From: a virus
DNA: 64,000 nucleotides
Reading direction: 5' to 3' (one strand)
IMG/VR virus record: IMGVR_UViG_3300008227_000003
Span: 149-64,148 of that record
The notes under the pieces: generated by a model
What the model saw: only the letters and a program-made list of their open reading frames with translations
The model's database searches: none
Told to the model about the DNA's origin: nothing
Shown: piece after piece, positions 1 through 64,000 of the stretch
Layout: every line of letters begins with the position of its first letter
How positions within the stretch are numbered: the stretch's first letter is position 1
Made by a program: the position numbers and the translations under genes

Positions 1-1
1 A

Positions 2-1846
2 TGCGTTGATAATAGTATCAATCGGAAGCTCATAGCCCCACGTATCCGAGTTCTCCATATTGTAAACCAATAAGTCATCAGACAAGTCCAAGTGCCCTGC
101 AGAGAACTTCAAATTCTCCGCGAACATCACATGAACAACCGTTTCGGGTATATAATCACACACGGGCGAGCTCTCGCTATACCCATACAGCCGATCAACG
201 ATCATACCCGATGAGAACACATACACATCCCCACCAACACCCAGACCCAACACACCATCAACAGGCACATACGTTGTATTCGTAATACTATCATACACTG
301 GTCCACCAACATCGACATCATACGCGCCATCATTTGCCGGTGATCCCGAAACATTGAATTGTGTTCCAATCGATAGTATGTTTGATTTGTCGCCTCGAAG
401 TGTAAATCCAGCAACATCACCACCAACGATCGCAAATCCATTATCAGCATCAATAACATCACCGAGTACACGGATTTGAGTTTTTTCATTATTAAATCGA
501 GATTCAATGACTTGATATGAGTCGGCATTAATCGAGCCACCAATGATATTAAACTCAACTCCTTGGTGGAATCGTTTCGTCCAATCCCCCGATACGATGA
601 ATACATTGGCTGGTATCACCATTGTTAGTTTACCGTCCGCGTTACTCGTTGGTACGATTTCAGCAACACCAAACGTTGTTTCGTCAGCAATGTCATCGTA
701 TGCAATCGATGTTACCGTATAACGACCACCATTATCAGATCCCGACACACTGATCTCATCTCCAACAAACACATTACTCACGGAAAAATTACCACTTATG
801 GTAAATTTACCGGAATCGCTTATCGGCGAACCGAAACCATCATCGATCGAAGGTACCACCAACACCAAGTCGCGTTGGTTGGTGCCTTCGTCTGGGGTTT
901 GAGTAAAATCCGGAATCGTTGGGTGGTGCACGGCAATGTGATTGCTGTACGATAACAAGCCGTCTATCACTACGGGAGCGATAGCAACCCACGATACATA
1001 TATTTGCGTTGCTGTTAGTACCGGAACGGCAGTTAACGGTTCTATTGTCGTAACAATAGTGTGAGGATTATCACCAAGGCTATATGCGTTTGCATCTGTT
1101 ATATCTGGCCACGAGTCAATCATCCCCGCATTATACTCTACAGCAGCTACGGTAAACTCGCCAGTATTTTCGGGTATTGTTGTTTTTACCACACCCAACT
1201 GACCATATGGTATACTGCTCGGTATTGATTGTCCAACTGGTATTGTTGTTGCGTTCGTGCCAGCATCGTATGTTGATTGCTCCAACACTGAATACGATCT
1301 ATCATTGTCTATGGTACCATTAACATCAAATATATATCCAACCACGAATTGCGTGGTTTGATCCCCCATAACCATAAACGTGGGTGGGTTGGTGATGTCA
1401 GCAGCACCACCCTTTATACCGGTGATGTTATGTACGTCACTATAATCTTCGATTTGTGATGTTATGAATATCCGTGCGCCTAATTTGAAATCACCCGACT
1501 TATCGCTTGGTATCGTGAATGAGTTGGTGATTGTGTTTATTGCTGGGAATGATTCAAACGAAATTGTTGGGTTTGGCGATATGATCGGGTGTCTCCCTGG
1601 ATCACCATACGGTCTGGTACTATATCCACCATCACACGATAGTGGCGTTAATCGATCCGCCGGCAATTTTGGATAAAATAGATCTATCTTTGTGTGCATT
1701 TCGTCGATGATCGTTACATCAACAAATTCGTTATACACATACTCGATTAGCACTTCGACTATCTTCGTGTGGTATGGTTTAATATCTAGTACAAAATCCA
1801 CAAGACCCTGTACCGGATCCAATAGTTTAAGGCTATTTGATGTCAT
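2..1846 (-). CDS. Baseplate/tail-associated structural protein, partial (>=615 aa, C-terminus runs off the window start)
   Basis: Missed by the ORF track (no stop in window). Manual translation from ATG 1846 (SD AGGA) reads MTSNSLKLLDPVQGLVDFVLDIKPYHTKIVEV... open to base 2; contains ~5 copies of the F-x-V-x-G-D...ND(G)-x-Y-x-V beta module also seen in 4616..13723. Confidence 0.8.
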   Translation of the reverse strand, partial: MTSNSLKLLDPVQGLVDFVLDIKPYHTKIVEVLIEYVYNEFVDVTIIDEMHTKIDLFYPKLPADRLTPLSCDGGYSTRPYGDPGRHPIISPNPTISFESFPAINTITNSFTIPSDKSGDFKLGARIFITSQIEDYSDVHNITGIKGGAADITNPPTFMVMGDQTTQFVVGYIFDVNGTIDNDRSYSVLEQSTYDAGTNATTIPVGQSIPSSIPYGQLGVVKTTIPENTGEFTVAAVEYNAGMIDSWPDITDANAYSLGDNPHTIVTTIEPLTAVPVLTATQIYVSWVAIAPVVIDGLLSYSNHIAVHHPTIPDFTQTPDEGTNQRDLVLVVPSIDDGFGSPISDSGKFTISGNFSVSNVFVGDEISVSGSDNGGRYTVTSIAYDDIADETTFGVAEIVPTSNADGKLTMVIPANVFIVSGDWTKRFHQGVEFNIIGGSINADSYQVIESRFNNEKTQIRVLGDVIDADNGFAIVGGDVAGFTLRGDKSNILSIGTQFNVSGSPANDGAYDVDVGGPVYDSITNTTYVPVDGVLGLGVGGDVYVFSSGMIVDRLYGYSESSPVCDYIPETVVHVMFAENLKFSAGHLDLSDDLLVYNMENSDTWGYELPIDTIINA

Positions 1847-1850
1847 TTAG

Positions 1851-2036
1851 TTAATTCCTGCATGTTTTTAAGTTTGTTAACTTAGTTATTATGTCGTTTT
1901 TTAGTTTTACCGAAAAACACCCGGACCAGCCAGCAAACCCCAATCGTTTTAAATTTTGATATTTAAAACGTGCTTCCTTGAAAGTTGCTAGTATCCGTAG
2001 CTAGTCTAACAAACTCTTCGGTGTTTAATTTTTCAT
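1851..2036 (-). pseudogene. Possible decayed homing-endonuclease remnant
   Basis: ATG AAA AA(-) TTA AAC ACC GAA GAG TTT reads MKKLNTEEFVRLA with one base restored; a second frame reads ILATFKEARFKYQNLKRLGFAGWSGCFS; late promoter 5 nt upstream. Confidence 0.35.
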
Positions 2037-2041
2037 ACAGG

Positions 2042-2049
2042 TATTTATA
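2042..2049 (-). promoter_or_regulatory. T4-type late promoter TATAAATA
   Basis: Exact T4 late consensus in intergenic DNA upstream of 2..1846. Confidence 0.7.
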
Positions 2050-2149
2050 CCACTACATATAACACACCAACACAAGAAAGGGGTTATACCCAGTATATTG
2101 ACGGGCCCCCTACAACCAAACCCCACAGGGTTCGTGGGTTGCAATGGTG

Positions 2150-4573
2150 TTAATCATCAAAAATCCCACCAACCTGGAATGGGCGGATGCCGTGGAGTGA
2201 TACCATGCTGGTTTTCATGATGTCAGCATACTCCACTTGCGTCGACAATGCATCTTGCAACACACTGAAGAATATACGATTTACGTGCACATAGGAATAT
2301 GTGTTGTAAATCGTATCCATTGCTGCTACCACTTCTTCCGGCGTATCAAATGTATGCCTAGAGAAAAACACATTAATGTCGATTGGTTGGAAATTGTTTT
2401 CTGGGTGCTCAAGATCAGCCAACACAGATGCTAGCGCTAGTTCCCCACTAACAAACGTTTGCCCATCCCCAATACCATATTGGGTGGAAGTATCATACTT
2501 ATCATCGTACAGTTCCCGCTCAAAACTAGGAACACGTACAGTCGTATCGGATAACTTGTATCCAATTATCGATTCCGTTATTTTATCCCACAAGGCACGG
2601 TTGATGTGATAAGGTTGATTTTTTCTGAACATTTCCCATTCGGAATGTAAATTCTTTTTCTCGAGTGGGGTTTCACCACTGTCCAACGTATCACGCAATG
2701 TGAAATCTCGTGTATACCGTAACACATACCGACGATCAGCATCGACGACACCACGCAAGCCACGCGATACCATCTGCACGAATCGAGCTGGCAATTCGAC
2801 GCTCTCGTCGTACAACCCCACATACACAACCTCCATCAGTTGATTACCTGGTTGAGAGTGCGATGGAAATGATACAACACGCTCACCATCAATATACTCG
2901 ATGTCGATACTAGGGATCGGAACACCCCCAACAATAACTCCAACAATTGTATCGGGTGCAATGGGTAGCTCAGTGGCAATGGAAATCTGTCCAACGGTTG
3001 TGGTGTGTTGTTCAATTCGATTTATGAATTTATTACCCTCTATCTCCACCGTAGTTGGTGGCTTCAACTCTTGAAAGAACATATATGGTGCGGGTATATT
3101 TTTTAGATTGGTCACTACACTCCGTAAACTGTCTGATCGGTTCAGATTGGATGGTTTGGTTCCTTTGTCGTGTACCCAGAAAAAATACTCACTATACTCA
3201 GTACCAAACTCATCATGCTTAGTGCGTTGCACATATTGGTAATCTTCCAAGTACAACCCAGCTTCAACGCCTTCATCGATGATCGTTCTGTCTGTTGGGA
3301 TTGGTTTTCGCACTGACACCCTATCGAAAATTGTGGCAATCACTGTCACATCGAGGGATATAAGTTCGTGTGATTTTAGGACCAACCCACCACTAACATA
3401 AATGTCAACAATGTCACCGATTTGGTATATATCCGTAGTAAAACTATACGTTCCGTCCAGATTATCAACTCCCTCAACCAGCACATCAAATTCCTGCAAC
3501 ATTGGTTTGACTTCGTTCCATACTCCCGAATCCGTACCATCATCTTCAAATAACGTCAATCTTGCTGTACCAGATTTACGGGTTCCTTCGTCGATTGTCA
3601 CATCACCTTCTTCCTGTGCTGCTATCACGTCCCAATCAGATGGGGGTACGTTGGATTTTACCCACTCATATGCTATAATGCGCCCCCAATCATTCAACTG
3701 TCCCCACTTGCGAAGTCTTGCTTCAGTTTCGGGGTACACTCGATTGTCAAAATAAGGAAAATACGCCATATCAGTCGTATCCATCCACGTTGTTCCAACG
3801 GCACTATCCAACCAAGGATCGATAGCATATGTTTGACCAGGTATTAGGGATTGTGTTTGTGGTGTGGCGGTATATCTAGCTGGGTCGTAGTCGTTTTGCA
3901 GATCGATGTTGTGGATTGCGTTGGTATAATGGTCATTACGAGCCGGATCCCAGATTTGCACTGGTGTCACAACTGTGTGAGATATTTTATCAACCAATCT
4001 GGCTGGGTTTTGAGTATCCTCATCAGTTGATACGCCCCACAACTGAATGTTGCTTATAGCTGGAAATGTTGCGTTGTCTAGCACATTCTGATCAGTAATC
4101 TGAACAATATTCGAATTTATGATATTATAGTGCACACCTTCGAGTAACTCACTCGTGGTGTATACAACACTGATCGTATCGGTCTCCAAAATGGGATCTC
4201 TAAACAGGATAGTGTCGGATAATGTTTCAGCACCTCCAGACCCATCCGGTGTCAACGATTCAACATAGTCAACGTTTGCAGTCAATTGTTTGAAATTTGT
4301 GTTCAGCGGATCTCGTTTGAACACACGAATACCTCCCGTGTGTGGGATGTATAACGGGACAGTCAGTGATGCTGCATCAACCCTCCCAGGTGTTGCAGGT
4401 TCTTCGTGTGTAAATCCCTCACTATACAACCGAACCTTAACTATAAGGGCATCGGATGCATAATTGTGTCGCAGAATGGGAGTATCGTCATCCGATACAT
4501 CATCAGACCACGAGCCGTGATGTTCCCATTTTGATGTTGTTACATTCCATGTTTTGTATTCTCTACTAGCCAT
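2150..4573 (-). CDS. Baseplate-associated structural protein (807 aa)
   Basis: Long ORF in baseplate module, SD AGGA, own late promoter; WDPA...VGxxWxDT...WGxL...YEWVKSxVPP motifs of the kind seen in large-phage wedge proteins. Confidence 0.75.
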   Translation of the reverse strand: MASREYKTWNVTTSKWEHHGSWSDDVSDDDTPILRHNYASDALIVKVRLYSEGFTHEEPATPGRVDAASLTVPLYIPHTGGIRVFKRDPLNTNFKQLTANVDYVESLTPDGSGGAETLSDTILFRDPILETDTISVVYTTSELLEGVHYNIINSNIVQITDQNVLDNATFPAISNIQLWGVSTDEDTQNPARLVDKISHTVVTPVQIWDPARNDHYTNAIHNIDLQNDYDPARYTATPQTQSLIPGQTYAIDPWLDSAVGTTWMDTTDMAYFPYFDNRVYPETEARLRKWGQLNDWGRIIAYEWVKSNVPPSDWDVIAAQEEGDVTIDEGTRKSGTARLTLFEDDGTDSGVWNEVKPMLQEFDVLVEGVDNLDGTYSFTTDIYQIGDIVDIYVSGGLVLKSHELISLDVTVIATIFDRVSVRKPIPTDRTIIDEGVEAGLYLEDYQYVQRTKHDEFGTEYSEYFFWVHDKGTKPSNLNRSDSLRSVVTNLKNIPAPYMFFQELKPPTTVEIEGNKFINRIEQHTTTVGQISIATELPIAPDTIVGVIVGGVPIPSIDIEYIDGERVVSFPSHSQPGNQLMEVVYVGLYDESVELPARFVQMVSRGLRGVVDADRRYVLRYTRDFTLRDTLDSGETPLEKKNLHSEWEMFRKNQPYHINRALWDKITESIIGYKLSDTTVRVPSFERELYDDKYDTSTQYGIGDGQTFVSGELALASVLADLEHPENNFQPIDINVFFSRHTFDTPEEVVAAMDTIYNTYSYVHVNRIFFSVLQDALSTQVEYADIMKTSMVSLHGIRPFQVGGIFDD

Positions 4574-4600
4574 TCGTATATTTCCTAACTGATTTCATCA

Positions 4601-4608
4601 TATTTATC
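4601..4608 (-). promoter_or_regulatory. Late promoter GATAAATA
   Basis: ATAAATA core in the 42-bp gap upstream of 2150..4573. Confidence 0.6.
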
Positions 4609-4615
4609 AAGATTA

Positions 4616-7600
4616 TCATATTGCAACATCATCCGGTATTATCCACCCACCTTGAGCATTGATACTTGGTCCAATCACAAGCGATGCAGCTGTCGCAGAT
4701 GGGGTAAATGGAGAAATATCAACCACAACCGATGTAATACCACCACCAGCTGTTGATTGTATCACCAAATATTCCGTGTTTTCTGCTGCTAATGGAAGAT
4801 TTCGTATGGCGATAAACGTATCAATAGCGATCGTGTGTTCCCCAGCCACCACAAAAGTCATGTAATCAGATCCACGCACGCTGGTTGTGCTACTACCTGT
4901 AACTGCTAGCGGTAATTCGCTCATAAAAATATCAGTTTTTACGGTCGGTTTTAACTCGAAGTGCATATTCAGTCCGTTGTTACGTAACACTCCCAATTGA
5001 TCCGGTTGGTGAAACCAACGATCGCTATCCGTTATGCGAACCGGCGTGAATGTTGCATCAGCTAACAGAACAGCATCACCCGTATCAGGGAAAGCGTATC
5101 CACAATCTTCTTTATCGTATACGTTTCGATCATATCCTGGGATACAAAAATCAGTATCATCAACAAACTGCAATCTGATATCGTTCGATCTAGCATCCTC
5201 AGTTGTAATGAATAGCTCAGGGTATTCCTTTTCATACGATGAGCCAAACTCAGCCAACTTAAATGCCCAAAAGTCATCCAACTCAGCATCGATAAACCTA
5301 CGTGAATTCACAAACGCTTGCATTGAAGTTTGTGATCCTTTTGTTTGTATTGCTCCACGCCAAAATAGAAATTGTGATTTGGCGTGTAAGTTTAGATTAT
5401 CCAGATATTCACGTGTTCCATCGTATCCCAAGCTTTTTCTGCCAGCGGTGGTGATCTTCGAAGACTCCAATACCGTGTGCGTATCATACATATTTCGTAT
5501 ATCTTCAACACTCGATTCGATGTTACGATTGAGATCAGCTCCCTGATTAAAGAATGTGTGCATGTAGTACCCACCCATATTTGGACGTTCAGTGAATTCC
5601 AACTGGCGGTTATACAACATCTCATACTTTGTCACGTTTAGTCCGATGAATGGATCATAAATCAACGCACCCTCGGAGGTGTAGTTGTTAAATCGCAGCA
5701 CATGCTCATATGCATCGATAAACAAATGCATACCCCCAAAATGAAGAAGCGTGTATGGATTTATTTCGGATATCAACACCTCATCATTCACATCCTGTAT
5801 GACAGACATTTTTGTAACATGATCTTCACGGAATACACGCAAATTGCTAGCTTTTATCGGTTTGCCGTTTTGATCGAAAATCAAATTCGATGTGCGAGTG
5901 TCTTGCGACGGACCAGTCAACACATTGGAAATTATTCCACGCTTCGGTCTGAACCACACCGACCCCCTGGTTGGATTGATTTCTTGGTGACGGGCGTAAT
6001 CCTGCGATCGAGTGATACCAATCTGCAATTGCTCAACCCCAACAATAGATGTTACGTTAATGGATACTCCATTGTTCGCCTCACCCTTCGTTGCCGCCAA
6101 TCTGATTGTTGTCGGAGTGTCTCTGATTATGTAATATGGTGTTTTTCGTGTGAATGGTGCTGGATACGTACCGTTGGATGAGAACATATTAACAGCGTCA
6201 CCAGTTACCCACGTCAATTCACGATCTATTAATGTCAATACATTAGTACCTACATCAACAGACACACTATATTTGTTCACCGTTTGGTGCGCAGTTGTTC
6301 GCAATTGGTGAGCGTAATCTATAAACCGCTCCAACTCTACCTGCCAACCCATCGGTCTACTAGTATCAGGATCAACAGCTGTATTATCTTCATTTACACG
6401 CCATCCAGTATCATACGTTAACACATCATACCCATCGATGATGTCAACCAATGTTTGCATACCTTGTATTTGATGTGGAGTAGAAAAGCGACGGACAGCA
6501 GACTTGTCCAGCTCATAATGCCGCCACAAGTTGTCTGTTCGTAACCCACCATTGGATATAAATGTCGATCTGAGCTCACCAACGAAATGATCTTGACGTC
6601 CATTATCAATTATTGGTAGATTGATACCCAACATAGCGTTCTCATAAGATGCAGCCAACCTGAAGTTAATCGTATCATCAACGATAACGAAGTATGGTAT
6701 CAACCCGCCACCGGATCGCTCCGTGAGTGGATATGGTAATTTTTCTATAGTTGAAAGGTACACAACATCGCCAGTCGCCCATGGTAAAGATCGGTATAGT
6801 AGCGTTATAGTACCATCACTTTCGAATCCCGGAATAACAACATCAATCGTGATTATCGTGGTGTTGTCTTGAATGTTATACACAGACGATGCAACTTCAT
6901 ATGTATCATCATTTGACGTTGAGTCGGCCACAATAAAGATTCCACCGGCTTCGAATAGATGTGTTTGATTTCCTGTTATCTTGAATGTTTTGTTATAACC
7001 ATCAACCGCACGGATCTCCCAAGTGTATATGGTCATTACATCATTGGTTTTGTTAGCGTAAAATTGGTAATTTCGCACATCATAATACTCAATATCACGA
7101 CTGATATCCAAATTGGTGTGAATCTCCAATCCCCAATCAAGTTGATTGTCGTATCGTTGCAGAGCTGGTGGAATTGATGTTACGTGAACATCAAACGCAT
7201 CATACCAGTGATCTTCAACGCCTGGTGCTCGTTTAGCTGATATACTATAATCAAACTCACTAATATCAACAAAACGATGTCCAACATCAAGAGATGGTGT
7301 GTCAACGAAAGTTGCAAATTGGTACGTTAGTGGTGCCGTCCATGTAGTCCACATGCTTCTAAAATCCGCATAGTTGGCATCATACCCATTAAATCGGTTG
7401 AAATTCACATACCACTGATTCGTTCCGTTTATTTCGAACAGTTCACTCCCCGCAACTTCACCATGGAATGTGGTTCTGTTGTGGGCTACAGGTCGTAACG
7501 ATGTTACATCAATACCAACACCAGCTACATCATACGTATCAATACCAAACGTATCTGCTGTGTACCTCATAGGATCCATGCGATATGCTATCGTTAATTG

Positions 7601-10600
7601 GTCATACAAATATTGTGACGCATTTATCCAATCCCACTCAACCGGACCAACATCACCAAATGAATAATTAGCACCAGGGGATACAATCTCAACGCTAAAA
7701 TTTGTGAATATTGTGCGCACAGCCAAATCAAACACTGGCACGCTAGTTGAATAATGCGTAGTGTGATTGAAGTAAGGAGGAAACACACTATCCGGGGTGT
7801 ATACCCTTGAGTCGCCAACAATATCAACATTGTCGATGTTGACCGAAAAGTAGTTGTATGTTGGTATGGTTGGGGTTCGTATGTTATACAAACTATAATC
7901 AGCCGCAGGGTTACCCGTTACACTAACAATACCATTTGAGTACGTTTCCCCAGCAGGAATTCGACCAATACGGATGTTTTCCCACATTCCGTGATGCTGC
8001 AATAGTCGACCACCAAACACATTAACTGTCAAGTCATCGATAATACGCAATTTGGTGCGATTTAGGACTGGGTCATATGTTATTCCAGATATCTTATCCA
8101 ACCCAGTAGCATCAACAATTTCTTCGTCAACCGTGATGATAGTTAAATACGCTGGGGATCCAGTGTACACAGCTGCACCCACAGTATAAAGACCGGTGAT
8201 CGTATTACTCGCATTTGTTGTTGTAAATCGTGTGCCCACCGTTAGTGTCGATGTTTGGTTATTTGGGATGGAAATCGTTGCTGATCCTTCAACACCCAAC
8301 GTTACATCAGACACCGAACTCATGTTAGCTACAGTAAATGATGCATCATAAGTGCCATTCGGCGTGTCGGCTAATGTAAACTGTTGTCCAGTGGTGAGAA
8401 TATTACGAAAGTCACCAGAAATATAAAAAGCATCATCAACCAAATCAATACCATCGATTTCAAAACCATGCTTGTATTTCCAACGACGGTCCCCCCACTG
8501 CGCAATATCGTCATTGACATATTGCGAATCCCACCATGACGGTTTATCTACATATCCCTGCAGTACCCAAGGCTCCATGTGTGGATACGGTGTACCATAT
8601 ACCGATTGGTAGTATTCCCGCCAATCACCACCGGATTCCGAACCATCATTTGCACTACATGGTAGTTGACCGGTATACACTACACCAGACGTTCCATTAA
8701 CCACCGGCTCCTGGATGACTATCGTTGTAATATCACCAATATTATCGTATACAGCGGCAGGTGATCCCAGTGTTGATTGTATAGTTGTCCATGATCCATC
8801 ATTACCATCTGAGTTCTTAACAAAGAACGATACAGTAGATGGACAAAATCCACCCTGCGTACACGGATCGAAAAGTACCATCATATCACCAGCAACCGAG
8901 AACGTGTTTGATTGTTCATCAGCGTCAAGCAAACCAACACCAACACCTGGTGTTGAGTATTTGTAATTCCAGGTAAATGGGTCAGTCGATGAGTAATCAC
9001 TATTAACCAATGGCGATGATATCTCGCGTTGTGTTACGTGATCATTGAATGTATCACGACGATGCGAGTCATACACAGTTGGGTCAATGTCTCTGAGGAT
9101 AGATGTGTCGTATCGCAACGCATTTGCGTCTGGTACATTGTCGTATAGTTGTTGTTCAACGCTATATATCACGTCACCCAGTGCAACATCCAAATTAACC
9201 ACAGCCCAAGCCGAAACTGTTGCTGTTGTCATATCCGATGGGTCTGCTCCATTGTGTAGCCTACCATCACCAACCGATACACCTGGTACCGGTAGCCACT
9301 CAACCACACCCGTTATACCGTGCGTTGTTTTGCTTCGTAGAACTTCTGACCCTCCGTTAAGATCCAGCCATAGTGTGCCATCGTCAAGAGCGGATGATGG
9401 TTCATCCGGTCCCGCCCCAGCAACAACAAGTCGGTATAATACCCTAGAAGTCCCATCAACGTGATACCAATATACACCCTCTCTACCTAGTACCGTTGTG
9501 TTAAATATTGCACCAAAATCAGCAATAGTGTTTGGTGGTAAGTCGGTTGAGATACGACCGAATGTATCCAATGGATCATCAGCCGGTGTAGGAAATCTTG
9601 TTCTATCATCAGGAGCTACCAACACAGAACGGATAATGTTTTCGGATGTGGCTCTCGTTAAAAAGTAATCGTTGCGGTGTCCGTCGTGGTGTACAACTTG
9701 ATTTATACCCAAATCTATATCAATTAATCGCTCAGGTGTGCGTTTTGTCAACATAGACATATACGGAAGTGTTATGATCCAGTTGCGCATACCAAGATTA
9801 GCATCTTCGTTGTGCACGGAGCTATCACCACACACAACATTCAGAAAATCAGCAGTTTCGTGCGCTGCGATAACTTGTTCTGTTACATACGTGGAAAAAT
9901 TCAGGATAGCTTCATCCGTAACATTTACCATATAATCGATTGCACCCTCTCTGTAAATTTCTTTCAGATTGTTAAGCAGCGATTCGTATTGATCGTGTCC
10001 GAATTCGATTAGCGATCTCGGGGTGACATTGTTGACGAAAACAGCCGACAACAACGTATCAAAGCTGTCACCATATTCGTGGATTGTACCACCCAACCCG
10101 TAATTAACATCACCTGTCGGAATAAGGTGAAACATACCTTCCTCGGGGCCAGTATAACCAGGCAACTTTTCCTGTGCACCAATAATCGTAGTGAAATGTG
10201 TTAATAATTCACGGGTAGTGATAATCTTGCGGTTTTCGTGCATGTGATTATAATACAGGGGATCGGGAATTTCCCAATCTCCAACCCAATCTCCATTCAG
10301 AGATATGTGGTTGCTTTGACTTGCACCCCAATCAGCATCAGCTTGCTCTTCAGCTTCGATTACCGTAATGGTGTTATCAGCTGCAACGATTTCATCATAC
10401 CTAATATCAACATACAACGATTTTTCGGTATTGTATTCAGCTTCGGTACGTTTCAACCAATCCACCTTAGATGGTATGTACTCTTCCTGATTCAACCCCT
10501 GACGCCAAATGCTCTGTATCGTGTTGTCAGTGGTGCGTATATCAACGTTATTAACCAAATCCCACGTTGCTGTTGCAGTATTGCGAATAAACAACTGCAT

Positions 10601-13600
10601 AGCTAGTGTATCGAACCAATACAATCCGTTTATGGCTTGTTCTTCTGTTGATGGCTCAATACTGCTTACAACAGCTTCACGATAATACTCAGACATGAAT
10701 GTTTTAGTACTCCACTGGATACCACTCCAAAAGAATACCTCGTTTGTTGTGCTGTTGAACCAGAAATCATACTTAACATTCGAGTAATCTCTAAACGCGT
10801 ACACTTCACCACCATCTTCATCAACCAAAAATTGATCAAACGTGAATATGCGTTGGTCGTAATCAGCCACGATTCGCAACCCAATTGATGGGTTCACATC
10901 CGCATCTGGTGATGTAGCAAATCCAAATATCGGATTTGCACGCATTGCTGCTGTTCCGTCAGCTTTGTATATGTCAAACAATGGATACTGGTTCGAACCA
11001 GATTTTACCTGCTCAACCAACCGATAATCAACGATGCTGGTGATGTCATCTCCACTAGCTATGTAGTCTAAATTATCGACTATCGTACGTATAGGTACAA
11101 CACTATTACCGTACCCTGATATGGTGGCTTCACCAACTTCGATACGCAGTTCATCATATTTGCCAGGTCCATACCCTGGTGTAAATTGTATTCCTCGGAC
11201 ATACGAGTGGCTACCCACTGATGTTATCGGAGTTGTTTTGTTTGATAACGCACCACTGTCAACAGCAGTGCTGGGAATTGGCGTGGTTGAGTGATCAACG
11301 GTGATAATATTACCCGATACACCGATAACGTCATACGTACCATTACCACCAAGGCCAGCATTCTCAGCGATTAATACTTCATCACCAACTTGGATACTAT
11401 CACCCACAGCTCCAGCGACAACCCACGAATCGACACCAGCTCCAGCATCAATAGACGTTACCCCAGTAATTTCCATCGTATTATCAACCAGCTCATCATA
11501 CGATCCATACTCACGGATGTCGTTGATGTATACACGGATGTCATTATGTCCAGCTAACGCTCGTCGTGTTAATGGACGTTGGGTGCCTGGTAGCAATGTG
11601 GTGTGCAATTCAAACACATCAATATCATCCTGCGTCGTTATGGTGTATTGTTCAACCGCATAAGACGAGATATATTCATACCCAAGTGGGTGTTCTGTTG
11701 GTACCAACGTATTGGCCAACAACGTCTCAGGATTAACCGGTTGATGAGTAACAGGTAACGTTGCTTTCGTTCCGTTGTATAACCAATGTTCTCCGTACGT
11801 TTTCCACGCATCTCCATTTGCTGTTCGGTATGGGTGGAATGCGGTAGTACTGGGGCGGTCAGTTGACAACTCTCCAGGTAACAAACCGGCAATGGATATA
11901 ACTTCACTGATGACCATACGGGTTTGTATAGGCATACCATCAGCTGGTGTTTTATACACCGATGACACGACATTAAATATTACAGGCACATCGGCTGATT
12001 GAAATTTCGAACCAGCAGGAAACACCTCGGTCAGGTCACCGTACCGCTCATCAAAAACAATCTCCTCAATACCATCAACAACCTGACGCTCCCACTTATC
12101 CAGTGGTTGCAATTCCAGTAATGATGGTTTTGCGTCAGTTTCAACAAATAGCGAGAATTTATCCTGACGGTATTTCCACGAAGTTTCTGTGTACGACCAC
12201 TCATTCAATTCAAGATCCCAATCATACTCGATGATTGGAAACTGTGCTTGTTTTGCAATCGAGAAACTGGGAATATCACTCTTGTGTAACCATTTGTTAT
12301 CTTTTACCCACTGGTCCGCTGATTCGATAACAGACAATACTCCACATCCTGGCGTAAAGTCCCACAAAGCAAACCCGTTGGTTTGTGATAGTAATTTTGA
12401 GAATTTATTCCACAGAATATTCCACCCTGTGTGGGTAGGGGTGTCTTGATATTGGTACACAACATCAGCTTCGGTGTCGTACCACATCGGTATACCAACC
12501 GGTGCTCCCGATGGTGGTCCAATCTGAGAAATGGTGGCCAATAGCGTAGCGTGGTTTATCGGATCTTCCGATGAACCAGGAGAATTGTCCCACAGTGGAG
12601 TATCCATGTTATCATCCCACTGCAACAGATCCCAACCAACCGAACCAGTACACTGACAATCGCGCTCAGCCAAATAGAAGTTCAATTGTTCTTCTAACGA
12701 CACAACACCGGACGGTCGATTGTCGGTTGTTGTTGTGTTGATTTGTATTGTCGTTTCGTTTGCGAATTTATCATGCGTAGATTCCACAACAACCCAGAAC
12801 GTATCGTTTAAATCCAAATTCGTTGATTCGCGAAAAAAGAATACAAAGTTAGGATCAAACAAACGCAAGTAATCACCAGCCAACACAATTTTATCAAACT
12901 TGCGTTGATATAACACCCCAATAACTTCGTCAACCGATATCGTTCCAGGTGTTACCGTGATTGTTGTTGTGTTGCTTGTTGCATTGTATACAGGAGACAC
13001 CAATATCTGGTGTGTGCCGTTGTTGTATGATGTTCCGTTTAAATCAAAAAACTCTTTCGATTTTAGAGAAGCTGTAGCATCCCCTCTAACAACAATCGAG
13101 TTGGAAGACGATACGACCGACAACACGTCGTAGCTCGGATAGGCCGACATATCATCAACAGGCAAAAGTTTGCTGACGGGGATTTCGGAGCCAAATTCAT
13201 CGTTCAACAACTGCCAGAAATTGGCGTTAGCGATGGCGGTAGTACAACGACTACGAATGGTGATGTATTCGGGTTTGGAGTTTGGAGTTTCATCATCATA
13301 CCAGTAATAATCCTGGTAATGGATAGCTTTATCGATATCAATTGGTGGTACCCAATTAAGTTGCACCGTTCTACCCCACTCACCAAACTCTTCCATATCT
13401 ATACCAGATCTGGTCAACTCACCTTGGATATCCTTCCACGACGCCATGTGCTCGATCGATCCAACCTTAGTGTGGATAACAGGCTGCAATTGATAACCCT
13501 GACGGTGGACATCTGGTTCGTGGATTTGGCGAGGTTGAATAGCATTTCTATTACCCTCACCAATATATCCAGCAACGGTTTGAGTTTCTTGTTTTGTGAG

Positions 13601-13723
13601 ATAACGATCAAACAGATTACGGAACACCGAACGGTTTGTATCGGTTTGTAACACTTCAGGTAAAGAAGTATACAGATCTAAATGAGGTTTTGTGTAATCA
13701 GTGTTTGTTGTTGAATTTGCCAC
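4616..13723 (-). CDS. Giant baseplate wedge-associated protein (~3035 aa; gp7-position)
   Basis: ORF track 4616..13801; preferred start GTG 13723 (SD GGAGA, downstream of late promoter); follows gp6; repeated beta-barrel modules and W-Y-D repeats. Confidence 0.8.
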   Translation of the reverse strand: MANSTTNTDYTKPHLDLYTSLPEVLQTDTNRSVFRNLFDRYLTKQETQTVAGYIGEGNRNAIQPRQIHEPDVHRQGYQLQPVIHTKVGSIEHMASWKDIQGELTRSGIDMEEFGEWGRTVQLNWVPPIDIDKAIHYQDYYWYDDETPNSKPEYITIRSRCTTAIANANFWQLLNDEFGSEIPVSKLLPVDDMSAYPSYDVLSVVSSSNSIVVRGDATASLKSKEFFDLNGTSYNNGTHQILVSPVYNATSNTTTITVTPGTISVDEVIGVLYQRKFDKIVLAGDYLRLFDPNFVFFFRESTNLDLNDTFWVVVESTHDKFANETTIQINTTTTDNRPSGVVSLEEQLNFYLAERDCQCTGSVGWDLLQWDDNMDTPLWDNSPGSSEDPINHATLLATISQIGPPSGAPVGIPMWYDTEADVVYQYQDTPTHTGWNILWNKFSKLLSQTNGFALWDFTPGCGVLSVIESADQWVKDNKWLHKSDIPSFSIAKQAQFPIIEYDWDLELNEWSYTETSWKYRQDKFSLFVETDAKPSLLELQPLDKWERQVVDGIEEIVFDERYGDLTEVFPAGSKFQSADVPVIFNVVSSVYKTPADGMPIQTRMVISEVISIAGLLPGELSTDRPSTTAFHPYRTANGDAWKTYGEHWLYNGTKATLPVTHQPVNPETLLANTLVPTEHPLGYEYISSYAVEQYTITTQDDIDVFELHTTLLPGTQRPLTRRALAGHNDIRVYINDIREYGSYDELVDNTMEITGVTSIDAGAGVDSWVVAGAVGDSIQVGDEVLIAENAGLGGNGTYDVIGVSGNIITVDHSTTPIPSTAVDSGALSNKTTPITSVGSHSYVRGIQFTPGYGPGKYDELRIEVGEATISGYGNSVVPIRTIVDNLDYIASGDDITSIVDYRLVEQVKSGSNQYPLFDIYKADGTAAMRANPIFGFATSPDADVNPSIGLRIVADYDQRIFTFDQFLVDEDGGEVYAFRDYSNVKYDFWFNSTTNEVFFWSGIQWSTKTFMSEYYREAVVSSIEPSTEEQAINGLYWFDTLAMQLFIRNTATATWDLVNNVDIRTTDNTIQSIWRQGLNQEEYIPSKVDWLKRTEAEYNTEKSLYVDIRYDEIVAADNTITVIEAEEQADADWGASQSNHISLNGDWVGDWEIPDPLYYNHMHENRKIITTRELLTHFTTIIGAQEKLPGYTGPEEGMFHLIPTGDVNYGLGGTIHEYGDSFDTLLSAVFVNNVTPRSLIEFGHDQYESLLNNLKEIYREGAIDYMVNVTDEAILNFSTYVTEQVIAAHETADFLNVVCGDSSVHNEDANLGMRNWIITLPYMSMLTKRTPERLIDIDLGINQVVHHDGHRNDYFLTRATSENIIRSVLVAPDDRTRFPTPADDPLDTFGRISTDLPPNTIADFGAIFNTTVLGREGVYWYHVDGTSRVLYRLVVAGAGPDEPSSALDDGTLWLDLNGGSEVLRSKTTHGITGVVEWLPVPGVSVGDGRLHNGADPSDMTTATVSAWAVVNLDVALGDVIYSVEQQLYDNVPDANALRYDTSILRDIDPTVYDSHRRDTFNDHVTQREISSPLVNSDYSSTDPFTWNYKYSTPGVGVGLLDADEQSNTFSVAGDMMVLFDPCTQGGFCPSTVSFFVKNSDGNDGSWTTIQSTLGSPAAVYDNIGDITTIVIQEPVVNGTSGVVYTGQLPCSANDGSESGGDWREYYQSVYGTPYPHMEPWVLQGYVDKPSWWDSQYVNDDIAQWGDRRWKYKHGFEIDGIDLVDDAFYISGDFRNILTTGQQFTLADTPNGTYDASFTVANMSSVSDVTLGVEGSATISIPNNQTSTLTVGTRFTTTNASNTITGLYTVGAAVYTGSPAYLTIITVDEEIVDATGLDKISGITYDPVLNRTKLRIIDDLTVNVFGGRLLQHHGMWENIRIGRIPAGETYSNGIVSVTGNPAADYSLYNIRTPTIPTYNYFSVNIDNVDIVGDSRVYTPDSVFPPYFNHTTHYSTSVPVFDLAVRTIFTNFSVEIVSPGANYSFGDVGPVEWDWINASQYLYDQLTIAYRMDPMRYTADTFGIDTYDVAGVGIDVTSLRPVAHNRTTFHGEVAGSELFEINGTNQWYVNFNRFNGYDANYADFRSMWTTWTAPLTYQFATFVDTPSLDVGHRFVDISEFDYSISAKRAPGVEDHWYDAFDVHVTSIPPALQRYDNQLDWGLEIHTNLDISRDIEYYDVRNYQFYANKTNDVMTIYTWEIRAVDGYNKTFKITGNQTHLFEAGGIFIVADSTSNDDTYEVASSVYNIQDNTTIITIDVVIPGFESDGTITLLYRSLPWATGDVVYLSTIEKLPYPLTERSGGGLIPYFVIVDDTINFRLAASYENAMLGINLPIIDNGRQDHFVGELRSTFISNGGLRTDNLWRHYELDKSAVRRFSTPHQIQGMQTLVDIIDGYDVLTYDTGWRVNEDNTAVDPDTSRPMGWQVELERFIDYAHQLRTTAHQTVNKYSVSVDVGTNVLTLIDRELTWVTGDAVNMFSSNGTYPAPFTRKTPYYIIRDTPTTIRLAATKGEANNGVSINVTSIVGVEQLQIGITRSQDYARHQEINPTRGSVWFRPKRGIISNVLTGPSQDTRTSNLIFDQNGKPIKASNLRVFREDHVTKMSVIQDVNDEVLISEINPYTLLHFGGMHLFIDAYEHVLRFNNYTSEGALIYDPFIGLNVTKYEMLYNRQLEFTERPNMGGYYMHTFFNQGADLNRNIESSVEDIRNMYDTHTVLESSKITTAGRKSLGYDGTREYLDNLNLHAKSQFLFWRGAIQTKGSQTSMQAFVNSRRFIDAELDDFWAFKLAEFGSSYEKEYPELFITTEDARSNDIRLQFVDDTDFCIPGYDRNVYDKEDCGYAFPDTGDAVLLADATFTPVRITDSDRWFHQPDQLGVLRNNGLNMHFELKPTVKTDIFMSELPLAVTGSSTTSVRGSDYMTFVVAGEHTIAIDTFIAIRNLPLAAENTEYLVIQSTAGGGITSVVVDISPFTPSATAASLVIGPSINAQGGWIIPDDVAI

Positions 13724-13758
13724 TACATATATCTCCGAATAATGGTTATTATATGTGG

Positions 13759-13766
13759 TATTTATC
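13759..13766 (-). promoter_or_regulatory. Late promoter GATAAATA
   Basis: ATAAATA core upstream of the giant gene. Confidence 0.6.
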
Positions 13767-13817
13767 AATTGGCAACTAAGCGAAAAACTAGCACCCAACA
13801 CAGCTGGTTAAAGATGG

Positions 13818-13845
13818 ATTGTGGCACCGTTAACGGTGCCACAAT
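13818..13845. repeat. Perfect 28-bp palindrome (probable terminator/processing hairpin after gp6)
   Basis: ATTGTGGCACCGTT/AACGGTGCCACAAT, 8 nt past the gp6 stop. Confidence 0.7.
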
Positions 13846-13853
13846 TCGATTGG

Positions 13854-16800
13854 TTATTGCGTTTGGCGAATGTTTACAGACGTGTACGATTGGACGATCT
13901 CAATATCGGATGTGTTGATATCCGGCATGAACATTTCATCCTCACGCGCTTGTATTTGAAACAAGTCACCAAATTGATTCTGAGCATATGTCGGAACCAA
14001 CACAACAGAGTCTATCTCAGGACCTAGATCCGCATGAATACTGGCTGCTAATTCAGTAAAGAAAAACGTCTCACCAAACTCCCAATCATCAAGGTCGAAG
14101 AATTGACGTACCCGCTCCACGATCCGCACCTTCACTTCGTTGTCAGTTAACGATGACGAAACAGGACGAATGACTTTGAATAAAGTGCGCAGTTCCGGTG
14201 TCGATCTTGGACCGAACATAACTTTAAACACACCCGGATGCAAGATAACCGTGTCGGATATCATAGCGTTGCTGAGAAGAGACGCATACGATGTACGCAA
14301 GTCCAGTGGTGTTGGCGCGACAGCGACGACCGAAGATTTGTTTTCTAACCATCGTTTTGTTGCTGAGTAATACCCTCTAGTGATGATAAACATATCCATG
14401 ATGTTGGATGCTGTTGGATCAACCAGATGAAAACGTGGTGTTGTGTGGAACCATGCAAAATTCAACGGAAAGCGACCGTTGTGTCTCTTGTATCGTTGCT
14501 CATCCCCAATCTTCTCAGTATCCAATGCCCACAGGGTTTTTATTTCATTTGTTGGTGTCACCGGTACCCAAGCATCTATCGCCGACTCACGTTTAAAATA
14601 CACATAATCGACGAAAGATATTTCGATATCATCCGCACCAACCAACGAGTGGCCGCTGTTTGCTAATAATTGATCATCGATAACAACCCGATCTATCAGT
14701 ACCGCATTACCAGAACTTGGTGCTTTTTTTAACTGAGACGCAGCAAATGTCAACAACTCACCATTCAACCGTAGTGCTATTTCTGTGTCAAGGGTATTTG
14801 TTGATATGATCCGTCTACCATTCGGGAGTATGATCGTTTGTACTGGATCATCCGTTGGTTCTTCCGATACCAACCCACCATCAATGTATTCTTGGTACGT
14901 TTTTTGGGATAGAGCGTCAAACAGAGCCGCTTGTAGCAGGTTATCTGGGATACCATCATTATTAATATCAACTGGTAGTATGGACAATCGATGAACATCT
15001 GGTAAACCAGCATTCGGTAAGTTTTGCTCGACTAATTCCTGACCAACAACAGTAAAATCCCGATTTTCCCCCAACACACCAGTTCCATCAGCATTCACAT
15101 TCGCTGCCAACACCACCACAGTGTCTAGGTTTGAGTTTAGTGTATCGAAATTAACAACAGAATTTGTTGTATTTGTGTGCCAGAATTTTGTATCAATGCT
15201 TTGTGTTATTAAGCGTCTAGTTCGCCATTTGACTTCCCATCCGGATAAAACACTGCCAGAGAAATTGGCTTCGATACGCATCATCCACACAGATTCAGCG
15301 GCACCCGCAACACACCCATCAATAATAGGAGGATTATGCGGTGGCAACGATGTTTCCAGATCACACGCGTGCCCAACAGGACCAACCCCAACTGTCCACT
15401 CATCGTACGTGATTGAGTAAAACAAATCGACGACAGGTGTTGTTGTTTGTGCAGTATCCAACGCAGATATAATAGATAACAACTCATTGTCGTTTACGTC
15501 AAAGCTATATGGGTCATTGGTGAATGAGCAACGCAAGTCACTCGATTTTGCGCCACGAGCCTCCAAAATCGGGCCCAACGTAGCAAAGAAATCAGTACTA
15601 CACAACAGCGGCTCAATATAGTTAGTTAACAATGCAGAAGACGTAATGCCAGTACTAACGACTGTCAGTCCACCAACATTAGGATCTTCTTCATTCCAAT
15701 ACAACGCCATATCATCCCCAAAGATTTTTACATCTTCGTAGTACTCTTTGGGATCATGCCACGCAATGTACTTTGAGTCACCAGCAAAAGTTCTATTCGT
15801 TGTGTGTAATTTTAATATGGATGGATCTTGCAACATGAACGTGTTGTAATCACGTCCATTTACCATACGATCTTGCGTGTAGTAAATCGAAGGTGCAACA
15901 CGTCTGATGTGTTCGAGATCTTCGGAAGGGGAGTTATTCTGTAATGCGCTAACCAACGAAAAGTTGAACGATAGCGTTTGAACGGTATTTGTACCATCCA
16001 AGTATGTTACAGAAGCTGGTTGATCAACGACAGCGTTTTTCGGAATAGATACATCTTCATTCGCTGATGTGCGATACCAAATATCAAACGGACCACTAGG
16101 GATGTCCGAGAACTCACCATCACCAAAGATCAACTGAACTTTATCTTCATCCAGCGTCTCAACTTCATATTTGTGACGATTTTTGTTGGTGTTGAATAGT
16201 ATGTTCTGAGCATTCGCTAGATCAACTTCAACCCACTCACCATAACGCAAATCCGCTGCAACCAAATGTGGCAATAGTCGTGCATATGGATCATTTATCA
16301 CAATTTCACGAGAATCTGGTTCAACTAAGTTGACCCAAATATCTGTATCATTTATGTCAGCATCTGTTAGCTGGTGCGTTTGGTTGGGTGTGACCCCATC
16401 GAAGAAGCTTTCTTCGACACGAATTTCACCCTGCTTCGTATACAGGAAGAACCCCGTAGTATCCGAGCTATCACCCAACCCATCCGTACCATACAACAAT
16501 GACATTTTTGCATTTCGTTCAGGACGACGTTCCGATGGACCATCAGATGCTAACTGAACGGGCGTTAATTCCATTGGTACGGATCCAGTTACCGCGCTGG
16601 CGGAATACTTAATAAACGAACCTGGTGCAGATCCAGCCGATGTATTGTTCCACGTATATAACTCAAACAACACATCTTCAATTTGTACACGCTCACTAGG
16701 AGCAACGGTACCAAAGTCTTGTTCCAATACCCTATTCATAACCAACAGGAATTGTTCTTTCCAATCGGGGTTATTGCTATCATCCCAACTGATACTACGA

Positions 16801-17201
16801 CCAGCTAAGTTTCTTCCAGCTGAATCAATAACTGTTTCAGTTGTTTGAATTGATGACAACTTCACCAACCCACGAGCTGGTATATTACGCGAAGCCTTGT
16901 ACGATAACAATTTAGCTAAACGCAGCACACTTTCTTTTCGCTGTGCGGTGGTTATGAAGTTCTCGTGCGCATTCAAGTCAATCCGATACGCCAACAATTC
17001 TGCAGCATACGCGAATAACTCCAATATGGCTATGAATTCCGAACTCTCGATGTAATCATTGAAGTCTTCTGGGAAGTATAACTTCATGTAATCCAACAAA
17101 CTCTCTTTGATTGTATTAAAATCAAACGAATTGAAGTTTATCTGTGAAAATACTTCGTGAGCGCGTTCCCAGCTTTCCGCTCTGCTAATTTCTCTTGCCA
17201 T
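13854..17201 (-). CDS. gp6: Baseplate wedge subunit gp6-like (1115 aa, enlarged)
   Basis: N-term DFNTIKESLLDY...DFNDYIESSE..AILELFAY...ENFITTAQRKESVLRLAKLLSY; YEVETLDEDKVQLIFGDG; QDRMVNGRDY; adjacent to gp25. Confidence 0.9.
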   Translation of the reverse strand: MAREISRAESWERAHEVFSQINFNSFDFNTIKESLLDYMKLYFPEDFNDYIESSEFIAILELFAYAAELLAYRIDLNAHENFITTAQRKESVLRLAKLLSYKASRNIPARGLVKLSSIQTTETVIDSAGRNLAGRSISWDDSNNPDWKEQFLLVMNRVLEQDFGTVAPSERVQIEDVLFELYTWNNTSAGSAPGSFIKYSASAVTGSVPMELTPVQLASDGPSERRPERNAKMSLLYGTDGLGDSSDTTGFFLYTKQGEIRVEESFFDGVTPNQTHQLTDADINDTDIWVNLVEPDSREIVINDPYARLLPHLVAADLRYGEWVEVDLANAQNILFNTNKNRHKYEVETLDEDKVQLIFGDGEFSDIPSGPFDIWYRTSANEDVSIPKNAVVDQPASVTYLDGTNTVQTLSFNFSLVSALQNNSPSEDLEHIRRVAPSIYYTQDRMVNGRDYNTFMLQDPSILKLHTTNRTFAGDSKYIAWHDPKEYYEDVKIFGDDMALYWNEEDPNVGGLTVVSTGITSSALLTNYIEPLLCSTDFFATLGPILEARGAKSSDLRCSFTNDPYSFDVNDNELLSIISALDTAQTTTPVVDLFYSITYDEWTVGVGPVGHACDLETSLPPHNPPIIDGCVAGAAESVWMMRIEANFSGSVLSGWEVKWRTRRLITQSIDTKFWHTNTTNSVVNFDTLNSNLDTVVVLAANVNADGTGVLGENRDFTVVGQELVEQNLPNAGLPDVHRLSILPVDINNDGIPDNLLQAALFDALSQKTYQEYIDGGLVSEEPTDDPVQTIILPNGRRIISTNTLDTEIALRLNGELLTFAASQLKKAPSSGNAVLIDRVVIDDQLLANSGHSLVGADDIEISFVDYVYFKRESAIDAWVPVTPTNEIKTLWALDTEKIGDEQRYKRHNGRFPLNFAWFHTTPRFHLVDPTASNIMDMFIITRGYYSATKRWLENKSSVVAVAPTPLDLRTSYASLLSNAMISDTVILHPGVFKVMFGPRSTPELRTLFKVIRPVSSSLTDNEVKVRIVERVRQFFDLDDWEFGETFFFTELAASIHADLGPEIDSVVLVPTYAQNQFGDLFQIQAREDEMFMPDINTSDIEIVQSYTSVNIRQTQ

Positions 17202-17236
17202 ATTAAAAAATACCTTGTGCTATAATGTTCTGTGCA

Positions 17237-17244
17237 TATTTATG
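17237..17244 (-). promoter_or_regulatory. Late promoter CATAAATA
   Basis: Intergenic, upstream of gp6. Confidence 0.65.
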
Positions 17245-17253
17245 AATGCTCGT

Positions 17254-17634
17254 CTATCGACCTTCGAACACTATATTCAGTGTCAATCTATCGGTCATAT
17301 TCAATTCAACGTAATACAAATCAGCAACAACATTGATTGCATTGTTCTCATGATCAGGAATGACTTGTAGATTTAGAGTTCGCACTCTAGGGTCAAAATC
17401 GAACACAGCCGTCAAATCGTCGGTTATGATGTCTATAGTAACGTCATCGAGTGGTTCGAAAATCATCTCGGGGATCCGAGTACCAAATCTCGGCATCATC
17501 ACCCGCTCACCTTTCTTTGTGTATATGTGGTTTAGTAGATCAGTTTTCACCAATTCGTAATCCCTGGTCCGAAATTTCTTTCGGTGACCAAATTCACTTG
17601 ATGAAAAACCTGTGTATAATCCTCGTGCTAACAT
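17254..17634 (-). CDS. gp25: Baseplate wedge gp25-like (GPW/gp25 family)
   Basis: DLLNHIYTKKGERVMMPRFGTRIPEMIFEP...FDPRV; 126 aa; SD GGAGG. Confidence 0.92.
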   Translation of the reverse strand: MLARGLYTGFSSSEFGHRKKFRTRDYELVKTDLLNHIYTKKGERVMMPRFGTRIPEMIFEPLDDVTIDIITDDLTAVFDFDPRVRTLNLQVIPDHENNAINVVADLYYVELNMTDRLTLNIVFEGR

Positions 17635-17658
17635 AATTGCACCTCCATACCGTATTTA

Positions 17659-19320
17659 TTAACGGTGCCAGTTATCATTTCGTGATAAATCAAATCCACG
17701 CTCAGTCCTATTCACACTAGGCGAAGTATACGAGAACTCAGCAGCTCCCTCATGGGTATTACCACTATTTTTGTCAGTTACTCCCGGTTTGGTCATCACT
17801 CTAGCCCACGGTTCGTGTTCTGGTACTCGGCTCGTAAAAAATGCTTGAAATTCCAACGCAGGTTCAGCAGCGATAGCAGGTGTCGGTGATTGTGGAGACC
17901 CGCCCGATCCCAATTTAACCTGCCCACTATGTTCTCCACTACCTGGCGGTGCTGCAATTGAACTCGTATTCGCTACGATATTTGCCGTAGTTACAGCACC
18001 AACAACATCCAGCGTCGCACCAATTTTGGTAACCGCAGATATCGACGTTGTTGGTGTTGTTACTGCTACAGATGAAGCAGCTGTGATGTTTAAGACCGCT
18101 CCTGTTTGTATAAAGATATCAGCGACACTTTTTACGTGAATCTTCGCATCGGATTCAACATAAGTGTTCTTTACCGAATGTTGACGAATGTTAGTTTCGG
18201 ATCTAATGTGTAAATCCCCACCATCCCGACCCTTGTTGTGCATTCTAATCTCATCATCACTCTCAAGATGTATACCATTCTTAGCTTTCACTCGAAATGT
18301 ATTTCCAGCAGTGAAATTGATGTCATTCTCCGCATTGAAGGATATGTTGCGATTCGCATAAACATCAATATTACCTTTTTCGTCCATCTCTATCCACGTC
18401 TTACCATCTGGTGTGCTAACGTAGATCCGCTCGTTGGTATCATCCAGGATTATTTGATTACCATGTGTAGTTTTAAAACGAATACGACAATTATTTGCGG
18501 AATCATCCATTGATACCGCGTGAAATCCAGGAGTTGTCCAAGAGTACACCTGTGGATCGTAATTCTTACCATCTGTCTCGGTGTATCCTAAGTTACGAAC
18601 AACTCGGCTTTCTTTGTATCCATTGTGGTGGTTGGTTTGTGTTCCGTCCACTTCCGGTATAACATCTTCGAAATTGTCATCCCCCACGGATACTGGTCCA
18701 GATACTGGATCCGATACCAACTCATCCCGAACGGAAGCTACCGAGTAGTCCGATCCACGAGATATATATTCAGGGGACGTGGTGTGGTCTCCCCCTGCAC
18801 CAGGAGCACCAGGAACTATGACACTAGCAACATCAGGTGAAAATGATTTTTGTTGGTGAGTGCTAATGGGCTCTATAGCCCCCTCAGAGCTAGTCAATGG
18901 CCCAGTAACGTTAGCGGTTCCTTCCGAAATGTACCGTCCATGTGGCAATGTGTGTGTCATGAATTGTGGGTGCACACACCCCATCCAAATACGAAATCTG
19001 GGATCACCATCAATGCAGGCGATCAAGACATGCGATCCAACCTTTGGTATGTTCCACATGCCATATGCAATAGGACCCTCAGATGTTTGACCATCACGTC
19101 CCCTCTCGGTTGTCTCGGTTATACCACCTAACGGTGACATTGCCGTTGCCCACGGAATGTTCTTCATCAAAGCTTCAGTGTTATCACCCATTGCATGACA
19201 TAGCACCCGCACTCTACCCATTTGCTGTGGGTCATTCGTGTCCACAACTTCACCTATCGTGATATCGCGATACAAATTACTATCACCCGATCCAACACGA
19301 GCATCATCAAACATTACCAT
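17659..19320 (-). CDS. gp5: Central spike gp5/VgrG-like (OB fold + beta-helix, no lysozyme domain)
   Basis: GEVVDTNDPQQMGRVRV...PWA...PKVGSHV; HAVSMDDS...GNQIILDDTNERIYV...WIEMDEKGNI. Confidence 0.85.
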   Translation of the reverse strand: MVMFDDARVGSGDSNLYRDITIGEVVDTNDPQQMGRVRVLCHAMGDNTEALMKNIPWATAMSPLGGITETTERGRDGQTSEGPIAYGMWNIPKVGSHVLIACIDGDPRFRIWMGCVHPQFMTHTLPHGRYISEGTANVTGPLTSSEGAIEPISTHQQKSFSPDVASVIVPGAPGAGGDHTTSPEYISRGSDYSVASVRDELVSDPVSGPVSVGDDNFEDVIPEVDGTQTNHHNGYKESRVVRNLGYTETDGKNYDPQVYSWTTPGFHAVSMDDSANNCRIRFKTTHGNQIILDDTNERIYVSTPDGKTWIEMDEKGNIDVYANRNISFNAENDINFTAGNTFRVKAKNGIHLESDDEIRMHNKGRDGGDLHIRSETNIRQHSVKNTYVESDAKIHVKSVADIFIQTGAVLNITAASSVAVTTPTTSISAVTKIGATLDVVGAVTTANIVANTSSIAAPPGSGEHSGQVKLGSGGSPQSPTPAIAAEPALEFQAFFTSRVPEHEPWARVMTKPGVTDKNSGNTHEGAAEFSYTSPSVNRTERGFDLSRNDNWHR

Positions 19321-19326
19321 ACGTTA

Positions 19327-21726
19327 TTACCCCACATTACCAGTAGCATCACTAGTTACTTCTTTTATATATTTAACAGTCCTACTACCAGCATCTTCAA
19401 CTGTCGTTACCGATGGTATCTGTTCCTTTGTTGTTCCTGCTAGCTTTGCTGCAGCTTTGTCTTCTGGTGCCGTTCCATTCGCGAATTGCTCGATGTAACG
19501 AGGAATTTTCTTCACATAATTTTGCGTTTCATCATTATTCGGAATTGTGCCTGGTAGACCAACAGTTTCTGGTCCAGCATTATACGCAGCTAGTGCTAAC
19601 ACAACATCACCACTATACCTAGTCAACATGCGGTTCATGTATCGGGTTCCGGCGCGAATGTTTTGCTCAGGATTGCTCATTAGGTCTTCTCTCGGTATTC
19701 CTTCACCCTCGGCTGTCCTAGGACACACCTGCATGACACCCAATGCTTGTCCACAATAACCACCAACATACGGACCGACAGCCGACGTATTAAAATTTGA
19801 TTCCTGTTTTACAAGAGCTAACATCAGATTTGGGTCAACCCCTTCTTCGGCAGCGACCTTCAACACAATATCCTTAATAGCCGTGTAAGATAAAGAGTTG
19901 GCTTTGGAAGTATTCGGTAACAATCCCCTACCATCTCGGACTAAGCCCGTCCCCGAATTGCTTGTCAATCTTGCATTTGTGGTACGTTGTGATGCTGTAC
20001 CACCCGATGGTTCAACACCATCAAACACAGGTGATGTTCCTGTAATCGGCGCAACGGTGATTGTTTGCGTGAATTTACCATCTTTAAACGTGTGCTCAAC
20101 GACCATCATGCGGTATAACCCAAGGTACCAAAAATCATCAAACCCATCCGGTAGGTGATCTGGATTTCTAGGGAATTTAACATTCAATCGTAGTGTTGTT
20201 GGTGTGTTTAGCCAGTTTGCGTTTATTCCTTTCTTACTGATATCTTCGAACAATCCTTCCATTTGGGTTGGGTTGATTGTCATTTCACCCAGCAACTTCG
20301 GATTACCATGAACCGTGATCACAGCTCCAACAGTATCGAATTCAGCTTGCTTTGACAGCAGATGATAAAAATTAGCTGTTGATGCTGGGTAATTCATGTT
20401 ACCATAATGCACTTGATCGAAATTGTGTCCCGCTACGAACTTATCAGGGCTAACAACAGTGCCACCTGATGATTGTTGCGGTGGGTTTACAACGGTGTCA
20501 ACAGTATTTCCTGCTTGTGCGTTTATCGCGGTTGGTGTTGCATTTGATGTTCCCATTGACATCACAACATTTAACGCGTGTGTCAGTTTCATATCAAGGT
20601 TTATGATATCTGTGTTGTTTCCGGTAAACAAATAATCCAGCGTCAAATCAGCTTTTTGGCCTCTCATGTCTTCACCCTGCTTCGCTGTTAGCGTTTCACG
20701 CATGCCAACAAAAAACGTGTGAACGCTCTCACCGGCTGCATTTACAGATGATACTTGGTTGATTGTGAATAGTTTTCGTCGTTCCACTACAGCGGATGTA
20801 TCTGAAGTTTTTGCTTCATCAACCATAGAGGAAGATGTTAACAATACAGCCTCAATGCTTTGCGCAACTGATGATGCGCTACCTTGTGATAAATTCAACA
20901 CTGGATTATCTTTCGTTCCAGCTAGCCGAATATGTGCATTATCACCTGCCAACTTTGCTGCAATAGCCGATGCTACTTTTATCACATATTTTGGTTTTTT
21001 TGATACGGTTTTTGGAGCTACATCATCAACTGCTTTGGCTTCGGATGCTACAACAGCATTGGCTATCTCCGCAACTCTACCCAACACAACACCAAGCGTA
21101 TCACCAGACTCAATGGCCACCGAGGAACCAGACAATACGACACCATCTTGCTTCATATTGGAACCGACTTGTCCGAAAATTTGCATTCGGTATTTGGATC
21201 CTGTACTATCGAAGACAGCAGACATATCATATAGATTGAAAACAAACGGGTTCACATCAGTAATGTATTCGCTTGTACCATCGAAACGCTCACCAACGAA
21301 TATCGTCTTCAGCATAAAACTGAGAGATGGAAATGGAACACCCATTTGCGTGGCTGCCGATCCAATAATACTGATAAATCTAGCACTATTGGCTTCGTAT
21401 ATTTCAATCACACCCTCAACACCAACACCCATTCCAACTTGCGCACCACTCGATGATTTGGCATCTGGTACAATAGATGTGGTCCATTTAGCTTTGGATA
21501 TGTTCAGATGAGCATCCGACATACCATCAACCAATAATATGTATTGCCCACCTGACGTGGATCGTGGGGTGTATGCTCTATCCACCGTTGGGTGTTGTAG
21601 TGCAGAAAAATTTCCACTAGATACGTTGCCCAGACTCTCGGCTGCTGCAGTGCTACTACACACAGCTAGAAACTGGTGATATGAATACGTGCGATAATTC
21701 GCTAATGCGTTGCTTGGAATAGACAT
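19327..21726 (-). CDS. Baseplate hub (gp27-like) with C-terminal soluble lytic transglycosylase domain
   Basis: C-term GVDPNLMLALVKQESNFN..GVMQV..NIRAGTRY..ALAAYNAG (SLT motifs); hub-like VITVHGNP...GLYRMMVVEHTFKDGKFTQTI; position before gp5. Confidence 0.8.
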   Translation of the reverse strand: MSIPSNALANYRTYSYHQFLAVCSSTAAAESLGNVSSGNFSALQHPTVDRAYTPRSTSGGQYILLVDGMSDAHLNISKAKWTTSIVPDAKSSSGAQVGMGVGVEGVIEIYEANSARFISIIGSAATQMGVPFPSLSFMLKTIFVGERFDGTSEYITDVNPFVFNLYDMSAVFDSTGSKYRMQIFGQVGSNMKQDGVVLSGSSVAIESGDTLGVVLGRVAEIANAVVASEAKAVDDVAPKTVSKKPKYVIKVASAIAAKLAGDNAHIRLAGTKDNPVLNLSQGSASSVAQSIEAVLLTSSSMVDEAKTSDTSAVVERRKLFTINQVSSVNAAGESVHTFFVGMRETLTAKQGEDMRGQKADLTLDYLFTGNNTDIINLDMKLTHALNVVMSMGTSNATPTAINAQAGNTVDTVVNPPQQSSGGTVVSPDKFVAGHNFDQVHYGNMNYPASTANFYHLLSKQAEFDTVGAVITVHGNPKLLGEMTINPTQMEGLFEDISKKGINANWLNTPTTLRLNVKFPRNPDHLPDGFDDFWYLGLYRMMVVEHTFKDGKFTQTITVAPITGTSPVFDGVEPSGGTASQRTTNARLTSNSGTGLVRDGRGLLPNTSKANSLSYTAIKDIVLKVAAEEGVDPNLMLALVKQESNFNTSAVGPYVGGYCGQALGVMQVCPRTAEGEGIPREDLMSNPEQNIRAGTRYMNRMLTRYSGDVVLALAAYNAGPETVGLPGTIPNNDETQNYVKKIPRYIEQFANGTAPEDKAAAKLAGTTKEQIPSVTTVEDAGSRTVKYIKEVTSDATGNVG

Positions 21727-21728
21727 TG

Positions 21729-22055
21729 TTATGACGCTGTTGTTATTGTTAGTGATACACGCGAAGGAGTAGGCAGTGTTATCACCGTCCCTGTTTGTAA
21801 TTCTGTTGCAGGATCGACAATGTTGTTAAATTGAAGAACCACCCATCCCAGTGTTGCTTTTTGGTACAATCGATAAGCTATGAGATCCGGTCTACCCGAT
21901 TCCCCACTACTAACGGTATATGTGATATCATCAGGTGATGGTTCAAACACAATACGTTCCCACCAACCCAACCTGTTGCTGAATTCGTCCGTTTTACCAC
22001 CCTGCACGTATCGTCCTTTACCAGATGACACCGAGTTTGCGTTTGGATTTGCCAT
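21729..22055 (-). CDS. LysM-like baseplate protein (gp53/P2 gpX-like)
   Basis: YTVSSGESGRPDLIAYRLY...LGWVVLQFNNIVDP..ELQTGTVITLP. Confidence 0.8.
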   Translation of the reverse strand: MANPNANSVSSGKGRYVQGGKTDEFSNRLGWWERIVFEPSPDDITYTVSSGESGRPDLIAYRLYQKATLGWVVLQFNNIVDPATELQTGTVITLPTPSRVSLTITTAS

Positions 22056-22750
22056 TAGAAGCCTCCCAGCAGTCCTTGTTTGAATGCTGATAAACTAAAC
22101 GACTCGTACTCTCTCGGTGCGTGTGTTTCTATCAGCGTAATATCCAACGACATTAGTGTTGGCATTGGTACTCCTTGTGGTGTTAGAATATAATCAACGT
22201 CACTAGGATATGGTATACTCAGTTGTTGCAACACGACCGGTACCCGTTTTATATGTTGTCTGGCTGCGTCACCAGCAGAGTAAGCACTAAAATACAGTAT
22301 ATCTGGTGGTGATCCTATCGGATTAACACCATAATTTACCGCTGCTTCGCGCTGCTCATCTAATATCTGCGATCGATCCTCATGGAATTGGTTGGGTTCG
22401 CTAGCTTTGTTCTCTGCTTGTGCGTTTGCGGTGTCCCATTCAGGCCACTCCCACTGCTTGTCGACTGTACCACTAACACCAAAATTCGGCATAGTCCAAC
22501 CGCGCATTCTCCACAACCAGATTAGGTTGCGCTGTGCTTCACTAGCAGTTCGCGACACGAACCGAACATTCGATACGTTATATACTCGAGATGATGTATT
22601 CTTATAGGTATATATCTGTCCTGGCATGTGCGTTGGTTCAATCGAACTGTAATTAACATTACGGGTCTCGATAATATCCGGCGTCGACTCGAATATTACA
22701 GACTCACCCCGTCGGTTTTGTAGTTTTGCTGCATATGGATTGGCTGGCAT
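22055..22750 (-). CDS. Tail-tube initiator / CIS tube-like protein
   Basis: GSPPDILYFSAY...RVPVVLQQLSIPYPSDVDY...PMPTLMSLDITLIE; position before LysM and hub genes. Confidence 0.7.
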   Translation of the reverse strand: MPANPYAAKLQNRRGESVIFESTPDIIETRNVNYSSIEPTHMPGQIYTYKNTSSRVYNVSNVRFVSRTASEAQRNLIWLWRMRGWTMPNFGVSGTVDKQWEWPEWDTANAQAENKASEPNQFHEDRSQILDEQREAAVNYGVNPIGSPPDILYFSAYSAGDAARQHIKRVPVVLQQLSIPYPSDVDYILTPQGVPMPTLMSLDITLIETHAPREYESFSLSAFKQGLLGGF

Positions 22751-22780
22751 TTGGTTTTGTATCCTCGAATAATATTGTCG

Positions 22781-22788
22781 TATTTATG
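22781..22788 (-). promoter_or_regulatory. Late promoter CATAAATA for baseplate operon
   Basis: Intergenic, 30 nt upstream of 22750. Confidence 0.7.
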
Positions 22789-22792
22789 GGTG

Positions 22793-22821
22793 TTGTCTGT
22801 CTTATTATTTTGTGGTATAGT
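22793..22821 (+). promoter_or_regulatory. Sigma70-type promoter for gp55
   Basis: TTGTCT-17 nt-TATAGT with TG extended -10. Confidence 0.6.
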
Positions 22822-22842
22822 ATTGTCAACAAGGAGCTATAT

Positions 22843-23328
22843 ATGACAGGATCATCAGAAAAAGTAGTAGTAAAGAAAACACCAAAAAAGAAAGGCAAGT
22901 ATTACATTGACCGAAAGGTGTTAATGGCTGCGGTTATTGCAAGCAAAGAGAAGGATCAAATGTCTGATACCTTAGCGGCAATGCTAACACTATTAACAAA
23001 AAAATACGCATCATCATCCAAATACGCTGGTTACACATTCAATGAAGATATGCAGGCTTATGCGGTAATGATGTTGGTTCGAACGTGGAGAGCGTTTAAA
23101 CCCGACAAAAGCGATAACCCATTTGGGTTCTACACACAATGTATAAAAAACTCTTTCAATCAATATCTAAACCAAGAAAAGAAACACAGAAATGTACGAG
23201 ATGTACTGATGGTTAAGAATGGTTTAACACCATCCCTAAACTATCAAATGGAACACGCAGCAGCTTCACACCACAACGACGATGAAGAGAAATTTTCACA
23301 ACAATTGGGTGAAGCTGATCCTACTTAA
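22843..23328 (+). CDS. gp55: Late-transcription sigma factor gp55-like (161 aa)
   Basis: KYYIDRK...YAGYTFNEDM...FKPDKSDNPFGFYTQCIKNSFNQYLNQEKK (T4 gp55 NPFAYFTQ motif); start reassigned to ATG 22843 after SD AAGGAG; linked to gp47/gp46 as in T4. Confidence 0.88.
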   Translation: MTGSSEKVVVKKTPKKKGKYYIDRKVLMAAVIASKEKDQMSDTLAAMLTLLTKKYASSSKYAGYTFNEDMQAYAVMMLVRTWRAFKPDKSDNPFGFYTQCIKNSFNQYLNQEKKHRNVRDVLMVKNGLTPSLNYQMEHAAASHHNDDEEKFSQQLGEADPT

Positions 23329-23356
23329 TACAACTTACACAACAAGGATATCCACA

Positions 23357-24040
23357 TTGGAACTATTTACTAACACAAACTTTAACGCAACAGAAGGTTC
23401 AATCACCAAGGCGGAATTGCTATTAACCGAAACCCCACAGCAAACAATCACTCGGCTGGTACAGATCAAAAGAGATTCAATATCTGGATCCGATCGTGCA
23501 TTATTCGATGCGTGCGTAGTGTCAATAATTTTGAATTTAGGCTCATCAAAATCAGGAGAGATTAGAGATCTTAAATGGTTATTATACCATCTTCCGGTAC
23601 CTGCAGATCCAACAACCAAACAACGCTTCATCTCCACAATACAACAAACCATATCATCTCACCCTGCTCTAGTCAACGTAGGAGTAGAGTTATGGCGTAT
23701 CAACGATGACGTAGACGTTGAGGGTATAAATCGGGTATTGGTTGATGCAAAAAACAGAGTGAAAGAAAGCCTCGCACTATCAAAAACACGGTTGCAAGAA
23801 ATGCTTGATCACAACGAAAAGTTGGCTCCAACACCACAAAAACAGTATCCAATTCTAACCATCATATTTGCGGGGTTGATGGTAATCGGTTCAGGTGTTA
23901 CTGCTTACCTCAACTGGGAGAATATTTCCACACAAAACCCCCCGACGTCTTTGACAGTCCCCGACAACAAGAAGATATCGCATGCAACCCAATCCCAGTC
24001 TGAGCCACAGCTTCAGTTATCGAACGATACTCAGCAATAA
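23357..24040 (+). CDS. Hypothetical protein with one C-terminal TM helix
   Basis: ORF track 23282..24040; preferred TTG 23357 after SD AAGGA; TM ILTIIFAGLMVIGSGVTAYL. Confidence 0.6.
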   Translation: MELFTNTNFNATEGSITKAELLLTETPQQTITRLVQIKRDSISGSDRALFDACVVSIILNLGSSKSGEIRDLKWLLYHLPVPADPTTKQRFISTIQQTISSHPALVNVGVELWRINDDVDVEGINRVLVDAKNRVKESLALSKTRLQEMLDHNEKLAPTPQKQYPILTIIFAGLMVIGSGVTAYLNWENISTQNPPTSLTVPDNKKISHATQSQSEPQLQLSNDTQQ

Positions 24041-24650
24041 ACGAGCCATCTTTATTATATTGAGACACAGCACTATAATATGTTTTAGCAAATGTGGGTT
24101 TTGGATCTCCGTTATATGTCCACAAAAAACCACCTGACGATTTTCTGACTTTTCTACAAACGGCTGTTATGTATGACCTATTAGCAGCCGTTTGTTCTCC
24201 CGCATGTTTTGCGGATTCAAAGTGAGCAATAAAATTACCATCCAAATCGTACTGTGTTACAGGTTTGGATATGATAGGGAGGTTGCCCCGATGCCCTTTC
24301 ATTCGCTTGCTGACATTCCGTTTTCGTTCCTCGGTCCAACTCGATGAATTTCCTTCACCCCCCGATGAAACATTGCACAATATCCCTGAACCATCAACCT
24401 TTCTGCCCCATTTTTGTATTAACGTTACCTCATTATCGAATGCGGTTGGTTCATCAACATCTTCAATATATTTTTCATATATGATGTTTTCACCGGATCG
24501 TTCAATCTTTAGAATTTTGTTACGCAATAACATATTAGAAAGTCTATTGCGCAATCGAAAATGATCGTACATACGGCGACCTTTACCTTTACCCACATAA
24601 AACGGTTGACTTGTTGTTGGATCTATAAGAAGATATACATAATAACACAT
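23910..24650 (-). mobile_element. Free-standing GIY-YIG homing endonuclease (NUMOD3 + 2x NUMOD1-like)
   Basis: YYVYLLIDP..FYVGKGKGRR; EPTAFDNEVTLIQKWG; WTEERKRNVS; two KPVxQYDLDG..F.S...I...C...KS.GGF.W units; start ATG 24650. Confidence 0.88.
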
Positions 24651-24682
24651 ACTAACACCACACAATAATTATTCACAAAATG

Positions 24683-24690
24683 TATTTATG
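24683..24690 (-). promoter_or_regulatory. Late promoter CATAAATA for the homing endonuclease
   Basis: Intergenic, back-to-back with gp47 RBS. Confidence 0.6.
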
Positions 24691-24706
24691 TGAAGGGGAA
24701 TAATAT

Positions 24707-25765
24707 ATGCCTAAACAGTTAATGAAGGGAGGTTTGTTTACAGATCTGCACTTCGGAGCGAAGTCGAACTCTGTCCAACACAACGAAGATTGTATCAAGT
24801 ATTTGGAATGGTTTTGTAAAAATGTTCAAGATGACCCAGAAATTGATCACGTCATATTTCTGGGTGATTGGAATCAAGAGCGAAGCGCCATTGATATCCT
24901 AACATCAAATTACTCACAAAAAGGAGCTGGAATGTTGAATGATTTGGGTATCCCAATCTACTTCATAATCGGGAATCACGATTTGTATAAACGACACTCC
25001 CGTGAAATTCACTCAATCGTTCAATTTGAAGTGTTTGATAATTTCATACCTATATACGAACCAACCATCATCGACAATATAGGCGATGGTGTGTTGTTGT
25101 GTCCGTTTTTATTCCACGATGAGTATTCAACGCTAGCTCAATACTCGCACCTGAAATTTTGGGCTGGACATTTCGAATTTTCCGGTTTTGTCATCACTGG
25201 TCACAACACCAAAATGAAGGGTGGTCCCGATCCACAAGATTTCACGAAACCCACCATACTATCTGGTCATTTTCACAAGCGACAAACCGAAAAAAACATA
25301 ACATATATTGGGAATTGCTTCCCCACCAACTTTGGTGATGCGGGTGACAACGAGCGTGGATTGGCTACATACGATCACGAATCCGAAACACTAGCTTTTG
25401 TAAATTGGGAAGAGTGTCCGAAGTATGTCTCAGCGACGTTATCGGAGTTACTCGAAGATCCTGATTTAGCGAATGGAGCTCGAGTGAAATGTACAGTTGA
25501 TGTACCGATTGACTATTCCGAAGGTAGCGTTATACGCAAAAAATTCATGGATGATTACGGACTACGAGCATTTAACCTAGAGGAAACGGCTGAGATCCGA
25601 GAAGCGTTGGCCGAGACTGAAGTGGATGAAGATATCGTCGAGATTGAATCATCCAACACAAATGATATGGTATGTGAAATGTTGGGTGGCATAGAAACCA
25701 AACACATTGATAATGACCTGTTGATAACAATTTTCCAAGACTTACAACCAGACAACAATGACTAA
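24707..25765 (+). CDS. gp47: Recombination endonuclease subunit gp47 (Mre11/SbcD)
   Basis: TDLHFG, FLGDW, IIGNHD, GHFE, SGHFH metallophosphoesterase motifs. Confidence 0.93.
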   Translation: MPKQLMKGGLFTDLHFGAKSNSVQHNEDCIKYLEWFCKNVQDDPEIDHVIFLGDWNQERSAIDILTSNYSQKGAGMLNDLGIPIYFIIGNHDLYKRHSREIHSIVQFEVFDNFIPIYEPTIIDNIGDGVLLCPFLFHDEYSTLAQYSHLKFWAGHFEFSGFVITGHNTKMKGGPDPQDFTKPTILSGHFHKRQTEKNITYIGNCFPTNFGDAGDNERGLATYDHESETLAFVNWEECPKYVSATLSELLEDPDLANGARVKCTVDVPIDYSEGSVIRKKFMDDYGLRAFNLEETAEIREALAETEVDEDIVEIESSNTNDMVCEMLGGIETKHIDNDLLITIFQDLQPDNND

Positions 25766-28019
25766 ATTAATATCAGTACAATTTCAAAATTTCCAATCAT
25801 ATGGTTCCGTACCATCCAAAGTTGACCTGACAACACCAGGCACTACAATGATCGTTGGTGAAAATGTCGACGATGGTGGCTCGAATGGTGTTGGAAAATC
25901 AACAATAATTAATGCAATATCGTACGGTTTATACGATAAGCCAGTATCGGATATATCGAAAGATGGGTTGATTAACCACATCAACGGAAAGAATATGGAG
26001 GTGATTGTGGTGTTCGAGAAGAATAACCACACATACAAGGTCCGCAGACACAGAAAGCTGAAAGGCAATGGTGTTGAGTTGTGGGAAGACGATGAGGAGA
26101 TCACACCCGATAGTATATCAAATACAAACACGAAAATTGAACAGATTCTGGGAATGCCCCACGATCTATTCGTTCGAGTTATCGTATTCTCGGCGATTAA
26201 TACGCAGTTTTTGAACCTCCCTATGAGAAATCAAGCGGATATGCTAGAGGAGTTATTGGACTTGAAGATGCTATCCGATAAGGCTGGTATTCTAAAAGAC
26301 CGAATCAAAGACTCAACTAGATCATTCGAGACTGAAGAAAGTAACATTGAACAACACAACAAAGACTGTCACCGATTCATGAAGCAACTGCAGATCACCA
26401 GCGGTCGTGTCGATGACTGGAATGAGAAACATGACATCGATTTGGGTGTTGCTGTCGATGAGCTCGCGCACCTAAACAATGTACAGCTAGATGCGGAAGA
26501 GCGTCTGCGCGATCAATCGGATGACGTTGGCGATGAGTGTGATGTGTTAGAGCAAACGATCGATACAACGCAACTAAAGTTGGATGTTGTTACAAATTTG
26601 GCATCTGATATGTTAATTGCGGAAGAAGCTGCGTTGGTGTGGGAAGAAGATCAGAACGACAAAAGAGAAGCGATTGAGGCAAAAATCTCCGAATTGGAGG
26701 ATGTTGACGTTGCATATCAAACAAAGCAAAACGACATTTACCGTGCCGCGTTAGATCAAAAGAAAGAGCTTGATAACGAAACCACCAAAATAACCGGTGA
26801 ATTTGCAGCTCTCGAAGGTATCATTGATGATAACAACAAGGAGTTGACTCACTTAAACGATAATACGTGTCCGTATTGCACGCAGCCATTTAAAGATACC
26901 AAGAAAAATATAGCGAAGTGTGAGGATGCTGTAACGACAGCAGAGGCTGACATCGATGTATTGGTTGGTAAACTAGAAACAATAGCAGAATCAGCAGAAG
27001 GGTTAGCAACCACGATAAAAACGGTGGCTGATTTGATTACAGCAACTCCGGATTATCTGACTAGCATCACACAACAGCTAACATCAAACAAAGAACGGTT
27101 GGATACGATTGCATCGTTGGAAAACCCACATGTGTTACGGGCTGCAGAATTAAAAGAAAAATTCGATCCAAAAGAACGAGCTAAATTGGAGAAGTTACTG
27201 ACGAAAGCTAAAGCTGATTTCAGTAAAGCGGAAATTAAGCTAAAGACGATTGAGGGTAAACGCACACTCAACAAAAAAGGTATTGACGATCACAAACACA
27301 AGCTAACAATTGCGGAGACAACTCTAGCTGCTGTAAAGAAAGAAACAAACGCTTGGTTGGATCAGATGCAAGATTTACAGAATGAACAATTTGATGGTGA
27401 TACAACTTTCTTTGAATTGTTCGAGTCCATAAAACTACCAACAACCAACATGGATAAGCTGTTCGAATCTGTCAACGGTACCGAATTTGTATACGTGAAA
27501 GGTACCAAGCGTAGCGATGAGTTGCACAAATTGATCGAACACCAGAAATTCTTACTAAAATTACTGACTAACAAAAACAGCTTTATTCGCAAAACCATGC
27601 TGAATCAGTCAATACCGTACCTAAACATACAACTGGATAAGTACTTAAAAGACATGGGGTTACCACATAGTGTAATGTTTACCCCGAAGATGGAAGTCAG
27701 TATTAATAGGTTGGGTAAGTCACTTCAGTATGGCAATCTTTCAAACGGTCAACAGTGTCGAGTTAATTTAGCGCTTTCCTTTGCCTTCCGAGATGTGTTA
27801 CAATACTTGCACGATCCTCTGAATATGTGGGTATTGGATGAGGTGTTGGATGTTGGTTTGGATGCAGGTGGCATACAAAATGCTGTTAGCATGATTAAAC
27901 GCAAGGCAGAAGATGACAAATCATCTATCTTTGTTATCTCTCACCGAGATTTAGATAACGCATTCAATAACAAGCTTCACGTGCAATTTAAAGATGGATT
28001 TTCGAAAGTGGTAAACTAA
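25758..28019 (+). CDS. gp46: Recombination ATPase gp46 (Rad50/SbcC)
   Basis: Walker A GSNGVGKST, Zn hook CPYC, signature LSNGQ, Walker B VLDEVLD, ISH. Confidence 0.93.
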   Translation: MTKLISVQFQNFQSYGSVPSKVDLTTPGTTMIVGENVDDGGSNGVGKSTIINAISYGLYDKPVSDISKDGLINHINGKNMEVIVVFEKNNHTYKVRRHRKLKGNGVELWEDDEEITPDSISNTNTKIEQILGMPHDLFVRVIVFSAINTQFLNLPMRNQADMLEELLDLKMLSDKAGILKDRIKDSTRSFETEESNIEQHNKDCHRFMKQLQITSGRVDDWNEKHDIDLGVAVDELAHLNNVQLDAEERLRDQSDDVGDECDVLEQTIDTTQLKLDVVTNLASDMLIAEEAALVWEEDQNDKREAIEAKISELEDVDVAYQTKQNDIYRAALDQKKELDNETTKITGEFAALEGIIDDNNKELTHLNDNTCPYCTQPFKDTKKNIAKCEDAVTTAEADIDVLVGKLETIAESAEGLATTIKTVADLITATPDYLTSITQQLTSNKERLDTIASLENPHVLRAAELKEKFDPKERAKLEKLLTKAKADFSKAEIKLKTIEGKRTLNKKGIDDHKHKLTIAETTLAAVKKETNAWLDQMQDLQNEQFDGDTTFFELFESIKLPTTNMDKLFESVNGTEFVYVKGTKRSDELHKLIEHQKFLLKLLTNKNSFIRKTMLNQSIPYLNIQLDKYLKDMGLPHSVMFTPKMEVSINRLGKSLQYGNLSNGQQCRVNLALSFAFRDVLQYLHDPLNMWVLDEVLDVGLDAGGIQNAVSMIKRKAEDDKSSIFVISHRDLDNAFNNKLHVQFKDGFSKVVN

Positions 28020-28048
28020 CCCCAAAAATCCATCACCTAAATATGGTG

Positions 28049-28567
28049 ATGGATAAATTATATTTAGGAATAGATCAATCGTATACATACACGGGCTGGA
28101 GTATCTTGGATGGTGACAAAAACATCATCGATTGTGGAGTGATATCAACATCGAAAGATGAGGGTATCTTTACGCGTGCGAACTACATTGCCACCACACT
28201 TGGTGATATCGTTCAAAAGCACACACCGAAGATAGCTATCGAAGGCTTGGCGTATGGTATGACTGGTAGTGCTACCCGTGATTTAGCGGGATTACAATTT
28301 GTGATTGTTTGTTACTTACAAAAATTGCAATATGAAGTCGATATCATCGCACCAAAATCAATCAAAATGCACGCTCACAAAAAGATAATACTGGATGAGC
28401 CTGAATTAAAAGCAAAAGAAATGAAGAAGAAGCAAAACATGTATAAAGCTCTTCCTCAGACAATCAAAGAACAACTAGAACCCTATAAATTGTTAAAAAC
28501 CAAGGGGTTATATGATGTTACGGATAGCTGGTGGCTTGCTGCTGCCATTATAGATAAGGAAGAATAA
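28049..28567 (+). CDS. RuvC-like Holliday junction resolvase
   Basis: LGIDQSYTYTGW, IAIEG, IAPKSIK, DVTDSWWLA; start could be 28043 or 28049. Confidence 0.85.
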   Translation: MDKLYLGIDQSYTYTGWSILDGDKNIIDCGVISTSKDEGIFTRANYIATTLGDIVQKHTPKIAIEGLAYGMTGSATRDLAGLQFVIVCYLQKLQYEVDIIAPKSIKMHAHKKIILDEPELKAKEMKKKQNMYKALPQTIKEQLEPYKLLKTKGLYDVTDSWWLAAAIIDKEE

Positions 28568-28773
28568 TGCCGATATACGAATACCAATGCAAAGAATGTG
28601 AAAATGAGTTCGAAAAGATACAAAAATTCAGCGATGAACCGCTTACTGAATGTCCTGCGTGCGGTAAAGAAGATGCGCTTCAAAAGTTAATAGGTGGTAC
28701 ATCATTCCGAATAGGTGGGTTGGGTATCCATAGACCAACATCCCATTGGGGCGATATGGATCCAAACCGATGA
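28567..28773 (+). CDS. FmdB-family zinc-ribbon protein
   Basis: MPIYEYQCKECENEFE...DEPLTECPACG. Confidence 0.88.
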   Translation: MPIYEYQCKECENEFEKIQKFSDEPLTECPACGKEDALQKLIGGTSFRIGGLGIHRPTSHWGDMDPNR

Positions 28774-29120
28774 TGAAATATTGGGATGACGAGTTCGTAG
28801 AGACTCGAGATGTGTATGGTGGGGAATTCAAGTCACCCATAATAACTCCTGCTTTAAAAGGTAATATTTTAGCCGATGATGATACTGTTGTTGGGTTGTA
28901 TGAGTTTGAAATAGTCAAAGAGCCTTGTGCTATCACGAAGCGTCTCGATGCTTCCACACCAGACTATGATACCGTAGAAGATATGTGCGTTAGTTTTGAA
29001 TATCGTTTGCGACCTGCAGATGATAGGGTTGGTGAACAAGTCACCACCGCACCATTACCGCTGTCTGAAATGACCCAAGAATTAAAAGACATTTTGATCA
29101 ATGCTCACATGATATTCTAA
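28770..29120 (+). CDS. Hypothetical protein (~116 aa)
   Basis: ATGA overlap with FmdB stop; acidic; no recognised motif. Confidence 0.6.
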   Translation: MMKYWDDEFVETRDVYGGEFKSPIITPALKGNILADDDTVVGLYEFEIVKEPCAITKRLDASTPDYDTVEDMCVSFEYRLRPADDRVGEQVTTAPLPLSEMTQELKDILINAHMIF

Positions 29121-29610
29121 CTAAATAGCTACAGAATTAAATACACAAACCCGCTCATGCGAATGAGATGGAAGACTGCTTGTTAAAAGTGCAAGAGGCT
29201 ATTTGATCGCGTCCCGTTTTAAAGGTGCCGTGAAATACAATACGCCAGGATTACACGTGTTTTGCCACGTAACCGCTTAGCCAGAGTGCTATAAAAATGT
29301 AAACTACACTAATGGATTTGAACAAAGTTCGTGAAGAGGTTTAGCATTGTCATATGTTTGACAGAAATTGTAACAAAGTAAGGTAGGCCGGTGTCACCCG
29401 TACGAAGTTTTATTTAATCGGTTCCTTTTGGTAGTTAATATTTTGTGTATTTAATATTATTCTTCAAGCCATAAAGCACCGTTTAGGTGTGGGGGGGATT
29501 ATAAAAATGTTTAATTATATATGCTTCTAAAATTGATCTAAATAGATGTTGGTGAATCAAAAATTTGCTTTAGCTGATTTTTATTTGCTAACATCTCCCT
29601 GAAAGGGCAT
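29121..29610. other. Long non-coding region (candidate ncRNA or replication origin)
   Basis: No ORF >=60 aa in any frame; several short hairpins; AT-rich 3' half; direct repeat TATAAAAATGT at 29290 and 29500. Confidence 0.4.
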
Positions 29611-29639
29611 TTGATTACTATATCTTTTTAATGTATAAT
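29611..29639 (+). promoter_or_regulatory. Sigma70-type promoter for helicase
   Basis: TTGATT-17 nt-TATAAT with TG extension. Confidence 0.7.
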
Positions 29640-29672
29640 ATCTAATATAATTACATAAGAAGAATATAAATC

Positions 29673-31259
29673 ATGCAAAAAAACATATTAGATTTCTGGC
29701 CCTTTCCTGAACTAGAACCAAGAGCATCTCAGGTTACTGCTTTAAACTGGTTAGCCGACACTCAAGACAAAAAATTCCAGATATTGGAAATGCCAGTTGG
29801 TGGGGGTAAATCGTATATTGCATTAACATATGCCAGATACTTAAAACACCAATCAGAGAAAGCATCCTTTATATTAACACCACAGAAGATTCTTCAAAAG
29901 CAATACGAAGACGATTTCAAAGAAAAAGAAACCGTGTCTTTATATGGTAAAGGCAACTACTCATGTGGCAGCAAAGGTACTACATGTGACATTGGTTCTT
30001 TGGTAAAGCCTAGATGTGCATCATGTCCGCATAAAGCCGCAAAAGAAAGCGCAGTTAAATCCGATAACGTAATACTTAATTACAAATTAGCATTAACCGC
30101 ATTTGCATTTACTCAAACATTTACAGAACGCAGCTTGATGATTGCTGATGAGTGTCACACACTCGAGCAGCACCTAGTAAACTTTGATGCATTAATGATC
30201 ACATATGCTAGATGCAAAAAATACAGCATAGATTTCAAGGTACACAAAGACTTAATGTCTGCAATAGAATGGATGTCGGACTATTACATGCCGAAGCTTA
30301 TGCCAATATATACAGCGCTTGAAGTTGAAGTTGAGCATCTAAAAGAACAATCCGGTAACGACTTATCCAGAGCTGATATCAATAAAATCCGTGAATTCGA
30401 CTCATTAACCGAACATGTGGAAGAAAGCCACATGATGATAGCTCGCACAGAAAGCTATGTGGAAGACAATTTTGTGTTAGTGTGGGATAAAACAATGTTC
30501 CAATTCAAGCGCTTAACTGGTGGATATTCATTCAACCGCATACTAAAGCCAATGGCGTCAAACTTCTTGTTTATGTCTTCAACCATATTAAATAAAGATG
30601 GATTCTGTGAAGATTTACAAATACCACAAGAAGAAACAGCATTCCTGTCGCTTGATTCGGAGTTCGATAAAGAAAACAGACCAGTATATTACATGCCTCG
30701 CATGAAGATGAATTATGGGTGGAATAAACCGGAGAATAAAAAGCCTAGAGGTGAAATGATCCAAGATGTACAGTTCTTGCTAGCAAATCACAAAGAAGAA
30801 AGCGGGATCCTACATACAGCCAACTTTCAAGTGGCTCAGTGGCTTACAGAAGAATTAGCAGATGGACCTCATCACATATATCATCACAACCCAGATTCAG
30901 GTGATAGTCGTGATTCCGTTATACACGCATATTTAACAGATACACAACCACGTATACTGATCTCACCATCATCTACAGAGGGTTTGGATCTGAAAGGTGA
31001 GTTAGGTAAATTTGCAATCTTTGTAAAAACACCATATCCGTATTTGGGTGACCAATGGATCAAGAGACGGATGGATATGTCATCCGAATGGTACCAACGA
31101 CAAACCCTAATTGCTATAATTCAAGGAGGGGGACGCGTAGTTAGATCCAAGTCTGATGTGGGATCGGTCTATATTGTCGATGCTAGTTTCGGGTATTTGT
31201 ATAAAACAGCACACCACATGATTCCTAAGTGGTGGAAAGAGTCATACACCGTAATATAA
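29673..31259 (+). CDS. DinG/XPD-family SF2 helicase with Fe-S cluster motif
   Basis: EMPVGGGKS, ILTPQKILQKQY, four Cys (CGSKGTTC..RCASC), DECH, SSTI, EGLDL, QGGGRVVRS. Confidence 0.88.
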   Translation: MQKNILDFWPFPELEPRASQVTALNWLADTQDKKFQILEMPVGGGKSYIALTYARYLKHQSEKASFILTPQKILQKQYEDDFKEKETVSLYGKGNYSCGSKGTTCDIGSLVKPRCASCPHKAAKESAVKSDNVILNYKLALTAFAFTQTFTERSLMIADECHTLEQHLVNFDALMITYARCKKYSIDFKVHKDLMSAIEWMSDYYMPKLMPIYTALEVEVEHLKEQSGNDLSRADINKIREFDSLTEHVEESHMMIARTESYVEDNFVLVWDKTMFQFKRLTGGYSFNRILKPMASNFLFMSSTILNKDGFCEDLQIPQEETAFLSLDSEFDKENRPVYYMPRMKMNYGWNKPENKKPRGEMIQDVQFLLANHKEESGILHTANFQVAQWLTEELADGPHHIYHHNPDSGDSRDSVIHAYLTDTQPRILISPSSTEGLDLKGELGKFAIFVKTPYPYLGDQWIKRRMDMSSEWYQRQTLIAIIQGGGRVVRSKSDVGSVYIVDASFGYLYKTAHHMIPKWWKESYTVI

Positions 31260-31285
31260 GCGAAGTTTGCTGTTGGTATCCCATG

Positions 31286-31293
31286 CATAAATA
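31286..31293 (+). promoter_or_regulatory. Late promoter CATAAATA
   Basis: Upstream of gp26-like gene. Confidence 0.7.
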
Positions 31294-31311
31294 TGTTTTT
31301 AATGTATTTAC

Positions 31312-32262
31312 ATGAGGATGCCAATGGCTACTAAACGAACACCTGCCAAAAAACCACCAAACCAAGCTAAAGTCCAACAAGGATCCATAACGGAAACCGA
31401 GATGCTAGCCGCACACGCGACGGTTGCTCCAGCTGAAAAAACAATCCCAGCACCGGTACCAGCGCAAACACCCATTCCCGAACCAACCGCATCATCCAAT
31501 CCACTGTTGGATAAAATTCGTATGCCTGGTCAAACATATCAGATACCTTCACAAGGCACACTATACACGGATGGTGAATTGGACTCATCTGTGGTAAACG
31601 GTGAACTGCATGTGTATCCGATGACAACTATTGATGAGATCGTTGTTAGAACACCAGATATGCTATTCAGTGGTGATTCAATTGAACAAGTATTCAAACG
31701 ATGCATACCAGGGGTATTGAAACCGAAGGATTTATTTGCAAAGGATGTTGATTTCCTGATGGTGTGTTTACGTCAAGTTTCTTATGGAGATCAGTTCGAT
31801 GTAACGCATACTCACGATTGTCCTGACGCATCAACGAATGAATATGCAATCCAAATGGGACCGTTCATTAAAAACACCAAACAGATTGATCCCACCACGA
31901 TTCACAACAAGTTTCATGTTGTGCTGGACAACGGACAGACTGTCGAATTGTTACCGATCAGATACCGCAATGTTATTAAGATCATGCAGGTATTTGAGGA
32001 TGATATCTCACCGGAACAACAACAAGACAGAATGATTGACACATTGGAGGGGATCATTAAATCCGTTGATGGCATTACAGATACGGACATGATCAAAGAA
32101 TGGTTACAGAAAATACCGATTAAGTGGGCTAACCAGTTATCATCTGCTATCGATGAGACTACGGATTGGGGACCTGATTTTACAACAAAAGTAAAATGTA
32201 AAGATTGTGGTGAGGTGATGGATATCACCATTCCGATGAACCCAGTAAGTTTTTTTATCTAG
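31312..32262 (+). CDS. gp26: gp26-like baseplate hub / tail assembly chaperone
   Basis: YPMTTIDEI...DVDFLMVCLRQVSYG...HDC...TKVKCKDCGE...IPMNPVSFF; start may be 31324 (SD GAGGA). Confidence 0.8.
   Translation: MRMPMATKRTPAKKPPNQAKVQQGSITETEMLAAHATVAPAEKTIPAPVPAQTPIPEPTASSNPLLDKIRMPGQTYQIPSQGTLYTDGELDSSVVNGELHVYPMTTIDEIVVRTPDMLFSGDSIEQVFKRCIPGVLKPKDLFAKDVDFLMVCLRQVSYGDQFDVTHTHDCPDASTNEYAIQMGPFIKNTKQIDPTTIHNKFHVVLDNGQTVELLPIRYRNVIKIMQVFEDDISPEQQQDRMIDTLEGIIKSVDGITDTDMIKEWLQKIPIKWANQLSSAIDETTDWGPDFTTKVKCKDCGEVMDITIPMNPVSFFI
32250..32256 (+). promoter_or_regulatory. Candidate -1 slippery heptamer T TTT TTT
   Basis: In-frame X XXY YYZ two codons before TAG; -1 frame open 32214-32486. Confidence 0.6.
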
Positions 32263-32285
32263 TACTAAAATCTGGCAATCCTGAG

Positions 32286-32486
32286 ATGTACAAGAAAACT
32301 GTGGAGCAAATGCAGTTGGAAATTTCGGGGATTGTTAATTCAATAGTGGAGCTGTCGTGGTATATGAGGGGAGGTCTTCAATACCACGACGCTTTAAATC
32401 TTACACCTGGTGAAAGGGACATTATGCGTTCTTTCATTGACCGTAGGATGGAAAAACTAAAAGATCACTCGTTTCCAGTCTATTAG
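32286..32486 (+). CDS. gp51-like short chaperone segment (probably expressed as frameshift fusion)
   Basis: LSWYMRGGLQYHDALNLTPGERDIMRSFIDRRME; no clear SD before ATG. Confidence 0.7.
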   Translation: MYKKTVEQMQLEISGIVNSIVELSWYMRGGLQYHDALNLTPGERDIMRSFIDRRMEKLKDHSFPVY

Positions 32487-32509
32487 GTTTTAGTACTACC
32501 GCTGATGTG

Positions 32510-33199
32510 TTAAGCAACTCCAAGACGTCTTAGATGTTTACGTTGCTTTTTAGCTGCTTTCTTAGTTTGTTTCTCTGCGTCTTTTGTTTCACGAATAACG
32601 CGATTTTCTGCGTTTACTTCTCGCATGCGAGCCACCACAGCTTCATGCATCTCGATAGCCTTTTCAGCTACATCGTTGGGTTTCTTTGTGAATACCATAA
32701 GAGCGATGAACAACATGACCCAACTTACAATAAGATCTATCCACCCACCCCAATGTTGTGAGAAATGACCAACACACAACATAAGAAATACCATTATCAC
32801 TCCCAATACAAAAGCTCGCAATGTGAATGTTTGTTGTGTTATATAATCGTAACCCTCTGGCCCATAATCAGCACCGATAGCACCTTCTCTCAGAAATACC
32901 ATGTGGAGGTCTTTGTCTCGCTGCATCTTAAAAAAAGCACTCGAAGCCTGTTCCATGTTACACGATTTGAATGCCATTACGAATGTCACCTCGGTTATTA
33001 CCGTCCAACCAAACCAACTAACAGATCCGGAACCGTCGCCAGAAGTATCTACACCAATACCAAACAATTCCCCAACAACAACAATTCCCCAACCCCCCGC
33101 TGCCAATAAAGCTAATACATATACTACACCCGCAAGCAAAACATATCTGTGCAATGCATTAAATCCTTGAATTACTGCATGTTCGTGTGAATCGTTCAT
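32510..33199 (-). CDS. Multi-TM membrane protein with basic C-terminal coiled coil (moron-like)
   Basis: ~4 hydrophobic segments; SD AGAGG; antisense to late operon; own sigma70 promoter. Confidence 0.75.
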   Translation of the reverse strand: MNDSHEHAVIQGFNALHRYVLLAGVVYVLALLAAGGWGIVVVGELFGIGVDTSGDGSGSVSWFGWTVITEVTFVMAFKSCNMEQASSAFFKMQRDKDLHMVFLREGAIGADYGPEGYDYITQQTFTLRAFVLGVIMVFLMLCVGHFSQHWGGWIDLIVSWVMLFIALMVFTKKPNDVAEKAIEMHEAVVARMREVNAENRVIRETKDAEKQTKKAAKKQRKHLRRLGVA

Positions 33200-33233
33200 T
33201 GTGTTTGCCTCTGTATTCGTTTAAGTTGAAGCC

Positions 33234-33262
33234 ACTGTACTATGTATTTTTAATAGGGTCAA
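33234..33262 (-). promoter_or_regulatory. Sigma70-type promoter for 32510..33199
   Basis: TTGACC-17 nt-TACAGT on minus strand. Confidence 0.65.
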
Positions 33263-33290
33263 CAAACCATTTGTTTTGTATGTTGACCGA

Positions 33291-33298
33291 CATAAATA
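33291..33298 (+). promoter_or_regulatory. Late promoter CATAAATA
   Basis: Upstream of tape measure gene. Confidence 0.7.
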
Positions 33299-33327
33299 AC
33301 ACATATAACTAATTTTGGAAAATACTT

Positions 33328-35799
33328 ATGGCATCAGGTGAAATAAATGAAGCGTTATCAGCGATCAACGCATTCGGACTATCATTGAGAAACAGCACAA
33401 AACAATACAGTGCTTTCATCGATAAGATGGAAAACCACAACGATACCGCTTCCGATAGAAGAGAGCTCCGTGCTCAGGAAAACGGGATCAAGGTATTGAA
33501 GAAAACATCCGATGCCTTGGGGGACCTACAAGATAAGTCTGACAAACTCAAAAAAGAAAATGAGATGCAGACAAAAAATTCCAAGAAAACTTCAAAAGAA
33601 TTGAAGAAGTTGGCCAGAGATCTTCACAAAGCATCACCCCAAACGTTTACCAAAGAAATGGTGAAAAGTTTTGATAATGCTGGTAATGATGCTGCTAGTG
33701 TTCGGTCTGCGTTTAATGTGTTGAATGCTGAAATTACCAAAAGTACGAAGGTCACCAACAGCAGAATGCAAACTGATGTCAAAGCGATGAAGCAGACATA
33801 TCAAGCGACGCAAGCGTTGAAGGATAGGACCGCAGCACTAAAATCGTCAGTTAAGGGGTTGTTTACTTTTGAACGCGGCATGACTGCGATAACAGCATCA
33901 CTAAAACGTAGTTTCGACCAATTGGAATATGCCCAACAAAAACAAATTGGCATGTATAGTATTATCGGAGAGGGGATAAAATCGTCAGCTCTGAAGATGG
34001 GGCTGGCTCCCGAAGAAATGCAGAAATTTGTTGGAGAGAATAAAAATCTATTCCTATCAATGCAGGAGGATTATACTAGCGTAAACGACGCTGTCCGACA
34101 AAACGTTAGCATGTTGACCGCTGAGCGTGATGGACGTGAAAGTTTAATGGATATGACCTACAAACTGACGGGGTCGTATGCCGGTGCATCGCAGTTAATG
34201 GGTACTTCAATGGATATTTTGAAGGGGTTTGGTGAGAAGGTGGGCCTGAATGATATCGCTGATCAATCCGAAATAATGATAAATCAATTTGCCAAACTCG
34301 GGCGAATGTCCAATAAAACCACATCCGAAGTCGCATCAATGACACAAAAGATGTTGGGTAGTGAGGCCGTTCGTAATAAGATGCTGAAGATGCAAACCGT
34401 CCAAGAGCGAAAAGCGTATAAAGATAGCATTCTTAAGGAAGCAGAGCGAAACAAAAAACTTGGTATTTCGCTAGAATCCACATTTGCAATGGCAGAGAAA
34501 GCTGCAGGATTAAGCGATCGGGGTGTGATGGATAGGATGAAAGAGTCCATGGTAGTCGCAATGGTTGCCGCTCAATCCGGTATGAGTGGTAAGGATGCAG
34601 ACAGGTTGCGTCAACTGGATATGATGGTTGGCAAGGATGGAGATCAACAAAAAGAATACAACACATTGTTGGGACAGATGAACAGCAGGATAGCTGACAT
34701 TCGGGGTAAAAACGATCCAGCATCACTGGCACAAGCTGCCGCACTTGAGCACCTAATCGCAAAAATGCCGAAGGTAAACGAATTTGCACAAACGATAGCA
34801 AAGGAAACAGAATTTGGAGCGGGCAAGGGAACGAAAGATCCAGGCGAAGACACGCTACAAACGATACCGAAATTCCTACAAGAGATAAAACAGTTATGGG
34901 ATTCGTATGCTCGACCACTGATAGCTGATCCAGTGGTTTCTGCTATCGGTGGATTAGTTGGGGTGTTAACGGATTTATTGGGACCGATATTGACTTCCGT
35001 TGGTGGCATATGGGGAGCGCTCAAGATGTTCAAAGGTGGACAAGGTCTGGCCAGCGGTATAGCGTCGAAAGTGGCTGACTTGGCAAATGGTGCAAAATCC
35101 AGGGTCGGTGGGATGGTAACTGCAGCAAAAAATGCAGGTGGAGGCTTAGTACAGAAAGCAGCAGAATTAGCATCGAAAGCCATGCAATCGGTAAAAAGCA
35201 TCGGATCTCAAGTTGTTCAGCATGGAAAGAATTTGGTTCCTTCGTTGTGGGGTGTACTGAAGAATTTTGCCAAGAGTTTGTTTAGACGACTACCGATAGC
35301 TATAGCAGCAGCGATAGGGTTGAAGCTTGGTGATATTGCAGGCCCAAAAGTTAGACAAGGCATTGAGGCCATTGACAAGAAGTTGGGAACGGATGCGTGG
35401 GGATCTGTTGTGGATACAGTTGGAAAATCAGTTCATGATACTGTTGGATTGGTTGATAGAGTTGCTAATTTTATTTCTGGGGGGGATGCAGCGACTCCCG
35501 TTGCTGCGGGAGTTGGTCCTGTCATTGCTGATGGATCTGCTGTCACCAATCAACAAGTGCAGCAAGCACCAGCAAACCAAACCGTGACACAATTAACCGA
35601 ATTAAACGCCAAGATATCCGAACAGAATGCAATGATGCTTAAACAAATTGAAGCTGCTATGGAAGCATCTCTGGGCATCACAAAAATGAACAAAACCATA
35701 GAAGATACCAGCTTTAAGCAGCAAGAAAGCTTAGATGAGCAGAACGATTTATTAAATGAGAATTCTCAGTTTGGCGAGGTTCAACAGAAGGTTAAATAA
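33328..35799 (+). CDS. Tape measure protein (823 aa)
   Basis: Long helical Ala/Lys/Gly/Met-rich ORF, hydrophobic Gly-rich segments near C-term, downstream of chaperone pair. Confidence 0.75.
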   Translation: MASGEINEALSAINAFGLSLRNSTKQYSAFIDKMENHNDTASDRRELRAQENGIKVLKKTSDALGDLQDKSDKLKKENEMQTKNSKKTSKELKKLARDLHKASPQTFTKEMVKSFDNAGNDAASVRSAFNVLNAEITKSTKVTNSRMQTDVKAMKQTYQATQALKDRTAALKSSVKGLFTFERGMTAITASLKRSFDQLEYAQQKQIGMYSIIGEGIKSSALKMGLAPEEMQKFVGENKNLFLSMQEDYTSVNDAVRQNVSMLTAERDGRESLMDMTYKLTGSYAGASQLMGTSMDILKGFGEKVGLNDIADQSEIMINQFAKLGRMSNKTTSEVASMTQKMLGSEAVRNKMLKMQTVQERKAYKDSILKEAERNKKLGISLESTFAMAEKAAGLSDRGVMDRMKESMVVAMVAAQSGMSGKDADRLRQLDMMVGKDGDQQKEYNTLLGQMNSRIADIRGKNDPASLAQAAALEHLIAKMPKVNEFAQTIAKETEFGAGKGTKDPGEDTLQTIPKFLQEIKQLWDSYARPLIADPVVSAIGGLVGVLTDLLGPILTSVGGIWGALKMFKGGQGLASGIASKVADLANGAKSRVGGMVTAAKNAGGGLVQKAAELASKAMQSVKSIGSQVVQHGKNLVPSLWGVLKNFAKSLFRRLPIAIAAAIGLKLGDIAGPKVRQGIEAIDKKLGTDAWGSVVDTVGKSVHDTVGLVDRVANFISGGDAATPVAAGVGPVIADGSAVTNQQVQQAPANQTVTQLTELNAKISEQNAMMLKQIEAAMEASLGITKMNKTIEDTSFKQQESLDEQNDLLNENSQFGEVQQKVK

Positions 35800-35817
35800 C
35801 CCCTCTGTCGTACCTTA

Positions 35818-35825
35818 GATAAATA
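35818..35825 (+). promoter_or_regulatory. Late promoter GATAAATA
   Basis: Upstream of portal. Confidence 0.65.
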
Positions 35826-35859
35826 CAACAATAACAACAAACACGAGACTTAGTATAAA

Positions 35860-37503
35860 ATGACAGAAGCAGCTAAATGGTCCGGATACTTTAAAGTCGT
35901 ATCTCCACAAAACGCAACCGTTAAAATGACGGATAGCCAAGAAATGGCAGATGCGGGTGCATACAATAATTACACCTGGTACCAACGATTAATACAGGGA
36001 TCGGCGTCGAGAATGACTCGATACCGCGAATACGAATTGATGGACAATGATATTGAAGTATCGCGTGCATTGGATACGATCGCAGAAGAAATGACAGGGA
36101 ATGCACCAAAATCTAAGGAACCGTTGATAATTGACATTTTATCCGAAGATGAAGATAACATTGATAGTACTGCAGTATTAACTATTAAAGCAGCACTGCG
36201 TCGATGGGGACAAATCCACAAATTCCAAAACCGGTTATATCGTATTGCTCGGATGACGGTGAAGTATGGAGATTTGTTTTTCCGTAAACAAAAAACACCA
36301 TACGACCAATGGGTATTCATTCATCCAAATAACGTTGTTGCTGCTATCGTAGATGTTGATGATGCTACTAAAATTGTCGCATGGCAAATAAAGACAGATA
36401 TCAAAAAGCCTAAAGCTGGTGGGTATGGTCTACCGATGGGCTCAAAAGAAACAACTCAACATGAGACAGAAATCATATCAGCAAAGGAAATCGTTAGGTT
36501 TTCGCTGAATGATGATATGTCAGATACCCAACCGTTTGGTGAGTCTGTACTACGACCAGTATACCGATCTCACAAGCAAAAGGAATTGTTGGAAGATGCT
36601 ATCATTATATACCGTGTTCAACGTGCGCCTGAAAGACGTGTATTCTACATTGATGTTGGTAAAATGCCTCCACAGCGTGTTAAACAGTACTTGGAAGGTA
36701 TCAAAAACGAAATCAAACAAAAGAAAGTACCTACACAAAATGGTGGGCAGTCCGAGATTGATTCTGTATACAATCCACAATCAATGTCAGAGGATTTCTT
36801 CTTTGCTTCGCGTCCGGATGGGCGGGGGTCACGTGTTGATACGCTACCTGGTGGACAGGGTCTGGGTGAGCTATCTGATTTGGAATACTTCCAACGTAAG
36901 GTTTGGCGTGGCTTGAAAGTACCAACATCGTACATGATTGAACAGCAAGAGGGTGGTCAAATATGGAACGATGGTAAGGTTGGAATCGCGTATATACAAG
37001 AATTGCGGTTCTCGTTGTACGTTGAACGGTTACAAGGACACCTCGAAGAAACATTAGACGCTGAGTTTAAAATGTTTTTACGACAAAATCAAATCAATGT
37101 TGATGAGTCTATGTATCGTGTTATGCTACCTGAACCTTCTAACTTCGGCAAGTATAAACAATTGGAATTGGACGGGGCGTTATTGAGTACGTACGGCTCG
37201 GCAGATGGTATTTCTTACCTATCACCACGATTCACTATGAAGCGATTCTTACAGATGACTGATGAAGAAATCATCACAAACGAACGAATGAAACGTGAAG
37301 AAATGGGTCTGGATGTTGAGGGTGGTAATGAAGATTTGAAAGCCCTATATGGTGACATGGGAGCTGACGCTGGCGGCATGGGAGGCAGCATGGGAGGTGG
37401 CTTCGGTGGTGCTGACCTTGGATTAGGTGCAGATACAGCAGGTGCAGAAGGTGGTGGAGATCCAGCTGGAGGCTCGGGTGATGGAGCTGGAGCAGCTATA
37501 TAA
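35860..37503 (+). CDS. gp20: Portal protein gp20
   Basis: LLEDAIIIYRVQRAPERRVFYIDVGKMP...EDFFF..R..GRGSRVDTLPGGQGLGELSDLEYF..K..GLKVP. Confidence 0.97.
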   Translation: MTEAAKWSGYFKVVSPQNATVKMTDSQEMADAGAYNNYTWYQRLIQGSASRMTRYREYELMDNDIEVSRALDTIAEEMTGNAPKSKEPLIIDILSEDEDNIDSTAVLTIKAALRRWGQIHKFQNRLYRIARMTVKYGDLFFRKQKTPYDQWVFIHPNNVVAAIVDVDDATKIVAWQIKTDIKKPKAGGYGLPMGSKETTQHETEIISAKEIVRFSLNDDMSDTQPFGESVLRPVYRSHKQKELLEDAIIIYRVQRAPERRVFYIDVGKMPPQRVKQYLEGIKNEIKQKKVPTQNGGQSEIDSVYNPQSMSEDFFFASRPDGRGSRVDTLPGGQGLGELSDLEYFQRKVWRGLKVPTSYMIEQQEGGQIWNDGKVGIAYIQELRFSLYVERLQGHLEETLDAEFKMFLRQNQINVDESMYRVMLPEPSNFGKYKQLELDGALLSTYGSADGISYLSPRFTMKRFLQMTDEEIITNERMKREEMGLDVEGGNEDLKALYGDMGADAGGMGGSMGGGFGGADLGLGADTAGAEGGGDPAGGSGDGAGAAI

Positions 37504-37529
37504 AAAACCCACACAAAATATTATTACCA

Positions 37530-37537
37530 CATAAATA
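37530..37537 (+). promoter_or_regulatory. Late promoter CATAAATA
   Basis: Upstream of core genes. Confidence 0.7.
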
Positions 37538-37551
37538 GGAGCGAAGAACTA

Positions 37552-37707
37552 ATGGAAGATGCAAATGCTAACTTAACTGATATGATTGACAGTCTTATTG
37601 ATAATAAGCCTGAGCAAGCAGAGCAGTGTTTTCATGATTATCTGAAACCAAAACTACAATCGACTGTCCAGGCTACTGAACCTGACGATACAAACAAGGA
37701 ACACTAA
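37552..37707 (+). CDS. Small prohead core protein (gp67/68-like, 51 aa)
   Basis: Below ORF-track cutoff; MEDANANLTDMIDSLIDNKPEQAEQCFHDYLKPKL...; SD AGGAG; T4 synteny portal-67-68-21. Confidence 0.7.
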   Translation: MEDANANLTDMIDSLIDNKPEQAEQCFHDYLKPKLQSTVQATEPDDTNKEH

Positions 37708-37708
37708 A

Positions 37709-38149
37709 ATGAGTACAACACAACAACTATCGTACATCCAAAGCATGGTTGAAGATTTAATTAACGAAAATGCTGAATCTTCACAAATAAACTTTCACGC
37801 ATACCTACAAGAAAAAGCGCGCGAAATCGTGTTGGGTGAGACGTGTGATGAAGATGAAGACGATGAAGACGACAAAGACAAAGATGATGAAGATGAAGAT
37901 GATGAAGATGAAGACGAAAAAGTTGACGAAGGATTCTCACAACCATCCGAAGGTTCTATGTCAAAGAAGGTTGGTAAAATCCAATACAAAAAAGGTGGTA
38001 AGAAATCAGCTAAAACAACTGAGCCTTGCCCGAAAGTTGGTAAAATCAATTATAAAACAAATGGTAAATCCAAAGCAAAAACTGCTGAGCCTATCAAAAA
38101 GCCAGTTAAATTTGCAGATGGCCGCGACTATGGTCTAGGTACTACTTAA
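37709..38149 (+). CDS. Prohead core protein (gp67/68-like) with acidic tract and Lys-rich tail
   Basis: Between portal and protease; D/E tract; KVGKI repeat. Confidence 0.7.
   Translation: MSTTQQLSYIQSMVEDLINENAESSQINFHAYLQEKAREIVLGETCDEDEDDEDDKDKDDEDEDDEDEDEKVDEGFSQPSEGSMSKKVGKIQYKKGGKKSAKTTEPCPKVGKINYKTNGKSKAKTAEPIKKPVKFADGRDYGLGTT
37847..37921 (+). repeat. Low-complexity GAT/GAA/GAC coding repeat (poly-D/E)
   Basis: gatgaagatgaagacgatgaagac... inside 37709..38149. Confidence 0.8.
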
Positions 38150-38175
38150 TATACTCGTTATTGGGTAATTAACGG

Positions 38176-38206
38176 AAAGGGAAGTTGTAATGACTTCCCT
38201 TTTTTT
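38176..38206 (+). terminator. Rho-independent terminator
   Basis: AAAGGGAAGT/ACTTCCCTTT stem + T run. Confidence 0.85.
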
Positions 38207-38225
38207 GTGTCTATCACTAAGTTAG

Positions 38226-38233
38226 TATAAATA
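38226..38233 (+). promoter_or_regulatory. Late promoter TATAAATA
   Basis: Upstream of gp21. Confidence 0.75.
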
Positions 38234-38261
38234 CTAAAAATATATCATAGGAATTAATATT

Positions 38262-38900
38262 ATGAGCAACCAACTTTTAATCGAAGAATTAACACCAGCA
38301 CAAGCTGGACTAATCACAGAATCATCACAGGATGGTAAAGATTTGTGGTTAAATGGTATTTTCATGCAAGCGGATATCAAAAACCGTAACGGACGTGTAT
38401 ATCCAATCCATGAAATCAATGCAGCTGTACAAGCTGGCCAACGCGTCATCAAAGAATCAAACGGCATTATGGGTGAATTAGATCATCCACAAACTCTATC
38501 AATTAACTTGGATCGTGTATCACACGTTATCACTGAATTGCGTGTTGAAGGTAGTAATGCTATCGGTAAAGCTAAACTATTAAACACACCAATGGGCAAC
38601 ATTGCAAAAGAATTAGTTAAATCTGGCGTTGCAATTGGTGTGTCATCTAGGGGTGCTGGAGCAGTAAATGAATCAGGTGGTGTAACAGGTTTTCAGTTCG
38701 TTACGGTTGATATCGTAGCTCAACCATCAGCTCCTGGTGCAGTTCCACAATCGATACTTGAGTCCATTGAGCAATCAAAGAATGGGAGTCACATCATGGA
38801 TCTTTCGGAAGCGGTTAAGCATGACATAGCAGCACAACAATACCTGAAAAAAGAAATTATGAAATTTCTAAACGAAGGGTTATTCGCTAAACGCAAATAA
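38262..38900 (+). CDS. gp21: Prohead protease gp21
   Basis: GIFMQADIKNRNGRVY, GELDHP, RVSH, GVSSRGAG, VDIVAQPSAPGA. Confidence 0.96.
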   Translation: MSNQLLIEELTPAQAGLITESSQDGKDLWLNGIFMQADIKNRNGRVYPIHEINAAVQAGQRVIKESNGIMGELDHPQTLSINLDRVSHVITELRVEGSNAIGKAKLLNTPMGNIAKELVKSGVAIGVSSRGAGAVNESGGVTGFQFVTVDIVAQPSAPGAVPQSILESIEQSKNGSHIMDLSEAVKHDIAAQQYLKKEIMKFLNEGLFAKRK

Positions 38901-38924
38901 CTGTTAAGAATCAAAGGATGACAC

Positions 38925-39323
38925 GTGAAAGTTATAGATATATTTGAAGCAACACTTATTGGTGATGAAAAGAATCAAAGCCACAAATCCAGAATGTCGT
39001 ATAAGCAACGCAAAGACATTGACAATGACATGGCACAACGGGGTGAAGATGACCGCACCAAAAATGTTCAGGATAAGCGTGCAAAAGCACACGAGAAACA
39101 AAACTTCAAACGAGCAGGCGTATATAAGAAAGGATCGAAAGATGAATTCAAATATAACAATATCCTTGTTGTAGATGCTGTTGATGATAAAGCAGCCGAC
39201 CACGAAATCTCTGTTTTTAAAGATCTGCATTGGGGTGCTAAAGACTTCGGACCAGTAGTCAAGAGCAAGTCACCCAAGGGGACACGCCACACTTTTTACT
39301 ACTTCGATAAACATCAACGGTAG
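38925..39323 (+). CDS. Hypothetical basic protein, possible head internal protein
   Basis: GTG start, SD AAGGA; N-term MKVIDIFEA resembles a cleaved leader; between gp21 and gp22. Confidence 0.65.
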   Translation: MKVIDIFEATLIGDEKNQSHKSRMSYKQRKDIDNDMAQRGEDDRTKNVQDKRAKAHEKQNFKRAGVYKKGSKDEFKYNNILVVDAVDDKAADHEISVFKDLHWGAKDFGPVVKSKSPKGTRHTFYYFDKHQR

Positions 39324-39346
39324 AAGGTAACTCCCGATTGGTATGG

Positions 39347-39354
39347 CATAAATA
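39347..39354 (+). promoter_or_regulatory. Late promoter CATAAATA (upstream of tandem pair)
   Basis: Intergenic. Confidence 0.55.
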
Positions 39355-39459
39355 CCGACATTTTCCAGAAAACTCAAATATGACCACAAATCTGCCACCG
39401 CAGGTTCTGTGGTCTCTTCCCCTCTCCGTATCAATTAACACTGCATAAACAACGCTCTA

Positions 39460-39467
39460 CATAAATA
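39460..39467 (+). promoter_or_regulatory. Late promoter CATAAATA (proximal to scaffold)
   Basis: 56 nt upstream of gp22. Confidence 0.7.
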
Positions 39468-39523
39468 GTTTGTAACGGAAATACTACTACAGTATACCAT
39501 TTGTTTATTAGGAGAAACTTTAC

Positions 39524-40507
39524 ATGAACGAACTACTGCAAAAACTTTTGGAGGCCGACGTTCTTTCTGAAGATACAAAGAAAGAATTAGAAGGTGCTTT
39601 CCAAACAAAATTGGATGAAGCGATTGATGCGGCGAAAGAAGATGCAGCTGCTGATGTTCGTGCTTCATTGACGGAACAATGGATCGGAGAACGTGATCAA
39701 TTAGTGGAAGCTATTGATAGCAAAGTAACCGACTTCATGCAAGCTGAAGTTGAAGAACTAAAAGAGGACATCGAAAGATTTCGTGACCTCGAAGCTGAAT
39801 ACGCTGATAAATTAGTTGAAGCAAAATCTGCAATGTCAGATGAGCTTAAAGGTGATTTATCAGATTTAGTTGAAAAGATTGACGCTTTCTTGGAAATCAG
39901 ATTAGACTCAGAAATGTCAGAATTACGCGAAGATTTAGACGAAGTTAGTAAAAACAGCTTTGGTCGTAAGATTTTCGAAGCATTCTCACAAGAGTTTATG
40001 ATGAGTTATTCTGACGACGACGCGGCTGAACTATCATTACATGAAGCTCAACAACGTTTATCAGATACAGAAGAAGCATTAATGGAATCACAAACAGAAC
40101 TAGCTACTATGCAACGCAGCGAAGTAATGGGAGAAGTTTTAGAACCTCTTGCAGGACGTCAACGTGAAGTGATGGAAGCTATATTACGTAATGTGGACAC
40201 AGAGCAATTACATGAAGGATACAGCACTTTTATCGGTCGTGTACTTCGTGAAGCAGAAGAAAAATCAGATGATGACTCAGAGAAGGAAGATAAAGTACTA
40301 GCTGACGATGACGATGATGACAAAAAAGACGACAAGAAAAAAAGCAGCAAGAAAAAAGATGACGAAAAAGATTCTGATGACGAAGCTGTTAAAGAAGGTC
40401 GTATTGTAACTGGTGACTCAGCAGAAATGATTATCGAGAGCGCAGGTGATGAAAACGCATCAGCTCAACGTATAGCATATTTGCAAAAGATCGCTGGTAT
40501 CAAATAA
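39524..40507 (+). CDS. gp22: Prohead scaffold gp22
   Basis: LLEADVLSEDTKKELEGAF; acidic coiled coil; precedes MCP. Confidence 0.9.
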   Translation: MNELLQKLLEADVLSEDTKKELEGAFQTKLDEAIDAAKEDAAADVRASLTEQWIGERDQLVEAIDSKVTDFMQAEVEELKEDIERFRDLEAEYADKLVEAKSAMSDELKGDLSDLVEKIDAFLEIRLDSEMSELREDLDEVSKNSFGRKIFEAFSQEFMMSYSDDDAAELSLHEAQQRLSDTEEALMESQTELATMQRSEVMGEVLEPLAGRQREVMEAILRNVDTEQLHEGYSTFIGRVLREAEEKSDDDSEKEDKVLADDDDDDKKDDKKKSSKKKDDEKDSDDEAVKEGRIVTGDSAEMIIESAGDENASAQRIAYLQKIAGIK

Positions 40508-40544
40508 ATATCAAACATTTTCATAAAATCTAGGAGATATCATT

Positions 40545-41960
40545 ATGGAAGAATTATTTCAAAACTGGTCAGAAACTAAAGTAGCTTTACTTGAAGGTCT
40601 GTCCGCTGACAAACAAGCAGTTGTTGCTCCATTGTTAGAAAACCAAAAAAACCACCTTTTAAACGAAACAGCTGCTGCTGGTTCGACTGGCGCTGATAGC
40701 ATCGCTGGATTCAGAAAAATCATGATCCCTATGATTCGAAGAATTATCCCTGGTACAATCGCTACTGAATTAGTTGGTGTACAACCAATGACTGGTCCAG
40801 TTGGCTTAGTGTACACACTACGTTACCGTTACGCTGAAGCTGTTGCTGGTACAGACCACGCAAACCCATTCGGTTTACCGGGTGCTATTGCAGCTGGTGA
40901 TGAAGTATTTGGTAATGCTTCTCCAATTCGTCAGTGGTATTCTGGTGCAGCTGGTGCACTTGACAATGCTGATCCAGTACCTGCTGGTGGATCTGCTATG
41001 GGTTCTGATGGACAAGCTGGAACTGGCGACATCGAAGGTGCTATTGCATCTGGTTTCGCATGGCCTTCAAGCTTACCTGCTACTCCTGGCGCTGCTGGTG
41101 TTGACGCAAACGGTGACTTACACGGTGGTTCTGGTTCATACTTAGAAGGTTCTGGTGGTCGTAAGATGACTATGGACGTTGTGTCTCAGGCTGTTGAAGC
41201 TGGTTCACGTAAATTGCAAGCTGGTTGGACTATCGAAGCTATGCAAGATTTAAACGCTCAACATGGTTTAGACTTAGAGTCAGAAATGACACAAGCTCTT
41301 TCTGCTGAGATCGTTCAAGAGATCGACCAAGAAATCATCACTGATTTAATGGCATTAGCTGGTACAGTAGAAACTTTTGACGGTGCAGGCGCTGGTGCAT
41401 ATGGTACTGCTGGAAACTACACACCTTCTTATGTTGGTGATCGTTTAGCTAACATCAGTGTTATCATCAACCGTGTAGCGAATGAAATCGCTCGTAAAAC
41501 ACGTCGTGGTGCTGGTAACTACATTGTTGTTTCTCCAATGATCGTATCTATCTTACAATCTGCTAGCAAATCAGTATTTGCTCCAGCTGTAGATGGTTCT
41601 TTCAAAGGTCCTAACAACACAATGTTAGTTGGTACACTAAATGGTACTATCAAAGTTTACTCTTACTTGTTTAACCAAGCAGGTGCTGGATTGAACTTAG
41701 GTCAAGTACAAGCTGGTAATGATGATACTATCTTAATCGGTTACAAAGGTGGTAACGGTGAAACTGACGCAGGTTACTTTTACTGTCCGTATATCCCATT
41801 AATGAGCTCAGGTGTGGTTGTTAACCCAACTACTTTCCAACCTGTAACATCATTGATGACTCGTTACGGTAAAGCCGTGTTCACTGATGATACTACTTCG
41901 TTAGGAAACAGTGCTGATTACTACGGTAAAATCAACGTTGTTGGTTTAGATCTTACATAA
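40545..41960 (+). CDS. gp23: Major capsid protein gp23
   Basis: LLENQ, MIRRIIP, GVQPMTGPVGL, SRKLQAGWTIEAMQDL...HGLD, YCPYIPL, MTRYG. Confidence 0.97.
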   Translation: MEELFQNWSETKVALLEGLSADKQAVVAPLLENQKNHLLNETAAAGSTGADSIAGFRKIMIPMIRRIIPGTIATELVGVQPMTGPVGLVYTLRYRYAEAVAGTDHANPFGLPGAIAAGDEVFGNASPIRQWYSGAAGALDNADPVPAGGSAMGSDGQAGTGDIEGAIASGFAWPSSLPATPGAAGVDANGDLHGGSGSYLEGSGGRKMTMDVVSQAVEAGSRKLQAGWTIEAMQDLNAQHGLDLESEMTQALSAEIVQEIDQEIITDLMALAGTVETFDGAGAGAYGTAGNYTPSYVGDRLANISVIINRVANEIARKTRRGAGNYIVVSPMIVSILQSASKSVFAPAVDGSFKGPNNTMLVGTLNGTIKVYSYLFNQAGAGLNLGQVQAGNDDTILIGYKGGNGETDAGYFYCPYIPLMSSGVVVNPTTFQPVTSLMTRYGKAVFTDDTTSLGNSADYYGKINVVGLDLT

Positions 41961-41977
41961 GGTCTTTCAGTATAGAG

Positions 41978-42005
41978 AAAAACCCACTTCGGTGGGTTTT
42001 TTTTT
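41978..42005 (+). terminator. Rho-independent terminator (cUUCGg loop)
   Basis: AAAAACCCAC-TTCG-GTGGGTTTTT + T run. Confidence 0.92.
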
Positions 42006-42026
42006 GTCTGCTGGTTTTGATATCAG

Positions 42027-42034
42027 CATAAATA
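42027..42034 (+). promoter_or_regulatory. Late promoter CATAAATA
   Basis: Upstream of 42080. Confidence 0.7.
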
Positions 42035-42079
42035 GATTCATATACACCATTAAACATCACAAATTAGGAGAAGTTAACA

Positions 42080-42847
42080 ATGGCACTTTTAAACGAAAAC
42101 AGATCTAGAATCCCACAAGTAGCAGTATTACCAGTAACAGGCGACGACGGTGGTATCCGTGGTCAGATGCGTATGCTTGACACAGCAGAAACAGGAGTTG
42201 TTTCTCTATGTGCAATTGGTGACGAGGATATATTTCCTGAAGCATCTCTAGCCTTAGCAGTCGGATCAATCACTTATGTTGCAGTAGCAACAGGCACTAC
42301 CGGTGAAGCAGTAACAATTACACACGCAACAGGTGGAGTAGCGGTACCAGTGGTAACCGTAGTCGGTACAGCAATCACAGTAACAGGCGATGCAACGACT
42401 ACAGCAGCACAGATAGTTACAGCTATTACAGATAGCCCAGAAGCATCGGCATTAGTATCTGCTGTGAATGTTGGTGGTACAACTCTAACTGCTGTTGGTC
42501 CAACTAGCTTGACTGGTGGCACAGGTACATACGCTACCGTTACAGTAAACACAGACTTAGTTGTAACTGCAGCTGTTTCTGGAAGCGCTGGTAACGACTT
42601 GACGATCGAAATCGTTGACGCTGTTGTTGCATCTCCAAAAGTTATGGTAACAGGTAATACTATCGTTGTTACAGGTAACTCTGTTACACACACAACTGCT
42701 GATTTGGCACTTGCTATCACAAACCATTACATGGCTGGTGGTTTGATAACTGCTGCAGGTAGCACAACATCGGTTGCGACAGTTGCTGAAACTGCTTTAA
42801 CAGGTGGCGCTTCACTTGCTGTTTGGATGACATTCACTGCATCTTAA
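42080..42847 (+). CDS. Putative capsid decoration protein, two tandem T/A/V-rich beta domains
   Basis: After MCP, SD AGGAG, two ~85-aa units each ending T(S/A)LTGG. Confidence 0.65.
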   Translation: MALLNENRSRIPQVAVLPVTGDDGGIRGQMRMLDTAETGVVSLCAIGDEDIFPEASLALAVGSITYVAVATGTTGEAVTITHATGGVAVPVVTVVGTAITVTGDATTTAAQIVTAITDSPEASALVSAVNVGGTTLTAVGPTSLTGGTGTYATVTVNTDLVVTAAVSGSAGNDLTIEIVDAVVASPKVMVTGNTIVVTGNSVTHTTADLALAITNHYMAGGLITAAGSTTSVATVAETALTGGASLAVWMTFTAS

Positions 42848-42868
42848 TTGATGGTATACACCATTAAC

Positions 42869-42895
42869 AAAAAACCCACTCCGGTGGGTTTTTTT
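42869..42895 (+). terminator. Rho-independent terminator (near copy of 41978)
   Basis: AAAAAACCCAC-TCCG-GTGGGTTTTTT. Confidence 0.9.
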
Positions 42896-42917
42896 ATGTT
42901 TATCAGAAACGTTGCAG

Positions 42918-42946
42918 TTGTCAAAGTGTGATATGTTTGGTATTGT
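42918..42946 (+). promoter_or_regulatory. Possible sigma70-type promoter
   Basis: TTGTCA-17 nt-TATTGT with TG extension. Confidence 0.4.
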
Positions 42947-42979
42947 TGATACTTTTGTGATACATAATAGGAAGATAGC

Positions 42980-43174
42980 ATGACTAATCCACTTGATAAC
43001 GTCCCACTTAACACCAAAATGGTATATGTAATGGCAACCACTCCTAGTGGGTGTGAGATATATATGCCTGTAGATTCTAGTGATGTTGATGTGGTAAACA
43101 CAACAAAGCAACAACTTCAATCCCACCTGAATGTGGCATACCCCATTCAACCACAACCTCCACAACTAGCATGA
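42980..43174 (+). CDS. Hypothetical protein (64 aa)
   Basis: SD AGGA; ATGA overlap with next ORF. Confidence 0.55.
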   Translation: MTNPLDNVPLNTKMVYVMATTPSGCEIYMPVDSSDVDVVNTTKQQLQSHLNVAYPIQPQPPQLA

Positions 43175-43494
43175 TAGATAACATAATTGTCGGTGAATTG
43201 GTTGATGGACTAACAAACGAACATCTGGGGATAACACCATCGGAAACCAAATTATACATATCAAAAGACCAAGCTGTTGAATTGAATATGTTTTTGCCGT
43301 CTATACTGGTGCACGCCGGATTATACAACTCAACCAGCACGATCAAAAAGATTGCGGCTACAAGAAAACAAAGTAAAAAAATACCCGATATCGATTCGCG
43401 CTTGTTGTGGCGTACGATTAACCACCCCGAATTAACCCAATTTAAAATAGGTAAGAAATCATTTTGGTTGGTTGTGGGTGATCTTGATAAATAA
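43171..43494 (+). CDS. Hypothetical protein (107 aa)
   Basis: Translationally coupled ORF. Confidence 0.6.
   Translation: MIDNIIVGELVDGLTNEHLGITPSETKLYISKDQAVELNMFLPSILVHAGLYNSTSTIKKIAATRKQSKKIPDIDSRLLWRTINHPELTQFKIGKKSFWLVVGDLDK
43486..43493 (+). promoter_or_regulatory. Late promoter GATAAATA
   Basis: Overlaps stop of 43171, upstream of 43525. Confidence 0.5.
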
Positions 43495-43524
43495 CAATAT
43501 AATGGAATTTAGGAATTGTAACTC

Positions 43525-43851
43525 ATGGTCGATAAATTAACTTTTAAGCAATATTTGGCATCGAAAGCAGCTTTACGTGAAGCGGTAAAACAAACACCAA
43601 AACAAACAAAAACGTACAGCGTAACACGGTACTGTAATTTTGTTGTAGGTGAGAGTAAAAAAGATAGACACTCAGTCAATCTCAAACCATCATCCACCAT
43701 TTCTGTTAATTGGTTATATGAAGATATTGACAATCCGATAGCTACCAGTGTTAGCTTTGATGGTGCAAAAGATGTTGATCCCATGGATGATATGTTACCA
43801 AGTTGGACGACTAAGAAAATCAATACGTGGTTAGCCAGAAACACGGAATGA
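43525..43851 (+). CDS. Hypothetical late protein, possible head internal protein
   Basis: SD AGGA; N-term KLTFKQYL...LREA resembles T4 capsid-targeting leaders. Confidence 0.65.
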   Translation: MVDKLTFKQYLASKAALREAVKQTPKQTKTYSVTRYCNFVVGESKKDRHSVNLKPSSTISVNWLYEDIDNPIATSVSFDGAKDVDPMDDMLPSWTTKKINTWLARNTE

Positions 43852-44111
43852 GAATTACATCACAACCCCTACCACCAGGATGCATACACTTACGGCTACA
43901 CCCCGATGAAACTGAGGATTACACTTGTCACACAATAATTAAACCAACATCAGCAACGGAATGTGATGTGATTGGATTCGCTTGCGATGTTGTGACACTA
44001 CAAATGTTAAGAATGGTGTTAAAAATATGCACCGATAGTGGGTTTGAATATTGCTCGATCGAACGCAGGAAAGGAGGGACTTCAACCCGTAAACGTTTTC
44101 GTTTGGGTTGA
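43848..44111 (+). CDS. Hypothetical protein (87 aa)
   Basis: ATGA overlap with 43525 stop. Confidence 0.55.
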   Translation: MRITSQPLPPGCIHLRLHPDETEDYTCHTIIKPTSATECDVIGFACDVVTLQMLRMVLKICTDSGFEYCSIERRKGGTSTRKRFRLG

Positions 44112-44202
44112 TGATTGTATGTGCGTATAGTGGGCACGGAGCGGGTGAATACGCAACAAACAATCAAGACTTCACATTCCCACCATAATCCAATCCACTG
44201 TG

Positions 44203-44210
44203 CATAAATA
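44203..44210 (+). promoter_or_regulatory. Late promoter CATAAATA
   Basis: Upstream of neck operon. Confidence 0.7.
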
Positions 44211-44240
44211 CCCAAATAAATGTATAACATTGGAGTATTT

Positions 44241-47200
44241 ATGACATCTTTCGACTCGTTCAGCGATACCAGTTTTCAATTGAAGACTGAAGGGGAAACC
44301 ATAACGCTGGCTATGAAACAAGGTGTTCCATCTGCCACACAGGCAACAATTGAATGGAACATTCCCACACCAGCACTTGGATGTGGCAACAACGGTGTGT
44401 ATAGTGGTATGGTTGTACTACTGCACACAAAACCCCTCAACGCGTCAAACATCCCACAAGATGGTACCGTTTATGTTGCTGATCCTTCGGCTAACACAGA
44501 CACTAATGTTGGAGATCGTATAGGGGATGCTGTCGTTATAGGAGCATTCTACGAATGCGACAAAAAAGGCAACGATCTACCACTTACCACTTCGTTTGTT
44601 ATAACAGATCTTGACCCGAAAGTTGCTTATTATGTAGCTGGGTATGCGACAGATTGCCAGCATAGATATCATTCTGATGGACAACGAGCGTACTCTGATT
44701 CGTATGGACATGAAGAAGGCACGCACTTCCCTGCCGAACAACGCATTAGCATCAAAACGGGATCCGAAACCTGCATTATTCCTTCTGACGGAACGGGATT
44801 GCTACCTGGTGCAACGTACAAATTTGATATCGTTGTTGATGATACATACCCAAAAGGCACCAACGCTAAAATCGTAGAGATTGATATTGATGGTGTTGAT
44901 GCTGGCACATATCAGGATTTGGTCGATCAAATCAATATTGGAATTGCCAAGGTTGATAATCCACCCATATCGCCTGTCGCCCCGGATGCTGGTCAGTATT
45001 ATTGGAACAACGAAACACAAGAATTGTTTTTGTTTGATGGCTCGAATCACAACGAACTTCCTGTTATGGTTGAACCATCCGATCCTACAGTCACATCAAT
45101 AGGCGATTACTGGTACGATCCACAAACGAAAACGCTATCACGATGGAACACACCATCGCCTACAGGGTGGAATGTAATCGAATATACACAATCTCCGTAC
45201 AATCCAACCTCACCAACATGCGACTCATACTGGATAGATAGTAGTGTGGCTAGACGTTGGAACGGTACGGTGTGGTGCGATGCTATTACAGCAATACAAA
45301 CCGATGATCCTGTTGATTGTCATGTTCCGGTATGTGGATCTTGGTGGTATGATGAAATAAATATGCAATTGGGTGAGTGGGACTCTCACTTGAATATGTG
45401 GGAACCACGATCAGCATTATATTGGCATGAAGCTCCCAACCAACTATCCGATGGTACATATTGGTTTGATATAACAACAGAACACCTTAGTATATTGAAT
45501 ACAGGCTCGTGGACTGATTTAACAGCAAACCCAAACGTCATGATTCAGATAGCAGAGCCGACATCAAGAGTTGATGGTGTTCTTTGGTATAGTACAGAAA
45601 CCGAAGAGTTGAATTTGTATGATGGTAACACGGGTGGATGGATACCACAACAGGTAATCGGGTGGGCAGTTGATCCATCTACCGTTGATACTTGCGATGC
45701 TTGGTGGAGATCCACAGATGATGAGCTATTGTTGTGGGACGCAATCGGGAATGATTGGGTAATTGTACAAAACTTTACCGTGTCTACCGCTGATCCAGTG
45801 TTTCCAGCCGAGATGGTGATCGATCACGTGTGGTACAACCCTTCAACTGACGTGGTGATGGTGTGGGATGGTAGTGCGTGGATAGAAACTACCAATTTTC
45901 TAATATCACCAACAGATCCACACACCCAAACACTAGGTGACGGATGGTTAGACACCACCACCGGACTTTGGTACATATATGATACACCAGCAGCAGGGTG
46001 GAATGCTATAAATCCGGTGGATAATATAGGTCTACCATCATTAATCGCTAGTGGTACATATTGGTATGATACATCAGTTGATACACTTCAGGTTCGCAAC
46101 GGTGTTGTGTGGATGAACGTTATTTTTTCAACATCACCACTCACACCAAAACGTGGTAGTTTGTGGTTCGATACGACGGAAAACGTACTACTTGTTTGGG
46201 ATGGTGGTGCATACGTAGCAAAAGAGTCTGTGGCTAGTGCCGTATTCGGTGAATGTGGCATCTCAATATTATCGAGTGGTACTGGTAGTTCAAATTTTGT
46301 GATGATACCAGTCATGAATCAACCTTCATGTACTGCATCGGGGTTTGCTGACTTTTCGGCACCTGGTGTATCGGCTACAACAACGTGTGGATACTCAACA
46401 GCAAATGGAATAACAAACCCGTACACCGTACGTCATTTGACGGAAGCTGGTTACTTGTGGAATGCTATTAAAGATGCTGCTATTGTTGCTAATCCAATCG
46501 TCGGAGCTGATGGGGCTGACAGTAAACGATCATACGACCAAATTGGGGTTGGTGATGATGGAACGCCAGATGAGAGACGTGAGTTGGCATATAGCATACG
46601 AGCGCAGTTGGGTTATCCTGTAGTTGAAGTTGAACTGACTGCATATCAATTGGACACTGCTATACAAGGGGCGATTGAATCGTTTCGAAAGCGCAGCTCT
46701 ATGGCATACCGTAGAGGGTTTTACTTTCTTGATATTCAACCACAACAACAGAACTACTTTTTAACAAACAAACAAATTGGATACAACAAGATCGTTACGG
46801 TTTCAGCTGCATATCGCTTCACGTCTGCATTCATGGCAACGTCTCATGGTGGTGGTGTGTATGGGCAATTGGCTATGCAGCAACTATACAATATGGGCAC
46901 GTATGATTTGACTAGCTATCATTTGGTTTCACAATACATAGAAACCATGCAAGATTTATTCGCTACTAGATTGGTATACAACTTTAATGAAAGTACACGA
47001 GCGTTGGGATTTTTTCAATCATTCACAGCAAACGAGCGAGTGTTATTGGATTGTTTTATAGAACGAACGGAACAGGATCTAATGACTGATCGTTTTGCAA
47101 AAACATGGATAGAGCGGTACGCACTCGCAGAAGCGATGACTATGTTGGCGCGTATTCGTGGTAAATATGGATCACTTCCAGGTGCTGGTGGTGGTGTATC

Positions 47201-47330
47201 GTTGGATGCTGCAGACTTGATGGCTACGGCTGAACTATATCGCCAAGATCTCATGTCTCAACTGGACGACTTTATTGTGCAGGATATGGAAGGTGTTGGG
47301 ATGAACAGCTCGTTCATATTTGGTGGATAA
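44241..47330 (+). CDS. gp13: Neck protein gp13-like with large Trp-rich repeat insertion (~1030 aa)
   Basis: C-term QLGYPVVEVELTAYQLDTAI...WIERYALAEAMTMLARIRGKYGSLPG..GGVSLDA; start ATG 44241 after SD GGAG. Confidence 0.85.
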   Translation: MTSFDSFSDTSFQLKTEGETITLAMKQGVPSATQATIEWNIPTPALGCGNNGVYSGMVVLLHTKPLNASNIPQDGTVYVADPSANTDTNVGDRIGDAVVIGAFYECDKKGNDLPLTTSFVITDLDPKVAYYVAGYATDCQHRYHSDGQRAYSDSYGHEEGTHFPAEQRISIKTGSETCIIPSDGTGLLPGATYKFDIVVDDTYPKGTNAKIVEIDIDGVDAGTYQDLVDQINIGIAKVDNPPISPVAPDAGQYYWNNETQELFLFDGSNHNELPVMVEPSDPTVTSIGDYWYDPQTKTLSRWNTPSPTGWNVIEYTQSPYNPTSPTCDSYWIDSSVARRWNGTVWCDAITAIQTDDPVDCHVPVCGSWWYDEINMQLGEWDSHLNMWEPRSALYWHEAPNQLSDGTYWFDITTEHLSILNTGSWTDLTANPNVMIQIAEPTSRVDGVLWYSTETEELNLYDGNTGGWIPQQVIGWAVDPSTVDTCDAWWRSTDDELLLWDAIGNDWVIVQNFTVSTADPVFPAEMVIDHVWYNPSTDVVMVWDGSAWIETTNFLISPTDPHTQTLGDGWLDTTTGLWYIYDTPAAGWNAINPVDNIGLPSLIASGTYWYDTSVDTLQVRNGVVWMNVIFSTSPLTPKRGSLWFDTTENVLLVWDGGAYVAKESVASAVFGECGISILSSGTGSSNFVMIPVMNQPSCTASGFADFSAPGVSATTTCGYSTANGITNPYTVRHLTEAGYLWNAIKDAAIVANPIVGADGADSKRSYDQIGVGDDGTPDERRELAYSIRAQLGYPVVEVELTAYQLDTAIQGAIESFRKRSSMAYRRGFYFLDIQPQQQNYFLTNKQIGYNKIVTVSAAYRFTSAFMATSHGGGVYGQLAMQQLYNMGTYDLTSYHLVSQYIETMQDLFATRLVYNFNESTRALGFFQSFTANERVLLDCFIERTEQDLMTDRFAKTWIERYALAEAMTMLARIRGKYGSLPGAGGGVSLDAADLMATAELYRQDLMSQLDDFIVQDMEGVGMNSSFIFGG

Positions 47331-47332
47331 TT

Positions 47333-49027
47333 ATGGCTAAAAATTGTTATGGTTTGGAAGAATGTGTTGGGTCTGCAGGGCCCAATTTTAATGATGATAT
47401 TGTTGATGGTGGACCGTGTGCTCCACACGTAAGTGGAAACGGATACACGAATACTTCCAGTGTCGCAACTCCGTGTGCACCTTTTCAATTGGATAAAAAT
47501 CGTGACACAGCTTTTATTGAAGGGCTAGTCAACGAGAATCTGAATATTGGGGGTGCAACATTTAACGTACACAAATTGCTGGGTGTGCATGAACAAGGGA
47601 AGTTGATTGATTGTACGGGATTGGGTACACCACTAACAAATGGTGATGCACCATATTTCCCTGCATCGCAAGCATATGATAAGTTCATCACTGAATGGCG
47701 ATCCATTCAGCGTGGAGATGGGGTGTTATTGTCGGCATACCTTGGATACGATTTCGGTACAATAAAAACGAATGACAATTCACGAGCGGCGTATGGTGTT
47801 GATACTAGCATCTATAGACACGTCACCGCGATTGCGATAAAACAATCCAATATTGCCACACGACGCATAACACGAGCTAGAGTCGAACGATCCAGTGATG
47901 GAGACAAGTGGTATGGAGTATCGCTTGTCACGCTACCCGATGACGATTGTTTGAATACTATTATGTTCAAGTCATCAGTTCCGTCGCGATACTGGCGTAT
48001 ACGTCCTGTTGACTTCAATGGAGTCGACACACCAGATGTTTGGGGCGTTCAAGCGCTGCAAATGTTCCATGGATTTGAAGGAACGAATACGGACAACATC
48101 CAAGATAAAATTCTGTTGGAAAATCGCGATCGTGATTATAATACAGAAGCGTTACCGATTAAAGGGACGTATGATTTACTAGACATAACATCAGAATTGA
48201 CACGATTCGGTATTGAATTACCGTCACTATCGTTGTACATGCAGGTTGCTTTTGGTAGCTGTGTTGCAGCGTTAGGTCGTCCATTGATCATCGGAGATAT
48301 TATCGAAATCCCGAGCGAAGCGCAATACTCCGCAGAGATGCGAAAGATTGAGCGGTGGGTCGAAGTAACTGATGTTGCATGGAGTACAGAAGGGTATACA
48401 CCTGGATGGACACCAACACTACTGCGTGTTATTGCTCAACCAGCATTTGCATCTCAAGAAACACAAGACTTATTTGGAGACCTTGCAGCTACTGAGATTG
48501 AAAACGAGCATGGGTTGGTTGATGGTGAAGATGGTAACCACGCTTTCTACCAGGATTATTTCGACGTTAGTCAAACGATAGACGCGGAAGCAAAGGATGC
48601 TGTTCCGCTAGCGGGGGTTGAATCGTCTAGTGTTATTCGTGCTTGGGAACCAGAAGAAATCGCAATCGCGGAAGCGGCTGGGATAAAGAATCTTGAGGTA
48701 ACGGGACAACCGACTGGGATAAAATTCCACGAAGACGCAATGCCGCCAAACAATGCACCGTATACTGAAATGGCTGAATTCCCAAATGCACCAAAACATG
48801 GGGATTACCACAGAATGACATACATTGATTTGGCTACAGATGTTCCATCTAGGTTGTTTAGATATTCCGAACAGAAGGGACGGTGGATATTCTTGGAAAA
48901 AGATAGACGCATACAAATGGAACACCCTGTGCTTAATGAATTTTTGGCTGCTGGTGACGAAAGAAGGGATAACGACGAGATCACTCGCGATAGACCACGA
49001 ATAGACAAAGATTGTGAGGATAAATAA
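47333..49027 (+). CDS. gp14: Neck protein gp14-like with discoidin/F5-8-like insertion
   Basis: LLENRDRDY...LTRFGIE..LYMQV...LGRPLIIGDIIEIP; insert YLGYDFG..RVERSSDGDKW..SRYWRIRP. Confidence 0.8.
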   Translation: MAKNCYGLEECVGSAGPNFNDDIVDGGPCAPHVSGNGYTNTSSVATPCAPFQLDKNRDTAFIEGLVNENLNIGGATFNVHKLLGVHEQGKLIDCTGLGTPLTNGDAPYFPASQAYDKFITEWRSIQRGDGVLLSAYLGYDFGTIKTNDNSRAAYGVDTSIYRHVTAIAIKQSNIATRRITRARVERSSDGDKWYGVSLVTLPDDDCLNTIMFKSSVPSRYWRIRPVDFNGVDTPDVWGVQALQMFHGFEGTNTDNIQDKILLENRDRDYNTEALPIKGTYDLLDITSELTRFGIELPSLSLYMQVAFGSCVAALGRPLIIGDIIEIPSEAQYSAEMRKIERWVEVTDVAWSTEGYTPGWTPTLLRVIAQPAFASQETQDLFGDLAATEIENEHGLVDGEDGNHAFYQDYFDVSQTIDAEAKDAVPLAGVESSSVIRAWEPEEIAIAEAAGIKNLEVTGQPTGIKFHEDAMPPNNAPYTEMAEFPNAPKHGDYHRMTYIDLATDVPSRLFRYSEQKGRWIFLEKDRRIQMEHPVLNEFLAAGDERRDNDEITRDRPRIDKDCEDK

Positions 49028-49791
49028 TGAAGACACCAGATGAGTTTTACTACGATGAGCAGCTACGAAAGTATATCGTTCAGTTCGCAGCTATTTTTAT
49101 GGGGCTTCAGGTTGAGGTTGGTGAACGGAAAGATGTTGCTGCTCACCTCGTACCGGTGCCGATCAAGGTTGCCAGTTCGGATAGAGTTGTTGCTGCCATA
49201 AAAAACGAAAACACCCAAACGAAATTGCTACGGCTACCGTTGTGTTCTTGTCAGTTGACTGGTTTGGATATGGCTCCGGAAATGAGAAAGGGAGTATCAC
49301 AAAAACGTCGGAACACGTACATGCCAACTGGTGGAATATTTCCCAATGATATGCAAGTCGTCGAACAACGAATGCCCGTTCCGTATAAGGCTGAAATGGA
49401 GTTGACGTTATATGCTAGCAACCAAGACCAACACTACCAAATGTTGGAGCAGATATTATCCATATTCGATCCAGTGTTTCAGGTGCAACTGACCGACGAA
49501 GCGTTTGATTGGACGAAAATTACCACCGTCGAACTAACTAACATCAACTTTGATGAGAATTTTAATCCTGGTGGGGATAGACGTATCATACAAACCACAC
49601 TATCATTCTCAATGCCGGTGCATTTATCGCTGCCTAATCGAGTCCACCAACGTTTTGTTAAGGATATATTCTTACGAATCGGAGCCGTTGCAACGGACGC
49701 TTCAAATTCGTATGAAATTATTGCGGATCTCGATAGCCAACAAATTCCATATGATCATGTGTTTTCGTTAGATGAGGTGGACCTAGAGTGA
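49027..49791 (+). CDS. gp15: Tail terminator gp15-like
   Basis: FYYDEQLRKYIVQFAAIF...VPI...RMPVPY...QMLEQILSIFDP. Confidence 0.85.
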   Translation: MKTPDEFYYDEQLRKYIVQFAAIFMGLQVEVGERKDVAAHLVPVPIKVASSDRVVAAIKNENTQTKLLRLPLCSCQLTGLDMAPEMRKGVSQKRRNTYMPTGGIFPNDMQVVEQRMPVPYKAEMELTLYASNQDQHYQMLEQILSIFDPVFQVQLTDEAFDWTKITTVELTNINFDENFNPGGDRRIIQTTLSFSMPVHLSLPNRVHQRFVKDIFLRIGAVATDASNSYEIIADLDSQQIPYDHVFSLDEVDLE

Positions 49792-49820
49792 TGAGTTTTG
49801 TGTGGTTTAGTGGGGCAACA

Positions 49821-49828
49821 TATAAATA
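49821..49828 (+). promoter_or_regulatory. Late promoter TATAAATA
   Basis: Upstream of sheath. Confidence 0.75.
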
Positions 49829-49893
49829 TATGCAAGTAATCACACAACAGTGACAACAATTAATAACATAGCAATTCGAAGGAGAATTCTATT

Positions 49894-51675
49894 ATGGTGA
49901 CTTTGGTAAGCCCAGGCGTAAGCGTAACAGTAACTGATGAGAGTTTTTTCATCCCTGTATCAGCGCCTACAGTACCTTTATTTTTCATAGCAACGCAAGA
50001 TGAAAAAACACAACCAGATGGTGTAACACCGGCTGATGGAACATATGAGTATGATGTAATTCGAACAATAACATCCCTCAAACAGAGCACGAACACGTAT
50101 GGAGTACCAAACTTCCTCATTGAGCCAGTTACCGTAGCACCACTTTTTGGTGTTGCTAATGATGCTCATCATGGTGATGCTCGTAACGAATATGGTCTGT
50201 TTGCGTTAAACCAATACCTTGGAATAGGCAACAGAGCTTACGTTATTCGTTCTAATGTGAATTTAAACGACAACATCGATGCTATACGCGATATGTGGGA
50301 TCGTAAAGTCCTTGAAGCTAAAATCGTGTTGGAAAATCTGACTAACGAATTTATCGGCGAATACAACAGCGTCAATGGGTTGATTCCTGGTGATGTTGGG
50401 TACAAACAAACAGTAACAGCTGCTGAATTAGTCGCTGTTACAGATCAAGCAACATCTGATTTGTTTGCTGCGTATTCATTCAGAGATCTGCATGACGATT
50501 ACACTGATGATCAATCACTTGCACCATTTGATGTGTATGCGAATGGATATGATCTACCAGCAACAGGAAGCTACGAAGGATTAACGCATATAGCGAACAA
50601 CATCGTTTCATTCCCTTCTTTTCCGGGTGGTGGTATCGTTGTTGGGGAATTCACAGCACAAGAGACTGGCGACTTAATGGTTGCTTTAGCTGATGATTTC
50701 AAATACACTGTAGAGTTCACGAGTAAATCCAGCTTAGGCTCGAATGATGCAGCTCGCAGATTCGCTATCGTTACCGCATTACAAGCATCTATCAACAGCA
50801 ACACTGATATTAGATCGGAAAACTTTGATTTCAACTTAGTGCTGTGTCCTGGTTATCACGAAACGGTGGATGAGCTGTTTAGATTGGTTGTGGACAGCCA
50901 AGAGGAAGCTCTAATCATTGCCGACACCCCTGTAGACTTATCGCCAGATGGTATAACAAACCCATCTACTGGATGGGCAGCGTCAACCGCTCGCGTTAGA
51001 TCACAGCATGTAGCATATTACTATCCTTGGGGACTTGCTTCTAATTTGGATGGTAGAAATGTTGTTGTTGCTGCTAGTGGAATTGCATTACGTACATACG
51101 CTCATAGTGATGATGTATCGTTCTTGTGGTTTGCTCCTGCTGGCTTACGTCGTGGTTTGGTATCGGGGTTAACCAATGTTGGTTACGTATCCGGTCAATT
51201 GGGTGGTGTAACAGAATTTAAAGAAGTTGCGTTAAACTTAGGTCAACGTGATGCCCTGTATCAATACTTACCAAGTGGGGATATCAACCCAATTACATTC
51301 TTTCCTGGTAAAGGTATTGTGGTGTGGGGACAAAAAACATCTGCTGTAGCTGCAAGTGCTATGGATCGGGTGAACGTGTCCAGGTTGGTAAAATACATAA
51401 AACGTCAACTACGAAGAAATACACTGATCTACGTATTTGAACCGAATGATCAAATCACACGAGATGCTCTAAAATCTACTGTGGATGGATTCTTAAATGA
51501 TTTGGTTGCAAAACGAGGCTTGTATGATTTCGTGACGATAAGTGATGAATCAAACAACACACCTGATAGAGTTGATAGAAATGAAATGTACATCGACATC
51601 GCGTTAAAACCGATCCGTGCAGCTGAATTTATATACATCCCAATCAGAATCGTTGCAACAGGTGCTGAGATTTAA
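49894..51675 (+). CDS. gp18: Tail sheath gp18
   Basis: LVSPGVSV, WFAPAGLRRG, INPI, VWGQKT, DRVNVSRL, FEPND, VDRNEM, LKPIRAAEFIYI. Confidence 0.96.
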   Translation: MVTLVSPGVSVTVTDESFFIPVSAPTVPLFFIATQDEKTQPDGVTPADGTYEYDVIRTITSLKQSTNTYGVPNFLIEPVTVAPLFGVANDAHHGDARNEYGLFALNQYLGIGNRAYVIRSNVNLNDNIDAIRDMWDRKVLEAKIVLENLTNEFIGEYNSVNGLIPGDVGYKQTVTAAELVAVTDQATSDLFAAYSFRDLHDDYTDDQSLAPFDVYANGYDLPATGSYEGLTHIANNIVSFPSFPGGGIVVGEFTAQETGDLMVALADDFKYTVEFTSKSSLGSNDAARRFAIVTALQASINSNTDIRSENFDFNLVLCPGYHETVDELFRLVVDSQEEALIIADTPVDLSPDGITNPSTGWAASTARVRSQHVAYYYPWGLASNLDGRNVVVAASGIALRTYAHSDDVSFLWFAPAGLRRGLVSGLTNVGYVSGQLGGVTEFKEVALNLGQRDALYQYLPSGDINPITFFPGKGIVVWGQKTSAVAASAMDRVNVSRLVKYIKRQLRRNTLIYVFEPNDQITRDALKSTVDGFLNDLVAKRGLYDFVTISDESNNTPDRVDRNEMYIDIALKPIRAAEFIYIPIRIVATGAEI

Positions 51676-51693
51676 CAGTATTACCGGTAATCA

Positions 51694-51701
51694 CATAAAT
51701 A
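51694..51701 (+). promoter_or_regulatory. Late promoter CATAAATA
   Basis: Upstream of tube. Confidence 0.75.
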
Positions 51702-51729
51702 CAATCAAAGCATTTAAAGGAAATTAAAC

Positions 51730-52323
51730 ATGGCAACTATAACTCAAATGGGTATTCCAGGACTTGGTGATGCAGGTACCAATATCCTTCAGCCAAAACT
51801 GAAAAACAAATGGAATGTTACGTTTGCTAACATTGCAGGTGGTGCCGCTCAAGGTTCTGATTTATCAGTGCAAGCTGTAACCGTGACACGACCTGTATTG
51901 TCTTTTGAAGAAGTTCAATTGGACAGATACAACTCACGTGCGTGGGTTGCTGGCAAGCACACATTCGAACCAATGACAATCACGTTTGAAGATGATGTTA
52001 CTAGTTTAGCAACCAAGGTGTTGCAAGACCAAATATCAGCTCAACAATGGTTAATCGGTGGTGAAGGGCCTTGGTTGGGAACAGCCGGTGAAGGCTCTCA
52101 GTATAAATTTGCAACAACACTAAACCTATTGGATGGTAAGGAAACTGTCATCGAATCATGGAACATCAGTGGTTGTTGGATACAAAATATTGACTACACT
52201 GATTTGGACTACTCAGCATCTGACGCTGTTCAAATCACAGTTACTCTTAGATACGATCTGGCTGTACAATCAGCTGGTGGATACGCACAAGGGGAAGGTA
52301 CTGCTCTTGGTGGTATGGCTTAA
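51730..52323 (+). CDS. gp19: Tail tube gp19
   Basis: QPKLKNKWNV..VTRP..FEPMTITFEDD..WNISGCW..LDYS..VTLRYD. Confidence 0.9.
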   Translation: MATITQMGIPGLGDAGTNILQPKLKNKWNVTFANIAGGAAQGSDLSVQAVTVTRPVLSFEEVQLDRYNSRAWVAGKHTFEPMTITFEDDVTSLATKVLQDQISAQQWLIGGEGPWLGTAGEGSQYKFATTLNLLDGKETVIESWNISGCWIQNIDYTDLDYSASDAVQITVTLRYDLAVQSAGGYAQGEGTALGGMA

Positions 52324-52347
52324 CTGTTGTAAATCAGCACATCAACC

Positions 52348-52375
52348 AAAAAAAGGGCTTCATTGCCCTTTTTTT
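52348..52375 (+). terminator. Rho-independent terminator (bidirectional-type)
   Basis: A7-GGGC/GCCC-T7. Confidence 0.8.
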
Positions 52376-52392
52376 GTGTTTGGAGTTCCACC

Positions 52393-52400
52393 CATAAATA
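52393..52400 (+). promoter_or_regulatory. Late promoter CATAAATA
   Basis: Upstream of 52423. Confidence 0.7.
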
Positions 52401-52422
52401 TACGCACATAGGAGTATAACAA

Positions 52423-54240
52423 ATGGCAATCGACCCACGAAAATTTACCGCACCTGTAGCGGGATCAAAAACAGCAGCCAGAAACGCCGCCTTGGTTAGA
52501 CGGTCGGCCGACTTGCTGCGTAATAGTGGCAGCATACTCAACGCTCCAAATATATTAAAAGCGCAGGTAAACGCCACGATCAATAACACGGTCCGACGGG
52601 TTCCTGGTCGTTTGAAAAAAGCCGCCAATAACATTGCTATCAATGCTGTGTCTGACGCAGCAATGGGAGCGTTTTCGGGGTTCGCTACAGGTGGCATTAC
52701 AGGAGCATTCACTGGTAGTTTATCAGCTGGTGCTGGTGGTATTCTTGGTAATGTTCAGGGAGCTGCGGACCAAATACTCGGCCAGGTTGGTTCGGATATA
52801 GGTTTGGGGGTTGGAGGTATTGTTAATAATATTGGTGGTGGTGTGCTGTCGGGTATAGGCAACACCGCAATCGCTGGGTTAAAAAACCTCAGCACCAGTA
52901 GCGTATTCGATGCTCTGGGTTCTGCAGGATCGACGATATCGGGTTTGTTCGGTGGTGACGAAAATGGTGATGATGAATTCACCCCAATCAACATGGAAAA
53001 TTCCGATCCACCCGTGTCCAAAATGGAACGGTTGGGTGTTGATGTTGGTGTTTTTAAAAATTGTCCGGAAGAAACGGTTGCTGCTATGGATAGCAGAAGC
53101 GCAGATATACTGGACCGTGCTGCAGGTGCATTTGAGAGTGAAAGCGCTCTACGTAATACGGATACATCGAAGCTATCAGACGAAGAAAAAATAACACACA
53201 AATTTGAGCAAGATGCTGTAACATCACAAATGTTAGCATTAGACACCGAGATTTTAGCATTCAAAGCGGAAACCGAAGCAATCGGCAACGAATGTACGGT
53301 TGCAAAGTACGCAGTGGAAACCCAACGATTCCCGAAACACTTCGCATCACACTTAGCCGAGAACCACCAACCCAAATTCAAATTCATGTTTATGGTGGAG
53401 TTTGTGTTCCATCCGGAATACCAACACCTAATGACATCGGAGCGTGGAGTTAAATCGGGGTTCGAGTTTGTGGTGAAGAATAGCTCCCGCCCCAACGTAT
53501 CATTCGAGTATGAAGAAATCAACATGTACAATTACTGGACCAAAATTCCAAAACGTACGGTATACGAACCGATGACGATGCGGTTCTATGATGATATTCA
53601 GAACAACGCTGGTACGTTCTATACAAACTACATGCGAGCGATGAGTCCGATAGCAAATGAGGGGATGGATGGCAATGCCATGTTACCCCAACACTACCAG
53701 GAACGCAGTTTAACAGCAAACACCATTTCTCGTACAGCCGTTCCAAACAATACGATTGGGGGCGCATCTCTAGGATCCCTAAATGGAGATGCATCAAATA
53801 TACTACTCGAAGTCAAATTATACCATCTATACGACTGGGGTAAGTTGTTGAATGTGTATCATATGTACAATCCGAAAATCACCAACTTAAACTTGGATGA
53901 TGTGGATATGGCAGAAAGTGGTGCGGGTAGCGAATTGGAAATTCAATTTAGTTATGATGGGTTATATGTTGAGCCGAACCGTTTAGTTACAAAAGAACTG
54001 ATGGCTAAGATATCCGGTGCTGGTGTGTCCCCTGGATACGAAATCGATCCAATATTCAACCCCGAAGAAGATATCAAAGGGGATGGTCCAGTTCCATTCG
54101 GAACTGCGGTATCACGCAAAGAGGACAAAGCGGCACCTCCATCAAACGCGCCAACGCAAGCAGCAGCGAAAGCAGCAGCTCCAACGGTGTTAGCACTTAA
54201 CACGGTTGCACCCCCCGTGAGTAACTCAATGGTAGCATAA
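52423..54240 (+). CDS. Tube-fold protein (gp48/gp54-like) with Gly-rich N-terminal extension
   Basis: C-half VKNSSRPNVSF..INMYN..YEPMTMRFYDD..NPKITNLNLDD..IQFSYD resembles gp19 fold. Confidence 0.7.
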   Translation: MAIDPRKFTAPVAGSKTAARNAALVRRSADLLRNSGSILNAPNILKAQVNATINNTVRRVPGRLKKAANNIAINAVSDAAMGAFSGFATGGITGAFTGSLSAGAGGILGNVQGAADQILGQVGSDIGLGVGGIVNNIGGGVLSGIGNTAIAGLKNLSTSSVFDALGSAGSTISGLFGGDENGDDEFTPINMENSDPPVSKMERLGVDVGVFKNCPEETVAAMDSRSADILDRAAGAFESESALRNTDTSKLSDEEKITHKFEQDAVTSQMLALDTEILAFKAETEAIGNECTVAKYAVETQRFPKHFASHLAENHQPKFKFMFMVEFVFHPEYQHLMTSERGVKSGFEFVVKNSSRPNVSFEYEEINMYNYWTKIPKRTVYEPMTMRFYDDIQNNAGTFYTNYMRAMSPIANEGMDGNAMLPQHYQERSLTANTISRTAVPNNTIGGASLGSLNGDASNILLEVKLYHLYDWGKLLNVYHMYNPKITNLNLDDVDMAESGAGSELEIQFSYDGLYVEPNRLVTKELMAKISGAGVSPGYEIDPIFNPEEDIKGDGPVPFGTAVSRKEDKAAPPSNAPTQAAAKAAAPTVLALNTVAPPVSNSMVA

Positions 54241-54683
54241 TGGCTAGACGCACAAAACAAGGGAAGTACAAACCAAATCACCCTGAGAAATATAAGGGTG
54301 ATCTATCCAAGATACGGTATATGTCATCGTGGGAGTTGAACTTCCACCAATTCCTAGACAACAATCCAAACATTCTCGAATGGACATCGGAGAGTATACG
54401 AATACCATATCTCAAACCAACAGACGGACGGGTACATATGTATCTTCCGGACTACTGGATTAAATATGTTACGAGGCAGGGGGAGTTATTGGAAGAAATT
54501 ATCGAAGTAAAACCCGATAAAGAAACCAGAGCACCCCGAACCGTTGGTAAAAACAAAAAGACACAACTATACGAACAAATAACCTGGGCAGTAAATGATG
54601 CAAAGTGGAAAGCAGCAAATTTATATTGCCAGAAAAAAGGAATAAAGTTTCGTATAATCACAGAAAAACATTTATTTAGATAG
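54240..54683 (+). CDS. gp4: Head completion nuclease gp4-like (TnsA-like)
   Basis: QGKYKPNHPEKYKGD..YMSSWE..EWTSE..IPY..YLPDY..IEVKP..NDAKW.AA..FRIITE. Confidence 0.92.
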   Translation: MARRTKQGKYKPNHPEKYKGDLSKIRYMSSWELNFHQFLDNNPNILEWTSESIRIPYLKPTDGRVHMYLPDYWIKYVTRQGELLEEIIEVKPDKETRAPRTVGKNKKTQLYEQITWAVNDAKWKAANLYCQKKGIKFRIITEKHLFR

Positions 54684-54691
54684 GGCATTTT

Positions 54692-55099
54692 ATGTTATTA
54701 ATAGAAGTATTTAGCGATCCGATAGAGTGGAAGGAAGATACGGTATCAGCAAAATTATACACAGCGGAGTTTTCGGTTTATGATCTTAACTATAAGTTTG
54801 TTGCGGAGCGTAGTGTTTTGGAGGGAACGTGGTATATAAACTTTTCTAATACGCTATCCAAGTATGAATTATCCAACACTGGTAAATCCTTTTCGGTATT
54901 TGCTACAATTCTTGATATATTTCGTAAATTTATGAAAACAAAAAATCCAGACACTATTATCTTTCAAGCAAAGGAACCCAGTAGAATTAAATTGTATGAT
55001 CGTATGGCCAAACAGTTAGAACGAATGGGATTCACGTTATCGGAATCGAAGCTGAAAGAACAACCATCTACAAAAATATACACTTTCGAGAAAAACTAA
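54692..55099 (+). CDS. Hypothetical protein, paralog copy 1
   Basis: MLLIEVF...TGKSFSVFAT..F..AKEPSRIKLYDR. Confidence 0.8.
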   Translation: MLLIEVFSDPIEWKEDTVSAKLYTAEFSVYDLNYKFVAERSVLEGTWYINFSNTLSKYELSNTGKSFSVFATILDIFRKFMKTKNPDTIIFQAKEPSRIKLYDRMAKQLERMGFTLSESKLKEQPSTKIYTFEKN

Positions 55100-55566
55100 T
55101 GTTATTAGCAGAAGTATTTGATAGACCAGTAAACCATGCTGATTTGCAGCACCCTCCAAAACCAGATGAAGAAATTGATGACAATGAAGATGATGAATAC
55201 AATCAAGATACGGAGATGTTATCAACACATTTCACCATAGGTGACAAAAAGTATTCGGTTGAATTGGAACACCAAGGACACGGTATTTGGGATTTGGAAT
55301 TTGGATTAGAGACTGTACAGCAAGGAAGACTAAAATCCAAAACCAGTATAACCAAAACTGGTAATGCGGTTAAAGTGTTTGCAACAGTAGCAAGTATAAT
55401 AAAACAGTTTATACGATCCCACGATGTGAACGGAATCGAATTCAGTGCAAAGGAAGCTAGTAGACGCAAATTGTACGATCGTCTCATCAAGCAATTTCAT
55501 GATATTGGATGGAAAACCAACACAAAAGTGTTAAAATCAACAAAAGTGTATCAAGCATTAAAATAA
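55099..55566 (+). CDS. Hypothetical protein, paralog copy 2
   Basis: MLLAEVF...TGNAVKVFAT..F..AKEASRRKLYDR. Confidence 0.8.
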   Translation: MLLAEVFDRPVNHADLQHPPKPDEEIDDNEDDEYNQDTEMLSTHFTIGDKKYSVELEHQGHGIWDLEFGLETVQQGRLKSKTSITKTGNAVKVFATVASIIKQFIRSHDVNGIEFSAKEASRRKLYDRLIKQFHDIGWKTNTKVLKSTKVYQALK

Positions 55567-55576
55567 TGATGTCACC

Positions 55577-55726
55577 ATGTTAGTATTCGAGGTTTTTAAT
55601 AATCCACTGGAGTTGGAACTGCTCACATCCAGAAGCGGATAATTTGTCGCACGTTTCAAAAATGGACACGATGGTATAGTGGGTATGGGGGTCTTAACCA
55701 GTATACATGGACCAATGCAACCATAA
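55577..55726 (+). pseudogene. Truncated paralog copy 3
   Basis: MLVFEVFNNPLELELLTSRSG-TAA-FVARF...; N-term matches copies 1/2; in-frame stop at 55640. Confidence 0.5.
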
Positions 55727-55729
55727 ATA
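55722..55729 (+). promoter_or_regulatory. Late promoter CATAAATA, 6 nt before terS ATG
   Basis: No SD in the 6-nt gap. Confidence 0.7.
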
Positions 55730-55735
55730 CCCGCT

Positions 55736-56182
55736 ATGGAAACTAAAATTGTACACTCAGAAAAGCAAGTAGACCATCCAATGGAAGGTATATTGGATAT
55801 CGATGAAAATTCAACGTTGATGCCTATCGTTGAACGCAAGACAACTGACATCGCAGCAACGACAACAGAAGCTTACGACGACAAAGACACAGAGATTGAA
55901 ACTCAGTTTCAAGAGGTGTATGATGCCGCAATGGATGCGTATGATACCCAGATGGGAACGTCGGAATCCGTCGAGGGTAAGTATGCAGCTCGGAACGGCG
56001 AAGTTGCAGTCCAATTTCTAAACACGGCCCTTCAAGCTGCAAAAGAAAAATCAAGCACAAAACAACACAAGGATAAATTAGCCATTGCACGTGGTAAATT
56101 AGCAGGTGTTGGTACAACAAACAACAATTTGATCGTTGCAGACCGTAATGACATACTCAAAGCCCTATCGGGTGAGCGGTAA
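55736..56182 (+). CDS. Terminase small subunit (gp16-position)
   Basis: Immediately upstream of terL; helical; C-term TTNNNLIVADRNDILKAL typical of T4-like small terminases. Confidence 0.75.
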   Translation: METKIVHSEKQVDHPMEGILDIDENSTLMPIVERKTTDIAATTTEAYDDKDTEIETQFQEVYDAAMDAYDTQMGTSESVEGKYAARNGEVAVQFLNTALQAAKEKSSTKQHKDKLAIARGKLAGVGTTNNNLIVADRNDILKALSGER

Positions 56183-56198
56183 CCCACACGAAACGTGC

Positions 56199-56206
56199 TA
56201 TAAATA
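56199..56206 (+). promoter_or_regulatory. Late promoter TATAAATA, 6 nt before terL ATG
   Basis: Exact T4 consensus; no SD in gap. Confidence 0.75.
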
Positions 56207-56212
56207 TGGGTT

Positions 56213-57769
56213 ATGGCTAGAGCATCAAACAAAAATATAAAAACTGCTAACACGGAAACAGAATACACCTCCGAAACGATAGAAGAGTTGAAACGGTGTG
56301 TGTCGGATCCTGTGTACTTCATCGAGAATTATGTAAAGATTCAACATCCAACGCGTGGATCGGTTCCTTTTGAGATGTACGAATATCAAAAGGATATGGT
56401 CCGAGCGTATCACGAAGAACGATATACTGTGGTTCTCTCGGCAAGACAGACAGGGAAATCTATAACATCCGCAGCTTTCTTGTTGTGGTATGCTATGTTC
56501 AATTTCGATAAAACCATCTTAATCGCAGCTAACAAAAACGCAAACGCGATGGAGATGATTTTCAGGATACGATTTGCATACGAAAATCTGCCTCATTGGT
56601 TAAAGCCAGGGGTGCAGGAAGATGGATGGAACAAACACAACATCGGATTCGATAACGGTTCTCGTATCATATCTTCAGCAACATCACCAGATTCCGGACG
56701 GGGCATGTCAATCTCATTGTTATTCTTGGATGAGTTTGCTTTTGTGCAAGCTGGCATTCAGGATGAATTTTGGACTGCTATCGCACCAACACTATCTACT
56801 GGTGGTTCCTGTATAATGACATCAACGCCAAATGGGGATATGAACATTTACGCTCAAATATGGCGAGGCGCGTTAGTTGGAGCGAATGGATTTAAACCCA
56901 TACACGTGACGTGGGATGAACCTCCTGGGCGTGATGGCAAATTCAAAGAAGATGAGATCGGTCGAATTGGTGAAAGACGGTGGATGCAGGAGTATGAGTG
57001 CGTATTCTTATCATCGGACGCATTGTTAATCAATTCACTATTCTTAACAAACCTATCACAAATCGTTGAAAAGATTAGACCAATAAAAACAATCAAGGAT
57101 GTTGTGTTTTGGGATAATGTCAAAGCCGGTGAAACGTATTTGGTTGGGGTGGATCCAGCCACCGGTAATGGGGAAGATTTTAGTGTGATTACAGTATTCC
57201 ACTTTCCGTCCCTGGTACAGGTAGCCGAATACAGATCCAACACAATGTCAACCAATGACTTATATGGCATCTTGAAGAATATGTTGCTGTATTTGGAAAA
57301 GCAAGAAACGACCACATATTTCTCAATCGAAAACAATGGTGTGGGAGAGGGTGTCATCTCTCTATACGAAGCTGACGAAAAACCACCAACAGGTGCTGAG
57401 TTTGTTAGTGAAGAGGGTAAAAACAAACGTGGAATGACTACAACATCGCGAACTAAAATGCGAGCGTGTGTCAACCTGAAAGAAATGTTGGAGAAAAACA
57501 ACTTGCATGTTAAGTCTCGCATGTTGTTAGCTGAATTGAAATCATACGTACGTACACGAGGTGCTTACGCTGCACAATTGGGTTCAACAGATGATGCAAT
57601 ATCAGCTGTTCTTATTATAATCAGATTGGTGGAAGAAATTGCATCGTATGATCAACTTGCTTTCGATAAATTGTATACAGCCGAATACGATGAATGGAGT
57701 CAGGATGATTATGATGGGTATGAAGGTGGGTACGATGAGAATGACGAAGGTATGCCGATGTTGATGTAA
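56213..57769 (+). CDS. gp17: Terminase large subunit gp17
   Basis: SARQTGKS, RGMSISLLFLDEFAF, TSTPNG, QEYEC, GVDPATG, IENN, DDAI; no intein or intron. Confidence 0.97.
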   Translation: MARASNKNIKTANTETEYTSETIEELKRCVSDPVYFIENYVKIQHPTRGSVPFEMYEYQKDMVRAYHEERYTVVLSARQTGKSITSAAFLLWYAMFNFDKTILIAANKNANAMEMIFRIRFAYENLPHWLKPGVQEDGWNKHNIGFDNGSRIISSATSPDSGRGMSISLLFLDEFAFVQAGIQDEFWTAIAPTLSTGGSCIMTSTPNGDMNIYAQIWRGALVGANGFKPIHVTWDEPPGRDGKFKEDEIGRIGERRWMQEYECVFLSSDALLINSLFLTNLSQIVEKIRPIKTIKDVVFWDNVKAGETYLVGVDPATGNGEDFSVITVFHFPSLVQVAEYRSNTMSTNDLYGILKNMLLYLEKQETTTYFSIENNGVGEGVISLYEADEKPPTGAEFVSEEGKNKRGMTTTSRTKMRACVNLKEMLEKNNLHVKSRMLLAELKSYVRTRGAYAAQLGSTDDAISAVLIIIRLVEEIASYDQLAFDKLYTAEYDEWSQDDYDGYEGGYDENDEGMPMLM

Positions 57770-57796
57770 CGATATGTTCCTAGTATCGTAGGTGCG

Positions 57797-58072
57797 ATGA
57801 ATGAATTAATACAATCCATCTTACAAATGGAAATCACACTCGATGTTATATCCCAAACGGTTATAATGTGTACCGGTATAGTTGCCGCTTGGCTCAGCCA
57901 AGATCATCGATATCACCATAGAAAGTATGCCTGCTTAATAGCGTTAGTGGGACAACCATTTTGGTGGTACTCAACATTCATAGCAAGCCAATGGGGAATT
58001 TTTGCTATGAGTATTTTTTATACCGTTGCCTGGATGAAAGGCACTTACAATTACTGGATCAAAAAAAGATGA
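57797..58072 (+). CDS. Small 3-TM membrane protein (PnuC/SemiSWEET-like by eye)
   Basis: Three hydrophobic segments; ACLIALVGQPFWWYSTF..QWGIF. Confidence 0.6.
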   Translation: MNELIQSILQMEITLDVISQTVIMCTGIVAAWLSQDHRYHHRKYACLIALVGQPFWWYSTFIASQWGIFAMSIFYTVAWMKGTYNYWIKKR

Positions 58073-59181
58073 TAGATTTAAAACACAACTTCATTACCTG
58101 GTTTTATGGTGAAATTCAACACGAACTTCCTGTATACCAAACAATGCGGACGACGTTTGAGAATTCCCCTTGGCATCGGGAAAAGTCGGTTGCTATTCAC
58201 ACAAACATGGTAGTCGCTCACTACATCGGCTCTATTTATAAAACAGAATGGGATCGTGATGATGTGGCACGTGCGATAGCTTTAGCGTTCCATGATGTCG
58301 GAAAACCAACCGCGAAAGTTGAAAAATTCTCAGAAGAACGTGGAAAATATCACAGATTCTCAGGACATGAGTTGATATCAGCTCGTTTGTGGGAGGATTA
58401 CGCTGCTAGCAAATGGACTCGCCTTGTTGAGCTTTTTGGTTTGGAACCTCGTCACATATACAAAATTGGGTGGATGATTGAATATCATAAACCTTGGGAT
58501 ATCAAAAATCCAACAAAGTTGAAAAAAATAGCACAAACCATAAATGAATTGACGTGGGCTGATGCATTTGGTGAGTTGATTATGGCGGATACGAGGGGAC
58601 GGATACAGGACGATAGACCAGCAAGCATCTCACAAGCTACACGGTGGATCAACAGCATGGTAGCGCTAGCTGGCGATTCAGCTCAAATAATACACGAATC
58701 AGATCCAAGCAAACCAGTTCTAACAATGTTGATTGGTGCGTCTGGATCCGGAAAATCAACATGGACAAAAAACAATAAAAAACAGAGCAACGTTTTCTCG
58801 TTTGATGCGTTACGTCATGATTGGTATGATTCAGAAAACTATGCCAAAGCGTACGAATTGTCGTGTGATGACAAACAATTTAATTCCAAAACACAAGCCG
58901 AGTTTATGCGGTTAATTAAAACTGGTAACGACCTGATTGTTGACAACACGAACATTGGTAACAAACGTAGAAACTTCTTCATCACCGAAGCCCGCAAAAA
59001 AGGCTATACCATACGTGCCGTGTTATTCCCAGTTTCTTGTGCTGATGTGGTATCAAGACAAGATTCGCGTGGTGATAAACAGGTACCATATACAGCTGTC
59101 GTGGATCAATACATGAAGATTCAGTATCCACTATATGGTGATTATGATGTGATTGATGTGTGTGGTGACAATCTACCATAA
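58069..59181 (+). CDS. HD-domain + P-loop polynucleotide kinase (HD-Pnk-like end-healing enzyme)
   Basis: WHRE..HT..AFHDVGKP..FSGHE; GASGSGKST; SFDALR; IVDNTN; start ATG 58069 (ATGA overlap). Confidence 0.8.
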   Translation: MIDLKHNFITWFYGEIQHELPVYQTMRTTFENSPWHREKSVAIHTNMVVAHYIGSIYKTEWDRDDVARAIALAFHDVGKPTAKVEKFSEERGKYHRFSGHELISARLWEDYAASKWTRLVELFGLEPRHIYKIGWMIEYHKPWDIKNPTKLKKIAQTINELTWADAFGELIMADTRGRIQDDRPASISQATRWINSMVALAGDSAQIIHESDPSKPVLTMLIGASGSGKSTWTKNNKKQSNVFSFDALRHDWYDSENYAKAYELSCDDKQFNSKTQAEFMRLIKTGNDLIVDNTNIGNKRRNFFITEARKKGYTIRAVLFPVSCADVVSRQDSRGDKQVPYTAVVDQYMKIQYPLYGDYDVIDVCGDNLP

Positions 59182-59184
59182 ATA
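59177..59184 (+). promoter_or_regulatory. Late promoter CATAAATA, 5 nt before ATG 59190
   Basis: Overlaps upstream stop. Confidence 0.65.
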
Positions 59185-59189
59185 GGTGG

Positions 59190-59762
59190 ATGAAAAACAA
59201 TAAATTAAACCTAATACGTGGTGCACGTATCTTTCAGCAAATGGAGCGGATCGAGCAATTGGTCGAAGCTCCGTATGTTGAATTGGAACAGAAAACGATG
59301 CAGTTCACTCCGTCCACAACAAAGCGTCAATACGCTATGGACACTATACGTGTTACTAGCATGGAGCTTATCCCAGCAGAGGAAAGCCAAACTCTATCAG
59401 TTAGGTCTACTGTTAATAGTGATGGAACAAACTACACAACCACGATACAATTCGATGGTGTTGAGTTTCATGAAGATGACCAAGCTGCAAACGTATCATT
59501 CAAAGCTGTTGGAGGTGGTGAATCCCACATATCACCAATAATGCTTCAGCGCTCAAACTGTAAAGTTAGCTGTGATTGTTTGGATTTTTATTGGCGTTTC
59601 GCCACACAAAACGCAAAAGTCGATAGTCTGGATGGTAAAGCCCCACCCCCATACCACAAACGCACCAGCAGACCTCCGGCAAATATAAAAAATACCCCAG
59701 GTGTGTGCAAACACCTAATGAAAACAGTGGTGGCATTGCGAGACGCGCATCTGGTGCGTTAA
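59190..59762 (+). CDS. SWIM-type zinc-finger protein (190 aa)
   Basis: VSCDCLDFYWRF...GVCKHL (CxC..CxH). Confidence 0.75.
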   Translation: MKNNKLNLIRGARIFQQMERIEQLVEAPYVELEQKTMQFTPSTTKRQYAMDTIRVTSMELIPAEESQTLSVRSTVNSDGTNYTTTIQFDGVEFHEDDQAANVSFKAVGGGESHISPIMLQRSNCKVSCDCLDFYWRFATQNAKVDSLDGKAPPPYHKRTSRPPANIKNTPGVCKHLMKTVVALRDAHLVR

Positions 59763-60037
59763 CACCTCTTTGTTTTTCCGTCTTTTAGTTCTACAGCCAC
59801 ATCCAAGTCATGCACCAACACACCCAGTGATTCAGACGATAGCTTCTGTTTGGGTGTGTTATCGTTCGTATTATCGTTGTTAACACCCCATCGTTGCTCG
59901 TTCCTTATCCAACATCTCCTGTACTTTCGTTTGTTGCATTCCTGTTGTGAAATATTATTTATAGTAAAACACACCACATCATAAATAGTGGGTACGCGCA
60001 TATGTGTTTAAGGGACAAATCTGATGGTAGATTTCAC

Positions 60038-60045
60038 CATAAATA
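60038..60045 (+). promoter_or_regulatory. Late promoter CATAAATA (second copy at 59980-59987; minus-strand TATAAATA at 59956-59963)
   Basis: Intergenic cluster of three boxes. Confidence 0.65.
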
Positions 60046-60092
60046 CCGCATGTGTCTAACACAACTAGTATAATTTTAAAGGAATAATACAC

Positions 60093-61802
60093 ATGGCTAT
60101 AGTAGCAGGCGATTGGGAAGTAACTCGATCAACAGGTAACATTAGATATATTGGGGGTAACCATGTTACTTCACCAACGTATGCGACGGTTATTGAATTT
60201 CATAGATGGTTGCAAGATTTAGCGGATGACGCTTCATCTGTGGGTGATGACGAGGTTGATATCACCGACGAACTACCATCAGCAAGATCAACTGACAACA
60301 TTATCAAATTGTTGGGGTTGTATAATTTAGATGACACATCTGCCGAACATTTATATGATGGTTCCATCATTCAGGGTACTGGTGGTACTGAGGTCATTTA
60401 TGATGGTATCGTAAACTTTGGTAACGCTGATGTACAGATTCAAGTTATCCAGGATGGTGCTGTTATGGTATCCGATTATTGGAACCAGGGTGGTGTTGGT
60501 ATCAATGCTGATGCAGCTCAGGGGATTTCGCATAGATGGATGATTAAAACTCGTTCTGCTGGTACCGATATCGACGGTCGTAGATTGATTGGTACAACTC
60601 GTTCGTTTGGTAATACGTATGGTGAGTTCTCGATCAACGGTACTTCACGTGGTAATAACGTATTCGCGTTGGTTGATGCAAACGATTTAAACAATGAAAC
60701 GATAGAAGGTACTGTTTCAGGGTGGACAACGATTGACAACACAACCGAGGGGTTCGTCGAACTTGATATTAATGGTAACAGTGTCACTGAAGACTATTAC
60801 TCTGAGTGGAACAAAGCGGCTCACACAATCAATGAATTCTACGAAAGAATGAAGTGGCTAACACGTGATGGTTCTGTTTCAACACTATATGGGTTGAATG
60901 GTGAATTGTTCCGTGGTATTACTCACGAAATTGACATTGACACACCAACAGGCACATTCGCAGCGTTTGAAGCTGTTAGTTGGACTGGTGGTACAGGTCA
61001 AATGTTGGCTATTGATAGCACAACGGTTGGTACTAAGATGTGGATTCAGTTGTTAACAGGTATAGCACCAACGGATGGTCAAATCATCACCGGTGTATCA
61101 ACTGCAACTGCAACTGTTAATATTACTGTTGTGGATCGTTCTGCTTTGATTAGTAAGCCTTTCATCGGAGCGTCAACAGGTTCTGCTATCATTGGTGCTT
61201 ATGGTGTTGGTATGGAAACTACTGATGTAGTTGCTACCGATAAATTATTTGATCTAACAAATGCACAACAAACACCTCCAAACAACGTAACATTTACTGT
61301 TGCTGGATTAGTAAACACCGAAGATAGAGTTTTAGTTGCTCCTTGGGATGGTGTTTCTACTGATAACGAAGGTAACCCCGCTATCGATATATCACAATTG
61401 ACAACAACGGCAAGTATTATCAGTGGTGCTGCGGTAACGTCTATTGTGGTTACTACAGCAATTCCATCGGATACACCAGCTACTGGTGACATTAGGGTGT
61501 TGTTAGCTTCGGGTAAATACCGCGAGGTTGCTTACACGTCGTGGACTGGTTCTACGTTTACTATCGGATCTACAGATTTTAGTGGTGATCAAGTTGATGC
61601 TAGTTCGAATTTGTGGATTGCGTATATCGATGTGTTAGCAACTGGAACAACAGCTGCTTTTACTGGTGTATACAACGTCGATCGTGACTTGGTTGTTATC
61701 GTGCGTGATGGTGGTGGAACTCCAATTAAGCAGTTTATATCTTCTGCTTCGTTTGTAAGTTCGAACTCATCGATTACTGCGATTAGAACGTCAGATGAGT
61801 AG
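60093..61802 (+). CDS. Virion structural protein (fibre/collar-associated, 569 aa)
   Basis: SD AAGGA, late promoter, T/G/D-rich beta character. Confidence 0.75.
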   Translation: MAIVAGDWEVTRSTGNIRYIGGNHVTSPTYATVIEFHRWLQDLADDASSVGDDEVDITDELPSARSTDNIIKLLGLYNLDDTSAEHLYDGSIIQGTGGTEVIYDGIVNFGNADVQIQVIQDGAVMVSDYWNQGGVGINADAAQGISHRWMIKTRSAGTDIDGRRLIGTTRSFGNTYGEFSINGTSRGNNVFALVDANDLNNETIEGTVSGWTTIDNTTEGFVELDINGNSVTEDYYSEWNKAAHTINEFYERMKWLTRDGSVSTLYGLNGELFRGITHEIDIDTPTGTFAAFEAVSWTGGTGQMLAIDSTTVGTKMWIQLLTGIAPTDGQIITGVSTATATVNITVVDRSALISKPFIGASTGSAIIGAYGVGMETTDVVATDKLFDLTNAQQTPPNNVTFTVAGLVNTEDRVLVAPWDGVSTDNEGNPAIDISQLTTTASIISGAAVTSIVVTTAIPSDTPATGDIRVLLASGKYREVAYTSWTGSTFTIGSTDFSGDQVDASSNLWIAYIDVLATGTTAAFTGVYNVDRDLVVIVRDGGGTPIKQFISSASFVSSNSSITAIRTSDE

Positions 61803-61916
61803 TTTGTCCTTCTGATACAAAACGCAAAATCGGTTGGAATTCGAATCCAACAACAAACACAAGAGTGGTGCATCGTGAAGGTGCACCATTTCTTCTAATA
61901 TTATGGGGGTCCCGAC

Positions 61917-63608
61917 GTGGGTATAGTAGTAACCAAACAAATTATTGATGTTAGTGTGGCAGATGCCACCACTGGTTGGACAGGTACATCGGGTCAGCTG
62001 GACACGGAGTCCTTTAAACAAGGAACGGGTGCATTCACGTACCAAACGGGAAAGAATGGTACGGGTAATGGGATTTTTACACCAGCTGTAAGTATCGATA
62101 TGACAGCAAATTACACCACACCACACTTATACTGGACTATGCGGTGTGACGTGTTCCCTTTTACGGAGTTGTTAAATACCGGAGCTACGAATTCGGGGCT
62201 TATGTTAAAGGTTACGGATGATGTGGGTGAATTCGTGCAGTGGCACGTTGCTGGATCTGATACCTGGGATGGTAGTTGGAAGAATTTCATCTTTGATTTG
62301 ACGAACACAGCAAACATACATTCAACATCGGTTGGCACATTAACGTTGAGTGCTGTTGAATCGATTGAGTGGATAACAGACAACTCCAACTCTGGTACCA
62401 TCCGTATTATCGATAATACTTGGTTGGACGCTGTGCGGTATGGAGAAGGATTGTTAGCTACTAGCGTAGCTCTGGACCCAGCATCAACCACGTTTAATTT
62501 CCAGGATATTGCCGATGTTGATAAATTGACTGCAAATTATTATGGTGTTATACAAGAAACGGATGGTGTGCTCTTCGTTCAAGGCACATTGCAAATCGGT
62601 AAGGACAATGCGTTTGATGGCCCTGTAACGAATTTTTTATCAGAGTCGGAGACGTTGGTGTTTTTGGATCGGGTGATATCAGATACGCACCACGCATTGA
62701 TATTTGAAAGCAGTGGGCTGTTGTTCTCCGAATCCAACGTTAGTGGCCTGGTGTGCAAAACTGTTGGGACAACTGGAGCAGAACTAAAAGATGTTACCGG
62801 AGGGGCAATGTCACTCAGCATAGACAGTTCAACGTTTATCAATATGGGGGACGTGTCGTTTACTAACGGCTCCACGTTAGTCGAATCGTCGAGATTTGAG
62901 AATTGTGGGTTGTTTACTCTTACCAACTCGGTGATGAGAACGTCAACGATGGCGGGGTGTGATACAGCAACGTTGGTAAGTTTTGGTGGTTTGGTTGAGT
63001 GTACTGTTATTGGTAGTGTCGGAACCGTTGCCGCTCTGTCGGTTACCGATCTCACCAAGGTAAATGCATGCGCGTTTACTAGCGATAACACGATACATGC
63101 AGTGGAATTGACCAGCATCGCAGATTCACCAATGGTATGGAATAGTACGTATGAAGCTGGATCCTACGCAGCTGCCGATGGGTCAGTTGGGAACGAAGCG
63201 ATATATGTGAATGTGATATCGGGTAGTCTCACGATCAACGTATCGGCGGGAGCCACAACACCATCAATTCGCACGGCTGGAGCCGTGGTAACGGTTGTCG
63301 TAAACCCCGTTACGTTGAAATTGGTGATCAAAGACACTGACAACAATTTAATAACAACATCGGATGTTAACGTTTTGGTTGAAGCCGCAGCAGGTGGACC
63401 ACTAGCTGTAGGAACAGATATAATAAAAGCGTTTTCCGATGCTAATGGTGAGGCTCAAGACACCCGAACATACACTGCGGATCAACCTATTGTTGGTTGG
63501 GCTAGAAAGAGTAGTGGTGCACCATATTACAAACAGAGTTCCATTAGTGGTACGATTGATTCAGCGAATGGGCTGACACTAACAATTTTAATGATTTCGG
63601 ATGAATAA
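61917..63608 (+). CDS. Virion structural protein with probable beta-helix (563 aa)
   Basis: GTG start; repeated short beta units in the middle; C-terminus similar to 60093..61802. Confidence 0.72.
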   Translation: MGIVVTKQIIDVSVADATTGWTGTSGQLDTESFKQGTGAFTYQTGKNGTGNGIFTPAVSIDMTANYTTPHLYWTMRCDVFPFTELLNTGATNSGLMLKVTDDVGEFVQWHVAGSDTWDGSWKNFIFDLTNTANIHSTSVGTLTLSAVESIEWITDNSNSGTIRIIDNTWLDAVRYGEGLLATSVALDPASTTFNFQDIADVDKLTANYYGVIQETDGVLFVQGTLQIGKDNAFDGPVTNFLSESETLVFLDRVISDTHHALIFESSGLLFSESNVSGLVCKTVGTTGAELKDVTGGAMSLSIDSSTFINMGDVSFTNGSTLVESSRFENCGLFTLTNSVMRTSTMAGCDTATLVSFGGLVECTVIGSVGTVAALSVTDLTKVNACAFTSDNTIHAVELTSIADSPMVWNSTYEAGSYAAADGSVGNEAIYVNVISGSLTINVSAGATTPSIRTAGAVVTVVVNPVTLKLVIKDTDNNLITTSDVNVLVEAAAGGPLAVGTDIIKAFSDANGEAQDTRTYTADQPIVGWARKSSGAPYYKQSSISGTIDSANGLTLTILMISDE

Positions 63609-63611
63609 TAT

Positions 63612-63812
63612 ATGAGTACAGGACAAGAAGACGCTATACGCAAGAATGTTATAGCAATAAAGGACCATTCGGAAACAACTCGTGCGATGTATCGTGAGTT
63701 GGAAACCCAATACGAAACGAGAATTGGTGCATTGGAAAACCAAATCAAATTACACACAACACAATTACAAGCATTGCAGGTTAAACTGTTCTCTGGTGGG
63801 GCAACTGGATAA
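63612..63812 (+). CDS. Small coiled-coil protein (66 aa)
   Basis: YRELETQYETRIGALENQIK..LQALQ heptads; coupled to neighbours. Confidence 0.65.
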   Translation: MSTGQEDAIRKNVIAIKDHSETTRAMYRELETQYETRIGALENQIKLHTTQLQALQVKLFSGGATG

Positions 63813-64000
63813 TGACGATATTAACAAGAGCTGATAAAGGTGCCGCACTAACACACGCCGAGCTGGATGAAAACTTCACCGATTTGCGTGATGGTGTTAA
63901 TTTAGCTATACCAAAAACGATGAATTCGGGGATTAAGGTTGACTCATTGGGAACACCAACATATCCTTGGCACGATATTATTGGCCATATGTCTACATAT
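63812..64000 (+). CDS. Tail-fibre-like protein, N-terminal fragment (runs off window)
   Basis: TAATG overlap; MTILTRADKGAALTHAELDENFTDL, a LTxxExDxNF fibre-head motif. Confidence 0.65.
   Translation, partial: MTILTRADKGAALTHAELDENFTDLRDGVNLAIPKTMNSGIKVDSLGTPTYPWHDIIGHMSTY

Follow-up and report, generated by a model that had tools for sequence, protein, structure and literature searches.

A single tail-assembly gene in the window (the whole 64,000-nucleotide stretch of viral DNA analysed here), which belongs to a jumbo phage related to T4, very probably gives rise to a short and a long protein through a one-base backward slip near its 3' end. The best reading of the locus is a programmed -1 ribosomal frameshift in a chaperone gene of the lambda G/GT kind, an interpretation that we hold with considerable confidence. 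Frameshifted tail chaperone pairs are known from lambda (gpG/gpGT), P2 (E/E+E') and Mu, and the conserved tail-chaperone frameshift is a textbook trait of long-tailed phages. We know of no description of such a pair in T4 or its relatives. As cited in PMC9024508, a conserved frameshift in the tail assembly chaperone genes of long-tailed phages was reported by Xu, Hendrix & Duda (2004, Mol Cell 16:11). The frameshift considered here is described neither in the open-access literature that was searched, including the CBB and Atu_ph07 papers and the T4 tail review, nor in the GenBank records found.

The locus comprises a gp26-like gene whose last codons overlap a second open frame (Table 1). Its 3' end reads AAC CCA GTA AGT TTT TTT ATC TAG, with the first T of the run at codon position 3, which places the heptamer in the 0-frame X_XXY_YYZ phase. 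The -1 frame is free of stops from 32214 to the TAG at 32484-32486; past the slip it reads FF-YLVLKSGNPEM and runs into a 66-codon ATG ORF. The +1 frame at the slip site stops after 8 codons. Two products of 316 and 391 aa with 315 aa in common are predicted at the sequence level, the longer being 315 + 76 residues with a junction at which NPVSFF is followed by YLVLK. The layout described in an earlier sequence-only reading of this DNA, with its in-frame T7, the -1 frame open from 32214 and products of these two sizes, was thereby confirmed. A blastn search of the region against phages gave no match; the 66-codon ORF belongs to no Pfam or PHROG family, nor does the extension when searched alone, which also matches neither phrog_634 nor phrog_150.

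Table 1. Features of the gp26-like locus and its downstream neighbours (positions in the window)
Feature	Position	Strand	Remarks
gp26-like gene, 0 frame, 316 aa	31312-32262	+	PF12322 and phrog_150 matches
Slippery heptamer T_TTT_TTT (U_UUU_UUU)	32250-32256	+	X_XXY_YYZ phase; T-run length 7
-1 frame extension, 76 codons (YLVLKSGNPEMYKK...SFPVY) + TAG	32256-32486	+	joined to gp26-like residue 315
0-frame stop TAG, one codon past heptamer	32260-32262	+	
Predicted stem-loop	32263-32348	+	outer helix 32263-67/32344-48; inner helix 32273-84/32325-37
66-codon ATG ORF called by gene callers	32286-32486	+	entirely within the extension
229-aa membrane-protein ORF	32510-33199	-	between the extension and the 823-aa ORF
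823-aa ORF, candidate tape measure protein, presumed chaperone client	33328-35799	+	composition and language-model leads

Conservation of this layout was assessed in 90 distinct homologous loci with 22-80% protein identity, drawn from IMG/VR, metagenomes and GenBank jumbo phages (Xoo-sp13, XacN1, Atu_ph07, Phosso, PA5oct-like MIJ3, RsoM2USA, RAS14, 121Q, RaK2 and CBB). In all 90, a homologous extension of 70-82 aa lies in the -1 frame, and the +1 frame closes. Since the same arrangement is present in every one of about 90 distinct loci, it is not a product of chance. The canonical heptamer T_TTT_TTY occurs in 80/90 loci, and the 0-frame stop follows exactly one codon past it in 67/90. The -1 extension is still kept in the 10/90 loci with imperfect heptamers (G_TTT_TTT, C_CTT_TTT, T_TAT_TTT), as it is in 2 further distinct loci (CTC TTT TCC TAA) without any T_TTY. 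In line with a slip site at the end of the short form, the C-terminus is FF plus 0-3 residues in 118 of the 120 database homologues listed. The T-run also encodes a conserved Phe-Phe, and part of its conservation is therefore at the protein level; only synonymous positions argue specifically for slippage. At these positions, TTT encodes the first (P-site) Phe in 86 of 86 cases, against a frequency of 0.605 in the rest of these genes (binomial 1.7e-19, shared ancestry ignored), and T is the last base of the preceding codon in 81 of 90 versus 0.33 (binomial 2.5e-29, with shared ancestry likewise ignored). A slippery heptamer and a fixed -1 phase, the homologue check proposed in the sequence-only reading, were thus both found.

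The T-run would also suit an alternative in which RNA polymerase adds an extra U, fusing the two frames in some mRNAs with no shift by the ribosome. Long A/T runs in bacterial and IS genes are known sites of polymerase slippage; the site here is a homopolymeric T-run, of 7 here and 8-9 in 17/90 loci, and one added U yields exactly the -1 frame. However, only T6 is present in 16/90 loci, including those of cultured PA5oct-like, Rak2-like and Atu_ph07-like phages, and T4-T5 in 2, and runs of T6 or shorter are too short for efficient polymerase slippage. The X_XXY_YYZ phase is moreover kept at any run length, the first T occupying codon position 3. RNA structure is also enriched 6-8 nt downstream, which would act on the ribosome and not on the polymerase. 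In the window, the predicted fold (-19.4 kcal/mol, z -1.86) has an outer helix that begins 6 nt past the heptamer and an inner helix that sequesters the ATG at 32286. A consensus fold of the window's clade, based on 4 sequences only, retains a helix 6 nt downstream with 2 compensatory pairs. Across 87 loci, the downstream 60 nt have a mean z of -1.30 versus -0.07 in a control stretch (p 9e-7); the structures vary by clade, and strong hairpins lie 6-8 nt past the heptamer in several of them. We consider polymerase slippage improbable and infer that the ribosome makes the slip.

Translation of the -1 frame can also be read from its pattern of codon variation. Codon-position entropies of the first 15 extension codons in this frame are 1.34/1.21/1.69, position 3 being the most variable, and most loci have no Met before extension codon 15. 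The 14 codons that precede the common Met are kept as protein (Y-x-T-L-K-S-G). By this signature, the -1 frame appears to be translated before any start codon. This pattern bears directly on the proposal that there are two independent genes, in which the gp26-like protein simply ends at its stop and a 66-aa subunit starts at its own ATG at 32286. Gene callers and GenBank records do annotate small ORFs at this place, extension codon 15 is often a Met (47/87 loci), and the homologous module of SP-15-like and HSE3-like phages, found in the +1 frame, may be initiated separately. Against these points stand the protein-level conservation upstream of that Met and a start position that is not kept: the window's ATG is absent even from the nearest relatives (L007 has D-F-Y at that place), the first Met falls at codon 31 or later in 13 loci, and 2 loci, including the PA5oct type, have none. 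The claim that the small ORF's ATG lacks a Shine-Dalgarno sequence also held, as 32286 is preceded by CCTGAG and not by a spaced Shine-Dalgarno sequence; a predicted helix also encloses this ATG. Independent genes would, in addition, leave the synonymous-site conservation of the heptamer and the fixed frame offset unexplained. Independent initiation was rejected on the grounds that the coding signature precedes the Met and the start is not conserved; it is very unlikely, and the 66-codon ORF is probably not an independent gene. The remaining proposal, that a sequencing or assembly error in the homopolymer or a recent pseudogenising mutation has broken a true single-frame gene, is effectively refuted: although errors are frequent in homopolymers and the window is a fragment from an IMG/VR metagenome, some 90 loci that were assembled independently, finished genomes of cultured phages among them, show the same break in the same phase, and no in-frame fusion exists among the 120 database homologues listed. 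The heptamer's synonymous-site conservation, the fixed phase and the -1 coding signature ahead of any start thus bear out the programmed -1 frameshift, fusing the gp26-like ORF to the downstream frame, that the sequence-only reading had put forward.

The gp26-like protein belongs to the family PF12322 (T4_baseplate), which it matches at 37.5 bits (gathering cut-off 24.5; E 2.6e-9) over profile positions 43-218 of 219; a search of the genome with the PF12322 profile gave 37.8 bits, and phrog_150 (baseplate hub) was matched with an E-value of 2.5e-12. The protein has a disordered Pro/Ala/Lys-rich N-terminus (about residues 1-60) followed by two chaperone-like repeats, the second of which ends CKDCG...NPVSFF. 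In T4, PF12322 is matched over its full length by gp26 (208 aa) and by gp51 (249 aa), the latter with an extra 48-aa tail. A profile of the extension aligned with a profile of this tail in hhalign at 84.4% (E 7e-6, 31 columns) in the same C-terminal register, versus at most 2.1% for reversed and 30 column-shuffled controls; an HMM of the one searched against the sequence of the other gave no significant match (E 1.4). When the fused forms were compared with gp51 at full length, hhalign ranked an offset alignment first, revealing an internal repeat, and the colinear alignment second (E 0.002). The description of the small ORF as gp51-like therefore stands in a narrower sense: gp51 is a PF12322 domain plus the 48-aa tail, and only this tail aligns with the extension, by profile-profile comparison. 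In newer Pfam releases, the C-terminal tail of gp51 is PF28602. Among complete genomes, T4 has 2 PF12322 gene copies, and 121Q, RaK2, MIJ3, RsoM2USA, Xoo-sp13, Atu_ph07, CBB and HSE3 have 1 each. Leiman et al. (2010, PMC3004832, Table 2) class both T4 proteins as hub assembly chaperones; according to the same review, gp51 is required for assembly, is not in the particle and is 'of unknown function'.

An AlphaFold2 model of the gp26-like protein (pLDDT 88.5, pTM 0.79) was compared with 48,161 solved chains. The best 2 were YqbN (3KLU; Z 6.1, rmsd 3.7, 83 aa) and the HK97 tail assembly chaperone (2OB9; Z 5.8, rmsd 3.7, 91 aa), and the next unrelated chains scored Z 3.8 or less; a structural Z of about 6 is below 8, under the level that is safe for fold matches alone. 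Within the model, 3KLU superposes on repeat 2 (Z 6.1) and 3FGX on repeat 1 (Z 4.4). YqbN of B. subtilis is the skin-element paralogue of PBSX XkdN. The latter is the PBSX tail assembly chaperone (PMC9406221). Foldseek against the PDB returned nothing at E 0.001 or below, its top-probability row being the HK97 chaperone (probability 0.33). A 112-aa AlphaFold DB entry titled 'Tail assembly chaperone' matched repeat 2 (E 0.011), the BFVD fold matches were T4-like hub assembly proteins (E 4e-20), and comparison of PF12322 proteins with the Pfam chaperone families gave no sequence-level match. A model of gp51 reached only Z 3.8-3.9 against the YqbN and HK97 chaperones. In a wide PDB search with the gp51-like model, generic helical-hairpin matches to the tail dominated.

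SP-15, LIS04, HSE3 and Mel-JY01 share the gene order sheath, tube, PF12322 and extension; the next gene is a tape measure in the first three, whereas Mel-JY01 has a large unnamed ORF at that place. In Rak2-like phages, the PF12322 gene adjoins a divergently transcribed large virion protein. The table of the CBB virion proteome includes the neighbour CBB_251 and lacks CBB_250 and CBB_249. In the window, a helicase gene and not a tube gene lies upstream of the gp26-like gene. The 823-aa ORF starts 840 nt past the extension's stop, beyond the antisense ORF; A, K, L, G, S and Q are abundant in its product and aromatic residues scarce, and L007 has a homologue at the same place. Language-model leads were TMP_3 (0.94) and PhageMin_Tail (0.93), and searches of Pfam, PHROG, the PDB and phages by tblastn gave no match. 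On composition and these leads only, the ORF is a candidate tape measure protein. The sequence-only reading had placed the gene pair just upstream of the tape measure gene: a candidate does lie downstream, but the minus-strand 229-aa ORF intervenes, and homology searches did not identify the candidate as a tape measure. Taken together, the weak but top-ranked chaperone fold matches, the SP-15-like gene order and the T4 gp26/gp51 literature lead us to infer a chaperone role, with the tape measure protein as the presumed client.

Under the preferred reading, a -1 ribosomal frameshift, most ribosomes would stop at the 0-frame TAG and yield the 316-aa short form. A fraction would slip back by one base, with two tRNA-Phe repositioned on U_UUU_UUU, and continue in the -1 frame to produce the 391-aa long form with its helical 76-aa C-terminal module; the stem-loop 6 nt downstream probably stimulates the slip. 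Both forms together may serve as a chaperone in the assembly of baseplate hub and tape measure without becoming part of the virion, comparable to lambda G/GT or P2 E/E+E', and the T4 equivalents of the short and long forms would be the separate genes 26 and 51.

By analogy, T4-type tails thus seem to use the two-form chaperone logic of phage lambda. A broader proposal, to which we give an even chance, is that the PF12322 family supplies the tail assembly chaperones so far missing from T4-type contractile tails. According to this proposal, an ancestral gene whose C-terminal extension was recoded persists in the -1 form (Gram-negative jumbo phages) or the +1 form (SP-15-like and Microcystis phages), and duplication in the T4 lineage gave rise to gene 26 (the G-like short form) and gene 51 (the GT-like long form). 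If this is true, the near-universal G/GT rule also holds for T4. What gp26 and gp51 do could then be tested on the premise that they form a chaperone pair for tape measure and hub, with recoding or separate promoters setting the ratio of the two. The findings also indicate that, across a large clade of giant phages related to T4, the gene annotated as 'baseplate hub subunit' contains a recoding signal missing from the annotation, and that hundreds of annotations omit a protein of about 390 aa and carry a spurious small ORF in its place. They further provide a hypothesis for T4 gp26 and gp51, essential proteins whose mechanism was unknown in the 2010 review (PMC3004832), namely that they are the short and long chaperone forms. 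In addition, a -1 slip, a +1 frame and duplication of the gene can be compared as three natural routes to a two-form ratio.

Among known systems, T4 gp26 and gp51 share PF12322 with the window's gene. The Phe-Phe motif that closes the window's short form also closes T4 gp26 (…KEFFELL), and the helical tail of gp51 past this motif aligns with the window's extension (…NPDE…Y…M.P.ER…IEK; profile-profile only). In contrast to the window's one gene with predicted recoding, T4 has two diverged paralogous genes on opposite strands; gp26 has no extension and no slippery run (GAG TTC TTT), and the gp51 tail has 48 aa compared with 76 aa for the extension. With regard to the solved structures, the HK97 (2OB9) and YqbN (3KLU) chains of about 100 aa superpose on each PF12322 repeat, although the Z-scores are modest, there is no detectable sequence similarity to the PF12322 protein, and both chains are without its two-repeat build and zinc-ribbon-like Cys pairs.

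Compared with lambda-type systems, PF12322 proteins are larger, at about 250 aa in a tandem of two repeats with Cys pairs versus a single domain of about 110 aa. The lambda slip occurs on the heptamer G_GGA_AAG, whereas PF12322 genes carry U_UUU_UUY. The window's gene follows a helicase gene and is parted by an antisense gene from the candidate tape measure. As in lambda, the predicted slip site lies at the extreme end of the upstream ORF, and the long product would contain the whole short sequence plus a C-terminal module, with the short form presumably the major one. As in lambda-type systems more broadly, the direction of the frameshift may vary by clade (-1 here, +1 frame in SP-15-like phages), and the best solved fold matches of the PF12322 protein are tail assembly chaperones. 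As with lambda G/GT, the gene appears to be associated with the tape measure gene, and the arrangement is kept while the sequences diverge.

Near its 3′ end, the gp26-like gene carries a run of seven T residues that begins at the third position of an AGT codon, so that T_TTT_TTT stands in the X_XXY_YYZ phase required for tandem -1 slippage. The +1 frame runs for 8 codons before closing, and the 66-codon ATG ORF listed by ORF finders sits inside the open -1 frame. The predicted products are a 316-aa protein and, with the 76 codons past the slip site (the extension), one of 315 + 76 = 391 aa. The T7 run, its phase, the open -1 frame and both product sizes had already been described in a sequence-only reading, and all are correct on rereading of the window.

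Coordinates of the features in the window and in homologous loci
Feature	Sequence	Position	Strand	Remarks
gp26-like ORF	window	31312-32262	+	316 aa; 3′ end AAC CCA GTA AGT TTT TTT ATC TAG
N-terminal ~60 aa	window	31312-31500		Pro/Ala/Lys/Gln-rich; predicted disordered, pLDDT 50-63
-1 frame	window	open from 32214 to TAG 32484-86	+	76 codons past slip
T7 run, slippery heptamer	window	32250-32256	+	T_TTT_TTT
Outer helix	window	32263-67 with 32344-48	+	consensus fold; begins 6 nt past heptamer
Inner 12-bp helix	window	32273-84 with 32325-37	+	consensus fold; 2 compensatory pairs; covers ATG
229-aa ORF	window	32510-33199	-	several hydrophobic segments, basic C-terminus
823-aa ORF	window	33328-35799	+	probable tape measure
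CTC TTT TCC TAA homologue	locus L087	1481-1510
CTC TTT TCC TAA homologue	locus L090	1499-1528
CTC TTT TCC TAA homologue	locus L092	884-913
+1-frame extension homologue	L107 (SP-15)	3700-3950
+1-frame extension homologue	L108 (LIS04)	3690-3950
+1-frame extension homologue	L109 (GXN1)	3710-4000
+1-frame extension homologue	L110 (Mel-JY01)	3720-3970
+1-frame extension homologue	L022 (HSE3)	2180-2413

The heptamer and the -1 phase, on which that reading had based its proposal of a programmed -1 frameshift, recur in homologues. In a tblastn search, the -1 frame peptide hit 13 records of jumbo phages, representing 11 distinct phages; in each, homologous sequence directly follows the 'baseplate hub' gene, and on reading the phase is identical at all loci. 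The slip site is GCT TTT TTT ATT in Xoo-sp13 and XacN1, CAT TTT TTC in Atu_ph07, Phosso and 121Q, AGT TTT TTC in PA5oct-like phages, CGT TTT TTC in RaK2 and AAT TTT TTC in CBB; RAS14 and RsoM2USA have T7 and T9 runs, respectively. With 10 IMG/VR and 80 metagenome loci added, scripted analysis of all yielded 90 distinct loci, every one of which has an extension of 70-82 aa in the -1 frame. Canonical T_TTT_TTY is present in 80, the T-run is 4-9 long (most commonly 7), and in 67 exactly one codon separates the heptamer from the 0-frame stop.

Since the Phe-Phe dipeptide is itself conserved as protein (T4 gp26 too ends …EFFELL), the synonymous positions are the informative ones. TTT serves as the first Phe codon in 86 of 86 cases, against 60.5% elsewhere in the same genes (binomial 1.7e-19), and the codon before it has T at its third position in 81/90, against 33% (binomial 2.5e-29). 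These values overstate independence, but protein identity among the loci is 22-80%. By contrast, T4 gene 26, without any extension, reads GAG TTC TTT and violates both rules. Among the 120 database homologues listed, 118 have a C-terminal FF followed by 0-3 residues, and in-frame fusions are absent. Some loci keep the -1 extension with weakened heptamers (G_TTT_TTT, C_CTT_TTT, T_TAT_TTT). At two distinct metagenomic loci, a well-conserved -1 extension still follows CTC TTT TCC TAA, without an in-phase T_TTY; slippage by -1 there would call for re-pairing at CUU, the alternative being a +2 slip onto TTC.

In the 15 codons that directly follow the slip site, the entropies at positions 1, 2 and 3 of the -1 frame codons are 1.34, 1.21 and 1.69, a coding signature of this frame; at Leu4, Gly7 and Ile12 of the extension, for example, bases 1-2 are fixed and base 3 is nearly random. 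Together with the extension at 90 of 90 loci and the synonymous-site bias, this signature upstream of any Met supports the earlier proposal, and the best explanation is very probably a programmed -1 ribosomal frameshift producing short and long chaperone forms: ribosomes slipping -1 at the heptamer would make the long form, and the rest the short one. RNA polymerase slippage could likewise yield the long form, but it is improbable, fitting poorly with T-runs of T6 and shorter and with a codon phase that is conserved. More doubtful still is independent initiation of the small ORF. Of 87 loci, 47 have the first Met of the extension at codon 15, 13 have it no earlier than codon 31, and 2 have none; the window's own ATG (extension codon 11) is missing from its nearest relatives, and no spaced Shine-Dalgarno sequence was found upstream of it. 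Given the coding signature, the unfixed or absent Met and the lack of a Shine-Dalgarno sequence, independent initiation cannot explain the data. An assembly error at the T-run is contradicted by the comparative data and has a negligible chance of being correct.

A consensus fold of the window clade, derived from four sequences only, comprises an outer and an inner helix, and folding of the window sequence by itself gives -19.4 kcal/mol (z -1.86). In a set of 87 distinct loci, the stretch of 60 nt past the heptamer is more stable than shuffles (mean z -1.30), compared with a mean z of -0.07 for a control stretch within the same gene (Wilcoxon p 9e-7), and strong hairpins lie 6-8 nt past the heptamer in Xoo-sp13, XacN1, MIJ3 and others. 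Because the structures differ between clades, downstream RNA structure is a suggestive feature of the site.

The gp26-like ORF matches Pfam PF12322 (T4_baseplate; E 2.6e-9, exceeding the gathering score) and phrog_150 'baseplate hub'. T4 gp26 (208 aa) and gp51 (249 aa) are each a full-length PF12322 match; gp51 has 48 extra residues beyond the domain, a tail on which its homologues match a second, newer Pfam family. In hhalign, a profile of 83 distinct extensions aligned with a gp51-tail profile built from T4 gp51 and 90 homologues (84% probability, E 7e-6, 31 columns, Y…M.M.P.ER…[FL]IEK), at the same position relative to the C-terminus in both; reversed and 30 column-shuffled controls gave at most 2.1%. 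The colinear full-length alignment pairs …NPisFF-y.tLksg..e.I with …ifkLL-nPDEvF. We rate the extension a likely homologue of the gp51 tail, and no higher, because HMM against sequence was not significant. The profile alignment is consistent with the earlier label 'gp51-like' for the small ORF as regards the gp51 tail; neither that ORF nor the entire extension matches any Pfam or PHROG family. Six-frame searches detected 2 PF12322 genes in T4 and exactly 1 each in 121Q, RaK2, MIJ3, RsoM2USA, Xoo-sp13, Atu_ph07, CBB and HSE3; on the simplest reading, one recoded gene in the single-copy phages does the work of T4 genes 26 and 51. T4 gp26 also weakly matches phrog_1140 'baseplate hub distal subunit' (gp28 family; E 9e-4), a hint that gp28, too, may be remotely related within the same fold.

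AlphaFold2 modelled the window protein confidently (pLDDT 88.5) except for the disordered N-terminal 60 residues, an extension that T4 gp26 and gp51 lack. Both hhalign and the model reveal two similar repeats in the family (window protein residues about 67-168 and 195-290, two similar alpha/beta units in the model); the top hhalign alignment is offset, pairing the second half of the window family with the first half of gp51, and PF12322 seems to have arisen by tandem duplication within the protein. A zinc ribbon is suggested by the Cys/His motifs, with …HDC… following the first unit and CKDC within the second. When the model was compared with 48,161 representative solved chains, YqbN ranked first (3KLU; repeat 2; Z 6.1, rmsd 3.7, 83 residues) and the HK97 tail assembly chaperone second (2OB9; Z 5.8, rmsd 3.7, 91 residues), Z-scores of about 6 being too low to stand alone; 3FGX (repeat 1; Z 4.4) and the PLE protein 5IR0 (Z 4.0) were also matched, and unrelated structures scored 3.8 or less. 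YqbN is the paralogue of PBSX XkdN. XkdN has been described as the PBSX tail assembly chaperone (PMC9406221; PMC11948020), and two chaperones at ranks 1 and 2 would be unlikely by chance. Repeat 2 is also matched by an AlphaFold DB entry that bears the name 'Tail assembly chaperone', and a gp51-like model scored Z 3.8-3.9 against the same chaperone chains.

Gene order points in the same direction. In SP-15 (Bacillus), LIS04 (Listeria) and HSE3 (Bacillus), the order is sheath, tube, PF12322, a short gap or small ORF, and tape measure, which is the canonical chaperone position. Mel-JY01 (Microcystis phage) shares this order, except that a large unnamed ORF takes the tape-measure place; in the sparsely annotated Streptococcus phage GXN1, only the sheath gene is visible upstream. 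All of these phages have a homologous extension in the +1 frame (extension HMM against HSE3, E 1.6e-5), unannotated in LIS04. Their 0-frame ends (…TTT TTT CAC GCC CGA TTC…, …TTC TTT CGT CCC CGA… and similar) could reflect a +1 frameshift (TTT_C or NCC_CGA) or a separate start. T4 gp26 and gp51 are classed as hub assembly chaperones, and gp51 is not in the particle (PMC3004832). The CBB virion table includes the large neighbour CBB_251; CBB_250 and CBB_249 are missing from it. Taken alone, the chaperone role is the weaker part of the best explanation, being somewhat favoured.

The window derives from an IMG/VR fragment of 68,750 bases; a protein identical to its gp26-like product was found on a 277,870-base contig, and the closest cultured relative is the Ralstonia jumbo phage RsoM2USA. 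Upstream lie genes for an SbcC-like nuclease, a RuvC-like resolvase and a helicase, and downstream the minus-strand 229-aa membrane-protein ORF, the 823-aa ORF and a T4-type portal. The 229-aa ORF has no family, with only a weak sub-threshold SfLAP match. The sequence-only reading had placed the pair just upstream of the tape measure. A tape-measure-like ORF does lie downstream, but the antisense ORF intervenes and homology does not show it to be a tape measure. This 823-aa ORF is high in A, K, L, G, S and Q with few aromatics, is matched by a homologue at the corresponding position of L007 (a retrieved locus), and in an Atlas feature search gives leads to TMP_3 (0.94) and PhageMin_Tail (0.93). 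No match was found in Pfam, PHROGs, PDB or 50,697 phage records, where adjacent genes do have homologues; the ORF is very fast-evolving or clade-specific, and probably, though unproven, the tape measure.

GenBank records of cultured relatives show a small hypothetical ORF or nothing at the extension, never a joined CDS, and no description of the frameshift was found in the open-access papers searched. What is new, as far as we can tell, is the family, the gp26-gp51 link, and the evidence from fold and synteny. Tail chaperone genes are known to maintain a two-product arrangement across differing frames, and a recoded tail chaperone is in itself of an already known kind.
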